64,000 bases of DNA from Octopus sinensis (Eukaryota), in assembly GCF_006345805.1 (NCBI RefSeq), contig NC_042997.1, positions 13,516,001 through 13,580,000 on the forward strand, given 5' to 3'. The notes under the pieces were generated by a model. The model did no database searches. It worked only from the letters and a program-made list of their open reading frames with translations, and was not told the DNA's origin. Shown here piece after piece: positions 1 to 64,000 of this stretch (its first letter is position 1; every line of letters begins with the position of its first letter). A program made the position numbers and the translations under genes.

Positions 1-161
1 CTCACAACCTCACGATCGTAAGCTCGACGCTCTAACCACTGAGCCGAGTATTGGGACCGATTTAATCGACTAACTACCTCCCATTGTATTGCTAGCCTTA
101 CCTCAAAATATGAAAACAACATTACAGAAATCTGAGCATATGCATGTACACACACACACAC

Positions 162-219
<58 letters not shown>

Positions 220-1323
220 CGATAATAGGCATACAAATGTATATGTACAGTTACAGAGGAGTACATATTTATAGGGGTACATATGCATAAGAGTACCTAC
301 GTAAAGAGGGTACATAGATAATTTGGCAGCTTTATAAATAACCAAAACTGCACATAACATTACGTATATATGTACTCTCGAAAGAGATACACAAATGCAA
401 AGATACAAATAAGCACGCTCGGTATCCATATTCATACATACATGCATATATATACATACATACATACACACAATACACACATATACAGATAGATAGATAG
501 ACAGATAGACAGACAGAAATATCGATGCGTATATGTGTTTATGCATGTACACACAAACATATATATGCGTGTGTGTGTGTATATATATATACATACATTC
601 AAACATACAAATATTACTATCAATGGAATCTGTTAATATTTTAATGTATTAGGAATGGTTCTTAGTTATGAATAGCGTTCATGTTTGGCATCCAATAGGG
701 GAAAAATTAGTGGCCAGACAAAGAATATGTATATCAGAGATTTGTGTATCTCCTTCGTCACTATTGAACAATACTACATACGAATGGTTGTCTGCACAGC
801 AATAATGGATTTATACCTTTACCCCTCCACAAGAGTACTAAAGATCGAAAATAACAGCAGTTTGAGAGAAGGTAAAGGACACTTAAATAGTTACCGAGAA
901 AGTCCTGATGCGTTATGTGAAACTAGAGTGGTTGAGCAAACAATTTGGAAGAAAAAATTCGTCATACAACTGAAATGGCGTGCATGTCTTCATTTATCGA
1001 GATAATAGTAATGTTCAATACGCTTATAACGTAATTCTGTGCTTCCTGAAACAGCTGTCGTGTTAAGAGAAACTATGCATCTTTTTCTTAATATTCTGTA
1101 TTTGTATACTCTATGTAAATATATTTGTTTATATATATCAATATCTATTATTTATATATATCAATATCTATTATATGGTTGTACATATGTGTTTATCTTC
1201 TGAATAAAGTTAATTATATATTTCTATTTATATATTTCTATATATCTATGTTTAAATGTATATATGTTTATTTATACCTATCAAGCCTAATTGCGTTTAT
1301 ATGCATCTATCTCTCGTTCTCTT

Positions 1324-1367
<44 letters not shown>

Positions 1368-1539
1368 TATCGATATGTCTGTCTATCTATCATTCCACAC
1401 ACACACACACACACACACGAAGAATTGATGCAAAAGCTGTGAAATCTTGCATGCCTTAATTTCAACCCTTATTATCAATAACTGCGTTTTTTTCTCCCTC
1501 CAGATAAACTGAGATACGATTGTTCAAAGGAGATTTTAA

Positions 1540-2070
1540 ATTTAACCGGTAGCACCTTCTCTTGAAAATGGACAAAATTTGGCACCGTGGTTTTATCAAG
1601 TACCTGTTGGGTTCATATCTTTGAGCAAGAGACAGAAACAATCTATGCAATGGAAACACCCCTCCTCGTATCCTCCAAAGAAGGCCAAATTTATTTCATT
1701 AGCAGGTAATGTGACGGCATCAGGTTTTGGGGATGCAAAAGGCATTGAGTTTATTGACTGCTTGAAAAAGGGCCTCACTATCAATGGAGAATACTATGCC
1801 AACTTGTTGAGGCAGTTACAAAAGTCTATCAAGACAAAACGCCCAACAACACTGATGAAAGTGCACTTGGTTGATCAGGATAATGCTCCAGAACTCCCGT
1901 GCTTCGTTTCAAAGGTTGCTGTGTGTGACTGTGGATTTGAACTGGTTGATCACTATTCCTATTCTAATTTGTCACCATTTATTCCCCAACATGAAAAAAG
2001 CACTTGGCTGAGAACCAGTATCACCGCCATAATGACGTAATATCTGCTGTAGATGTCTTTTTTGACCACA
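1540..2070 (+). mobile_element. Mariner transposase fragment (catalytic region, degraded)
   Basis: ORF 1579-2040 reads MQWKHPSSYPPKKAK...GIEFIDCLKKGLTINGEYYANLLRQLQKSIKTKRP...QDNAP...CGFELVDH(Y)SYS, matching mariner DD34D-domain motifs; no TIRs recognised. Confidence 0.85.
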
Positions 2071-3039
2071 CATTCTCCACACGATTGATTCTCATATCCA
2101 AATTTCCCTGTTCCAAAAATACGGCAAAAATGTATGTATCATGCTTTCTAATTACAGTACATTTTTTTGTAAGTTAATTTACTACAACTAGCTTTGTAAC
2201 AAATTTAATGAAATGTATATACGATATACATTTCACTAAATACTATTTACGTATTATACTAAACCTGTATATAGACGAAGAAAAAAGATTAATGTAGAAT
2301 TAATAATTTTCATTATCATATTAGTTTCAAATTTCGTTGTAGGCTGAATATTGTTCTTGTCTTCAAACCACTTGAGACCTACAAGTTTTCACTCGCTGAC
2401 AGAAATGAAGAGGCAACTTATGTGTATCTTTGTATGTCTGTGTGTCTATGCGTGCGTATTTATGTGCAGCTGTGAAGACGTTATTATGCGGAGTTATTGA
2501 AGAATAAGAAACTTATTTAATATGAGCGTATGAAATAGACCCAGGATAATGATAGTAATGTGAATAACCTTTAAGCATGCTGAATTATTGAAACTGCTTA
2601 CTTTCGAGAGTTAAGCGATAGTAATAGTTCAAGTGCAACGTCTAAAGACTAAACGCAACAATACGCTTGCCAAGTGTATTTGCATATAGACATATATAGA
2701 TTTAGACAGTGATATATAAATATACACACATATACACATGCACACACGCACACACATACATAGGCACGCGCATACACACTCACACATATATATACTAATT
2801 ATATGCATTTATATATATACGTATGTATATATCTATGTACGTATGTATATATGTATCTGCATATATACATATATATTGTATCCATGAGTACGTGTTGTGT
2901 ATTTGCGTTTATATACTTGCATACTATTCTTCTCGGAGATAATTTTCTATCTCTTTCATTTTGTAAAGGTCATTTAACGTGAATATAAATATTATTTCCT
3001 TGCAGGTGAAAAGTTGGTGGTTCTTCATACTTCTCACTA

Positions 3040-4140
3040 GTCTCTGACTGAAGTTCAAATAACAGTAATTATACGCCACCCTGTATGTACCTGTTGGTCG
3101 TACGGGTGTATATTCAAACATGACTGTTATAACCATAAAATCTCTCTACTCCGTAGTTTCATAAACGGTTTACTACAGCAAGAACACTCAGTAAATCCAT
3201 GTACATGTTGACCAAGGGTGTATACCAACACCGATTCTGTTCGGACTGTACTTCGCTGATGTGTTGTCGATGCCTTTTTAAGGTTGCTGCCTACATCAGA
3301 TACACAACAACGGGCAGGATTTTGAATTTTAGACGGTTTGCTTCTAAAGCAATGCTGCCATTATGACTAATACGGAATGACGATTGTGATCTTGTTTCTC
3401 ACTCCTACGGTGACATTCGGCACCTAAGAGATTCCTTCTCGTCAACATAGATCTAACAATCAGCATGAGAAAGACTGTCCTATTGTACCAACCTGCACCA
3501 GATTAAGTCTATTCTGGGCCAAACATTTTTGTGTGGAGAGATATTGCAGGTTGTGGAAAAATTCGTATATTTAGGTAGTAATGTGAAACTGACAAATACT
3601 CTTTATGATTAAATTTCCAGCCAAATCAAGAAAGTCAGTGATAAGTTTGGAAAATTGGATAGAGGCTTAAGGACTCTGCATGGACTTTCAATTGAGACAA
3701 AGTTGGAAGTCTACAATACTTTACTTGTGTGTTCACTTCGTTTCTATATGCACGTGAGACCTGTGTTACTCACCGAAAACATATGAAAGACCTGGACGAT
3801 TTCACTAACGCGTCTCCCTTGTATTCTGAATATCAAATGGTAAATGTTTCTAAGCATTGTTGAAGTCTTCGAATGCAGTCAATCTATCAGTGTAGAATCT
3901 CTAATACTTCAGCAGCGATGAGAGTGGTGTTGTCATGTTTTGAGAATGGAAAATGGCCGAATTCCTAAGCAATTTCTGAGATATCCTTGGGTGCACAAAA
4001 CTAAATTAATAGGTTCTGCATCAAGAATAGTAAGGTAAAAGTATGTCTTGGAAAATGATGGGAAAATTTTGGCCTAGATCATCCATCGTAGAGGAAAGCA
4101 GAGGAAAGATGGGAGGAGGGAATTCTAACAATAACTTTTC
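3040..4140 (+). mobile_element. Degraded RTE-clade LINE, reverse transcriptase and C-terminal part
   Basis: Manual translation across stops and frameshifts: LFGLYFADVL, YIRYTTTGRILNFRRF, KTVLLYQPAP, LQVVEKFVYLGS, LSIETKLEVY, ILNIKW. Confidence 0.75.
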
Positions 4141-7100
4141 AAGTATGAAGATCACAAAATAGATCTTCGTAGAGGTATATGAAAATGAATTGAGTATGTT
4201 AGCGCACAGCTACACTTAGCCTTAAAATCATCAGCGTAGCTACACACTCAGGGAATTTTTAATTAAGATTATACGATATCTCTACCTACAGAAAGTTTGC
4301 AAAAAAATGTGTGTCAGCAAGTGAACGGAAAGGTTATTTGAAGGTTCAAAACAATATTGCGACATCTAGTGCAAGATGTGCCTATCGTTGTCACATCAGT
4401 ATACGACATGTTAGTCATTGCATACAAACAAAGTCTACTGGAAGTACTCACTTCAACCTTTCTTGTTAGCACGTATCTCAGTTTGTTAAATTCCATTAAA
4501 TTGAAGTTAATTCTAAATATTTTCGTAGGAAGTAAATAAAACATAACATGAAAATACCTTGATCTTTTGGTCTTCAACAATATAAGTTCCACTTTAAATT
4601 TAACACCAAGCAACAACAATGAATATTTTATTTTATCGTTTCACACTTGCAGTTTATTATTATCATTATCGAGTAAATAGTTATCAGTGAAGTTTATTTC
4701 AAATTTAAATGTAGAATAGAAATCATTTAATATGATATAAAATGGATTCATAAAAGATAAGAAAATGAAACTATATATATCAAAAAATTCAAACAGCTAG
4801 TCATCGTATATTTCTTTATCGCAATCTAACGTTTATAGATTTTTATTGATAAGTTTTGACATAAAAGTTACATGACAGTGAGTCACAGCCGAATAGTGTG
4901 CCGCGAAAATATCTAAATATCGCAATTTTAGGTATTTTTATACGATATTTTAGATAAATGTTTCTTTTCACTAACGTTTACTGAATTAAATATTTGTATC
5001 AATTCTTATGAAATTCATTGTTCGTTTATATTACAGTGTTCGTTACTGTTATACACACACTGTTCATTTCTACATGAATGAATAACCATAATTATAATCA
5101 TATACTATCAACGCATATGACATCACGGTCCATATTTCTTTAACTCACCTCTTTGTATCGCAACATTTACAAATACTGACCGACAATATTCAACATTTCT
5201 CTATAATTACAAATGGCAGAAAACGCCGATACTCATTGATACTTCCATGATCTGGCCTCGTCTTCAAATGATTACATTTTACAAACGAAGCAACATATCC
5301 GTATGCATCATTAAAAATTGGAAATTTCTAATCCTGCCTTAGCAATTTGAATGAATTTTCCACAACTTGTACATTTGCATTTTACTTACAGACTAATACC
5401 CCTAATACGCACCTAAAATGAGTGGAAAGTTTGTGTATTTTACAGACAAACCATATCCTGTTTGATATGGTCTCATTACGCGGAAAATACACCAAGTAAT
5501 GACGCTTATGCATGACACAAATATAATTTGAAATATACAAAATTATCCAGTGTATAATTGATACATTTCATTATTTTGAAGATGATGATGATGAGGAGGA
5601 GGAGGAGGATATGGCACTTTACATAGTATATCAAATATTTTATGTATTTCAATGTTTCAAATAAGCGTATCTACCCTTCTATTGGCTGCTGGTCAGACAA
5701 GGTTGACTCCTTGGTGATATCAAATTTGAAATCAGACTAGTAGTTACAGTGGAACTGTATCAGTGACCAGGTACAAATGGTGCAACAAACAATTTGACAC
5801 ACATTGTTCCACGCTGTAGTTTGTTTTGGCTAAGATAACTTACGTGTCTAGCAAGCACATCTCGAAAATACGTTTGTAGAATTCAGGCTGTAAAGCAATA
5901 TATTACAAAGCATAGAATTCATGGAAATATTGTTTCAAATATCAAATAAAATACAGATTAGAATTTAAGAAATTTTTGAGAATTTAAAGTAAGTCAAACA
6001 TGATAGCATATAAACAGTTAACAAATATGATTGTTTCGAATATAGATATTAAAAATTGATGTTTATAGTATAATAAATGTTTTGAAATACAAAATGCTTT
6101 TATTAGATGAATAGTTGAAATAGTTTGCATCCATGTATGTTGTATACTTTTGCCAACATTATCAAATTATTATTAATGAACATATTCAAGTAACAGTGTC
6201 TACCAATTAGTATATTGAGGCTAATGTCTGGTGAAAGATAACAGGAAATTTGAATGTAGTGAATGGTAATAGATTATTGCATAACAGACAATAACACTAA
6301 TAAGTGTATCCTTGAGCACTTGTATATTATGTATCTGATAGGAAACTACTTTACTCTCCTTCCATCTCACCAGCTTATGATATACATTCATGTAATGGCA
6401 TTTCCTGAATACTAGAAAGAAAATGACGTTAACTCTAAGTGAATTTTGAATTAATTATACATAATCCTATTAAGCGACAAGCAAACTGTGTACGCGACGT
6501 ATCAGATAAAAAGTTAATATTTTAAAACAACGTTCAACCATAATCTATTTCCTTGCCGAGAAATATTTTTAAAAAATAATGCCATGCTCCACAAGAGGAA
6601 AATGCTTAAATATTTTGAAAAGTCGATTTCAGCTTCGAATATTAATAATGTAGGTTTTCCTTTTCTCTTTCTTTCATCACATTCAGTAAGTGAAGAGATA
6701 TACATTAATGCTTAAAAGCATTAGTTCGCAGCTAATCTCTGATCTATTTATCTTTCAATAACCTAGCTTGTTAGGTGACTTAGTTCAATTTGTGAACTGT
6801 TATTTGTTTTTAATTTTCTTCTGTGATAAACATTTAAACGGTTAAATTAGTTAATATATGTTTTGGACGAAGATAAAAAAATATATGATGCTAATTTTCT
6901 TATATACTTTTTGCATATTACTTTTTATGCTGTAGATAAAAATATAGGACTCAAAATTCACCACAATTTCAGTGCCCTTACATATTTTCGTAATATTCTC
7001 CCATGAAAACATAAATATTCTAAAGGACAGGGGTGACTTTATACTTGACAAAATTGCTTTGCACTCATGCGGTCTTCGATTCAATCTTATTGCTTGCCAA

Positions 7101-7299
7101 CGTTGGCAAGTATCTCGGTATCTTGTACTATAGCCTTGAGTAGACCAAAACTTTCTGAATGAATTTGTTAGGGGGAAAACTCAAAGAATCCTGTCGTATG
7201 TTTGTGTGTTATATTTCCCTCTATTACTAGTTTTAGTTCGAGAACTGCAGTCATGCTGTGGCACCGCCGTTAGCTTTGCTACGTATTCACTACTTGAGA

Positions 7300-8330
7300 C
7301 CTCTGATGTATGGCATTTGGTGCATTTTCTGCAGCGAGGTCTATGATACTAGAATGTCATAGACCAGGCGAGGTAACTGATCGCAAAATGAATCCAAGAG
7401 AAGCAGATACCAATATTTCGTTATTGATATGGCTTATCAATACCATGCACTTGGTTCGAACCAAAACTAACTGTTTTCTCATCTTTGACTTATATGCAAA
7501 TGGGGTGAAAATCATTTGATGTACCACGACGAAGCACATGCAAAAGTAAATTAAAGGCAACCCTGGTAATGTAAACATTATCGATCACACATACACAGCG
7601 CTTGTGTTTTGTTTATACGCTGAATCTGCTGCGGGATAGTGTCTGGGAGGCAGATAATATTATGAAACTCGGAAAGCAGCTCCGTCTGATCACCTCGAAT
7701 GCATTCCCAAAATGTTGCGTGACTCTGCTGCAACAATTATCGTATGAAAGGATGAGTGCGTTTCAACAGAAGATCATACGCGATATGCTAGGAGAAAGCT
7801 CCAAGATGACAACAACATAGATAATCAAAACAGTATACTGTGGATCAACTACCGAACTCACTCTCCTTCTGCAAGTTATGCGTTTAAAATCTAAGAACAG
7901 GAAATACCATTCAAATTCCTGATGCACAAAAGGGACAGAGACATAAGATAACAACGAAATGTTAACCTCCAAAGATACCACCTACATCATAAGCAGATGC
8001 ATAAAAATGCCATCACGTTATTATCTGCCGATGAGATATGATACTGTAGCCAAAACGCAGCAAAATGAGATCTGTTGATGGCAAATAGTTAAGAACTTCC
8101 AGTGTGATCTATCTCATTGTGAATCCTTAACCATAGTTACTCATAATCTGAAATTGTGTTGGTAGAATTCTTCAGTGAAAACTTCCATAAAATGCAAACA
8201 TAAAACAATGAGACACAATGATTTGGACAGAGAAGTGTAACAAAGCACAGTCTTGGAAATGAGTTGTCCAGCAGATATCAACATAAAGCGAAAGATTAGC
8301 GTAAAAAAGGAAAATACCTCTTAACTATAG
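7300..8330 (+). mobile_element. Very degraded LINE AP-endonuclease region (RTE-like)
   Basis: Remnant motifs LINTM, IIDH(T), SDH in broken frames; boundaries uncertain. Confidence 0.35.
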
Positions 8331-9045
8331 TGAAATTTACAACTGCTCTAACCGGATTACAATTTCAGATTTATACTCGTAATTATCGGGGAGTTGGGGT
8401 GTATAACAATCTACCCTGGTAATAATCTGGAGAAAATAGAGTTCTGGAAAACAGAAAGGAGAATGTTAATAAGTAGATTACAGAAATATGAGATTAGTGG
8501 TTCTGTGAAAATATGTAAAACGTTCAAAAGATTTGGCGTGATTACATATGAACATTTAGGTATGCAACTATATTTAAGAGTATACATACATAAAATAAAA
8601 CAAACAGATACCCGTGCATTAACTCCAAATATTGCACACATACACAAAAGCGTGTACAAATTCTTTGCTGAAATTCTTAAATTCTAAAGAAAGAAACTTA
8701 GACCTAGATTAGAAACTGGCTCTTTCTCTATTAGCACGAAATCTAGAAATAAAACGAAATAATAACATACATACCTGCTTCAGATATAAAATAAGTACAG
8801 CGGCGATAAAGATACAAATTCAAACAAAAATATATAAATGTGTGTGTGGGGGGTGTTTGTGGATATGTATATACTTATATATATATCATTGCTAGACACA
8901 GGCATAAAAACTGCCACGCATCATATGTATATATGTATATGATGGTGCACTTACATGTACCGTATATGTATATTCAATTCTTTTTTCTACGTTTACATTA
9001 ATGAATGAAATAGTGTAAACAGAGAAAAGCAAGAATAAATAAATA

Positions 9046-9046
9046 C

Positions 9047-9128
<82 letters not shown>

Positions 9129-9176
9129 GTAGATAGGTAGGTAGATAGGTAGATATATATATATATATATATATAT

Positions 9177-9232
<56 letters not shown>

Positions 9233-9252
9233 ATGGATAGATAGATAAATAA

Positions 9253-9332
<80 letters not shown>
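9046..9332. repeat. (GATA)n compound microsatellite with internal (TA)n
   Basis: Direct inspection. Confidence 0.97.
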
Positions 9333-10545
9333 TCAGTCAGGCAGATTTACGTACAATACGGCGACACAGCCATATATCAACTGTGATAACATTGTCATGT
9401 GTATTAACTCCAAGATAACTTCAACAGTTAGACGGGATATGAAGCTGCAAATACAACAATAGCAACGTATAATGATGTGTTGGTGTTAGAAAGAAAACAA
9501 AAACACGAGAACAGCAAGAACAAGATAGAAGCAGATGTTAGTAGCGAAAATGATATAAAAGATATCAGTGGTTGGCTGGTTGAAAGATGACAGAGAAGCA
9601 GTAAGAAGTTCTTGTGAAGTATGTATCTACCTCGGGCAACAATGCAACGAATTCTTGACATATTGCAGCCAACATATAAAGGAACATGTCCAACAGCGGT
9701 CAGCGTGGGAATATAAACAGATATAGACATACGTTGGTAAAGACACATACATATCTTATATTTTGCAACATACTCATATACTTAATACATACGTTGCTGT
9801 AGTCGCGATATTCACAGGCATTCTGCATGGCTTCGGGGCTGTTGATTTCAAGGAAACACCACCTGGCGACATACTGTTCTGTATAGAAAATTTTAACGAG
9901 CTGTTCACCATTGCCATCAATGTTGGTTCTTCATTCTCAGTGATTTTCTTTTTCTCCTTCTTTTGCTTATTTTTCTTATTTTTCCTTTTATCCGAAGATA
10001 GCACTTCTTTTAGTAATCTTCACCCTTCTCCTTCCTCTCTATCATGCCTAATGTCATTATCATTGTTTGCCGCGACATTATGATCACACTTCTTGCCAAA
10101 AACACCAGTATCGTAATGTTCTTATCTTCTTCCTACTCATATTCATTTTAAACATAATAATCATCATCATCATCAACATCATCATCATCATCATTATCCT
10201 TACCATCTGCCGTAACTTAATCATTTTCGTTTCTGTCATTATTGTAATTCGCTTCCTCGTCGTCACCATTACCACTCGATCTACAACCAGCACCACAACG
10301 GTCATTATCATCATCATCATCATCATCATCAACACCATCACCACCAGCATCACCATCGTCGCCGTCATAATTTTGTATTTCTCTTCACTGGAATATAGAA
10401 GTAAACAGTTGCAGAGATAACCTCATCCCTACCTGTTATGTACTATATATGTGAGTGTGCATAGACATAGACACGCACACGCATATATTTAGACATATGC
10501 GAGTATGTGTGTGTATGCTTATATGTATATATATATATATATATT

Positions 10546-10590
<45 letters not shown>

Positions 10591-10745
10591 ATATGCTTTT
10601 ATGTATTGATTGATTGATTGATTGATTGATTCCAGTTTCAGCTTATGAGCTGTGGCCATGCTGGGGCACCGCCATTTGGTGTTGCTACTTGGTTTCACTT
10701 CATGGAGGCTTTCTAGCAACTGCTATTTGGTGCATGAGAGAGTTC

Positions 10746-10783
<38 letters not shown>

Positions 10784-10789
10784 CTTCAC

Positions 10790-10980
10790 CTTCGGAACGC
10801 AGAGTAGATGAAACCATGGCGACTGTAGAAGGGGATTTTTCTTTGTGTTATTTGTCTTGTACTGTATTTTTTTGTTGTTTAAGAAAAATGTCCAGTTGCT
10901 TGGTTTTGTGTTTATGTTTTCGTTTCTCATCGTGTTCGACGTTTTTTTTTGGTGTCCTGTACCCAAATATGCGTGTATAT
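10790..10980 (+). repeat. Dispersed unclassified repeat; second diverged copy at ~12800-12965
   Basis: Shared GAGTAGATGAAAC...ACTG(T/A)AGAAG/AGG...T-rich...TGTCCTGTA sequence at both loci, each next to microsatellites. Confidence 0.75.
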
Positions 10981-11030
10981 ATACATGTAGAGGTAGGTAC
11001 GTACATATATGTATGTATATATGCATATGT

Positions 11031-11077
<47 letters not shown>

Positions 11078-11784
11078 CAAAATGTAAGCACCTATGAAGC
11101 GTTGGCGATTTTCCCCTTCCCTGAGCGTCTGCTAATACTTTACATGTACCACGTCCTCGCGTTGTTGTTTTATGTGTTTGTTCTTCGTTTTTTTTTTTAA
11201 GAATTTACTATATAGATATATATACATATAACTGGCAATTTACCTCGTACCTCCCTTACACCTATGAGTTTTATCCATCACGTAACTTTCAGGCAATGCG
11301 TGCAAAGAGGTTCATCGATCGTCTTGGTGCATAATTAAAAGAAACGATAAAGACCGACCTTGTGTTTGACGTTAGATGAGTTGATTTTTGTGACGTATAG
11401 TTGGTTGTTGTGGGCTTTCAATATCTGCCTTTTCATTTGAATAATTTGAAGTGTTTATGAAAGATTTCTTCGCGTTATGTCATTTTTTTTCTCGGTAAAG
11501 GAACCATTTTGCAAAATCCTTGAAAGTAAAACTAATCTATATTTTCTTTTGTAATATCTTCAGATTATTCACTGAAACCAGGATCCTTCATACTGAAGTA
11601 CACATACAGACATATGGTTTCATAAAAATCATGAAACTAGTACAAGAACACAGAAGAATATAATAATAAACGGAAACCTCTTTGAAACAAAATAATTTTT
11701 AATGCAATAAATGGACTTGTCCCAAGATACACACATGGTTAAACAATTCAGCAAGCACACATCTTCACATTGATATAAATACAA

Positions 11785-12625
11785 AGCGGCGAGCTGGCAG
11801 AAACAATAGCACGCCGGGCGAAATGCGTAGCCGTATTTTGTCTGCCATTACGTTCTGCCTTTCATCCTTTAGGGTCGATAAATTAAGTACCAGTTACGCA
11901 CTGGGGTCGATGTAATCGACTTAGTCCGTTTGTCTGTCCTTGTTTGTCCTCTCTTTCTTTAGCCCCTTGTGGGTAGTAAAGAAACAGGTATTTCATCTGC
12001 CGCTACGTTCTGAGTTCAAATTCCACCGAGGTCGACTTTGCCTTTCATCCTTTCGGGGTCGATTAAATAAGTACCAGTTACGCACTGGGGTCGATTTAAT
12101 CGACTTAATCCGTTTGTCTGTCCTTGTTTGTCCCTTCTGTGTTTAGCCCCTTGTGGGTAGTAAAGAAATAGCTGTTTCGTCTGCCGATACGTTCTGAGTT
12201 CAAATTCTGCCTCTTGGGGTCGATATATTAAGTACCAGTTACGCACTGGGGTCGATATAATCGACTTAACTCCTTTGTCTGTCCTTGTCTGTTCTTGTTT
12301 CTCCTCTTTATGTTTAGCTTCTTGTGGGCAATAAAGAAATAAGACACGTTAGCACGCCGGGCGAAATGCTTAGCAGTATTTCGTTTGTCTTTACCTTCTG
12401 AGTTCAAATTCCGCCGAGGTTGACTTTGCCTTTCATCCTTTCGGGGTCGATAATATAAGTACCAGTTACGCACGTGGGTCGATATAATCGACTTAATCCG
12501 TTTGTCTATCCTTGTTTGTCCCCTCTATGTTTAGTCCCTTGTGGGCAATAAAAAAATAAGAAACTTTAGCACACGGGGTGAAATATTTAGCGGTATTTTG
12601 TCTGTCTTTAAGTTCTGAGTTCAAA
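11785..12625 (+). mobile_element. tRNA-derived SINE family A, tandem array of ~5 internal units
   Basis: Head GCGGCGAGCTGGCAGAA, B-box-like GAGTTCAAATTCC, repeated unit TTCTGAGTTCAAATTCC...AAGTACCAGTTACGCACTGGGGTCGAT...CCCTTGTGGG..TAAAGAAA. Confidence 0.9.
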
Positions 12626-13094
12626 CAAACGGTGAGAACGAAACAGTAAAAACGAACGGAAGCCTCACCGTTTGTTTTTATTGTTTTGTTCTCACTGTCT
12701 TGTTCTTGTTAACACTTCACCCTCCGCAAAAAATTCCAAATTTTATTTAATTTGCTTTGCGGGAAGGACTTTTTCAAGGAAGCCACGCCTTGTTCTTGCC
12801 TTCGTACCGTGGAGTAGATGAAACAGGGACAACTGAAGAAAGGGAATATTCTTTATGTTGTATGTCTCGTTTCTCTGTTTGGTTTTTTCGTTGTTCGAAA
12901 AAATGTTCGTTTTTATGTTTTCGTTTGTCCTGTTCAACGTTTTTTTTAATGTCCTGTAGCCATGTGTGTGTATATATACATATATATGTAGGTATGTACA
13001 CATATATATGTATATATGCACATATTTATATATTATGTATATTATTATATGATCGAACGCCACGAATCCTTTTCCAAGTAAGTGTATATATATA

Positions 13095-14350
13095 TTGGGT
13101 TGTCCGGAAAGTCCGTGCCGATTTATAGTAGCTTACTTTTCGACTTATTTTAAAACATGGCTGAGTCCCTAAAATAGGATTTGACTGCACTTCCATTTAG
13201 AACACAGTTTGAGCTATCTTTTCGTGGAAGAAGGTCTATGTTCCTACAACCTGTGTTAATTATGTAACCCTTTAAAATGCAAAATAAGAAAGTTCATTTT
13301 CGGCACTTGATGCTTTTCTTTTTCCGTAAAGGGAAAAATGCCTCACAAACAGCCAAAGAAATATGCGCAGTTTACGGTGGCGTTTCTTTATTCGAAAGAA
13401 CTTTACGGAAGTAGTTCGCAAGGTTCCGAGCTGGAGATTGTAGCCTTATTGATAAACAGTGATCAGGCAGGCCATACACTACAGATGATGACCAAATCAA
13501 GTCATTAATTGAGAATAACCCACATTGTGCAACCCGAGAGTTGGCAGAAAGCATCATCCTATCAAAATCCGTCGTTAATGAGCACCTGGTAAAGTTTGGG
13601 AACACAAATCACTACGTTGTTTGGGTACCACATGAGTTGAGTGAGAACCTTTTGGATGGCATTTCCATATGTGATTCGTTTTATAAACAGAATGAAAACG
13701 AGCCTTTTTTAAAGCAAATTGTGACAGGTGATGCGAAATGGATTATCTACCGAAACGTTCAGAGGAAACGATCCTGGAGTAGGTGACATGAGGCACCCTT
13801 AGCTACTCCAAAAGCGGGTCTTCACCCTAAAAAAGTCTTGCTTTGTGTCTGGTGGGATTGGAAAGGAATTCTGCACTCTGAGCTTCTCCCAAGTAACCAG
13901 AGAAAGTAACTGAGAAATACTGCACATAACTGGACGAGTTAAAAGCAGCAATTCAAGAGAAACGTCCAGAATTTCCCAAAAGGAAGGGTGTTGTATTCCA
14001 ACAGGATAATGAAAGACCGCACGTTTCTTTGGAACCAGACAAAATTTGCTGCAGCTCACCATATTCACCAGATATTGTTCCTTTGGATTTCCACTTATTC
14101 AGGTCTCTGCAGAATTGTCTTAATGGTAAAAATTTCGATTTCTTGTATGGTGTAGAAAGATACCTTGATGAATACTTTGCCATGAAACCACCTCAGTTCT
14201 GGGAAGAGGGTATTTTCAAGGTAAAGGAAAGATGGAGACGCATTGTGAAACAAAATGGTTCATATATGGTTGATTAAAAATGTAATGGCAAGTATTTATT
14301 GAGCTTTTTCTTTCCTTTAAAAATCGGCACGAACTTTCCGGACAACCCAA
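13095..14350 (+). mobile_element. Full-length mariner DNA transposon (~1.26 kb) with inactivated transposase (~13277-14277)
   Basis: TIRs TTGGGTTGTCCGGAAAGTCCGTGCCGATTT / AAATCGGCACGAACTTTCCGGACAACCCAA with flanking TA; MQNKKVHFRHLML, WVPHEL, IVTGDAKWIIY, YSPDIVPLDFHLF motifs; stops and frameshifts. Confidence 0.96.
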
Positions 14351-14473
14351 TATATATTCAGGATTAGATAAAAAGACAAGAAACGGAAAATATGACATAA
14401 CTGTATATATGTGTGTGTGTGTTTGTGTGTGTATGTATATATATATATGTGTGTGTGTGAGTATGTGTGTGTG

Positions 14474-14517
<44 letters not shown>

Positions 14518-15188
14518 GTGTGTGTGTGTGTGTGTGGTGTGTGTGTGTGTGAGTGTGTGTATGTGTACCTATACACGCATGCACACACATATATACATAC
14601 ATACAGTTACGTCATATTTACCGCTTCTTGCCTTTTTATATAATTCTGAAAATATTATTTATGTAACGCACGCACTCATTAATTTTTTACCCATGGATAT
14701 GTGCGCGTGTGCGTATGTGTGTGAGTGCATTTTTTCCGGGGGCAAGGAAGAAAACGTCACAATAAAATACAGAAACGGAAGTTAAAACGAAGAAAGACGT
14801 ATATTCTCAATGTTGATGGAAAACAGCTGATTGTTATTTATATAAAATAAAGTCAAATGGCGCACAATATTCAATAGAGAAAACTAGATTTTGAATGATT
14901 TTGTCATTTATCTCAAGGAACTCAGTTTGCGAATAATGGCATTTCTCATGCGAAATAAGTTCGTAAAACACTTAGCTTAGATAGAGATATTACGCCATTC
15001 TATCTAATCTTCCTCCAGTCTCCAAAAGCTTTACAAAATGTAATCTTACCTTCTCTTGATTCCGCTTTCTCACCTGCTTCTCTTCCTTTCTCGGCTCTTT
15101 ATTTTTCTCGTTTGCATTTCTCCCGTTCTTACAGTTTCTTCTTTCACTACTTTCGATTCTATTTTTCTCTTTGGGCTTCAAGTTTCCT

Positions 15189-15226
<38 letters not shown>

Positions 15227-15339
15227 GTATCACATATTTAGTTTCTGGGAGGAGTTCTGCCAAGCTTAGGCATAGAAGATTACGCAAACACAAGAACTGG
15301 GCACTACTGCATAGTGCCAAAATGCCTATATCATGACCA

Positions 15340-15377
<38 letters not shown>

Positions 15378-15392
15378 TGTGTGTGTATGTAT

Positions 15393-15470
<78 letters not shown>

Positions 15471-16225
15471 GTACATACATTCGGTATGATAGATCGTAGT
15501 CACTAAATTTTTTCTATTTTCTTCCCTCGTTTATTTCTGTGTTCCTTTCTGTAGGCCCGAACCGTAAAATACTTTCTCACTTCCCGAGCGTTAAACCAAT
15601 ACATCTGTTTGTTGTTTACACACCCGTCTTCGTCTTTTGTTTTTTGTTTTTTTTTTGTAAATTCTCACTATATAAATACATACATACCTTTTACCTATTT
15701 TGGTTATGATATCATTTTTTGAATTCTTAAATTTTATTTTTATACAACATAACAATATTGTTTATAAACAATCACCCATAGAGCTCCTAAAGAAAATTTC
15801 CTCTGTATTAACATCTTAGGTTTCTTAGTGTCTTGCCCTTTAACTGGTAAGTAACATCATGATATAAAGTCTACTCCTACCCTGCTTCTTTTAATAGACA
15901 GTTACTTATATCCAACTGCCTATTCCTGATGTCCTATTTCTCTCCCGAGGAAAAGGGATACATATGATAATATATGTCAACTCACTCCTGTCTTTTATTC
16001 AAAATAGACACAGTCTTCTAATCTTAGATTTAGCTGTTGATAAAGAGATAAATGAAATAGAAATGAATTACAACCCTTACAACCCCACTATGGTCCATGC
16101 GATTCTTAGAAGTTGTAGTCTAAGCTACAATAGCGATAACATGAAATTATTCCATCTTCTTGCTCTGTTAAGATATTTAAGAAAAATGATGTGTCCTACT
16201 TGTTAAAACTCCATTTATTTATTTG

Positions 16226-16311
16226 TGCAGTTGAAGATGGCACTGCATTTAAATTAAAGTAATGATTTCATTGTTCAATTAAATGGAGTCGCTTGAAACG
16301 TTCGTATTGCA
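16226..16311 (+). ncRNA. Degenerate minimal hammerhead ribozyme motif (family 1)
   Basis: TGCAG-TTGAAGA-long stem II-GAAAC-GTTC-GTA-TTGCA; C3 changed to U and loop III no longer palindromic. Confidence 0.6.
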
Positions 16312-16586
16312 TTACTATTTCATATCCAGTACCTTATGTTGATATATATATATAAATGTATGTGTGTGTATAATATATACATATATATGTATATATGTGT
16401 GTGTATATGTATATATGTATATACACAAATACATGCATGTGTGTATGCAGGTATATGTCTTTGTATTTAAAAAATCTTCTTATATTCTTTGACTGTTTTC
16501 AACCACTTATTTATTCAACGCTAGTACTTGTGATTGTATATAGATGGGTACTATAACAAAATAAGCAACAGGTTATCAAACAGCAA

Positions 16587-16672
16587 TGCAGTGCGGCCGT
16601 TTGTAGTGGCTCCATTTAATTGTACAATGCAATCATTACATCAATTTAAATGAAGTGCCATCTTCAGCTTCA
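16587..16672 (-). ncRNA. Degenerate minimal hammerhead ribozyme motif (family 1), inverted copy
   Basis: Minus strand: TGAAG-CTGAAGA-TGGCACTTCATTTAA...TTAAATGGAGCCACTA-CAAAC-GGCC-GCA-CTGCA; G12 and U16.1 mutated. Confidence 0.6.
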
Positions 16673-17077
16673 GAAATAAATAAATGGAATTTAACAAGTA
16701 GCACACTTTTTTCCGTCTTCTAAGATTAAATACCCAATCATGCTCTGGTGTTTTCACAGCTTTACTGCATTCAAAATTTAATTTCTTGTCTGTAAATTAT
16801 GAACACTAGGCACCATGCTAGTTCGGTATAATCTGCAGACCCCACTAGTAGAAGACTACATACTAGATAAAGTCTTCTAAATATAAGTAACTACGTCACC
16901 ACTCTTTTTATCTTGACTCCCACCTATTTCTTCTACTATTCTCTAAATAATAGTAGTCTTAACTAGATATGCATTATTTTCTAAACTCAGTTATAACAAA
17001 AGAAAACAATGTAAATATTTTGTTTTCCATTATTGATGTAAATTTATTCAAAAAAGGTTTATCTTTTATGTTTGAAT

Positions 17078-17161
17078 TCATCTGACGAGAACGTTTCTTT
17101 CAGATTGATGTAATGTTTTCATTAATTAATTAAATGGAGGTGCTTGAAACGGCCGTAATGA
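17078..17161 (+). ncRNA. Minimal type-I hammerhead ribozyme motif with intact core (family 1)
   Basis: TCAT-CTGACGA(17082-88)-imperfect stem II-GAAAC(17146-50)-GGCC-GTA-ATGA; stem I TCAT/ATGA, palindromic loop III, GUA cleavage triplet. Confidence 0.75.
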
Positions 17162-17234
17162 CTTGACACCTGTACATCTTTGTGACTTATATATATATAT
17201 GTGCGTGTGTGTATGCATGTATATATATGTATAT

Positions 17235-17283
<49 letters not shown>

Positions 17284-17296
17284 GATACGTACATGC

Positions 17297-17331
<35 letters not shown>

Positions 17332-17364
17332 TATCTATATATCTATGTGTGTGTGTTCAAATAT

Positions 17365-17535
17365 TGGTGTCAAATCTTGGCACAGGACCAGTAAGTGCTC
17401 AACTGGTAATTATTTTATCGACCTCGAAGGAATGAAAGGCAAGTTTGACCTTGGAAGAATTTGGACTCAGAACGTTAGACGGACGAAATACTGCTGAACA
17501 TTTGGTCGAGTATGTTAACAATTCTGCCAACTATC
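17365..17535 (-). mobile_element. Diverged SINE family A copy
   Basis: Reverse complement of family A core (CTGGTAATTATTTTATCGACCTCGAAGGAATGAAAGGCAAG...ACTCAGAACG). Confidence 0.75.
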
Positions 17536-18392
17536 CGTATATATGTTTGAATATTGATATTTTGGTTGCGATAAAATGAGAATGACCAATATTTGGTATT
17601 CCAAGGAAATCTGTGTATAACCAAGTTCCAACCAAGTACCAGATATGTAATCTTCCTCTAATTTACTTTCGGTATTATACGGGCCATTAGAGTAATTCCT
17701 ATTAAATAACTGGTATTAATTTTCCCATCTGAGAAAAAATAATCCTACAACCAATACGATAGTTGCCTTGGATTAATAATGCAAAATATGTCAGTTTCCA
17801 TATACAGAATTAAAGAATGTTTACTCTATGTGATGTGCAATGAGGTCGATCCCAGACTCATGGTTGCAAAACAATTTCGAAACCACATACTCCCACATAG
17901 ACTTTGGGTTAAGTAGCACAAAATAGAAACCCACAATCTATAAAATCGTTGATAAACCCGTACAACCATTGGAGCAGCAAAGTATTATGCATTCACCCAC
18001 TTAGTTTTTATTTCAACTATTAACGACATCGATGCCGTTGCAGCAAGACAATCACAAACATACTTAACAACAGAGATCCCACATTAGCCAGTTTCATTTA
18101 ATATTCCAGCACAGACCGGCATTTAACTGAGATTTTCTTCTAGTCTAATCCGAGTGGTGTCAGCCTACTGAAGATCACGATGAAAATTTCATGCGCTATA
18201 ATTTTTTTCTGTCTTCGGAAGTATATATCTATGGATGGTGCATGTACGTGAAACGGGCTTCTTCCAGTTTTAGCCCAGAAAATTTTGGTTGGCCGTAGGC
18301 CCGAGGCTGCAGTAGCAAACACTTGGCCTTGGTACCACGCAGTGGGACTAAATACTGCACCTGCGATATATGTACGTACATACGGGTGTGTG

Positions 18393-18438
<46 letters not shown>

Positions 18439-18889
18439 TGTACCAGCAAACACATGTTGATATGCATATATACATAACTCTTTTACTTTTTTCCTCGATC
18501 CATTTAATGGAAAGAGGTCATGCTGGGTACCGCTTTCAAAAGAAAATCTAAAAACTTTGCTTACAACAACCATCTGAGCACAAACTAAGCTCCACAATGC
18601 TTCACTTCGGCGATCGGACGAAAACTAATGTCTTCAAAGCGTACATATAAGGCACGTTCATATGTATGTGTGCGTATTTACGCGGCACGCGTGTATGTGT
18701 GTATGTTTGTGTGTGTATATGTATGTGTGTGTTTGAGTGTGTGTATTTGTAAGTCGCTCTCAATTATTTCAAGAAGCGAGGAACTCCCAGCAGAGAGGGA
18801 GAGAAACTTAAACTTGTAGTAAAACCAACTCTATTGAGCGTATTTGTTGACTTTCTTCATTAAAACGATTTTACACCCTTACACACACA

Positions 18890-18984
18890 CTCACATCTAT
18901 GTTTATACAGATATATATATATATGTATGCATGTATATATATATATATATATACATACATACATATATAAATATGTATACATAA

Positions 18985-19034
<50 letters not shown>

Positions 19035-19117
19035 TATGTATACATAAATATATATATATATATATATAATTAATATATTTCTAGTGGGTGAATGGCCTAT
19101 TATGGCCGTTCCTTGAT

Positions 19118-19167
<50 letters not shown>

Positions 19168-19249
19168 TACATAGAAAGATAGATAGAAAGACAGATAGGT
19201 AGATAGAAAGATAGATAAATAGATAGATAGATAGATAGATAGGTAGATA

Positions 19250-19329
<80 letters not shown>

Positions 19330-19350
19330 ATAGATAGGTAGATAGATACG
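18890..19350. repeat. (TA)n/(GATA)n compound microsatellite block
   Basis: Direct inspection; a further (GATA)n tract lies at ~19758-19858. Confidence 0.95.
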
Positions 19351-19756
19351 TGTTCATATGTATATGTGTATCTGTACATGTGAGTGTGGTCTGCGTAATC
19401 CTTTATTATTGAAAAGAAAGGATGGGCATATTGACTAACGTTAATGACAAGAATATGAACTCTCAAGTATTATTTCGCTAAGAAAAAGTCTGATAATTGT
19501 CCGTTTATTCATCCATAGAATGTCATTGCTTTTCTGTCTTTTCGTCCACAGAAATGCCGTCGGCTAGAATATTGGTACAGTCAGTTTTGTCTGAACGGCC
19601 CAGTAGAGCGCACTGATGTAGAAGGCTACTGGTCAAGTGGAAAATTGTAGTAAAGGGTTGGCTTTAGACTAATGGTATTTAGATTAGAAAAGAAAGACAT
19701 GGAAACAATCGATAGTTAACATAAATAGAAATAGGAAAGATTAAGAAGAAGAAGAG

Positions 19757-19845
<89 letters not shown>

Positions 19846-20037
19846 GTAGATAGATAGAGAATTGGATGGGGAATTAGGAGTGCGATTAATGAGAGATCTA
19901 GATAAAATCTAGCAGAGCGATATACGATATACAATACCGAATTAGAATCATCCTCAGAGTGATAAAGAGAGAAGGAAAGAGACTGAGGACTGGTGAATGA
20001 GAGAGAGAGAGAGATAAAGGAAAAAACAATATGTTTT

Positions 20038-20076
<39 letters not shown>

Positions 20077-20079
20077 CTC

Positions 20080-20140
<61 letters not shown>

Positions 20141-20889
20141 TATATATAAGTATATGTCTCTAAGCATATGTATGTGAATGTATGTCTTTGTATGTGTGTG
20201 TATATTTTGAGTGCGTGTCTCGAACATCTATGTGGATCTGCGTACGAAAAATGAGAATATAAATAATATAAAAGATGGTGTTTATCTCTGAGCGGAATGT
20301 TATTCGACTGATTTCCAGAAATTTCACTATTACCAGCAGATTTTAACAACTTGCTCACAGACATGCTATTTTCAATATGTGCCTTTTTATTATCAAAACA
20401 GCTATGTCTTCTGCATTTTCAAACTATCAAGATGGCTACCAACAAGCGTCTCAACCTTGTGCACCAATTTTCCCTGTACACATCACCCCTACCATATCTC
20501 ACTCTCGTATCTTGCATTTCTTTCATATATTTTTTATTATTGACTTCAGCTTCTAGACTGCGGCAATGCAGTGCCAATGCCTCCGTGGATTTTACTTTAT
20601 TACGTAGATCGTAGCACTTGGCTGCTACATTTATCAACCATGCCAAATTCAAAGTGGTCACTTGTTTAAATATAGATATTTCTATTCGAATGAATCAGTG
20701 TACATCATATAAATACATACTTATGTACGTACCTACACATGCATACATACATACATACATACATACATACATACATACATACATACATACATACATACAT
20801 ACATACATACGTACATACATGTATGCATAGGGAGAGAAAAAAATGTGTGTAGTGGCTAGCGATCCATCATGACGAATCTTATATATATG

Positions 20890-20979
<90 letters not shown>

Positions 20980-21031
20980 CTAAATACTAAATTTCTAAAT
21001 CTCTCGTAGAAACATGTACGGTGGTGGGGCG

Positions 21032-21266
21032 ATAGAATGGTTGTATACTGTCAATCTAACACGAACGTGACAGTAGGGGGGTACACCACCGCAGTATAGC
21101 CCTAGGAAGCATCGACGCCTCCTGATGGCTTTGACACATTTTTCCTGTGTCCTTGACACAGGAAAAATGTGTCAAAGCCATCAGGAGGCGTCGATGATTC
21201 CTTGGGCTATACAGCGGTGGTGTACCCACCTACTGTCTCGTTCCTGTTAAATTGACAGAATACAAC

Positions 21267-21274
<8 letters not shown>
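21032..21274. repeat. 243-bp fold-back palindrome (120-bp arms, 3-nt loop)
   Basis: Arms 21032-21151 and 21155-21274 are reverse complements with 8 mismatches and no indels; inner 42 bp are perfect. Confidence 0.97.
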
Positions 21275-21298
<24 letters not shown>

Positions 21299-21745
21299 TA
21301 ATATACTTATGTATACATATGCGTGTGAGAGAGAGGATTGTGTGTGTGTATACACATGCACGGCAGTCTTCCGTGTGCCTTCCGTGTACCAAAAGGTGTA
21401 CAACAATGAGACTAGACTTGAAGTCACGTTTGTAAATAAGTATCTTTCGAATTCCTGCAGTGTGATTATTACATGTTTAAGCAGCATTTGATGGGGCAAT
21501 GTTCAACAACTGAGCCAGGCTGCTGTGAAGTGGGAGATTAGAAATGAATCGCTAAAACATTGTAAAGAAATAGCAATATGGAGATTTAGATCAGGGCAAA
21601 AATTAACTAGGATAAGTTGATGAGCTTAGAGCTAGTCACCTAGATGGACATGTCTATGCCGTCGGTCAGTGTCGAACAAAGCTAGACAGAAGGTCATGTT
21701 AAGTTGCTTGTCGTCTAGTTCGGTTCGAACCCCCACACAGATGGA

Positions 21746-21942
21746 AAGAAGAAGAAGAAGAAGAAGAAAAAGAAGAAGAAGAAGAAGAAGAAGAAGAAGA
21801 AGAAGAAGAAGAAGAAGAAGAAGAAGAAGAAGAAGAAGAAGAAGAAGAAGAAGAAGAAGAAAAATATGTGTTGCATGTGCCTGGCGTACTCTTATCCGAT
21901 GGGTAGTCATGATGGGTATACAGGGCTTCGTATATTTTACAT
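21746..21942 (+). repeat. (GAA)n tract followed by ~80-bp dispersed repeat; second copy at ~24927-25150
   Basis: Both loci: (GAA)n-ATATGTGTTGCATGTGCCTGGCGTACTCTTATC.GATGGGTA.TCATGATGGGTATACAGGGCTTCGTATATTTTAC. Confidence 0.9.
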
Positions 21943-22297
21943 ATATACGCATTCATATGTTATATCCGTCTAATCGATGTTCTTTGTCCGATTTATCATC
22001 TGGTCAGATGTGGTGCAGAGATTTATGTATGTATATAGCTATGTGAGAGAGTTTGTGATTGTGTTTGTCCAATTCCACCTACGTGCCGCCGATTGACTAG
22101 TGGCTTTGGTTTGTTTACGTCCCCATAATATAGCGGTTCGGCAAACATACCAGTACAATAAGTTCCAGACTTTAAATAAGTACTGAAGTCTGCTTATTCG
22201 ACGAAACCCTTCAACTCGGTGCCCCAGTATAAACAAATAATGCTTAAGTTTTCGTCCAAATTAATAAAGTAATTTCTTTCATAGCTAAGCGTGAATA

Positions 22298-22620
22298 TCT
22301 ATATATATAAAACTGTAGTTGTGTAAGTGTCTGTCCCCTTCGATTTAGATTCCTAACTACTCCCACATTTTGCGGTGCAGTTTAACCAAATTCGGGTATC
22401 TTATAGTCGTGATTCATATCGAGCCCGTCTGAGTATTAGCGCGCGTCTACGATGAGTCTACGATTTTAAAAATAATTTAACATCATTTTTTATTCCATTT
22501 TAATGCATAAGAAATGGCTAAGAAAGCCCGAATTGGCATCTATAAGGGAAGTAAGTCTCTAAAAATGCTTATATAGTTATTTCCCTTACAAACCCGAGCA
22601 ACGCAGGGCGATACTGCTAG
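22298..22620 (+). mobile_element. Non-autonomous Helitron
   Basis: A|TCTATATATATAAAA 5' end; 3' hairpin CCCGAGCAACGCAGGG then CTAG|T; inserted in an AT dinucleotide, no TSD. Confidence 0.88.
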
Positions 22621-23659
22621 TAACATCTAAATAATCAAATTCGGCGCATTGGTATCGAACTCATCTATTTGTGCTGTTAATGCTTTGAATTAGTGACATA
22701 TGTTGAGATTCTGCACCATTTTGTAGATCCATTTGTTTAAGTACCATAGCCACATTCCAAAAGACGCTGAGAATTAAGCTGCAGTAAGAACAGCTACAGC
22801 GAACTCCGATATTCGTATACACAGCAAATGTTCAAGCTATTCCACAGCAAGTAAACAGCTTGCAATCAAATTAACAAGAAATTAACTGCAAACGTGAGCC
22901 TGTGCATAAGAAGAAAATATCGTTAAAGAATTATTTCAGTTAATAAAATTTTAAGATTTTCTCATAATTTCTTCTGAAGCACGTGGTGTATGTTAAAGCA
23001 ATATTGAGATCACAAACGGTGATTTTGCAAATTAAACTTTCTTGTTGGCAGCATTTTTTGTTTTTTTGGGTTTTTTTTTTGTAACTTTTTCGCTTAAATT
23101 GCAAAGACAAATTTCCTATTTTTCTTGTTTAGATTTTTTTTTTTTTTGCAATGCTTTATTTATTTAGTTATTTGTTTGTTTGTTAATTGCTGTTTCTTAT
23201 TTTTGATGTTGAATTCGTCATAGCGCTCTGACTTGCCTCGTCGCTGCTTGTTATTGTCATCATCGATAATATCATCGCTATCGTTATCGACAACAAAATC
23301 GTCGTCGTCATCATCGTCATCATCATCATCATCATCGTCGTCGTCGTCGTCGTCAAAGGTTATTATTTTGTTAAGAGCCATATTTATATTGGTTCCAAAT
23401 TTTGGCACAAGGCCGGAGAGTTTAGGAGATAGTACTCAGCTGGTAATTAGTTTATAGACCCCCTTAATTTCAACGTCAGTGAAATTTGAACTCAGAAAGT
23501 AAAGACGGTCGGAATGCTGCGATGCATTTTGTCCGGCGCGTTAACGATTCTGCCAGGTCGCCGTCTTAAGTCTTTGAGAGCGATTTTCCTGTATCCTGTA
23601 TTCAGTATTTCAAAAATGCTATTTGAGCATATCCTCACCATTTTCTCTAAGCTTTTGCT

Positions 23660-23959
23660 TTGTTCCTTCTCGAGCCATGCCTGGCTCATAAGGGCCGGTT
23701 TCCCGGTTTCCTTGGCGTATAGGTTCCCCACCTGGACGGGACGCCGGTCCGTTGCAGATGAGCTGCAAGATGCAGGAGGAAAGAGTGAAGGAAAGCTGTG
23801 GCGAAAGAGTCAGCAGAAGTTCGCTATTACCTTCTGCCGGAGCCGAGTGGAGCTTAGGTGTTTCGCTCATAAACACACACATCGCCCGGTCTGAGATTCG
23901 AACCCGCGATCCCTCGACCATGAGTCCGCTACTCTAACCACTAGGCCATGTCCCTCCAC
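23660..23959 (-). mobile_element. tRNA-derived SINE family C
   Basis: Head GTGGAGGGACATGGCCTAGTGGTTAGAG...GGGTTCGAATCTC (A and B boxes); TSD-like TTTTCTCTAAG at 23641 and 23961; homologous to 42325-42626. Confidence 0.9.
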
Positions 23960-25189
23960 ATTTTCTCTAAGGATAGGTTACCGGCTATGTGGACCTATGC
24001 TTTGATTAGGAAGCGCTTTCTTTTCTGGATTAATCTATGTTAAGATTTTATAACAATTCTTGTCTGCTTAAGTGGCTGTTATAAACTATTGAGTTGATTG
24101 ATCCTTAATTATCATTAAGTATGTTTTATATCGTTCTTCCTTTTCTCTTTCTAACATCATACTAGCGTACTGAACTAATTCTCATGTCTTTCTCAAAGCT
24201 AATTTTTTTTTTTAATTTCATGGCTATTTTCCTGGTTAATCCGTGTATTTTCAGCTGCAGTATTTCTAGTTGTTTAAGATCAGCAGCGTACAACTTAATT
24301 TCGTTCTGGCAGGAAGGAGTGTAGGGAAATTTATGCCACGGCATTTGGATCAGATTTCTGTCCCCTGTAACACGAAGTTTAAATATTTAGTGCTGGGCAC
24401 AAACTTAACGGAAAAGAAATTTCTGTATGATTTCTCTCATAATTCAAAGTGGAATAATTCTTTTCTTGTCTCTATCTGAAGAACTGGTTATCATTCTCCG
24501 GAATGTCGTGCTTTTCGTGAAAAAACAAAACAAAAAAAAACGTAGGAACGCCGATGATAGAATACTGAGGCACAATATAAATGTGATGCACACACATATG
24601 CACGCACAGACACACACACACACGCACACACAATTACACAAACACACTCACACATATATACTTACTCAAATATGTGTATGTATGTATGTATGTATGTATG
24701 TATGTATGTATGTATGTATGTATGCATGTTTGTATGTATGTATGTATGCCATTGTTTAGTTTTATTTCAAGATTTCTTGCCGATAGAGAAAGAGCAGGTT
24801 CCTAACCTAGATCCGAGGCTCCTTCAGTGGAATTTCAACATCAACAACGGGGTATTTTCGTTTGTATGTATGTATGCGTGTCCGCTGCCATTACCGCTGG
24901 GCCATTGCACCTCCATAATAATAATGAGAAGAAGAAGAAGAAGAAGAAGAAGAAGAAGAAGAAGAAGAAGGAGAAGAAGAAGAAGAAGAAGAAGAAGAAG
25001 AAGGAGAAGAAGAAGAAGAAGAAGAAGAAGAAGAAGAAGAAGAAGAAGAAGAAGAAGAAGAAGAAGAAGAAGAATATGTGTTGCATGTGCCTGGCGTACT
25101 CTTATCAGATGGGTAATCATGATGGGTATACAGGGCTTCGTATATTTTACCCTAGTGTCGCTTTGATGGCATGCATGCTATTTGCAATT

Positions 25190-26745
25190 CCACAAATATC
25201 CATAGTAATGAAACTCAGGAAAGTTAAGATGGGTTACCGATGTGGGAAAAAATGCCCATCATTGAACCACCTTCTGTTTATGGATGACATGAAATTGTTT
25301 AAGAAATCTGAAAAACAGATGGATTTCTTAACGAAAACAGTACAGAAGTGTGGAAGGGACAGCAGTATGGAATTTGGGATTACCAAAAGCTTAGTTCTTA
25401 ATATGAAAACAGAGAAGAAAGCATCCTGCATAGGATTGCGGTTGCCATCAGGAAAGACCATGGGTGAACCCGACGGTAGTGGGTATAGATATTTAGAGAT
25501 CTTGGAGCTGAATGAAAGTCAAGGTCAGCGAAGCGTATCAAAAAAGGGTGAAGATGGTGTTGAAATACAACCTGAATGCCAAAACTTTGATTACTGCAGT
25601 TGCGGTGGTCAGATATAGTGCATCCACCCTCAAACGAACAAAGGAGAAAATATCAACACAGCATAGAAGGACGAGAAACTGGATAACACTGCATGGAGCA
25701 CTACACCCTAAAGCAAAGGTATATGAAAAGAAAGAATGGTGGCAGGAGACTACTTAGTATAAACCATAGCATAAGGAGTGAAGGAAGAATGCCAGCCGAG
25801 TATTTGATAAATAGTGATGAAGACCTACTGCAATATTCCGCGAAAGATATGGGTGTGAATGCAGATGAAATGATGGGCAAGGAAGAGTTTAACCAAAGAG
25901 ATGAGGAGAAGAGAAAAGACCTTCTTGAAATGAGAATGCAGTTTGAAAGGAATACATAAGACATTAAGCATAATCCAGCATCGTAATCGTAGCTTGAGCG
26001 AGATCATTTGAAGCGTACCACCGAAAGCCTGATAATTGCTGCACAAGACCAGGATCTTGCTACCAATTCAGTGAAGTATAACATATATAAAACTTCTGAC
26101 ACCCAGAAATGCAGACTCTGTGGAACGAGTATGGAAAACGTGACCCACTTATAAGTGGATGTGAAAGTCTTGTTCAAAAAGTATACTGGTGCCTCCACTT
26201 GCAGCTATCTCCATTGGCTCTTATGCTGCAAATACCAATATGAAGTAACATAGAACAGGCATGAGCACGTAACAACTAAAGTTATGCAGGAGGATGGAAA
26301 AGTAACGATACTCTGGGACTATGATTTTCAGACGAATCATGTAATCGAACACTGTCGACCGGATATTCTCATATTGAATAAGAGAGACAAATACTGTCAG
26401 ATCATTGATGTAGTCATACTTAATGACATGAATGTTGTGAGTAAAGTGACTGACAAATCACCAAGCACTGTGAATTGAAAGTGGAAATCGCAAAACTGTA
26501 TGGAATGCGAGAGGGTAATGTAAAAGTGATACCAGTGGTGATTGGTACGTTGGGCTCAATCTCATTGAAACTTCAAAACTTCTTAAGTCAACTGGAAATC
26601 CCATGTAAGATTGATATCTTGCAAAAAGCGGCTTTACTGGGCACAACGCACAACTTAAGGAAAGTATTATCTGTCTGAAATCCTTGATGTGAATTGACAG
26701 ATGAATAAAGACTCCGGTGCATTTATACCTACACTGTGTTACGAA
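25190..26745 (+). mobile_element. 5'-truncated, degraded R4/Dong-clade (REL-endonuclease) non-LTR retrotransposon
   Basis: LNHLLFMDDMKLF (RT), AAQDQ, CRLCG zinc knuckle, ILWDYDFQTNHVIEHCRPDILIL, IPVVIGTLG, LQKAALLGTTHNLRKVL; followed by a (TAC)n(AAT)n tail ~26748-26843. Confidence 0.92.
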
Positions 26746-26749
26746 TGAA

Positions 26750-26805
<56 letters not shown>

Positions 26806-26807
26806 AT

Positions 26808-26844
<37 letters not shown>

Positions 26845-27073
26845 TACAGTACCAGGCAGTGGCTCTCATGACATCTCATCTTAACTGATTGGAAGTGTTA
26901 TCATGTACATTGTTTTGTCTTGGTATAAAAGATGGGCTACAGCAAATATTCTGCTCAATACCAAAGATTTGCTTGTCAGTTGTTTGACCTTATATGTGCA
27001 TCACTAATTATACTGTCACTAACTGTCCTAAAATCTTGTCACACATCTGTGACCTCTTCGGCGACACTTTCTG

Positions 27074-27160
27074 TCCCCGTGTGTGCTCCTACTCCGCTTA
27101 TACCTTGTGTGTGCACCTGTTCCACTTAGTCCTCGTGTGTGCCCCTTCTCCGCTTAGTCC
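27074..27160. repeat. Short minisatellite, ~28-bp unit x3
   Basis: TCC(C/T)CGTGTGTGC(T/A/C)CCT..TCC(G/A)CTTA(G/T) repeated three times. Confidence 0.8.
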
Positions 27161-27174
27161 ATATGTATACATAC

Positions 27175-27241
<67 letters not shown>

Positions 27242-27360
27242 TGTATATGTGTGTGTGTATATATTAGTAAAAACGGTAAGATAACAAAAGAAAGAAAGAG
27301 ACCTCAATATTATGTAAATAGAGGAAATTTATCTGTAAAATATGTGACAATTATTCAATA

Positions 27361-27430
27361 GCCAAGATAAAACTCTGAGTTTCGGATGCCGAGGTGGAAA
27401 TCCACAACACCATCTCTTCGGTTATCTGGC
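27361..27430 (-). ncRNA. Type-I hammerhead ribozyme-like motif (family 2, U4C core variant)
   Basis: Minus strand: GCCAGATAA-CCGAAGA-GATGGTGTTGTGGATTTCCACCTCGGCATCC-GAAAC-TCAGA-GTT-TTATCTTGGC; 9-bp stem I with one bulge, near-palindromic stem/loop III. Confidence 0.7.
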
Positions 27431-27459
27431 CATGTATATAAATATACATACATACATAC

Positions 27460-27498
<39 letters not shown>

Positions 27499-28519
27499 CT
27501 TACATGCATACATACATACATACATACTTGTACACATAGAGATATGTATGTATGAGTTGTTTCCTCAATTTCTTTTTATTTGTCAGCTTCTTCTAGTGTG
27601 TCTATTACGACGAGTATGTGGTCCTCGTATTCAATGTTTATGATATATCATATCTTACTTTTTTCAATTGTAACCATCGATCCCTAAAATATAATTTACT
27701 GAATTTTTCATATGTACAGTAAAAAGCTACTTCTGTTCAAAAGAATTAATTAGTTCTTCTTGATATTAATCGCTCCCATTATATGTTTTGTTATTTCTAT
27801 TTTTGCATACATAATATAATATAGTTTCTATAGATTCTGCTACCTGAGCTTTGGCGAACAGTCTTTCTACACCAAGGTCGAGATGTTGCCTACTCCAGAT
27901 GAACGTGTACTGTAAATTCTCGGTATGGACTTTTAATAAGCTTATGTAATTGATTAGTTATCTTGTGTGTTAGTGTATTTATTGGTGATTTGAATCTAAA
28001 AGGGTTGTTTACATTGTTTTATCAATGTAAATTTTAATATCATATGAATATGTCCTTATGATTATACATATCTTTCCTGTCTTTTATTCCATATTATCAC
28101 AGTGATATTTTACTATCATGCATAGCGCGCTAAAGTTTAGTGGTGGGAGCCTTTTGTTGTGTAGATATCTATTTCCATTACACTTGCCTTGGAATAAGTC
28201 TGGAAGTTTATCGTCAATGTTTTCAGATGTGTGTGTGTATGTGTGTTTTATCTCTGAGATTGTTCGGAACTCAGTAGTGTGATTTTGTTTACTTTCATTT
28301 TGTTTTTCACTGATCAATATATCTTATACATTTGATTGTGAATGTGAAAGATGTAAACTTTACAATTCCGATTTTTTATAGAAATCACGACGATTTCCAT
28401 CGGTTCATCATGAACAGCAAAATTAAAACTTGAAACCCGATGTCACACAAGAGAAAAACAAAATGAAAGCGAGTGATAAGCATTAGGGAGCAACACATCA
28501 ATACTCTGAATAATCCTTT

Positions 28520-28895
28520 CTACTGGAGGCAGAATGCCTTAGATTTATGGGGAGTGGACTATTCAATTACATCGACCCCACTGTTTCATTGCTGCTCAAT
28601 TAATTGACGTGAAAGGATAAAAAGCCAAGTCGACCTCTGCGGAATTTGAACTCAGAAAGTAGCGACGGGCGAAATATCGCTATGCATTTCATCCACAGCG
28701 CTAACGATTCTGCCAGCTCACTGCCTTATCAATACTCTTTACTCTCTCTTTTACTCTTTTACTTGTTTCAGTCATTTATCTGCAGCCATGCTGGAGCACC
28801 GCCTTTAGTCGAGCAAATCGACCCCAGGACTTATTCTCTGTAAGCGTAGTGCTTATTCTATCGGTCTCTTTTGCCGCTCCGCTCAGTTACGGTTA
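28520..28895 (-). mobile_element. Adjacent partial SINEs (family A ~28520-28728; family B 3' part ~28735-28895)
   Basis: Similarity to other copies in this window. Confidence 0.8.
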
Positions 28896-29529
28896 TTTAG
28901 TTACTCTAAATATAATGCTATAGGATTACTAATGGAAACTTTGCATATAAAGCAACACAAGTTTAAAATATACTCACAAACAATCAACACCTGAATCATA
29001 CTGTTATATTTAACGTACATATTCTCAATCTTTTGTGTTAAAGGCAGCAGCAATCAAATTGTCATTACCTTCTGTAAACAGGCAGCAATACGTTTCAATA
29101 TCACTTCATCTGGAAGACGAAATATGGATGCGTAGAAACAATAGTGAAGAATTTTAGAAATAAATTAAAGCTATAAGGGTAAATAACAATGCAAGTAAAA
29201 GAGGATATAGTTAAGGATCATTAAAATCATTTCTCAAGTTAAATAGCATGTTTGGGAAAACGACAATCAGGCCACTGCTCAAAAGTACGGGGCAAATATA
29301 AACAAATGTTTCAAGTCTTTGATCTCATAAGAATACTACCGCATACAGAAAATTCCCGATGAAAGGGTAGGCTTTGACATACAGACCAACTGTTTCGAAT
29401 TTATATGGGTTATAATACCCTGCATGATTAAAAACATAAATAACAGAGGACTAACGCAAATAGAGTAACAGTGTGAATGGGGATATCTAAAAGGTAGCGA
29501 AATGAATGTGAACTGGAATATATACACTT

Positions 29530-29943
29530 TTACACTTTTACTCTTTTAATTGTTTCAGTCATTTGACTGCAGCCATGCTGGAGCACTGCCTTTAGTCGAG
29601 CAAATCGACTCCAGGACTTATTCTTTGTAAGCCTAGTTTTTATTTTATCGGTCTCTCTCGCCGAACCCCTAAGTTACGGGGACGTAAAAACACCAGCATC
29701 GGTTGTCAAGCGATGTTGGGGAGACAAACACAGGCACACGAGCACACACACACACATATCTATACAAATATATACATATATACGACGGGCTTCTTTCAGT
29801 TTCCGTCTACCAAATCCACTCACAAGGCTTTGGTCGGCCCGAGGCTATAGTAGAAGACACTTGCCCAAGGTGACACGCAGTGGGACTGAACCCGGAACCA
29901 TGATTTTGGTAAGCAAGCTACTTACCACACAGCCACTCCTGTG
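29530..29943 (-). mobile_element. tRNA-derived SINE family B, full length
   Basis: Head AGGAGTGGCTGTGTGGTAAGTAGCTTGC...GGTTCAGTCCC on the minus strand; internal (CA/TA) microsatellite; homologous to 38255-38646. Confidence 0.92.
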
Positions 29944-29955
29944 CCTTTGTGTGAC

Positions 29956-30061
29956 GCTTAGAGCACCTAAGTTTCCCAAGCGGTCACCCATCTAAGTATT
30001 AGCCAGGCTCGACGTTGCTTAATTTAGGTGATCGGTCGAGAACCTGTGCTATCAACGTGAT
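29956..30061 (-). pseudogene. 5S rRNA pseudogene (5'-truncated, diverged)
   Basis: Minus strand ATCACGTTGATAGCACAGGTTCTCGACCGATCACCTAAATTAAGCAACGTCGAGCCTGGCTAATACTTAGATGGGTGACCGCTTGGGAAACTTAGGTGCT aligns by eye to invertebrate 5S; first ~11 nt missing, substitutions in the control region. Confidence 0.9.
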
Positions 30062-30519
30062 CTTTAATTTATTGAAATTTTCCAATAATTTCGTGAAAGA
30101 AAATGCTGTGAGAAAGGCCTTCTTCATCACACTTTAACAAAATTAAGTTTATAGGCGGTACTGCGAAGTGAATTCGCTAAAGACCGAAAACGTACGACAA
30201 GAGCCGAAATATGACGAGCATTATCACATATAACTGACAACATACACGACAATATTACATGGGTATTTAAATTGCCGAAATCAACTTTAAAATGATAACT
30301 TTAAATTAATTTACAGAAATAAACTGCTGTATTAATCATATAGATAAATATCTCGTAATTATAACGAAAGTGCATTTCTGAGAAAGCAATTAGCATAAGG
30401 GTGCAGTAAGTGTGAAAAGAATCAGTGTTAAAGAGATAATGTATATAATGATATATTAAGTACAACTAATACGAAGAGACATTGAAAATATAATCAAATC
30501 ACATATTGAAATAAATTAC

Positions 30520-30560
30520 ATATATAATAGATTTTATAATTTTATATATGTACATATATA

Positions 30561-30627
<67 letters not shown>

Positions 30628-30787
30628 ATATATATTATATACACATATATATGCACATATATATATAATATATATATATGCATGCATTTATATACATACA
30701 TTTATATATATATATATAATATAAACATACTGTTTTTTACGTATGTATATTTACATACATATACATGTATACATATATTATGTATAA

Positions 30788-30832
<45 letters not shown>

Positions 30833-30918
30833 CACACAAACATATATATATATATATATATGTGTGTATTTAAGTATATATCTCTGTATATACATGTATG
30901 CATATATATATGTATATA

Positions 30919-30962
<44 letters not shown>

Positions 30963-31653
30963 TATAGACATATACATACATACACACACATATATATGTA
31001 TGTATGTATGTATGTATATATATATATATATGAAAAAATTAGATTGAAACGCAATCATACGTTCTGAAGAAGTAAGAATGCCAAAAGACTCTAAATAATT
31101 GTGAGAGAAAAAAGTCAGGATGTATATCTTAAAATTTATCTGCGCATTCCTGTCCAACAAAGAAGAAAAACGAGTTTGAAACAAAACGAAAATAAAAACA
31201 ACTTTGTTATCAGATATAATTTTAACTTAGTTGTTGGCTTAAAGCATCTGCAGCAGAAGGTTTTTCATAATACAGCGAAGGAAGAGAAGAGAAAAACAGA
31301 CGTTCTAAAATGTGGATGAATGTGTAATATTATTTTTCTGCATTTGTATTTGTGCGTATTAGAGTGGATGGTGAGGCGTTTGTGTTTGTGTGCATATGCA
31401 TATATGTATGCATCTACAGAAACATTTACATACACATATATATATATATATATATATAATATATATATATATATGAATGTATGTATTCTTGAATGCATGT
31501 ATTGACACATGCACAAAGCAAAACACCTATACACGTGTGTATATATGTATGTAGATATACATATATATACATGCACATATATATGTATATATATACATGC
31601 ATATATATATATATAGATATATATGTACATGCACACACATATATATATATATA

Positions 31654-31711
<58 letters not shown>

Positions 31712-31730
31712 GTCTCTCTATATATATATG

Positions 31731-31762
<32 letters not shown>

Positions 31763-31960
31763 TATGTGTATACTTAACACAGGATATTCTTTTAAATAAC
31801 ATACTTATATTTAAACTGGCGTGCATGGACGTGCAGGCATATTTTTGTATGGGTATGTATACACAGGCGCATATATGTGTGTGTGTACGTGTGTGTTTGC
31901 GCGCGCGAGTTTGTGTGCACCTGTATGTGCGTGTGTGTGTGTGTGTGAGTGTGAGTGAGT
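30520..31960. repeat. Extended (TA)n/(TACA)n/(TG)n low-complexity region
   Basis: Direct inspection; interrupted by non-repeat sequence ~31035-31400. Confidence 0.9.
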
Positions 31961-32049
31961 GAGCGTGTGTAATGCTCTATTATTTATTGTTCTTTAGAGT
32001 GAATATATTAAAGACCTCAGAAAGTTAGGTTTATCTCGCTCTCTTTCTC

Positions 32050-32099
<50 letters not shown>

Positions 32100-32641
32100 C
32101 TTCTGAAATTCTCAAGAAATTCATTGACGCCTCTTAGGAATATTTAATGAAGGAATTATCATAGGCCTTGCATAGATATTTCATTTTTATCACTTCATAA
32201 TGTTTGTCCAAATTTCTGTAGAGTTTTTTCCCCCCAATATATTTTAAATGGATATTAGATTTTCATATGAATAATACATAAATAAATATAATAGTATTTT
32301 GCTGCATTCTTTTCGAAGTATTCTTTCCTACTTATACATTTGTTTTTAAGTAATTTCTCCATTCCTTATGTTTAAACAATATGAAAACTAAATAAAAATA
32401 ATAGAAGTTAATATATGCGTATATGAAATGACAATAGGTGAACATACGTGTTAATATCTTAATAATACAAGAGATATAAAATTTATCTATTGGCATAACT
32501 ATTTAATCTTTATATATCTATCTATCGGAGTAGTTCTGTTTCTTTTTCCCTGACTCATTACCTATCCCATTCCTTATTCATCCGAATATCTTTGTATGGA
32601 TTTTCCATACTATCAGCTCTGCACTTAATTGTGTGTATCTA

Positions 32642-32698
<57 letters not shown>

Positions 32699-32754
32699 GT
32701 GTGTTTGTGTGGATGTAAATATGTATGTAAGTATGCATGTATGTATGTGTGTGT

Positions 32755-32978
32755 GCGGCGAGCTGGCAGAAACTTTAGCACGCCGGGCGAAATGCGTAGC
32801 CCTATTTCGTCTGCCGTTACGTTCTGAGTTCAAATTCCGCCGAGGTCGACTTTGCCTTTCATCCTTCCGGGGACGATAAATTAAGTACCAGTTACGCACT
32901 GGGATGTATGTAATCGACTTAATCCGTTTGTCTGTCCTTGTTTGTCCCTCTGTGTTTAGCCCCTTGTAGGTAGTAAAG

Positions 32979-32982
<4 letters not shown>
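32755..32982 (+). mobile_element. SINE family A, single-unit copy
   Basis: GCGGCGAGCTGGCAGAAAC...GAGTTCAAATTCCGCCGAGG...GTAGTAAAGAAATA followed by (TA)n. Confidence 0.92.
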
Positions 32983-33056
<74 letters not shown>

Positions 33057-33094
33057 GAAAGAAGGTTTGAAAATGCAATTTAAAAGATGTTTAT

Positions 33095-33139
33095 TTACTT
33101 AACCGGTTTCACTCTTTGGAAAAAGATTGTCAAAAGTAA
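33095..33139 (-). ncRNA. Hammerhead-like motif with U3-A8 core (family 3)
   Basis: Minus strand: TTACTT-TTGACAA-TCTTT TTCC AAAGA GT-GAAA-CCGG-TT-AAGTAA; perfect 6-bp stem I, palindromic loop III; two extra nt before GAAA. Confidence 0.5.
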
Positions 33140-33174
33140 TATAGAATATTATGAATTCAAAAAATTTTTACATA

Positions 33175-33678
33175 ATTGCCACATTACATGTATATATACA
33201 GTCTTTGGTAACAGGGACATGTTAAGGACATAAAGAAGTACAACAGTGTGATGAGAATATTTGAAAAAATGGGCAGAAAATATTAAAACAAATATATTAT
33301 TGGAAGTTTGGTTGCGTTAATTATTGGTTGTTGCAAATTGCCACATTACATGTATATATACAGTCTTTGGTAACAGGGACATGTTAAGGACATAAGAAAG
33401 TACAACAGTATGATGAGGATATTTGAAAAAATGGTCAGAAAAGATTAAAACAAATATATTATACATCTCAGGGTCAGTACAGAATATTATGAATTCAAGG
33501 AAAGCCAAAAAAAGAAAAAAACGGGTACATCTTTTTCAATTCTACATTTCTGCTAAAACGGACAGGTCAGTAAACAACCTTGCCTTGAATTCATAATATT
33601 CTGTACTGACCCTGAGATGTATAATATATTTGTTTTAATCTTTTCTGCCCATTTTTTCAAATATTCTCATCATACTGT
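33175..33678. repeat. Local direct duplication (~33175-33299 / ~33337-33461) plus inverted duplication (~33405-33500 / ~33583-33678)
   Basis: Near-identical segments read directly on both strands. Confidence 0.92.
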
Positions 33679-33747
33679 GTCGTCATAGTTCCTCGGTGTC
33701 GTCATAGTTCCTCGGTGTCGTCATAGTTCCTCGGTGTCGTCATAGTT
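33677..33747. repeat. Perfect 19-bp tandem repeat GTGTCGTCATAGTTCCTCG x3.7
   Basis: Identical units with no spacers. Confidence 0.95.
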
Positions 33748-35943
33748 AGCTATAGACATACCGACTCTAGATCGCCTTCTTTCTTCTCGCAGTAGGAATC
33801 GTCATTAACCAAGATTTACTTTCCAGCGTACATAACGATACTAACGTCATGGTCACTGAAATTTTTACTTAGTGCTAGCAGTTCTGTAATGCATTCCCAT
33901 GTCCGTGACCTCATTCAGTACAACACCAACTCCAGTCATCTGCGTATCTTGACGATTTTCCTCTCGTTCAAGAATCCGTGCTAGGGAGGTAATAAATGAT
34001 TATCGTAATTCCAAGATATACTCATGTTGCCTATACGTTGTCAGTAACCAAATAAATAAATAATTAATTATACATATCCTAAACACTTTCGCTAGATTGG
34101 AATGATATTGTCTACTCGACACCGATACTGTCTAGGTATGACGTAACCACCCGCGGGGCTGAAAGCTCGCAATATTCCCCTTAGAGACACAAATTCCTCG
34201 AGCATTGTCTATAATCCCTTTATGCTCTCCATGATAGATCCTTCATTAAAACTTCAGCGGAAAACGTGGTGTTTGCACACTTGCACAAATACATATTTAT
34301 CCACAAACATAAACACACTCACCTCGCACACATACACACATGTATACGCGCTCACTATATCTCATATTAATATTAGCAACAAAAACGTTTAGTTCTTCAA
34401 ACAAAATACTTTACTGTATATCTATGTATATCAACTTTACTGCTCCCCGCATCTAGAACCAGGAAATATCCTTCAAATATATGACTCACTGCGACAATGA
34501 AGTCTAGCTAATCTCGCAGTCATCCTTAATAGTTTCAGTGACCACTTTTTCTTGCCTCTCACTCTCTTCTCATCTTCTGATGCCAGCGATGAAGAAATGA
34601 ATCTTTTACAATCCTCAAATCTTTGCGTAAACTATTTTCATCCTTTACATGCATTTCCCCTTTTACGTAATAACATGTAAAAACTCCTAGATCGTTTTGT
34701 GATATTCTATATCATGGTTCTGCTTTCACAGGCTGAACTTGTGGTTAAAAACCATCACACGCATGAATCCCTATTACCACTCAAATTTAAAGAAGCAGAC
34801 TACACCTATAATACCGAGAACCACAGAAAAGATATAACGTTTAGAGAGCCGTTCAACTTACTAGATGTTGCTGCCCAATCTCCCTCGAAAAGATACCCCG
34901 GTGTCTTACAGAGAAAACGAAAGGGGATAATTAATTATGGAGGCTCACTGGCAGGAGGAATGACGCGATACTTATAGCTTCAAATGTCAACCAAAGCTGA
35001 TAATGGACTAAGCAACAGCAGCATATATTGTTGTTACAGCAGCTGAAACAGTTGTAGCAAATGTATCATCAACAGGTGAGGTAAAATCAATTAAAGACGA
35101 AGGGATTTGTGTTTTAGGTAGGTAGTAAAATGGGGAGCTGGCAGAACCGTTAGAGTGATCGGAAAATGCGTTGCAATATTTGATCCGGCTCTTTACATTC
35201 TGAGTTTCATTTTGCTTTTCATTGCTCCGGCTCGCTAAAATCAAGTATTAGGTCGATACTGTCAGCTTCAATCAAGTGCTAGACTCGACACAATACTATG
35301 ATTCACTCCCCTCAAATTTTGCTTCTTTCAGCCTAAATTAGAAATCATTTTATGAGGACAATAAGCATAAAAAGAAAAGAAACGGGTTTTATTTTATTAG
35401 AAGTACCTGTGGGGAGCAGTTTAATATGCGATAAGAAAACACCACAAAACATTGGAGATGATGAACGCCAGATAACATAATCATTAAATACGCCTTAATC
35501 CCATCAATAGTTCGTGACTAGTGAAGTTGACGGTAACCAAGATATTACCACAGGTCGATCGGTGTGTGATGGATGCAGAAATAAACTTTACATAGAGTTA
35601 ATGTGATTTAAAGCATCTTCCCATAACTTCAACTAATTTCTCTGATTCGAGAATCAGAGCCAAACCATGGAAAAAGCCTTATAATATAAAATCATTCAGT
35701 TGTTACATAAATTTCACGAACGACTCCCGACACATATTACACGTCATGTCATTGCAAATGCAAGCTTCAAAAGAAAACCACATGTATTAACGTAATAAGC
35801 ATAAGTATACCATCTTCGACATCAACTACTAGTCCATGCTTATTATCACATTAATACTCTCTGACCAATTGTTTGGAAAGTCGTGGATGCACGCCGTGCA
35901 TCTAGATACAAAACTATTCAAGCAACACAGTGTTTGACATAAT

Positions 35944-36321
35944 GTCCTTTTCTCCTCTAGGTACAAGGCCCGAAATATTTGGAGAGCAAGCCAGTCGGTT
36001 AGATCGACCCTAGAACGCAACTGCTACTTAATTTATCGACCCCGAAAGCATGAAAGACAAAGTAGACCGGCGGCATTTGAACTCAGAGCGTAAAGACAGA
36101 CGAAATACCTATTTCTTTACTACCCACAAGGGGCTAAACACAGAGGGGACAAACATGGACAGACAAATGGATTAAGTTGATTATATCGACCCCAGTGCGC
36201 AACTGGTACTTATTTAATCGACCCCGAAAGGATGAAAGGCAAAGTCAACCTCGGCGGAATTTGAACTCAGAACATAAGCATTTTGCCCAGCGTGCTAACG
36301 TTTCTACCAGCTCACCACCTT
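35944..36321 (-). mobile_element. SINE family A (two internal units) with TSD
   Basis: Reverse-complement family A; TGTTTGACATAAT at 35931-35943 and 36325-36337. Confidence 0.88.
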
Positions 36322-36352
36322 CAATGTTTGACATAATATCACCACAATTACT

Positions 36353-36740
36353 AAGGCGGTGAGCTAGTAGAAACCTTATCACGCCGGGTGAAATAGTTAG
36401 TGGTATTTCGTCTGACGTTACGTTCTGAGTTCAAAGTCCTCCGAGGTCAACTTTGCCTTTCATCATTTCGGGGGCGATTAAATAAGTACCAGTTACGCAC
36501 TGGGGTCGATATAATCAACTTAATCCGTTTGTCTGTCCTTGCTTGTCCTCTCTATGTTTAGCCCCTTGTGGGTAGTAAAGAAATAGATATTTCGTCTGTC
36601 TTTACGTTCTGAGTTCAAATTCCGCCGATTTCGACTTTGCCTTTCGCGGTCGATAAATTAAGTACCAGTTGCGTACTGGATTCGATCTAATTGACTGGCT
36701 CCTCCCTCAAACTTTCAGGTCTTGTGCCTAGATTAGAAAA
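36353..36740 (+). mobile_element. SINE family A (two internal units) with 18-bp TSD
   Basis: AATATCACCACAATTACT at 36335-36352 and 36741-36758. Confidence 0.92.
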
Positions 36741-37043
36741 AATATCACCACAATTACTGTATCCACACTCTAAGCAACCTGTACATCCCAGCAAGTACAA
36801 GAAAAGGATTTCTCCTTAGACATCCCCTTCTTCACTTCAACACACCCAGCCGCCACAATTGCTTGTCGAATAACACTTTATGATTCTCTGATTACAATAT
36901 ATTCACATTTATAAACTTTAATAACGTAGAATACAAGAAAGAGAATGAAGGTCACTAGAATTCAGACAACACAGGAGGTAGTACTCGGGCCGACCAAAGC
37001 CTAGTGAGTGGATTTGGTAGATGGAACTGAAAGAAGCCCATCG

Positions 37044-37080
<37 letters not shown>

Positions 37081-38254
37081 ATCGATGCTTGGTCTGCTAT
37101 AATTAATACCCTATTATCCCTCATAGATTTAAAAAGTGATGACACATTGGGTATTGGAATCCTAAGTATTCATACCTCAGTAAAGACTAAATAGCCAAAT
37201 TTGAAACAGCTATTATTATAAAACCTGTGGGTTGTATGTATGTATGTATGTATGTATGTATGTATGTATGTATGTATGTAGTATGTATGTATGCGTGCAG
37301 ATTTGTGTTTTGTTTCATGTATGCTTGCATATCTAGACATGCTCATATATATTTAAACGATAAAATTACGGAAAAGTTTACCGATTTTAACAGTTTCAGT
37401 GTAATCTTTGAATCAGCTTTCTCATTCCTGGTTTTGAGAAGCTTAATTGCTCAAGATTGGTATTTAGGTAGTGTGTTACATACACCAGTGCTCCAATACA
37501 TATAAACCTGAACTTGTAATCTCGATAGAGTAACTGTAGATTTCTCAATAGTTCAGTGTTGATGAAAGCATGGCATTTGACCCTATCAAAACTTGATCAA
37601 GACAGGTGCAGACGTTTTTCTACAAAATCATTTACTGTGTTATATTGTTTAGTACATTAGGAGTGACGGAGTTAATAAATTCTAACATTTCTTATGAATT
37701 TACTTAATTTAACTTGAAAAGAGGTACTCCAGTTAATTATTTAATGTTAGCTTTAATTAACAGAAATCCAGTTAATAAGATTTCAAGAAAAATAATAATT
37801 CAAAGGAAAACTGCTTCTTAAGAAAGGTGTCGGCGAAATTTCAGAGGATAGGGAAAGAATAAGAAAAGGAAGTAAGAAGAATGGAAATGTTTGATATATA
37901 AAGATAGCTATAAACACATTGCCAGTAATGATAACTTATAAATACTTAAAATGAAACAGAATAGGATAAATCAAATAGAGGAAGAGGGCAAGAGGACGGT
38001 ATTGAGATTAACAAATGAATGTGCATATTAGACTAATGAAAGTAGTTAAGGTGGTAATCAGTGTCAACATGAAGATATAAGTTTATAAATTTATGTAAGT
38101 TAATTATCAAAATTTATAGAAATTGATTAGTTGTATTATGAATAGAATGATATACAGACAGGTAGATAGATAGAGAGAGAGGGGGAGGGAGAGAGTTATT
38201 GTAGCAATGTAAACTTTAAATGACCGACATATTTCTTTCTTTTTTCTTTTTTCA

Positions 38255-38646
38255 TTTTCCTTGTTTCAGTCATTTTGACTGCGGCCATGCTGGAGCACCG
38301 CCTTTAATCGAGCAACTCGACCCCGGGACTTATTCTTTTGTAAGCCCAGTACTTATTCTATCGGTCTCTTTTGTCGAACCGCCAAGTAACGGGGACATAA
38401 ACACACCAGCATCGGTTGTCAAGCAATGCTAGGGGGACAAACACAGACACACAAACATACACACACACATATATATATATATACATATATACGACGGGCT
38501 TCTTTCAGTTTCCGTCTACCAAATCCACTCACAAGGCTTTGGTCGGCCCGAGGCTATAGTAGAAGACACTTGCCCAAGGTGCCACGCAGTGGGACTGAAC
38601 TCGGAACCATGTGGTTGGTAAGCAAGCTACTTACCACACAGCCACT
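38255..38646 (-). mobile_element. SINE family B, full length
   Basis: Homologous to 29530-29943. Confidence 0.92.
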
Positions 38647-38919
38647 ATATATATATATATATTATATATATACACTCACACACATGAGAGAGAGAATCTC
38701 TATGTTAGTGTATATATATTGTTATTTCGTGTTACGCTAAGAAGCGGTGCACGCGACCAGAACTTTCGCCTCGCGTCGAGCATAACAAAATTACGCAACA
38801 TCTGCCTTTGTTCAGAGACAAAAATTAAAACGAAAAACAGAACATCATTTACCAATATGGCATAGACACTGAAATTGAGAAATCTAAACAACCATTTCAA
38901 TATGTGACCGTGTGTGTAT

Positions 38920-39103
38920 CGATGGCGATTTTCTTTCTCCGTTTTCCCTTCCTTGGACCCTTCCTTTTTCTGTTTCTGACGAAGAGCTTCGCTCGAAATG
39001 TTAAATCCTCCTTCTTTCCTTTCCTGAGCGTCCAATAACACTATACTTGTTCTTCGTCCTCACGTTGTTGTGTTTTCTCTTTGTTCATGTTTGGATTAAC
39101 TAT
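38920..39103 (+). repeat. Dispersed repeat carrying a hammerhead-like motif at ~38973-39005 (family 4); related partial copies at ~11100-11205, ~15510-15670, ~43418-43532
   Basis: TTT-CTGACGA-A-GAGC TTC GCTC-GAAATGTTA-AA; shared TGGCGATTTT...CCTGAGCGTC..ATA...CGTCCTCGCGTTGTTG in other copies. Confidence 0.6.
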
Positions 39104-39109
39104 AATCTA

Positions 39110-39580
39110 AACAACCCTCAGATAACCTAGCGTATTATTACCAGGGCCAACAAATACAGGGGCACGGGCAGCAAATGCGAGATTTGCAACACTGAAAACA
39201 ATTAACATTATATCAAAAGTGAATATCTTAAATATTAGAGATGAAAGCTTCTCCTCTGCAAGCAAAAGCAACATTTCACACCCCAAAATTATAGGCCGGG
39301 CGCCCCACCTACTCTGCCACCCATCCAACGTAGATAGCTTTTTTCCCCATCGAACATAAAATATATCAATTTTATGCACAGAAGTCAGATGATCCCATAA
39401 GCTTATTCTATGCTCTTCAATCACACAAATATATGGACATCATACATACCCACGACAATACCTCATATATACAAACTTATGACCCTACAACCCTAGGAAC
39501 CAAGTTTGACGTCAGTAAGAAATGTGAAACTCCACAATTACGATTACCTCCCCAAACAAAATGCACAATGTAGATGCAGA
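39110..39580 (-). mobile_element. Possible very degraded L1/Tx1 ORF2 C-terminal remnant
   Basis: Weak motifs (HFVWGG, RISLWDHL, Cys-containing zf-RVT-like segment) in broken frames. Confidence 0.25.
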
Positions 39581-39807
39581 GACCTGCGTGCGTCTGAGTG
39601 CATGCGTATGTACATTTTTGTATACGTATAACACCACTTGATTCACAGAAGGAATATTTACATAAACTTATGAATATATACACAATATTGTGTAAAAGTA
39701 GACAAGCAACATATGAACATAAAACCCTATGAATTCACAACACTATGAACAATGATTGACGCAAAAGTTTGGCAAGTATGTGAAACTCCGCAGTCAGGTG
39801 CACATAT

Positions 39808-40020
39808 CTCTTTTACTCTTTTACTCGTTTCAGTCATTTGACTGTGGCCTTGCTGGAGCACCGCCTTTAGTCGAGCAAATCGACCCCAGGACTTATTTTT
39901 TTGTAAGTCTAGTACTTATTCTATCGGTCTCTTTTGCCGAACCACAAAGTTACGGGAACGTAAACACACCAGCATCGGTTGTCAAGTGATGTTGGGGGGA
40001 CAAACACAGACACAGAAACA
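39808..40020 (-). mobile_element. SINE family B, 3' half
   Basis: CTCTTTTACTCGTTTCAGTCATTTGACTG...GGACAAACACAGACAC. Confidence 0.88.
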
Positions 40021-40379
40021 TACACACACACACATATGTGTATATATTTATGTGTGTATTTATATTTGCATATATTTGGAAAGTTTCTGGTTTCTTTGAA
40101 AAGTGTACAAAGTTTTGTCAAGTTTCAGCTTCCATTTTTTTATATAATCTAAGTTTGCTTTATCAGTAAATCGCAAAATCGCATTAAAATTTGTCGCTAC
40201 GTTCTCAGAAGATAACTTTACTTGCTATTATTAATTTTTTTTCTGTGATTTGACGCTTTTCTTTTGCACGTACCAAGTTTCAAACAAATAATGAAGTCAA
40301 AATGGAACGATAATAATATTACTACTAAAGCAAATAAAATACTACTAGTACTATTACTATTTCTGCAGCTACTACTGCT

Positions 40380-40381
<2 letters not shown>

Positions 40382-40432
<51 letters not shown>

Positions 40433-40450
40433 TTATTATTATTATTATTA

Positions 40451-40484
<34 letters not shown>

Positions 40485-40703
40485 GTTATTATTATTATCA
40501 TTATTATTATTATTATTATCATCATCATCATCACATCATCATCATCATCATTATCTTCATCATCATTCAACATACGTTAATAGCATAGTGTTGACAACAA
40601 CCACAACAGTAATAATAATAATAATAATGATAATAAGAATAATAATAATAGTAGTAATAATAGTAATAATAATAGTAATAATAATAATAACAATAATAAT
40701 AAC

Positions 40704-40748
<45 letters not shown>

Positions 40749-40750
40749 TA
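40382..40750. repeat. (AAT)n/(ATT)n/(CAT)n compound trinucleotide microsatellite
   Basis: Direct inspection. Confidence 0.96.
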
Positions 40751-41703
40751 GAAGATTTTTTAGGTTTATACAACAAATTATTGATTACTGAATTCTAATC
40801 ATTTTGAAATTGAGGTAGAGAATGGTTGTTTAAAAAGCAGCACAGCGAAATTTAGCAGAACGGAAATCATGTAACAATTACAATAGCACCATTAAAGATA
40901 ATAATCACATTATGTGTGACAAAACCTGCATCTTGATAAATTTTTGAATAGTTTACGTAACAACTTACAAATTTCATTGAGTAACTTTTCCCTTTTGAAA
41001 TAACCAAATTATTAAGCTTCATACAAGACGAAACTGTATTAAAAATAAATAGATGTACAAAAAGACAAATGAAAATTTAGAATGAAAAAAATATCTTTAA
41101 AATAATAGAGAAAAATAAACAAACAACGAAGATGTAAAGCAATGAAATGTGTAGAGAAGACAATGAGAAACAAAGGCAGCAGAAAAGAGTTAGGAAAGGA
41201 ACGGTAGAAAGCAAAAAATTATGCAGCAATGATTAAAAAAAATATAGAGCTAGAAAGAAAAAAATGAATTTTTTCAAATAAGTCGATAGAATTAGACAAA
41301 TTTTCGATAAATGATATGAGGAACTCGAAAATAAAATATTATTCAAAAATCTACTTATTGATTTCAATATATCTGCTAGCTTTTTTTATTTATTTATTTT
41401 TTACTTTTTACCCTAATTTTTAATTTTATAATCTGTTAAGTTATCTTCAGCAGGATGTAAAATTTTAGGAAGGAAAAACTTTTTTCTTCAGATCTTACTG
41501 ACAAATTCTAAGCACCGATTCTGTACGGCTGCAAAAGTGTGAGAGTTTCTCTGAAAACATCTAGAGATTTGGAAGTTCTAAGAAATAAAGAATACTCTAA
41601 AATAATACAGAAATCCGTATAAAATCAAAGAAGGATATTGAAATATTCCTTCGGGATAAGATATTGGAGTTTAAATAAAATTTACGTACAACTGTGATGA
41701 AAG

Positions 41704-41794
<91 letters not shown>

Positions 41795-42324
41795 TATATA
41801 TATATCAAAATGTGCACATGCGCAGACAGTAGCCACAGAGGGAAATTAAAACATATAAACAATACAGCACTCCTTCTCTTTCTTTCTCTCTCATTCTATG
41901 TGTCTGTTTCTAAGAATGTGTGTGTGTGTATGTACACACACTCGCTCACACACTGACACACACATACACTGGCACACACACACACTTTATACATACATGA
42001 ATACATACATACATGCACACAGACAAACAGCACTATCATGGCTAATTGCATCCACTACTATAGGAAATCTGCAAGCATCACTTTTTGTTAACTTTTTTTT
42101 CTTTATTACTATATTCCCTCTCTATCTTCTATCTCATCCGCGTTGCAAGGCACTTTTCTAACTCTCTTACTTTTATTTCTAAGCATACATTTAGACTTTT
42201 TCTCAGACGTTAAATATTTCAAATGTTATGTTATGAATTATACCCAATCAATATTTATAAACTTAGTTTATAACCCCCCACATAAACCAATAATTTGTAT
42301 ATTGTTCACTCATAACGAAAATTA

Positions 42325-42626
42325 GTGGAGGTACATGGCCTAGTGGTTAGAGCAGCGGACTCGCGGTCGAGGGATCGCGGATTCGAATCTCAGACCAGGC
42401 AATGTGTGTATTTATGAGCGAAACACCTAAGCTCCACTCGGCTCCGGCAGAAGGTAATGGCGAACTTCTGCTGACTCTTTCACCATAATTTTCTCTCACC
42501 CTTACCTCCTGCATCTTGCAGCTCACTTGCGACGGACCGGCGTCCCGTCCAGGTGTGTAACCTATACGCCAAGGAAACCGGGAAACCGGCCCTTATGAGC
42601 GGGTCGTGGCTCGAGAAGGAACAAAC
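42325..42626 (+). mobile_element. tRNA-derived SINE family C
   Basis: GTGGAGGTACATGGCCTAGTGGTTAGAGC...GATTCGAATCTC; TSD-like CATAAC(G/T)AAAATT on both sides. Confidence 0.9.
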
Positions 42627-43553
42627 ATAACTAAAATTGGTAACTATATATTCAGTGCATCAACGGTATAAAAACTGTTTTAATTGCAACTATTTTTGTT
42701 AACTGTATTTCGTCTAGCTACTTTTTTACTGCGTATTTGTGGTGCTTGTTACTGTTTCTGCGTCCTAACTTGAAATCTGACATCAGCGCGGGGCAACATA
42801 TGCGTATAAATAAATAACAAGGACACCGACTAACACTATACAAATGCTCGTTTGTTTGCTGCTGAGAGAAGACTGTATTGTTGCTTGAAGTTTCGAAATT
42901 GTAGACCATTGTTGGAGGGAGGAGAAAGAGAGAAATATAGAAATTACAGGAAGGAAAATGAAGAACGACAATAAAGTCCTTATGAATTAAGATTATACTT
43001 TTTGGTGAGGCTGAATCAGGAAATGGGAAGTAAGCGATTCCATCGACACAGAAATGAAATCATGTCGTTGCGATTGTGTGGCTATGCCACACGTTCAGAG
43101 TTTTCTAAAGTGTGTGTGTTGTGGGGGGTATGAGTTTATTTATGTTTGTACATAAGCAGGTATAAGTGTATGTGTGAGTGCATGTTTGCATCAACCTGAC
43201 AGTCGGCTCGCTTTATGAGACCAATAAACAAATATTTCAATCTAATGATCTTATTTGCATTTGAGACTTTAAAGAACATAAAACATGAAACGTAACAATC
43301 TCCCTCCTTCACTCACTTTCTGATCTAGATATGCATACACATATATATGTATGTACACACACACATACACCACACACACACACATATATATATAGATATA
43401 TATATATATATATATGGTTGGCGATTTTCCTCCGTCTTCCCTTCCTTTCCTGAGGGTCCAATAACACTATAGTTGTTCTACGTCCTCGCGTTGTTGTGTT
43501 TCCTCTCTGTGTTTTCACGTTTAGATTAACTATATACATACATACATACATGC

Positions 43554-43590
<37 letters not shown>

Positions 43591-44949
43591 ATAATATATA
43601 TATATACAAACATAGATAGAGGGGTATATTTATAGTTATAACTATGTTCTCATATTATATAAGCTCTACTAATGTTCACAGATTTTCTGATGTATCTTCA
43701 GCCAAACGATCAACTTTCTCTATAAAATCTATTTGATAACTCATATTCATGGACTGGCTTTCTAAAGCAAACCGTCCATTTCGTAAACCTGAAGTGAATT
43801 GAAATGGTACACACACAAATACACTCATACACGCACAACCGCACACACAAATGCATATATATATACGTATGAATGTACGTATGTATGTACGCATGTGTGT
43901 ATGTATGTATGCATGTATGTATGTATTTATAGGTAAATGTACATATGTATTCAGATATATACCTTTACGTACACTACAGTGAATTTAACGTTGCCCTATG
44001 AAACGTATGCATCGTATCTTATCCATTTGAACGTTTATCCTTTTGACTAAGTATGCAATATATTATTATATTTATATCTTCCTCATAATATCACAGTCCA
44101 ACTAGGTTTCGACTTCAGATTTTTATTTCATATTAGTCAACATTTTTCATCGAACTTCTTGAACTCTTGAAACTTAAGCTACAAAACTCTTGAATTATTT
44201 TGATATAGATATTTTATAGAAAAAAAATTCTCATCTTTCAGGTTAGTTTTTTTTTACTCTCATCTCATTTCTTTATCATACTCTATTCGTTCTTTTACTA
44301 TTTTTACTTTGCTAAGCAAAGGGAATGCGAAGAGATTATCTTGTGAATAAAGAGTAGATGTTGGAAATAATTATTAGATATTAACTGCATATGTATTTAT
44401 GTGGCAAAAAGAAATGAAAATATGGTTTTTCTTCTTAATTTCAGATTTCTCTTGCCCAGTTCCCGAAGCATTTTTAACATTTTTCATTTGTATCTTATAG
44501 GAAGAGATGCAAATTTTAAAAGATGATAAATAATCAGAAAGAGTTAGATAGAAAAGGGGAAAAAAAGCAAGTGAAGCGAAACACTAGTGAGAAATATATA
44601 CATAAATGAAAAATAGACGAAGATAAAGATAGCTACACGGCAACAGAAATAGAAAATATATATATAATAAAATGAATGGTACAGACTGGAGCAGAAGGGA
44701 AGGAATGGAGAGAGAGAGAGAGAAAAGACAAAGAGTAAGCGAAAGTGAGCAAGGGAGGAGGCAGGTTTTACGAAGGGATCAATATAGTTGACACAATTAC
44801 GGAAGATTGGATATTATAGAAAAGCAGAGTTTACTGTGTTGGCCTAGCAGTTCGATCCTGGTCGATTAAAATGGGAAATATCCGACTTATGCTTCATTAA
44901 TCCGTGGATGTATCTCGCTTTATCATTAGCTGTTGGACGGATTAAATGA

Positions 44950-45420
44950 ATTACTTAGACAACCAAGTATCTATATTTATTCGAATGTGAAAGAATGTTC
45001 TTTAACTATGTACAATACTGCTGCTGGCAAACGGAGAGGATGAAATAAGCCAACATCGGTTACAGGATTTTTCTTACCCTTGAATTTCCAATATCCGGTA
45101 CAGAGATCCCTTACAGCAATGCACACCAATCGTGAACAATTCCACTGACCGTCAGATACGTATGTCCAGAAGTCATTGATATCAATAAAAGATGCATACA
45201 AATGTCGTTGTTTACCACTCCACTTGCTTCACTGTTTATGTCTATCGGGGAATCTAACATCAAGACAGGCCATCGTCGATTGCAACTTATGTACAGAACA
45301 CATCACTAACGCATCGTTGTACATATGTCTTACCATTCGAACGCTGTTTCTTTTAATCTATCCATTCAACAGACTGCTCTCTCACCTTCATACCCCTTCC
45401 TCCAGTCTTTCTTCTATTTC
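44950..45420 (-). mobile_element. Degraded RTE-like reverse transcriptase remnant
   Basis: KQRHLYASFIDIND resembles the RT domain-3 motif (LY.AF.D..KAFD); otherwise broken. Confidence 0.35.
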
Positions 45421-45469
45421 CTAAATCTTCCTCATCTGTTCTTCATTTTCTTTCCAAACATATCACGCC

Positions 45470-45516
45470 ATTATTATTATTATTATTATTAGTAGTAGTA
45501 GTAGTAGTAGTAGTAG

Positions 45517-45571
<55 letters not shown>

Positions 45572-45597
45572 TATTATTATTATTATTATTATTATCA

Positions 45598-45657
<60 letters not shown>

Positions 45658-45777
45658 GTTGTTGTTGTTGTTGTTGTTGTGGTTGTTGTTGTTATTATTA
45701 TTATTACTATTATTATTATTATTATTATTTTCATTATTATTATTATTATTATTATTATTTATTATTATTATTATATT

Positions 45778-45855
<78 letters not shown>

Positions 45856-45910
45856 GTTGTTGTTGTTGTTATTATTACTATTATTATTATTATTATTATT
45901 ATTTTCATTA

Positions 45911-45962
<52 letters not shown>
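45470..45962. repeat. (ATT)n/(GTT)n/(AGT)n compound microsatellite with higher-order duplication
   Basis: Direct inspection; interruption pattern ACT...TTTTCA recurs at ~45706-45733 and ~45877-45907. Confidence 0.95.
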
Positions 45963-47570
45963 AATTAATCTGAATGTTGTTCTTGTTATTAGTTTTCTCG
46001 TTTCTATTGTTAGTAAGTGTTTGTGTTGTTTTTATTATTTTCACTTTGTTGATGCTTGACTCTATAATTCTAGTTGGTAGTAGGCAATGGTCTCTGCAAA
46101 CATAAAATGTTTGCAGCAACAAACATCAGCCCGAGCAATAGTTAACACACTGTTCTTAATCTTCTCTTTCAGTTATTTTATGATACTTTTTGGTATATGG
46201 CGGAAACGTTTTCCCTTTGAAAGTTTCAATTGTTCTTTAGGGCTGTGTTATCAAAGGTCGTAAAAGGTGATGCAATAACTGTTCTCAGCTGGAATTAATA
46301 AGGATATATGGAGAAAAGTGCAGAGACGGGAAAGAAACAATATTTTATACAACATATAGCGGAAATAAAAGGAACGAGGGGGTCGTTTGATTCGAAGCCA
46401 GGCAGTTCCTGGTTCCTGATAGGTCTTAATCAAGGTAAGCTGTGAACTCTTTCGCGTGCCTCACTTAGTTTTAGTTGTAAACAAAATAACATGCATGCTT
46501 GACTACATTTATACATTTATCATATCCAAAAGGAATATATAGAAAACAATAGAAATAAATAAAACGAAAAAAAGTAGATCTGGCAAGAAAAACAAGTACC
46601 TGCATAAAGATATTACTTTGTAAGAAAGAAAATTTATTCAACATGAACAATTCTAATAATAGATATTTTAGTAATAAAAACAATATTTTGGGATATAGAA
46701 CGATTGGATATTTTCTTCGTCTGCATCAGAGCTAATTTTACTATAGAAACTAGCATACGTATATCACTTCAAGTTAGATATTAAGTATTCCTTTTTATTA
46801 GCATCTAATAAAAGAAAAAAATTACAACTCAGATTCATAACGCTAAAGCACTGATTTTAGCTAAACATTGCAAAATATGAAAACCTTCTTGACCCAAAGA
46901 TGAGCACCGTGTCAAAAGATTGTTGCAAATATAGAATAAAATACATAGTATTATTTCTCTGCAAAGTGAAAATGTATTTGAAAGATATCCTTTTCTCCCG
47001 CAAGATTAATTTTGTTATCTATTAAACAGATTTCGACAGAACACGTGATATTTATTAAAATGACCACGATTTGCATAATTTGGGGCAAACAAGTACACCA
47101 GGACGAGTGGTCTGTCTGTATTGTAGTAGTGGATGTATGTTCGGTTTCCATTACGTTTTTTTTTTCTTCTCAAAAGCTATACTTGACAATGCTAAAGTGT
47201 TTTCTGGTGAGGAAAATGGGATCTGGTGTTAACCAGCCTACATAAAGAAAAGCTATAAATGTCAATTGTTTTTGCCAAGAATCACAATGTATGCGCTAAT
47301 TCGGGAGACCACATACCGATGTATATACCAACTGCATTGTAAAGTTGAATTTTTATTTTCCTTTAGCTGGAGTTATTTGTGTTCTCCTGGTAAAGGCAAA
47401 GAGGGCAGGCCATTACAAAATCACATATTACATGCCGACTTCTTGTCTGCTTACATGAAATAGTAGACACATTACACCATCTGCTCTAATATCACTTCGG
47501 AATTCATTGGTGCACTTGGCAAAGTTCTCTCTTTTGCAAGTACACAGACCAGGCTCACCACCTTGTGTTA

Positions 47571-47952
47571 TCTCTCTCTATATAAACGGCAGTTTGTCTG
47601 TGCGTTTTCTGTGTGTCTGTTTTCTCGTACCCTCACTCTGACCACGGCTTTCAACCGATTCTGATGAAACTTGACACACACATAGCCCAATGTCATAATT
47701 CAAAACTAACGCAGCGAAAATTTTGAAAAGTTCCCCCAGTTCTGAAAAAAATCGATAAATTCGACATGGGGTCGAGAATCAGAAACCCAAACCACAGACC
47801 GTCTAGGGGACGCAACTCCACCTTTTTTAACTCAAAAAAAATTTACCATCATTTTTTTTCCATTTTTTTGCTATTTTTTGGCTATAACTCTCTAAAAATG
47901 CTTTATAGTTATTTCCCTTACAAACCTGAGCAACGCCGGGCGATACTGCTAG
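47571..47952 (+). mobile_element. Non-autonomous Helitron (second subfamily)
   Basis: A|TCTCTCTCTATATAAA 5' end; 3' CCTGAGCAACGCCGGG hairpin then CTAG|T; last ~70 bp shared with 22298-22620. Confidence 0.9.
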
Positions 47953-48341
47953 TTGTGATATAACGGCTCAATAATATCCTTTACACTTCACTCGAAGTAA
48001 CAAAAATAATACTAAGCACACTCGGTAATTCTCCCTCCTATTCAATGCTACATGATTGATCAGAAGTCACATCCCTACCCTTTCCAACTTCTCAAAGACA
48101 GATATACTGTTTCTTTTGTCAGTTATGTATACCGCTCCAACATGTCACCACTTAGTAACTCACTCCACATCTTATAACATATCTCTTATCTAAAATCCAT
48201 CTCTGGAATCTATGTAACTCTTTATACTCCAACATCCCACACGAAAGTACTGTTCGCTAAAACAATTTGATTCCACACACTCCTCCACTTACATCTGTCA
48301 CATGGGTATCAGTATCAAAGCCTTCTAGTCACTACTAACAC

Positions 48342-48388
<47 letters not shown>

Positions 48389-49089
48389 TGTGTGTGTGTG
48401 TGTGTGTGTGTAAATGTGGTTTCGCTATTTCTTGCAGAAATACAATTCAATGCATAGAGTGAGTACAGATGGTTTGTGGGAGATTTCAAGATTAAACAAA
48501 CCACTCTTCCAGAACAACAGATATGTTACAATTATATTTTTCATGCACATACGGAACTCCATGAACTCCAGAACACTATACACCATCACATGATTTATAA
48601 TGCACAAAGAAAAATCCTACAAACTTCAGAAAGTTGCTTCCTTTGCATCTTCTCAATAACTTCATTATCCTTCCCCCACAAACCAGCATATACGTAGATC
48701 TACACAAATTTCTACTCGTAAATTTATACATAATTTTACATTTAGTCTTATATCTGTATTTCTATATTTGCATTCTTGCATTCTTAAACATATATTTGAA
48801 CTCCTTTTAAGCTTGTGTGTACAGATATACCTAATATATGGAGAGACTATACATATATACTGCTATAGGCTATTTACAACATGGCATAATATACTGCGTA
48901 AAATCTATATCAATTTAATTTATAGCGTACGTTATAAAATATTTAATGTATATAATACCAGATGCATGACATATATCTTGAAATATACACATAACGATAG
49001 AGGAAATATATACAAACTTTAACATACGTAAGCATAGATGTATGTACATATAGCCATAAATACGTATAAATACAGAAAGACCTGCAGAC

Positions 49090-49147
<58 letters not shown>

Positions 49148-49244
49148 TGTATGTATGTATATATGTATATACATATATACATATATATAGAGTCTGCACG
49201 TATTTCTGTATTTATACGTATTCATGGCTATATATATACATACA

Positions 49245-49622
49245 CTAGCAGTATCGCCCGGCGTTGCTCAGGTTTGTAAGGGAAATAACTATAAAGCATT
49301 TAGAGAGTTATAGCCACAAAATAGCAAAAAGATGGAAAAAAATGATGGTAAGTTTTTTTTTAGTTAAAAAGGTGGAGTTGCGTCCCTAGACAGTTTGCGG
49401 TTTGTGTTTCTGATTCTCGACCCCATGTCGAATTTATCGATTTTTTTCAGAACTGGCGGAACTTTTCAAAATTTTCGCTGCGTTAGTTTTGAATTATGAC
49501 ATTAGGCTATGTGTGTGTCAAGTTTCATCAGAATCGGTTGAAAGCCGTGGTCAGGGTGAGGGTACAAGAAAACAGACACACAGAAACACGCACAGACAAA
49601 CTGCCGTTTATATAGAGAGAGA
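49245..49622 (-). mobile_element. Non-autonomous Helitron, inverted copy of 47571-47952
   Basis: Reverse complement along the whole length with the same TC...CTAG termini. Confidence 0.9.
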
Positions 49623-49650
49623 TGTATGCTTACGTATGTCCAAGTTTATA

Positions 49651-49699
49651 TTGGGTTGGCAAGAAAGTAATTTCTCGTTTCTTGTGTGAAATAAAAGCC

Positions 49700-49745
<46 letters not shown>

Positions 49746-50940
49746 ATATATATATACACACAAAGAATGAACTTAAATCAATTCTATTTTTTCATTTTGT
49801 TCGATGACCTTTTACCATCTTTCTGGCATCGTCATGATTCTGCGCTCATAGGACTTCTGGTCCTTATCAGCCAAAATCTGAAGCAAGTGCGATTTCAGGT
49901 CTTCATCATTATTGAAAGGTTTATCATTGAAAGAATTTTGCAAACTTCGAAATAAATGGTAAGCTGATGGTGCTAGGTTAGAGCTATATGGTGGATGTGA
50001 CATCACTTCTCAACCAAGCTCCCATAATTTTTCACGAGTTATCAAAATCTGTGTGATCTAGCGATGTCTTGGTGGAACACGATTCTTCTACGATTTGCCA
50101 ATTCTCCGATTGCTTCCTTGAGTTACATTAGTTTTTGTCTGTAAACATCTGAATTGATCGTTTGGAAGAAGCTCAAAATACAAAAAACCTTTGTAATCTC
50201 ACTAAATTGACATCATGACCTTTTTTCGATGCAATTCAACTTTCAGTATGGTTTGTGCTGGTTCATTACGCTTGGACAATGATCGTTTTCGGTTGATGTT
50301 ATTGTAGACAATACATTTGTCACCACTAGTGATGATTCGTGTTAAGAAACAGGCCGATTTCATTGCGCTTTAGATGTTTTTCGCAAATATTGTTTCATTG
50401 TGTTCAGTGAATCCCTTTCAACTTATTGGACCCCAAATAGCGAGCTTCTTAACGAGTTCAAGACATTCTAAATGATTTTCAATTGATGTGTGTGATACAT
50501 TTAACATCTCTGCCATCTCTCGCAGTTATATGACAATTAGATTCAAATATGGCTTTGATTCGGTGAACATTAACTTCAGTAGGTTAACCAGAACGTTGGT
50601 CATCTTTGAATGAGAAATCTCCAGAACGAAAATTTTGAAACTATTTCTGATATGTGCCTTCTGTGAAGCAACCAGCAGTGCCCCAAAAGCTTTCTTGCCT
50701 TTACGGAAATAAAAAAAAAGGGGGAAATATAACAAAAATTTTCGTTTTTGCACTCCATATGGAAATTGACACTGAACTGACAGCTGTCAACAAATTACGA
50801 GCAATTTGCTTCTAAAGTAAGCTAAAAGTAAGGGCTATCAATCGTCAAAAGGAAAAAAAATTATAAGTTTGACAAGAAATTTAAAAACTCGTAACTGTAT
50901 CTACTTGCGAAAAACAAACTTACTTTTCTTGCCAACCCAA
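49651..50940 (-). mobile_element. Full-length degraded mariner transposon
   Basis: TIRs TTGGGTTGGCAAGAAAGTAA / TTACTTTTCTTGCCAACCCAA with flanking TA; YFRKGKKA and HPPYSSNLAPSAYHLFRSLQN motifs on the minus strand. Confidence 0.93.
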
Positions 50941-53276
50941 TACTTCGATCTTTATGTGTATTATGTCTATCTTTCAACATATATATAATGCATCTGGTAT
51001 TATACACATTAAATATTTTATAAACTACACTATAAATTAAATTGATATAGATTCTACACAGTATATTATGCCATATTGTAAATAGATTATAGCTGTGTAT
51101 ATGTACAGTGGCTCCATATATTAGTTATATTCGTACACATCTGTACATGTATGTGTGTATGTGTGTATGTGAAGAAGTTTCTCAAGTGGAATGGTGGATA
51201 ATAACGTATGTGATAAGTGGAAAGCAGCATGAGAAAGTTGTTGCCATCTGCAATAGTGAGATTGGAAATATATCAGTGGCTAAAATCACTTGCATATCCA
51301 TGAATTTATTATGCATCGTCTAAATAACAGGAACACAATGGCAAAAACTGAATAACGTTCTATTACACAGGGAATATCTAAAATTTATGGCAATAGCGGA
51401 AGAAGGTGTAGGGATAAATTTAGAATCATCTCTCGCTTTTCCTGCCGTTGACGAATCGTGGCTTGTTCCTCCTCTATTTATTTCTGCCTCTCGCAACATC
51501 ACCCAGGTCTTTCTCGCTCTGCGCATTCATTCTCGTCTTTATTCACAGACGAGCATCTTTATTCACTGCCTTCCTCTCACTCTCCTTCCCACTAGCTCAG
51601 TCTCCACCGTAATATTTTCGAGAGGGTGAGGAAATGTCAGCAGTATTGCAAGGGGAGGCCAAGGTGATACACATGTGGCAAAACAGACACCTCAGAGTTA
51701 TCTGTTCCTCTGCGGAGAATAGAAGGAAAAAAAGTTGCTACCGTAAGAGCTATAACAAGAGCCAGAGTTTCCACGGTAGAGCAAAACACGAACAATAACA
51801 ATAACAACAATGGCAGCTACTAAGATACGTAGAAGAGCACACAAAGATTCTCCTAATATTGGATTAGCAACAAATGAAATCACAATAGAGAAAAATCAAT
51901 CTTTAGCACACCCATTACACTGATCGGACCCTCAAAATTTAAAGCCAAGGAGAGCTGCTAAGTGCTCGACTGATAGTTTGAGCAAGGACGTTCGGGAAGG
52001 AAAAGATGCTTCAGAGATGACTCGACAGAGCTGTTCTACTGAATGTAAATATTTGTCAGTGGGTCATCCAGTTCGTTTTTCGGTGAGAAATCTCGTTAGG
52101 TCACTCTTAGCGTAAGTCGTTCAAACTTTCGAATAGTTCGCTGCGCGAACAACAGATTAAGGACCTGCACTGTCATGTAAGGTGAAACGAAAAGATAAGG
52201 ACATTGCGTGTTTTTCAGTTCGGAAAATGTTCAAGAAACAGGTTAATGAACTACTGAAACGATATACGAGGGACGATTTCCTCATCGGCAGGTGATGAGT
52301 CATCCTCAAAGAAAAAATTAATGTCGCATCGGTTACATTTAGCATAGGCAAAGCTATGCTGAATAATAATGTTGAGAATAAACGAGTAAGCAGATAACAG
52401 GCTCATAAAATAAAAATCGCTGACTAGCAATGAATACGAAGGATAGTGTACTGATGAACAAATCACGTAGTCAGTGTGATGAACCATAGTGTCAGATGTG
52501 TAGCACGATCGCAAATTCCTTATTCGGTCTATGGAGGGTAGCTGCAGAAGTGTGTTCTTTGAATCCCAACATATATTTGCGGATTTCTAAAAGGATGTTA
52601 CCCAAATGTTTTGAACGTATAGTGATACAAGAACAATAGATAAAGATTCTTAACTCAATGTCTAGAGATGAGAAAAAGAGCAAAAATCCGAACTGGTGGA
52701 AATGTCGGGGTGTTGAGGGAAAAAACCTGAGATAATATCCTTGGCCTACATATTATATTCCATATGTCAGTCGTATTCGTTCATCTCATTATACCTGTTT
52801 GTGACGAGTGGATTGCTAAGAGAGCGTGACCGGTGAATAATAATGCTGCTGACGAAGGACTCTTCAGTCGGTGACGTTATATAAGAAAATACTTTCCCTA
52901 GGTGCCACTTGGTGGGACTGACCCGAAAGTGTATGGTTTTGATGCACACGTCTTACCACACATTACGCCAGTAAGCTCGTCTGCATACTTGTGTGCGATG
53001 AGAAATTTTATACAGAAAACCGCTTGTCAATACAGAGGTTTTTGGCATTGCAAGTAACGTGGCGTGAATGAAAGGAATTTCATGCTCTGCATTTACATGA
53101 TTTATCGATTGTGGATACCGAACTGTCTTCAGCAGTATTAAGATCATTTTTATCCCAATTAGTTTTGCCCGGCTTTCTTTTATATCAAGAACGTCAAGCG
53201 ATAATCCTGCTGTTGGTTTTGGTTTGTGCTTATATATATGTCCGTGTGTGTGCGTGTGTGCTTGTATATACATGTT

Positions 53277-53319
<43 letters not shown>

Positions 53320-53324
53320 TTATA

Positions 53325-53389
<65 letters not shown>

Positions 53390-55110
53390 CTGTATATATG
53401 TGTGTGCATGTATATATACATATATATATAAACACATACAAACACATGCATGTGTGTGTATATACGCACGCACACACAGACAGATTGATAACCCGCTGTT
53501 TTGACTGCGTGGTTGAGGCGGGGTCCATGTTTGTGTCTAAATATTCTGACGTGTGTACGCGAGAACCATTTCATGCAATTATGCCTAGTTACCATTTTGC
53601 TGCATAGTTTTTATTGTTTTAAATAATCTTACTTAACAGAGGTTTTAGGAACATCAGTGACCAGAGATAACTGTAAATGTATATTAGGATATGTGTATAA
53701 TTATATGTAATTTCTGTTTCTATAAGTAACATATCTCTATGCATTATGTCCACACATAAACACATATTAGTGTCTATATATGTATATATGCCTCCTCCTA
53801 TTCTCTCTCTTTTTCTCTCTCTGTATGCGTACACGTAGATATACACGAGAAATGGTAACAAGAAAGACACCTGTTTCTTTGCCTGGTGTGCAAAGGTTTA
53901 TTGTTTGACTGAATAAGAAAAATCTGCAGAATATATATGTCTTCAAGCGTGTGATGTGGTCACTGGTGATATGCACTCTGCTTCCTGAATCACAGAGATG
54001 ATTTGATTGCTCTCTTTGATTTTTCGCACGCAAAAGTGTCCAGGATTTCAACAGATTGATATTTCAAGAAAAAAAAAATGTAAAAATGTAAAGAGAAAAA
54101 TACAAAAATCACCTAATCACTTAAAGTTCAGTGGATGAAAACTAGCTGAAAGGGAAACAGAAAAGTTCGTGCAAACAAGTAAACGGCTCAAATAACAAAG
54201 TTTTTGAATGGCAGTTTTCTTTGTATAGTTGCAATAGGCGAGTCAGGGTTTGTTATTGACAGTATTACTTTCACAGAAGTATACTTGCCTTGCTTAGATA
54301 TTAGCGATACGTACTGGTGATAGCGTTGTTGTAATGATACCGAAAAAGTAAATCTTTTCTTTCTTTTTTTTTTTCTTTTTGGTCGTTTATTGAAGCTGTT
54401 TGTGATAAGTTTTCCGGGATTTTTCACTTTTTTTTTCTTCTTCACTTGTGACTCACACAATGCAAATATTTCCAGTTAGCTTGATGACCTTGTTGCATAC
54501 AATAACAGGTCATGCTAGATTCCTACCAATATCAAATATCATTCTTTCTGTTGTCTTCTCTTTAACTCATTCCATTTCTGTTTCGCCATCCATCACTCTG
54601 AAATACATATATTCGAGATAAGGTATCAATAAAATACCAGAGTATTAGTCAGTGCATCCTTTTCCTTCTGTGCAAAGAAAGTGCGGATTTACAGCGCGCT
54701 AAAATACATTTTTTTTATTGCTATAAGGTTTGTTTTACTTTTTTAGTTTTTTTTTCCAATCCAGAATTTACACTTTTTAAATTACATTTGCTCTTTCGTC
54801 ACTTCTATTCTTGTTTATCTCTTTCTTCTAATGGCTCCGTATCATTTGTAATGCAGTTCCTTGCCTCGTTATACTTATTCCTATAACTTCACATTGATTT
54901 ACTGCTTATACCGATTCCTACCAATCGACTGAGACCGTGCTTGGACACAGCTTTCTAATGTTGAGCAGACTACATTGTGGACGATACTTATTTTATGGGA
55001 GGGATCTTTAATTTATAGAACTCGGAAGACTGAAAAGCAAAGCAGATCTGGGCGAGAATTAAATCCACATTGTGGAAAGCTGTAACCAAATAGAATAAGT
55101 TATTTCTTCT

Positions 55111-55527
55111 AAGGCGGCGAGCTGGCAGAAACGTTAGTACGCCGGGCTAAATGCTTGGCGGTATTTCGTCTGCCGCTCGTGCTGAGTTCAAATTCCGCCG
55201 AGGTCGACTTTACCTTTCATCCTTTCGGGGTCGATTAAATAAGTACCAGTTACGCACTGGAGTCGATATAATCGACTTAATCAGTTTGTCTTCCCTTGTT
55301 TGTCCTCTCTGTGTTTAGCCCCTTGTGGGTAGTAAAGAAATAGGTATTTCGTCTGCCGTTACGTTGAGTTCAAATTCTACCGAGGTCGACTTTGCCTTTC
55401 ATCCCTTTCGGGGTCAATAAATTAAATACCAGTTACGCACTGGGGTCGATGTAATCGACTTAAGCCATGTGTCTGTCCTTGTTTGTCCCCTCTATATTTA
55501 GCGCCTTGTGGGCATTAAAAAAATAAG
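55111..55527 (+). mobile_element. SINE family A (two internal units)
   Basis: AAGGCGGCGAGCTGGCAGAAACG head; TSD-like AAGTTATTTCT on both sides. Confidence 0.92.
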
Positions 55528-57544
55528 AAAAAGTTATTTCTATTAACATTCACCTTTTATTAATATATAGTTTGGTATATCAAATTTTACATTATTTTTG
55601 TCGTAGTCTCCTTCGTATTTTACTCTTTTAACAATCTTTAAATTTTTGCTTATAAGTTATCTCGTTTTTAATCAAATAAGCTCATCTTTAACTAATTACT
55701 TTTTCATCGTGATATGCTATTACACTATTAGATTTGCTTCAAGCCTTAGCACATTTTTTTTATTTATTTAGCGCAATTACATGAAAACAGTTAATTAACG
55801 CATATAGCCCTAACAAAATAGGCCTTGTAACTAATCAACAAGAATCAGTGTGTATATATTAACAATAACAGTAGATATTTTTGTCATATGTAACGGAATA
55901 ATTAAAAATATCCGCAAGAGAAGAAATAAATACATAAATATCTATTAATTACAATTCTAAATTGTTTTAACTATAATGCTCTTTTTCATTTTATTTAAGA
56001 CTCCGGAAAGTTTTTTTTCTTTTGCCAATAAATTTTACAATAAATTTTCTCTGTTTCCCCTTTTTGCTCTGAAAAAAAGAAAAGGGAGGATTGTTGAATT
56101 TTTTTAAAATTTCATTTCGTTCAATATTATGAAATATATATTAGTTCTTTGTTAGAGGAAACCGCTCTCATTACTAATGATTAGTGGTATGCACTAACAG
56201 TTAATTAGTGAAGCTAACTTTTCGTTTAGCAGATTAGCGTTTTCACCAAATTTGGAAACCGTTAGCAGACCAATTAACTTCTGTTGAATTTAGTTCCGCT
56301 AACATTAAGTTCGCTAACAAAATTCATACGTTTGTTCCTTTCTGTTGTGGGCGTGTCTCGAAGAGTTAGGCTATTGGCTGACTACGTGCTAGCTGAGGTG
56401 TATTGTGCAATTCTGCAGTTTTGAGTTGTATTCACTTACGACGTTGTCACATCACAGACAGTGTCAGCGACAGCTGTGTACGTTATCAGCTTATCAAGTT
56501 TTCGGTTATCGTTATGGAAAGTGAAGAAGTTTTTGTTTGGCCTGAGGATGAAGGCCTGTTGAGGAGTCTGCAACGACTGTGGGTGAGGAAGAGGTCGCTC
56601 AGAACCTGTGGCCCTCACCTGGAGGACAACTTCGTCCTTACGTCAAGGGATCAGAAGAACGCCAAAAATCCTGTACTTCCGCTGCGTCATGTGCCAGTCC
56701 AAGGAGACCACCAACAAGGAACAAGCGTCGAGCCTCTACAACTAGAAGTAGCATGTCAACACACAGTGCATGCCATCTAGTTTCAGAAGAGGCTCAAGGC
56801 CGGCTCTTCCCATGGGAAGCAGAGACAAACTTCTGGTAGCAGAGCCAGTAGCCAGTCGTCGCAGCCATGGGCAAAGAAAGCACACCAGTCAAGCTTTGGC
56901 GAGACGTTTGCCCAAACTGCAAACGTCCGTTGGTCTATGTTGGACAGAAGGATGGTAGACTTGTTTGAAGACAATATGCTACCACTGCTTAAGACGCTGA
57001 ACTCCAGCAAGACGTCAGTGTCCTGCTGTACACTGGGCAGGATGATCTCGGTCAGCCATAAACAGCTCTTTGTTAATCTCCAGCAGTTTTTTCTAACAGA
57101 GAACTCACTGCCGTTGAGTTCTCTGTTGAGGCGGTTTCCAATCTTTGTACACCATTCTATAAGAACTTCCCTCTCCTTGGGAATCTATTTTTATATGCAG
57201 TGGCCATTCTCTCAGGGACAAAGTTGTAGCATTACAGGCTTGCATTACATACATGGAAGCTTTCAATTTCATGTCTCTGTCACATGTAGAGAGACATTGG
57301 GTCCAGTCCTGTTTGGTAATCAGGACGCTACATCGAAGTGGCCAGGGTACAGAAGAAAGAAGGAGATAGAAGACATACACTCAACACCAGAGCTGAAGAC
57401 ACCTCCGAAAGGAGGGAGGCCGCCACGTCAAAGCGGTAGAGGAGTAGGGGCCGAAACCAGACGTGGTTCCTCCTGATGATGTCTTGAGCTAACTGTATCC
57501 TGTAAAGGAGCTGTTGTGGTAGCAGACCACGAAACACGGTTGAA

Positions 57545-58072
57545 ATTCCTCCTTTCTCACTTGATTTCCAGTCTGCATTGTAGTAGTTCAGATTGGACAG
57601 GTTTTGGTTGCTTATTATAGGTTACATGTCTGTCGGTTCCTTTGGTCCATACATGGTCAGCTCTATTATGTTGTGACCCGAAATTAGTGTCAGTGTCACT
57701 TTCATATTATGGAGAAGATCCACATTGTTGTGAAGTAGAGATCAAGTATAATATTTGCCCTGATTTTTTGGAGTATTATTTGCTCCATATATAAATTGTT
57801 GGTGAGGTTGAGCAGGATTCCACCTGATTTTGCTCGAAAAGCATCAGTCCGGAGAGGAAAAGGCCTTCGGGCCATTTAACACTGAGCAGGTTGAAGTCTT
57901 CCATGAGAGGTACACTGATGTGCTCTTCTATTTTGTTTAAGAACTCTTCTATACTTACAAGGCAGTCTTCGAATAGGCCCCTGTGATTTGGGGCATCTGG
58001 TGGGCGATATGTAGTACATATAACTATGTCAAGATGTCTATTAGTGCGTCACACACTGAGTTTGAGTGTGAC
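57545..58072 (-). mobile_element. CR1/L2-type LINE AP-endonuclease fragment
   Basis: IVICTTYRPPD, MEDFNLLSVKW, NIILDL, ISGHNII (YRPP, GDFN and SDH motifs). Confidence 0.8.
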
Positions 58073-58229
58073 AAAAGGATCTGGGACGTTAGGTCTGGCA
58101 CTTTCTATTCTCTTTATGAGTACTACTAAATCAGGCCTTCTAACTTCTATTACTATTTCAGTCTGCCTTAAGTTGGAGAGTACCATGCTATGTCATTGTC
58201 TTATTATTAATATTATTATTATTATTATT

Positions 58230-58621
58230 CAGTAGTTTTATTTTTATAGCGTGCTTTCACTTCACTACCGAGCGCAGCTCTGTGTGCCTTGGGTATGTGC
58301 TGTGATTTGTTGTGATGCTCTGATGGTTATTGTATGGAAAGTGTTCTGCGTAGGATGTGTGCAGTGCCTAGTAGTGCAATTTTCTGTATGTTATATGTGT
58401 TTGTAAGTCCTGGTGTTTTTGTTATGTATTTGTCTGAATATTTTTTTATCATGCCTAATGCACCTACTATGATAGGAATTGTTTCTGTTTTCAGGTTCCA
58501 CATTCTAGTTACCTCTATTTCCAGGTCTTTGTATTTTGAGAGTTTCTCCATTTCTTTTAGAGACACGTTGTCATCTGCCGGTATTGATACATCAATTAGA
58601 AAGCATTTTTTTTCTTCATGA
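58230..58621 (-). mobile_element. R4/Dong-clade LINE 3' fragment
   Basis: KEMEKLSKYKDLEIEVTRMW...IPIIVGALG...IQKIALLGTAHILRRTL plus 3' UTR and (TAA)n tail. Confidence 0.92.
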
Positions 58622-58711
58622 AAATTTTTTTCTTCTTCTTCTTATTATTATTATTATTACTTTTTTTTATTATTATTATTAATTATAATTATAATTATAA
58701 TTATTATTATA

Positions 58712-58753
<42 letters not shown>

Positions 58754-58755
<2 letters not shown>

Positions 58756-58912
58756 GGTGGTGGGCTGGCAGAATCATTAGCACGCTCGACGAAATGCTTA
58801 GCGGTATTTCGTCTACCGTTACGTTCTGAGTTAAAATTCCACCGAGGTCGACTTTGCCTTTCATCCTTTAGGGGTCGATAAATTAAGTACCAGTTGCGTA
58901 CTGGAGTCGATC

Positions 58913-58913
<1 letters not shown>
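58754..58913 (+). mobile_element. SINE family A, 3'-truncated, inside an (ATT)n tract
   Basis: AAGGTGGTGGGCTGGCAGAATC...AAGTACCAGTTGCGTACTGGAGTCGATCT. Confidence 0.88.
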
Positions 58914-58957
<44 letters not shown>

Positions 58958-58985
58958 CATCATCATCATTACTATTATTATTATT

Positions 58986-59323
58986 CAGTAGTTTTATTTT
59001 TATAGTGTGCTTTCACTTCACTACTGAACGCAGCTCTGTGTGGCTTGGGTATGTGCTGTGTTTTGCTGTGATGCTCTTATGGTTACTGTATTGAAACTGT
59101 TTTGAGTAGGATGTGTGCAGTGCCCAGTAGTGCAATTTTCTGTATGTTATATATATTTTTAAGTCCTGGTGTTTTTGTTATGTATTTGTCTGAATATTTT
59201 TTTATCATTCCTATTGTGCCTACTATGATAAGAATTGTTTCTGTTTTTAGATTCTACATTCGAGTTGCCTCCATTTCCAGGTCTTTTTATTTGGATAATT
59301 TCTCCATTTCTTTTAGAGAAACG

Positions 59324-59325
<2 letters not shown>
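58986..59325 (-). mobile_element. R4/Dong-clade LINE 3' fragment (diverged copy)
   Basis: Homologous to 58230-58621. Confidence 0.9.
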
Positions 59326-59371
<46 letters not shown>

Positions 59372-59745
59372 GCTTTTGCATATCTTATAACGCTGGAGAT
59401 GTACTACAGTGTCAGTTGTTCACTACCAGGGAAGTAAGGTAACACCTCTTTTTTTTCGCGCATCTTCCGAAGTATTCGGGCGGTTCCAAGCAGTGCTGTT
59501 TTCTGCAAGTGCTCCACCCTTATCACAGCCTCTATTTGTTCCACCTACTTCTCAAGATTTTTGCTCACTGTTCCCAGGGCTCCGACAATTATTGGTATTG
59601 CTACAACCTTTTTCATCGACCAGAACTGCTTAACTCTCCAGGCTAACCTGTCATATCTCCCGACTTTTCTTTCTTCCTTATCGCATACTTTGTTGCCAGC
59701 TGGGCATACCATATCTGATCAAGCATAGTTTGTTTTCTTTTTTAA

Positions 59746-59747
<2 letters not shown>
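59372..59747 (-). mobile_element. R4/Dong-like LINE 3' fragment of a different family
   Basis: Broken frames with KENKLCLI, DMVCP, IPIIVGALGTVSK, LQKTALLGTARILRK. Confidence 0.8.
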
Positions 59748-59788
<41 letters not shown>

Positions 59789-59792
59789 CATA

Positions 59793-60567
59793 CAGTAGTT
59801 TTATTTTTATAGTGTGCTTTCACTTCACTACCGAGCGCAGCTCTGTGTGCCTTGGGTATGTGCTGTGATTTGTTGTGATGCTCTGATGGTTATTGTATGG
59901 AAAGTGTTCTGCGTAGGATGTGTGCAGTGCCTAGTAGTGCAATTTTCTGTATGTTATATGTGTTTGTAAGTCCTGGTGTTTTTGTTATGTATTTGTCTGA
60001 ATATTTTTTTATCATGTCTAATGCACCTACTATGATAGGAATTTTTTCTGTTTTCAGATTCCACATTCTAGTTACCTCTATTTCCAGGTCTTTGTATTTT
60101 GAGAGTTTCTCCATTTCTTTTAGAGACACGTTGTCATCTGTCGGTATTGATACATCAATTAGAAAGCATTTTTTTTCTTCATGATCTCTGACAACTATAT
60201 CTGGTCTGTTGGCCTTAATTTCTCTATCTGTGTGTATCGGCATATCCCAGAGTATGGTTGCTTTCTCGTTTTCTGTGACCTTTTCTGGTGTGTGCCTATA
60301 CCATCTTTTTTCTGTTGTTATTCCATAATGTTGGCATAGCTTCCAATGTATGTAGGTTCCAACTCTGTCATGTCTGTGAATATATTCCTTCTTAGCTAGG
60401 ACTGGGCAGCTAGAGATAATATGATTTATTGTTTCTTGTCCATCTCCACATATTCTGCAGTTACTTGTAATATTTCTTTTCATTACATGTTTTTGGTAAT
60501 TTCTGGTGGGGAGGCTTTGGTCTTGTGCTGCAATTAAAAATCCCTCTGTTTCTGCTTTGAGTCCTGA
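59793..60567 (-). mobile_element. R4/Dong-clade LINE 3' fragment with open zinc-knuckle and REL endonuclease frame (ORF 59890-60483)
   Basis: CRICGDGQETINHIISSC, RHDRV, ILWD...ANRPDIVV...CFLIDVSIP...KYKDL; upstream LIAAQDQSL. Confidence 0.95.
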
Positions 60568-60611
60568 TTATTATTATTATTATTATTATTATCATTATTA
60601 CTATTATTATT

Positions 60612-60858
60612 CAGTAGTCTTATTTTTTATCACGTGCCTTCACTGCACTACCGAACGCAGCTCTGTGTGCCTTGGGTATGTGTTGTGCTTCTCTTATTTT
60701 TACCGTATTTAAAGTGTTTTACGTAGGATGTGTATGGTGCCTAGTAGTACTGTTTTCTGCATGTTATATATACTTGTTAGTCCTGGTGCTTTTGTTATGC
60801 ATTTGTCTGAATAATGTTTTTATCTTACCTAATGCGCCTACTATGATAGTAATTGTTT
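60612..60858 (-). mobile_element. R4/Dong-clade LINE 3' fragment (older copy)
   Basis: Homologous to the 3' end of 59793-60567. Confidence 0.85.
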
Positions 60859-61809
60859 ATTATTATTGGTCGTCTACTGAGGAAGCCACGCTTGACCTCG
60901 GTTCCGTATTTTGTTTTCGAAAATCGTCAGTTTTCTCCGGAAAATAGCGGTGCTTTCCTGTCATTTTCAACCAGGGTGGACAATAAGGGATCCTTCTGCT
61001 AGTGAGTTCCATTTTTTCTTTTTTTTGGATAAAAGTCTTCCATGTTCTTGGGGGACTTATCCAGTCTATTCCATTTCTTATTCCACGTGGAAAATTTTGA
61101 ATTTTGCTCCGTGTCAGCAACATTTCAGTCGTCGATGAGAGATGGGGATAGACAAAGGGGTGTCTTGCTACAAAAATGAGAGGGTGACATTTCTTCGCTG
61201 TTGGCGCGGCTACTAGACAAGCAAGCAGGAAAAGCAAGTTGACCATTCCAATCACAAAAAAAAAAAACTCCGATACCACCACCATCATCCCCTCTGCCAC
61301 CACCACTACGAAGAACAGCAATGAAAATAAGCGTAGCAGCAGGCAGCAGCAGAAGCAGTAGCAACAACATTAAAGATTTGACAGGAGAGACAAATAAGTA
61401 GTACATATAGGATATAAATGGTTTTCCCCCATTAGCTTGACTCCTTCGGTCAACAATATGAACATCACCAGAAACAAAAGTGTCGCTTTGGCTCCGACTA
61501 ACACCAACGATGAAAGGAACAACACTGTGGTGTTTGTGGTGTTATGGGCTGTGATGTGCTATGTGGTGTTGTCGGAGATGAGGAATTTCTTTCTTCCTTT
61601 TGCTTCTTTTTTCTGTTGTCTTTTTCCTCCATCACACAACAAATACCAACAGCAAAAATGATATAATAAACACCAACAATAACAGTAAGGATAAAAACAT
61701 ACTCCTTTGCTGGAGTAACAAAATTGCAGGAGCAAATCTCCCTGGAAGGATAACATGAGCACCTGGGTATGTAGTGGGGATAGGAAAGTTAATCTTGCTA
61801 TCCCTTCAG

Positions 61810-63187
61810 GTTTGATGGAGAAGACGGCCAGAAGGGCCATCGTGTACAGATGTACTAAAGACGAGGAAAATCTTCAATGCGCCACACATCCAAGTCGAAA
61901 AATGCTCGCAAGGCATTTGGACTGATACTGATTTCTTCACACGAGGGAGACAATATGGTTCTGTGGAAGTGAGGTTCCTCACAGAGGCACTGGCCCAAAA
62001 ACAATTAATAGTCCAATGCGAACACGAGGATCTTCTTCTCCTTCCCTCGTGCATTCGACTGCGTACGGCAAAAGTTAAAATATCAGATGTACCACCAGAA
62101 TTAGACATTTGGTGATTGGTTGCGTGCGTTGTGGTCGAAGGCCTGGATTCACTTCTAGGAATTAAAATATATTGGAAGGAGAACTGACCCGGAATCGGGT
62201 TCGAAACTTTGATCTAAGTAAAACTGGAATCATTGGACAAGGTCCCTGACCTTATCGAGCTGCTAAACGGAGCACAACTCTATGTCGTGGTGGAAAGCAG
62301 AATCCAAATTGCTACACTTGTGAGTGTAACGCCCATTTGAATGACCACAAAATCAACAAAATGGAGCTCGAGGAACGGCAGCTATGCGACCACCACCACC
62401 ATAGGAAGGCCAAAAGCTACAACAACAATCAATGCAGCAACAATCATTGAAGCAACATTTTCAAAAGCAGAATCCCACCCCCACAATGACACCAACAACT
62501 GTAGTGGTGGAAACAAGAAACGCCCGACTATCCCTACAGTCTGGCAACATAGATACACCATACACTCCCGACACGGGCGTGTATGGATAATTTCTAGATG
62601 TCCTTGGCCTGGCAGTGCTACCGGGTGTCGCTACCGGTTCGAGATATGCTCTACAGGCACGATGTGCTGTCAGACTGAGTTGTCCGAGGAGAGCGCAGAG
62701 TGACGAAACCGTTCTGCACGCTCTCGTTGAGTGTCCGGGCATTGCTGACTTGTGGGGTTATACTGAACAGCTGCTGTCACGTGTGGGCCGGATCCGTCTG
62801 TCGGCCGAATCTATAGTGATGATTGCACCGCCGCCCAGTTTTCCTTTGCCTGGTGGCTGTGGCAAAAGAGGATGTTTGGTGAACAAGGCTGAAAGGCTGA
62901 GGACAGATACATTCCTCTTTGGTAGAGCTCTCATTCACTTTTTCAAGTTTCACTTGAAAACTAAAATTGAGAGTGGAGAGAGAAGAGTTTATTGACAGGT
63001 GGGTAAAAGCTACGAAAATGGCAAGAGTGGATAGTACCTCTCTAAGTGTTTACCTGTGAGTCGGAGAAAAGGAATTGGAGAGGGCACTTGCTCATAGGAT
63101 TTCAGTGAAATCTCGGACAGTGGGGTTCCTCCATTAACCTTAGAGGCGTCCCTGTATCAGGAGGGATATATCTCTATCACCCCGCCC

Positions 63188-63232
<45 letters not shown>

Positions 63233-63240
63233 TATTAGTA
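61810..63240 (+). mobile_element. L1/Tx1-clade LINE remnant: ORF1 piece (~61810-62530) joined to ORF2 C-terminus (~62540-63060), 3' UTR and (TAT)n tail
   Basis: RGRQYGSVEVRF, TAKVKISDVPPELD, CYTCECNAH knuckle; LAWQCYRVSLPVRD, CPRRAQSDETVLHALVECP..LW (zf-RVT-like). Confidence 0.75.
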
Positions 63241-63524
63241 TTTAACTAGTTAATTATTTAACCAGTTAAGTGATTGATTGTTATATTATCCATTCGGTAC
63301 TTCACTCAATCAATGAAGTTCATCACGTTTCTACGTCGTCATTCGTGTAATCATCATCATGACCTCTTTACAGCAGATCTTTTCCATCCTGTTTACAGAT
63401 ACTATGTAACTATAGGGATCTTAATGAGGTTGTTTCTGAGTGAGGGAGAGGGTGTGTGTGTGTGTGTGTGTGAATAGTATGGATTCTGTGAACTGCGTGA
63501 GTGGTAAAATACTTATTCATTTTT

Positions 63525-63915
63525 ATCTTTTATCTGTTTCAGGCATTGGACTGCGGCCATACTGGGGTACAGCTTTAAAGAACCTTCAGTCGAATAACTT
63601 CATCCCAGTACTTATATTTTTCTTTAAGTTTGCTTACGGGGACGTAAGCAAGCCAACACAGTCATTAAGAAACTCACGCGCGCACACACATACATACTCA
63701 CACACACACACACGCTCACACATACTCACATACGCACACACAGACACATACACATATACACGACGAGTTTCTCTCAGTTTCCGTCTACTACCAAATCCAG
63801 CCACGAGGCTTTGGTCGGCCCGAGACTATAGTAGAAGATACCTGGCCATGAGGTCACGCAGTGACTAAAAGTGAAACTATGTGGTTAGGAAGCAAGCTTC
63901 TTACCACACAACCAC
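63525..63915 (-). mobile_element. Diverged SINE family B copy
   Basis: CTGCGGCCATACTGGGG...CAGTTTCCGTCTAC...GGCTTTGGTCGGCCCGAGACTATAGTAGAAGA...CTTACCACACA. Confidence 0.85.
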
Positions 63916-64000
63916 GGTTAGTGATATTTTCTTTGTGAATGGACCGAATGTGTTGCGACTGTATGTGTGTATACGTGTATGAACATTGCAGTCGAGTCAC

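Follow-up and report, generated by a model that had tools for sequence, protein, structure and literature searches.

Three hammerhead motifs within one kilobase

Three hammerhead-like motifs lie within 1 kb of the window (the whole 64,000-nt stretch of Octopus sinensis DNA analysed here), and the locus raises the question of what left them there and whether they belong together. The three are homologous and occupy the positions assigned to them in a preliminary description (Table 1), each with a stem II region of 57 nt, as that description had indicated. Its motif length of about 85 nt holds for the hammerheads themselves, but homology runs much farther, over about 670, 156 and 350 nt in copies 1, 2 and 3. 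Copies 1 and 2 share 84% identity across 130 nt, and copy 3 is 77–81% identical to them across 57–61 nt. Copy 3 keeps every core letter, as claimed. The consensus GAAAC-GGCC-GTA proposed for all three is present there, but not in copy 1, which departs from it in the loop, or in copy 2, which departs from it on both sides of the loop. Similarly, the stem I pairings described for copies 1 and 3 are present, but copy 2 reads TGAAG/CTGCA, with one mismatch. Among the three window copies the whole hammerhead core is intact only in copy 3, and the other two are broken.

A strict hammerhead descriptor, one of the checks suggested beforehand, finds copy 3 as its sole match in the window, compared with a mean of 0.02 matches in shuffled sequence (100 shuffles, a match in 2). 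The companion check with Rfam returned zero hammerheads, neither at gathering score in the window nor at E ≤ 10 within positions 15000–18500, likely because of the length of the arm. The other Rfam output comprises microsatellite-driven miRNA matches under the cut-off and a single 5S rRNA-like match, while a repeat search across the window gave mostly microsatellites. Hairpin folds of the arms have z values of -2.5, -2.9 and -1.6 in copies 1, 2 and 3, respectively.

The three motifs are very probably the 3′ ends of 5′-truncated copies of two Hydra-clade Penelope-like families. The copies likely inserted independently of one another, and the terminal repeat of each family contains a type I hammerhead that has a 57-nt arm and is predicted to cut as a dimer. 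By alignment, copies 1 and 2 are members of family B and copy 3 is a member of family A. The family B majority reads CTGAAGA and GGTC where hammerhead 1 has TTGAAGA and GTTC, and the helix III self-duplex of hammerhead 1 contains mismatches; judging by its sequence, this hammerhead is likely inactive, as is hammerhead 2. Copy 2 is likely a separate insertion, its 84% identity to copy 1 being like that among other family members (84–88%). The inverted family A piece abuts the 5′ truncation point of copy 3, in which the predicted cut falls at 17157/17158 and the helix III self-duplex is calculated at -14.1 kcal/mol. The locus itself is ordinary repeat debris, and the useful facts sit at the level of the families.

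Table 1. Features of the window, in window coordinates
Feature	Position	Strand	Remarks
Mariner-type transposase fragment	1546..2040	+	Pfam Transposase_1
Copy 1, 3′ end of a family B Hydra-type Penelope-like element, 5′-truncated	15676..16343	+	3′ UTR, hammerhead and end of about 37 nt; 75–87% to family B loci, up to about 730 aligned nt
Hammerhead 1	16226..16311	+	Stem I TGCAG/TTGCA; core TTGAAGA (C3 to T), GAAAC-GTTC-GTA; stem II 16238–16294
TA/TG microsatellite immediately 3′ of copy 1	16344..16452		Likely target site
Copy 2, short family B 3′ end, 5′-truncated	16554..16709	-	82–87% to family B references
Hammerhead 2	16587..16672	-	From sequence: CTGAAGA kept; GAAAC to CAAAC; GTA to GCA; one stem I mismatch
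Stretch of 98 nt separating copy 2 from the inverted tail piece	16710..16807		Match neither family reference
Family A long-tail piece, 37 nt, inverted	16808..16844	-	92% identity to the L017 tail, E 2e-9
Copy 3, 3′ end of a family A Hydra-type Penelope-like element, 5′-truncated	16845..17196	+	77–85% to family A loci, about 350 nt
Hammerhead 3	17078..17161	+	Intact core: CTGACGA 17082–17088, GAAAC-GGCC-GTA 17146–17157; stem I TCAT/ATGA; palindromic ACGGCCGT; stem II 17089–17145, base weakened
TA-rich microsatellite, overlapping and continuing past the end of copy 3	17188..17345		Likely target site
Common interspersed repeat	17395..17540		Up to 17 matches in fetched loci; presumably a SINE
5S rRNA-like sequence	29958..30066	-	63.9 bits, ends damaged; likely pseudogene or head of a 5S-derived repeat
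Non-LTR retrotransposon ORF, C-terminal part	59890..60567	-	With zf-RVT

Two families and their insertion ends

Used as queries against the animal's own genome (2.7 Gb), copy 3 yielded 1,480 first-look candidates and copy 2 yielded 633; with the best 40 of each set scored, there were at least 45 and at least 42 matches, respectively. The majority sequences of families A and B both keep intact cores. Core identity is 0.975 versus 0.872 at other non-CpG positions in family B (n=30) and 0.935 versus 0.863 in family A (n=18), a contrast that includes subfamily differences and is drawn from copies picked through upstream sequence. The two consensus sequences match only in a 101-nt stretch from arm to tail, which is 79% identical.

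Family members have a common 3′ end and variable 5′ ends. Past the predicted cut, 3′ ends of family A fall at +36 to +42 in 25 of 40 copies and at +298 to +307 in another six; those of family B fall at +31 to +44 in 53/86 and at +125 to +135 in 24/86, the 3′-end reference for this family being 135 nt long. The optional tail is longer in both families than the published 30–40 nt. A TA repeat is found at the 3′ junction of 55 of the 86 family B copies and 25 of the 40 family A copies, corresponding to the insertion into (TA)n that is a trait of the Hydra clade. Among 81 loci, 17 have copies paired in inverted orientation 5′-to-5′, and there are two convergent pairs and four pairs on the same strand. 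With 5′ truncation, partial tandems, inverted 5′ copies and an optional tail, the families show the habits of Penelope-like elements. Contigs from four runs, whose RNA origin is only a guess, cover family B at 80% similarity, some of them across the cut; ends, strand and level cannot be read from them.

In two other loci (L012, 1650–2189; L044, 1610–2374), fragments of other Penelope-type endonucleases stand in the microsatellite directly after the hammerhead tail, and that of L012 is a Pfam GIY-YIG match. These GIY-YIG ORFs, together with an endonuclease in L118, were considered as parents of the families and rejected as other elements inserted downstream. Microsatellite sites after hammerhead tails seem to collect nested insertions.

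Three motifs inside 1 kb, one of them with an intact core, might suggest that the locus works as a single unit, its ribozymes perhaps partnering in a host transcript. However, the motifs derive from two families and do not all point the same way, the cores of copies 1 and 2 are broken, these two copies diverge from each other as other family members do, and other Penelope-type fragments likewise follow such tails directly (L012, L044). With two of three cores broken and two families represented, the notion of a functional cluster of three finds no support, and a shared function is most improbable.

Parent coding elements

An endonuclease with the Hydra-type motifs (CxCX5C, no CCHH, and CxxC-E-N-CxH) is encoded in family B loci L073, L087 and L091. 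Of 30 family B loci, 12 have a Hydra-type endonuclease upstream of the family sequence and on its strand; of 30 family A loci, 6 do (2 of these 6 are duplicates). The distance to the hammerhead is 1.0–1.9 kb. Farther upstream, RT fragments occur in family B (L138/L161, L135/L164, L143/L170) and in family A (L159). They are 56–69% identical to the RT of a sister family, and L136 reads RW-I at the RWK site. In L136/L241, an inverted copy is followed by a terminal repeat, an ATG 182 nt after the cut, an internally deleted ORF and a 3′ repeat. No intact ORF of family A or B was found among 129 scored candidates. The preliminary description had seen no RT or GIY-YIG ORF beside the motifs; tblastn with seven probes likewise gave no Hydra or Neptune RT or endonuclease match in the window, because each copy is 5′-truncated inside the 1.0–1.9 kb 3′ UTR.

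Complete ORFs do occur in sister families. L274 has a 947-aa ORF with RWK, DKT, YRDD, CxCX5C, CxxC and CxH, and a homologous 60-nt arm; an RT with both RWK and DKT in a single ORF is present in L274 and L280, and open Hydra-type frames of 960 aa are found in L279 and L280. Repeat-to-repeat units in sister families measure 2.9 kb (L282), 4.4 kb (L278), 4.7 kb (L272) and 5.6 kb (L279). In several loci (L073, L151-L156, L274) Asn-rich, microsatellite-like sequence has enlarged the linker that joins RT to endonuclease, without closing the reading frame. In a young Hydra family with an open frame of 778 aa (L281, L282, L283) and in the 3′ repeat of L284, CCGAAGA replaces CTGAAGA in the hammerhead core (U4 to C). 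L282 has CCGAAGA in both terminal repeats (positions 981 and 3844), which makes it a naturally occurring variant of the core in an element that was mobile recently.

Pfam recognised neither RT nor GIY-YIG in seven Hydra-type proteins, and a PDB sequence search with Hydra-type ORFs returned nothing relevant. By eye, the motifs of the L274 protein agree with those of the published Hydra-1_Obim. ESM Atlas look-alikes of L282 (0.96–0.98) fall in part into clusters with GIY-YIG (26–50% of members) or RVT_1 (18%). The putative placement in the Hydra clade rests on the published motifs (Craig et al., 2021; PMC8557442), the by-eye match to Hydra-1_Obim and the ESM Atlas look-alikes. In an endonuclease tree of 29 rows from this genome, every branch with a linked hammerhead has long arms; with neither a short-arm family nor a root, the tree is silent on the direction of arm change.

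The preliminary description had proposed a non-coding, self-cleaving mobile RNA family. Under such a retrozyme-like reading, small self-cleaving circular RNAs mobilised in trans would have left the cluster, and the ORF-less window, the type I hammerhead in AT-rich sequence and the existence of internally deleted derivatives (L136/L241) are all compatible with it. However, short tandem units of 150–450 nt are lacking, same-strand pairs occur in just 4 of 81 loci, beyond the variable 5′ ends lie a long 3′ UTR and an endonuclease of the Hydra type, and direct repeats of the sister families flank coding units of 2.9–5.6 kb. Since the parents appear to encode an RT and a GIY-YIG-type endonuclease, the linked ORFs largely rule out a non-coding family, which now has very little probability left.

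Covariation and fold of the hammerhead

The structure suggested for the motifs was compared with 18 representatives of family A, family B and related families. Paired cells amount to 86.5% versus 73.1% in shuffled alignments and 34–49% in slid controls, and the covariation score is 0.48 versus 0.24 when shuffled (0 of 500 as high) and at most 0.16 in slid controls; related sequences can exceed a shuffle control without any structure. Measures of pair count and pair type were not above shuffles (180 and 209 of 500). Changes on both sides affect five of six pairs in stem I, five of nine in basal stem II and both inner pairs of the palindrome. In the apical arm they affect one of seven pairs (A-U, C-G, U-A) in the register GATGTAA/TTGCATT, which was adopted after viewing the alignment of the 18 representatives. 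An earlier apical pairing in the AATG/CATT register, with both-side change in 2 of 16 arm pairs, was abandoned when the wider alignment favoured GATGTAA/TTGCATT. Under the first structure, 54 decayed copies are 86.6% paired versus 82.1% when shuffled, and RNAalifold on these copies gave zero consensus pairs. The hammerhead-like fold lies 0.9–7.7 kcal/mol over the minimum-energy monomer fold in all ten sequences folded.

C3, U4, G5, A6, A9, GAAAC and GTA are invariant in all 18 representatives while the stems vary. Pairing of the palindrome is kept through the variants GGCC, GGTC, GATC and AATT in 17 of 18 representatives and 52 of 54 decayed copies, and more distant families retain self-complementarity as ATAT, ACGT, ATGT and AGCT. 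A palindrome that varies but stays self-complementary agrees with the published prediction of a helix III formed by two ribozymes (Cervera and de la Peña, 2014, PMC4209133; PMC6765202). The type I core CUGANGA / GAAA / NUH with a closing stem I is found in copy 3 and in the family majorities. The preliminary assignment to Penelope-type type I hammerheads is supported, as is a self-complementary helix III of a kind suited to cleavage as a dimer. Taken together, covariation in stem I, basal stem II and helix III supports a putative dimer-type type I hammerhead.

It might alternatively be supposed that the long-armed motif does not cleave and is retained in the terminal repeat as a protein-binding or promoter structure. 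The A and B consensus sequences do match only over the 101 nt from arm to tail, and in the account of the Anolis element, hammerhead mutations left in vitro insertion unaffected and no RNA-seq reads ending at the cut are reported (Frangieh et al., 2024; PMC11167929). This supposition is unlikely, however, as it sits poorly with core positions that are invariant in 18/18 representatives while stems change, and with a palindrome self-complementary in each of its four forms from GGCC to AATT.

Another possibility is that the long arm conceals a small retained intron, the removal of which would yield a normal short-armed ribozyme. The arms of families A, B and E contain a GT...AG stretch of 30–33 nt. 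Such a length would be very short for a spliceosomal intron in an animal, the GT reads GC in four sister families, and exact deletion of GT-AG is found in 0 of 24 short-spacer genomic copies. Although introns are known in Penelope terminal repeats (Cervera and de la Peña, 2014; PMC4209133), splicing of the arm is very unlikely.

Long stem II across the genome

Pattern searches with an exact core were made for two palindrome types, GGYC with spacers of 10–40 and 50–95 nt and AWWT with spacers of 8–36 and 45–70 nt. With GGYC there are 595 matches at spacers of 50–64 nt (control 0), 68 at 65–95 nt (control 2) and 24 at 10–40 nt (control 0), most of the last being deletion derivatives. With AWWT, 6,381 matches have spacers of 45–70 nt (control 16) and 2,390 have spacers of 8–36 nt (control 19). 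Long arms outnumber short ones for both helix III types tested (6,381 vs 2,390; 595 + 68 vs 24), and the long stem II is lineage-wide rather than peculiar to the window.

A hammerhead is present in 17 of 20 fetched Hydra ORF loci, where all arms measure 49–60 or 85–86 nt; none was found in the other three (L285, L288, L290). Stem II regions of 85–89 nt occur in families L213, L279 and L280. Ten arms that were folded gave z from -0.6 to -5.4, seven of them under -2. A young, abundant family (L292-L297) has a stem II of 16–17 nt and an AATT or ATTT loop and often forms inverted pairs. A Hydra-like endonuclease is found in one of its six loci, and both arm types likely coexist in the Hydra clade.

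Proposed mechanism and implications

For families A and B, the sequence evidence establishes the family assignment, the endonuclease and RT fragments upstream, the 3′ ends at fixed sites, the junctions rich in TA, the partners inverted at the 5′ side and the covariation. A tandem element would be transcribed through both terminal repeats, and the element protein may nick (TA)n DNA, which would serve as primer. Reverse transcription would start inside the RNA, either about 39 nt past the cut or at about +130 (B) or +300 (A), and synthesis would mostly halt early, at times with an inverted piece, producing ORF-less ends. By analogy with the Anolis element, in which reverse transcription starts at two internal sites beyond the hammerhead (Frangieh et al., 2024; PMC11167929), we infer that RT starts at the two fixed ends, that nicked (TA)n primes it and that the ORF-less copies result from early termination. 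Since the copies extend across the cut site, the template would be either tandem RNA left uncut or a circle formed by re-ligation. Pairing of two ribozymes through the 8-nt palindrome would create helix III, and the cut would fall after GUA, probably at a slow rate and assisted by protein; the ribozyme most likely acts as a dimer in tandem transcripts. Self-cleavage in pairs is predicted for thousands of long-arm copies genome-wide. The long arm most likely serves as an extension, structural or protein-binding, that the chemistry does not require; this is the weakest step of the scheme.

It is possible, although doubtful, that the Hydra radiation made of stem II a protein-docking module of 50–90 nt that licenses dimer cleavage and sets RT starts 90–260 nt apart. 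If this is true, one genome contains some 7,000 or more copies of such a module, and Rfam misses it. The short-armed (16 nt) Hydra-like families of the same genome provide a natural control for a docking arm, and the intact ORFs with long arms (L274, L280, L282) make the role of the arm testable. As long arms outnumber short ones and Rfam missed the window copies, ribozyme counts obtained with short-stem descriptors are likely too low. The related families supply natural covariation for the helix III dimer model, and the two fixed 3′ ends extend the Penelope internal-initiation model to another clade with much longer tails.

Comparison with known systems

The closest known system is the Hydra clade of Penelope-like elements with a C-terminal endonuclease, which includes Hydra-1_Obim (Craig et al., 2021; PMC8557442). 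As described there, it shares with the families of this genome RWK, DKT, a CxCX5C linker, the lack of CCHH, and CxxC and CxH around E and N, as well as (TA)n targets, a type I hammerhead with palindromic helix III near the 3′ end, and partial tandem and inverted copies. The preliminary description had called the long stem II atypical, and rightly so: by our count, every one of the 26 Hydra rows in File S2 of that paper has a stem II region of 12–26 nt (23 nt in Hydra-1_oBim), compared with 57 nt here and 49–85 nt in sister families. Units of 2.9–5.6 kb also contrast with a published size of “generally <3 kb”, which is a descriptive trait and not a motif. Asn-rich inserts and long 3′ UTRs set several families apart from the published Hydra elements, and the optional tail, at about 90 nt in family B and about 260 nt in family A, exceeds the published 30–40 nt (PMC8557442). 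No description of long-armed Hydra hammerheads was found in the literature searched, and supplementary figures outside that search may hold one. The clade itself is already known; what appears to be new here is that the ends of Hydra-clade elements combine a dimer-type hammerhead that has a long arm with an extended optional tail.

The minimal type I hammerheads of metazoan Penelope-like elements (Cervera and de la Peña, 2014; PMC4209133) share a stem I of 4–6 bp, an extra post-core nucleotide, a small palindromic helix III and a predicted dimer. They too are mostly single copies of truncated elements, with opposite-strand pairs 100–700 bp apart. Their helix II, at 7–8 bp at most in that account, differs from the interrupted hairpin of about 20 bp found here. 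A stem II region of comparable length, about 50–54 nt, is listed for the spike-moss elements PLE-X1_sMoe and PLE-X1_sTam, whose hammerheads are flagged as deviating from canonical (File S2 of Craig et al., 2021; PMC8557442). These elements belong to another clade, are endonuclease-less and rDNA-targeted, and are depicted with a short stem and a 29–35 nt loop; they are a published precedent for arm length and not for the Hydra lineage.

The Poseidon element PAc of Anolis (Frangieh et al., 2024; PMC11167929) shares two fixed 3′ ends past the cut and AT-rich targets. Its RT starts bound a tail of 30–40 nt, whereas the ends here are about 90 or 260 nt apart, and its ORF begins inside stem II, whereas the family B ATG lies 182 nt after the cut. 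For this element, uncut RNA is reported as the template, and cleavage as requiring protein. Animal non-LTR retrozymes (Cervera and de la Peña, 2020; PMC7229834) share the type I hammerhead, low GC and many copies. As described, however, they are non-coding tandem repeats of 150–450 nt, whereas the elements found here are the ends of coding elements.

Follow-up and report, generated by a model that had tools for sequence, protein, structure and literature searches.

A hammerhead-like motif on the minus strand of the 64-kb stretch of DNA analysed here (the window) carries C instead of U at position 4 of its core, and the question raised by this locus was whether such a change (U4C) is an inherited variant of a ribozyme that still works or the mark of one that has died. 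A well-formed fold had been proposed at 27361..27430 by a sequence-only reading, and every element named in it was found in its place. On the minus strand, the 5' strand of stem I (GCCAGATAA) was read from the sequence at 27430-27422, and a G-C pair of this stem is A-U in 7 of 40 aligned copies. The core, C3-C4-G5-A6-A7-G8-A9 (CCGAAGA), follows at 27421-27415, with the variant C4 at 27420. Stem II (27385..27414) was formed in the predicted folds by GATG (27414-27411) and CATC (27388-27385), then an internal loop and an inner GTGG-ATTT-CCAC, and one of its pairs is C-G, U-G or U-A depending on the subfamily. GAAA at 27383-27380 supplies G12-A13-A14 (within 27372..27383) and runs into the palindromic stem III, ACTC-A-GAGT (27380-27372), in which A at the loop-3 position (27376) gives rise to UCAG, a sequence complementary to the canonical CUGA. 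Following the hammerhead consensus, cleavage is predicted 3' of U17 in a GUU triplet, between 27371 and 27370, and the 3' strand of stem I (TTATCTTGGC) was placed at 27370-27361 from the sequence and the aligned copies. Two further features were recognized: an extra unpaired nucleotide at 27384 between C11.1 of stem II and G12, which is C in subfamilies S to A and U in subfamily B (defined below), and the GUU triplet itself, with U as H17 (27371).

In the test of the hammerhead core, C3, G5, A6, G8, A9, G12, A13, A14 and the A15.1-U16.1 pair were all present. The strict consensus CUGANGA failed at position 4, where C replaces U, and the wider descriptor CYGANGA matched. GUU is an NUH cleavage triplet, and U occupies the same H17 place in 10 of the 26 Hydra rows of PMC8557442 File S2. 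The motif at 27430-27361 was the single hit of two descriptor scans in the window, which found no plus-strand hammerhead. Its minimum free energy had a z score of -1.98, with 9 of 200 shuffles folding equally well, and in 30 shuffles of the 64 kb the relaxed descriptor scored as high on average 0.33 times per shuffle, or 0.03 times when a CC core was required. The Rfam hammerhead models gave no match to it at gathering or at E<=10, which is a weak negative. From one copy alone, the evidence against a chance signal was modest. However, a 28-letter pattern with positions 4 and 7 left free had 2,407 exact matches and its reversed control had none, so the motif belongs to a repeat family and is not a product of chance.

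The repeat lies, as had been described, in an island between microsatellites: 169 bp at 27265-27433 on the minus strand, with a TA/TATG tract at 27161-27264 and an ATAC tract at 27444-27527 on the side of the truncated 5' end. When a 171-bp query from this island was run against the 2.72-Gb genome, 1,378 candidates were obtained, and scoring 40 of them yielded 41 matches of nearly full length at 96-100% identity, together with 13 partial ones, many of them inverted neighbours. The window's own element end (27265..27433) is 96-99% identical to dispersed copies. A second repeat family bearing a ribozyme motif was thus confirmed by genome-wide copies, and it is distinct from the family at 16-17 kb of the window, with which it shares only matches of <=18 nt.

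The proposed association with Penelope reverse transcriptase (RT) and GIY-YIG frames was also borne out. A fragment of RT was found behind the motif in one copy (L003) and a fragment of GIY-YIG beside it in another (L011), and the RT fragment from L003 had 152 matches from 150 scored among 11,360 candidates. Open frames of 717 aa were present in L043-L045, with sequence of the window type on their flanks: the motif is located about 200 nt past the stop codon and, in four copies (L045, L054, L056 and L061), also before the start codon, the two being 2,547-2,590 bp apart. This single ORF carries YKDD and, towards its C-terminal GIY-YIG, IYEA...YVG; its neighbours in the ESM Atlas carry GIY-YIG and RVT_1, and searches of Pfam and NCBIfam with it returned no relevant hit. 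Among 8,000 scored candidates, 825 homologues of the protein were detected, the best 120 at 41-51% identity. The marks that define the Hydra clade of Penelope-like elements (PLEs) in PMC8557442 (section 11) were all located in the L043 frame (RWK at residue 46, DKT at 123, the CxCX5C linker at 566, and CxxC at 669 and CxH at 700 in the endonuclease), and the size of the unit (<3 kb) and its insertion into (TA)n agree with that clade. The features of PLE (EN+) elements were found as well, namely pLTRs from partial tandems, inverted 5'-truncated copies and an optional tail; the distance from the motif to the 3' end of the element was 20-39 nt in 64 and 90-109 nt in 69 of the 140 ends counted. 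Judged by these sequence motifs, its length and its target, the element was shown to be a PLE with the features of the Hydra clade, a likeness to Hydra-1_Obim being assessed by eye.

An alternative origin, as a non-autonomous retrozyme or an independent ribozyme-bearing SINE, was considered highly improbable. Most copies retrieved with the window sequence are short and have no ORF, which would suit it, and retrozymes have been proposed to derive from pLTRs (bioRxiv 10.64898/2026.07.22.740005). But the motif sequence flanks RT/GIY-YIG frames, the 5' ends of the copies vary and often have inverted partners, and no head-to-tail array of 170-400 nt was present among the fetched copies. The assignment to a PLE is the reading carried forward, and within it the window holds a 5'-truncated element 3' end (a pLTR with the long tail, subfamily A) on the minus strand, inserted at the TA/TATG tract in the same way as other copies, which also end in (TA)n. 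Reverse transcription would have started within the tail and ended 12 nt beyond the core, and its product would have been inserted into (TA)n; the copy is indeed of the long-tail type and is cut 12 nt upstream of C3. No ORF of the element was found between 20 and 35 kb of the window. As a lone truncated end with neither a partner nor a nearby ORF, the window copy is probably a relic, and any function would belong to full-length tandem copies.

Many properties of the element have precedents. The Hydra-clade PLEs of PMC8557442 are likewise <3 kb, with a single ORF, GIY-YIG, (TA)n, a 3' hammerhead and a palindromic stem III, and Penelope-3_HM in the same source has ACTC-A-GAGT followed by U, as here. 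Hydra-1_oBim of Octopus bimaculoides begins CTGAAGAGATG, compared with CCGAAGAGATG in the present element; 12 exact matches to the Hydra-1_oBim motif, all with T4, occur in the same genome as the window, which points to an octopus as the probable host. In contrast to the Hydra rows of PMC8557442 (26/26 with U4), the present element forms a separate high-copy family with C4, a stem II that is longer and interrupted, and one additional base, on the 3' side only. The presence of the motif in both pLTRs and the predominance of solo truncated copies are shared with the metazoan PLE hammerheads of Cervera and de la Pena 2014 (PMC4209133), who described inverted pairs 100-700 bp apart and dimers implied by the palindromic helix III. 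The core variant reported there is U3-A8, unlike C4 here, and a CCGA core is absent from that paper's alignment of 56 motifs (two supplement files).

The distribution of position 4 bore on whether C4 is inherited. Among the 2,407 exact-pattern copies, 2,286 had C, 97 had T and 24 had A or G. Positions 4 and 5 (C4-G5) form a CpG, and G5A, its mirror change, was similarly frequent (77 matches against 97 for T4), so that the T4 copies resemble the outcome of CpG decay. At 8 of 25 fetched T4 loci a partner copy was present, with C4 in all 8 and T4 in none. The possibility that the T4 copies of subfamilies A and B are a surviving ancestral subfamily was rejected, as they scatter among C4 copies in the tree and are about as numerous as G5A. 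In loci chosen by RT, independently of the motif, 78 C4 and 6 U4 were counted among 84 cores, and 5 of the 6 U4 cores were of older subfamilies; this sample covers 67 of 152 places, 52 of which gave a readable core. Contigs of four public sequencing runs (organisms A-D, labels that may stand for one species group) showed no other letter at position 4 at >=5%, although run contigs drop rare variants. The suggestion that U4C is a natural inherited variant was therefore upheld by both counts. Its possible fixation across copies, raised in the same reading, held for the two youngest subfamilies and did not hold for the lineage, whose older large subfamilies keep U4. On the copies sampled, C4 is fixed in A and B, which are young, lying 2.1% and 3.7% from their column majorities in samples biased to the best hits.

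The older members of the lineage were preserved in the same genome. A sister family, S, has a CTGATGA core and T in loop 3 (1,626 candidates, 40 scored), and a pattern for the intermediate stem gave 1,815 further matches, the first 100 listed having 94 T, 5 C and 1 G at position 4. Copies were sorted into S, I1, I2, I3, A and B by features other than position 4, leaving 27 of 212 unclassified. U4 was present in 19/20 copies of S (loop T), in 7/7 of I1 (loop G) and in 22/23 of I2 (loop G in 20/23), while I3 comprised 13 U4 and 6 C4 copies with loop A in 19/19. Loop A was present in all copies sorted to A and B, where the counts of T at position 4 are inflated by the 25 deliberately fetched T4 loci. 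The I3 pattern itself had 221 matches, among which were decayed copies of I2 and also early copies with C4. In the tree, which took in 79 of 103 distinct copies with A and B subsampled and was rooted at the midpoint, the U4 copies of I3 fell with S, I1 and I2 into a 34-row group that was separated from the C4 copies with support of 99/96; four truncated long-branch rows, one of them a T4 copy with loop G, lay near the root.

The polarity of the change was given by relatives outside the genome. CTGA is present in 26/26 Hydra rows of PMC8557442 File S2, and among 78 metagenome relatives, by hand count, 60 have a U4 hammerhead, 2 have C4 (one of these loci also has a U4 hammerhead) and 17 have none. 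Because these relatives are mostly U4, the ancestral state is U4, and the sequences showed that U4C arose once and recently from U4 ancestors in this genome, just before the latest burst to about 2,300 copies. They showed likewise the order of the changes, loop-3 G to A first and U4C afterwards: the transition group (30 copies) contains U4+G, U4+A and C4+A but no C4+G. A single copy that combines C4 with loop G was encountered, L285. The direct ancestors being U4, C4 dominant and CYGANGA matched, the core was filed as a variant and not as a canonical member of the hammerheads.

C at position 4 was also detected in unrelated families. In a second one (L163, L206-L231; e.g. L206:1490-1560, plus strand), with the core CCGATGA and a short stem II, AGGA/TCCT, the 37 exact matches comprised 31 with C4, 5 with T and 1 with A, and some copies have CTGACGA. 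The one candidate link of this family to a PLE ORF is a GIY-YIG-like frame that lies next to the L206 copy, on the opposite strand. A third family (L212, L232-L239) had 399 matches and is mostly U4; the locus L212 had suggested that C4 might be fixed there too, which was not so, the first 100 listed having 9 C4 and no A or G. Twice, both members of an inverted pair in this third family have C4, and it possibly contains a rising C4 sublineage. Two marine metagenome contigs each have a single C4 hammerhead at the end of another Penelope-like ORF (L068:2927, plus strand; L111, minus strand), and a small hammerhead family at L162 has CTGATGA once and CCGATGA once, with U4 in L203.

The loop-3 A creates UCAG, with which a CUGA core can pair. 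With U4 and loop A, the CUGA-UCAG pairing was predicted with a probability of 0.76-0.98 per base; it extends stem I and buries the core. The predicted cost of adopting the hammerhead fold was 2.9 kcal/mol for the window copy but 4.8 and 4.7 for a natural T4 copy and the U4 ancestor type I3, respectively, and in subfamily B it was 4.5 kcal/mol with C4 and 7.2 with T4. C4 is thus predicted to lower the cost of the hammerhead fold by 2-3 kcal/mol by breaking the CUGA-UCAG pairing. The predicted double hammerhead of the window sequence was 4.1 kcal/mol below two free monomers, whereas those of I3 and B were only 0.2 and 1.1 kcal/mol below and that of a T4 copy of B was 4.2 above. The predictions were not uniformly favourable to the fold: the minimum-energy structure of subfamily B was not a hammerhead, with A9 paired to the extra U and one distal stem I pair broken, and RNAalifold on 40 copies missed stem I and paired A13/A14 with U17/U1.1 instead. 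A CCGAAG/CTTCGG hairpin in stem II of subfamily B was looked for and was absent from the main predicted pairings. A variant of this subfamily (L032, L037/L050) has a 3-nt deletion that makes stem II continuous (GATGTCG/CGGCATC).

Whether this relief of misfolding was the reason for the fixation of U4C is another matter, and we regard it as doubtful, though not far-fetched, on the strength of these models. It may equally be supposed, as a tentative alternative, that the ribozyme is active, U4C is near-neutral, and its arrival after the loop-3 change was a coincidence among about 40 stepwise changes; such an account agrees with the one we prefer on activity and differs only on misfold relief. 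Six metagenome relatives combine U4 with UCAG at larger predicted costs of 6.1-9.6 kcal/mol, and since these exist and I3 itself spread, the misfold does not exclude such motifs in nature. Moreover, the second C4 family obtains no cost reduction from C4 (3.7 vs 3.5), so that tolerance of C4 suffices to explain its recurrence, and L285 is a C4 copy that has loop G. Against coincidence stand the order of the changes, which is the one that misfold relief predicts, the lack of C4+G in the transition group, and the predicted pairing of the core to loop 3, at 89-98%, in natural T4 copies.

The second rival denies the activity. It is possible, though we lean away from it, that the ribozyme is dead or irrelevant in the young subfamilies and that U4C, harmful or neutral, hitchhiked with a successful master element; transposition of the PLE would then not need cleavage, and the fold would be kept by youth alone or by a use in the protein or promoter, a version to which we give the same tentative standing. 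The subfamilies are indeed young, and the folding of subfamily B is poorer than that of A. In vitro, U4C brings a considerable loss of activity (PMC3088659) and mutants of the hammerhead leave the insertion of PAc, the Poseidon PLE of Anolis, unaffected (PMC11167929); Naiads proliferate without hammerheads, the authors of PMC8557442 suggesting that hammerheads may parasitize PLEs. The changes that followed U4C nevertheless avoided the critical columns: the 35 critical columns were hit by none of the 6 master-level changes counted in the motif (76 nt; p = 0.025) and by none of the 17 counted in the whole repeat (169 nt; p = 0.019). These columns (core, H17, stem III and the inner parts of stems I and II) were our own choice, and the test rests on only 6 motif events, on samples selected in part for having an intact core, and on a uniform model instead of a mutation model. 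C is in addition the sole position-4 variant seen to be inherited, and it recurs in the second and third families; being inherited and recurrent, C4 fits a tolerated change better than general decay.

Across relatives, 90% of the cells of the three helices were paired, compared with 35-55% in slid controls. Changes on both sides of a pair were seen at 4 of 21 pairs, which was not above shuffles (405/500), and the paired changes across subfamilies run from A-U to G-C in stem I and from C-G to U-G to U-A in stem II. The invariance of the core is partly built in, because the alignment rows and several of the patterns required an intact core. A splice acceptor with a start codon over stem I (TTTTTCAG-ATGG in subfamily A), an arrangement likened to that of Drosophila virilis Penelope, was rejected as not conserved, given that B has CAAATAG, I2 and I3 have CCGATGG, and S is without it.

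Our preferred explanation, which we hold to be somewhat better than even, is that the motif is a type I hammerhead in the pLTR of a Hydra-clade PLE whose two youngest subfamilies have C4, and that it likely still acts as a slow, GUU-cutting ribozyme of tandem transcripts. Taken separately, the retention of hammerhead activity in the C4 subfamilies appears moderately probable. The transcript of a full copy would carry both repeats, 5' and 3', at a distance of 2.6 kb, and these would assemble into a double hammerhead that trims the precursor; by analogy with other PLEs, they would pair via the palindromic stem III (ACUC-A-GAGU), with cleavage after GUU and probably with assistance from the protein that the element encodes. 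Three handicaps are stacked in the motif, namely C4, GUU and the extra nucleotide before G12. U4C would have cost catalytic rate and been tolerated, and was perhaps favoured for breaking the CUGA-UCAG pairing. The most far-reaching form of this idea, in which U4C is a natural second-site suppressor that traded rate for correct folding and the rescued ribozyme accompanied the burst, is speculative, and we would sooner bet against it.

According to PMC4209133, PLE hammerheads with a palindromic helix III show poor cleavage as monomers and weak cleavage as dimers. PAc, the one PLE reconstituted in vitro, likewise has a hammerhead in the pLTR and two classes of 3' end with an optional tail, 30-40 nt long there and about 70 nt here; PMC11167929 describes two start sites of reverse transcription, a hammerhead that needs the element's protein, and no RNA ends at the hammerhead site. 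It differs from the present element in its clade, its canonical core and a start codon within the motif, whereas the ORF here starts about 270 nt downstream. In a viroid hammerhead (Ambros and Flores 1998, via PMC3088659), U4C considerably reduced activity in vitro, but what remained was sufficient for infectivity. That case is a variant of a viroid RNA; in the present element, an animal retroelement with a dimer-type motif of type I, about 2,300 genomic copies have the change as a fixed feature, and the ancestors are preserved.

Hence U4C as such is not new, being known from the viroid and from CYGANGA, already a published search descriptor with C or T at position 4 in deep-sea viromes (PMC13481778), and hammerheads in the pLTRs of the Hydra clade have been published. 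No report of a C4 core in a PLE was found in the hammerhead and PLE literature searched, though Lunse et al. 2017, outside that scope, could list such cores. What appears to be new is the fixation of U4C in a high-copy retroelement with a preserved evolutionary series: once the activity-lowering core substitution had become fixed, the subfamilies concerned multiplied to about 2,300 copies, and both the U4 ancestors and the intermediate are still present in this genome. PMC8557442 and PMC11167929 describe as open the question of whether PLE hammerheads are of use to the element or are simply carried along. If C4 copies cleave, C4 is a working core in retroelements; if they do not, a PLE can spread with a silenced ribozyme. 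Should the suppressor idea be true, it would, together with the rise of C4 in two other families, imply selection on PLE hammerheads for a tuned cleavage below the maximum, and the ladder S-I1-I2-I3-A-B could serve as an existing series in which to test the need of PLEs for a ribozyme. These subfamilies escape strict CUGANGA descriptors, so counts of PLE hammerheads may be too low.

Several minor observations were made alongside. The elements pile up in the same (TA)n tracts, and beside these insertions more than 10 other hammerhead types were seen in about 0.68 Mb sampled, several with a very long stem II; one hammerhead, in a 477-bp tandem (L046), may be a retrozyme. The 16-17 kb family of the window (about 16230-16310 and 17080-17165, plus strand) is hammerhead-like with a long A/U-rich stem II, one core being CTGACGA with GAAAC-GGCC-GTA and the other TTGAAGA. 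A 5S rRNA-like sequence at 29958-30066 on the minus strand (63.9 bits, frayed ends) is probably a pseudogene or a 5S-derived repeat. Tandem copies of a 183-217 bp repeat with a common core sequence, at 11856-12625 and 55160-55525, probably belong to a SINE family.
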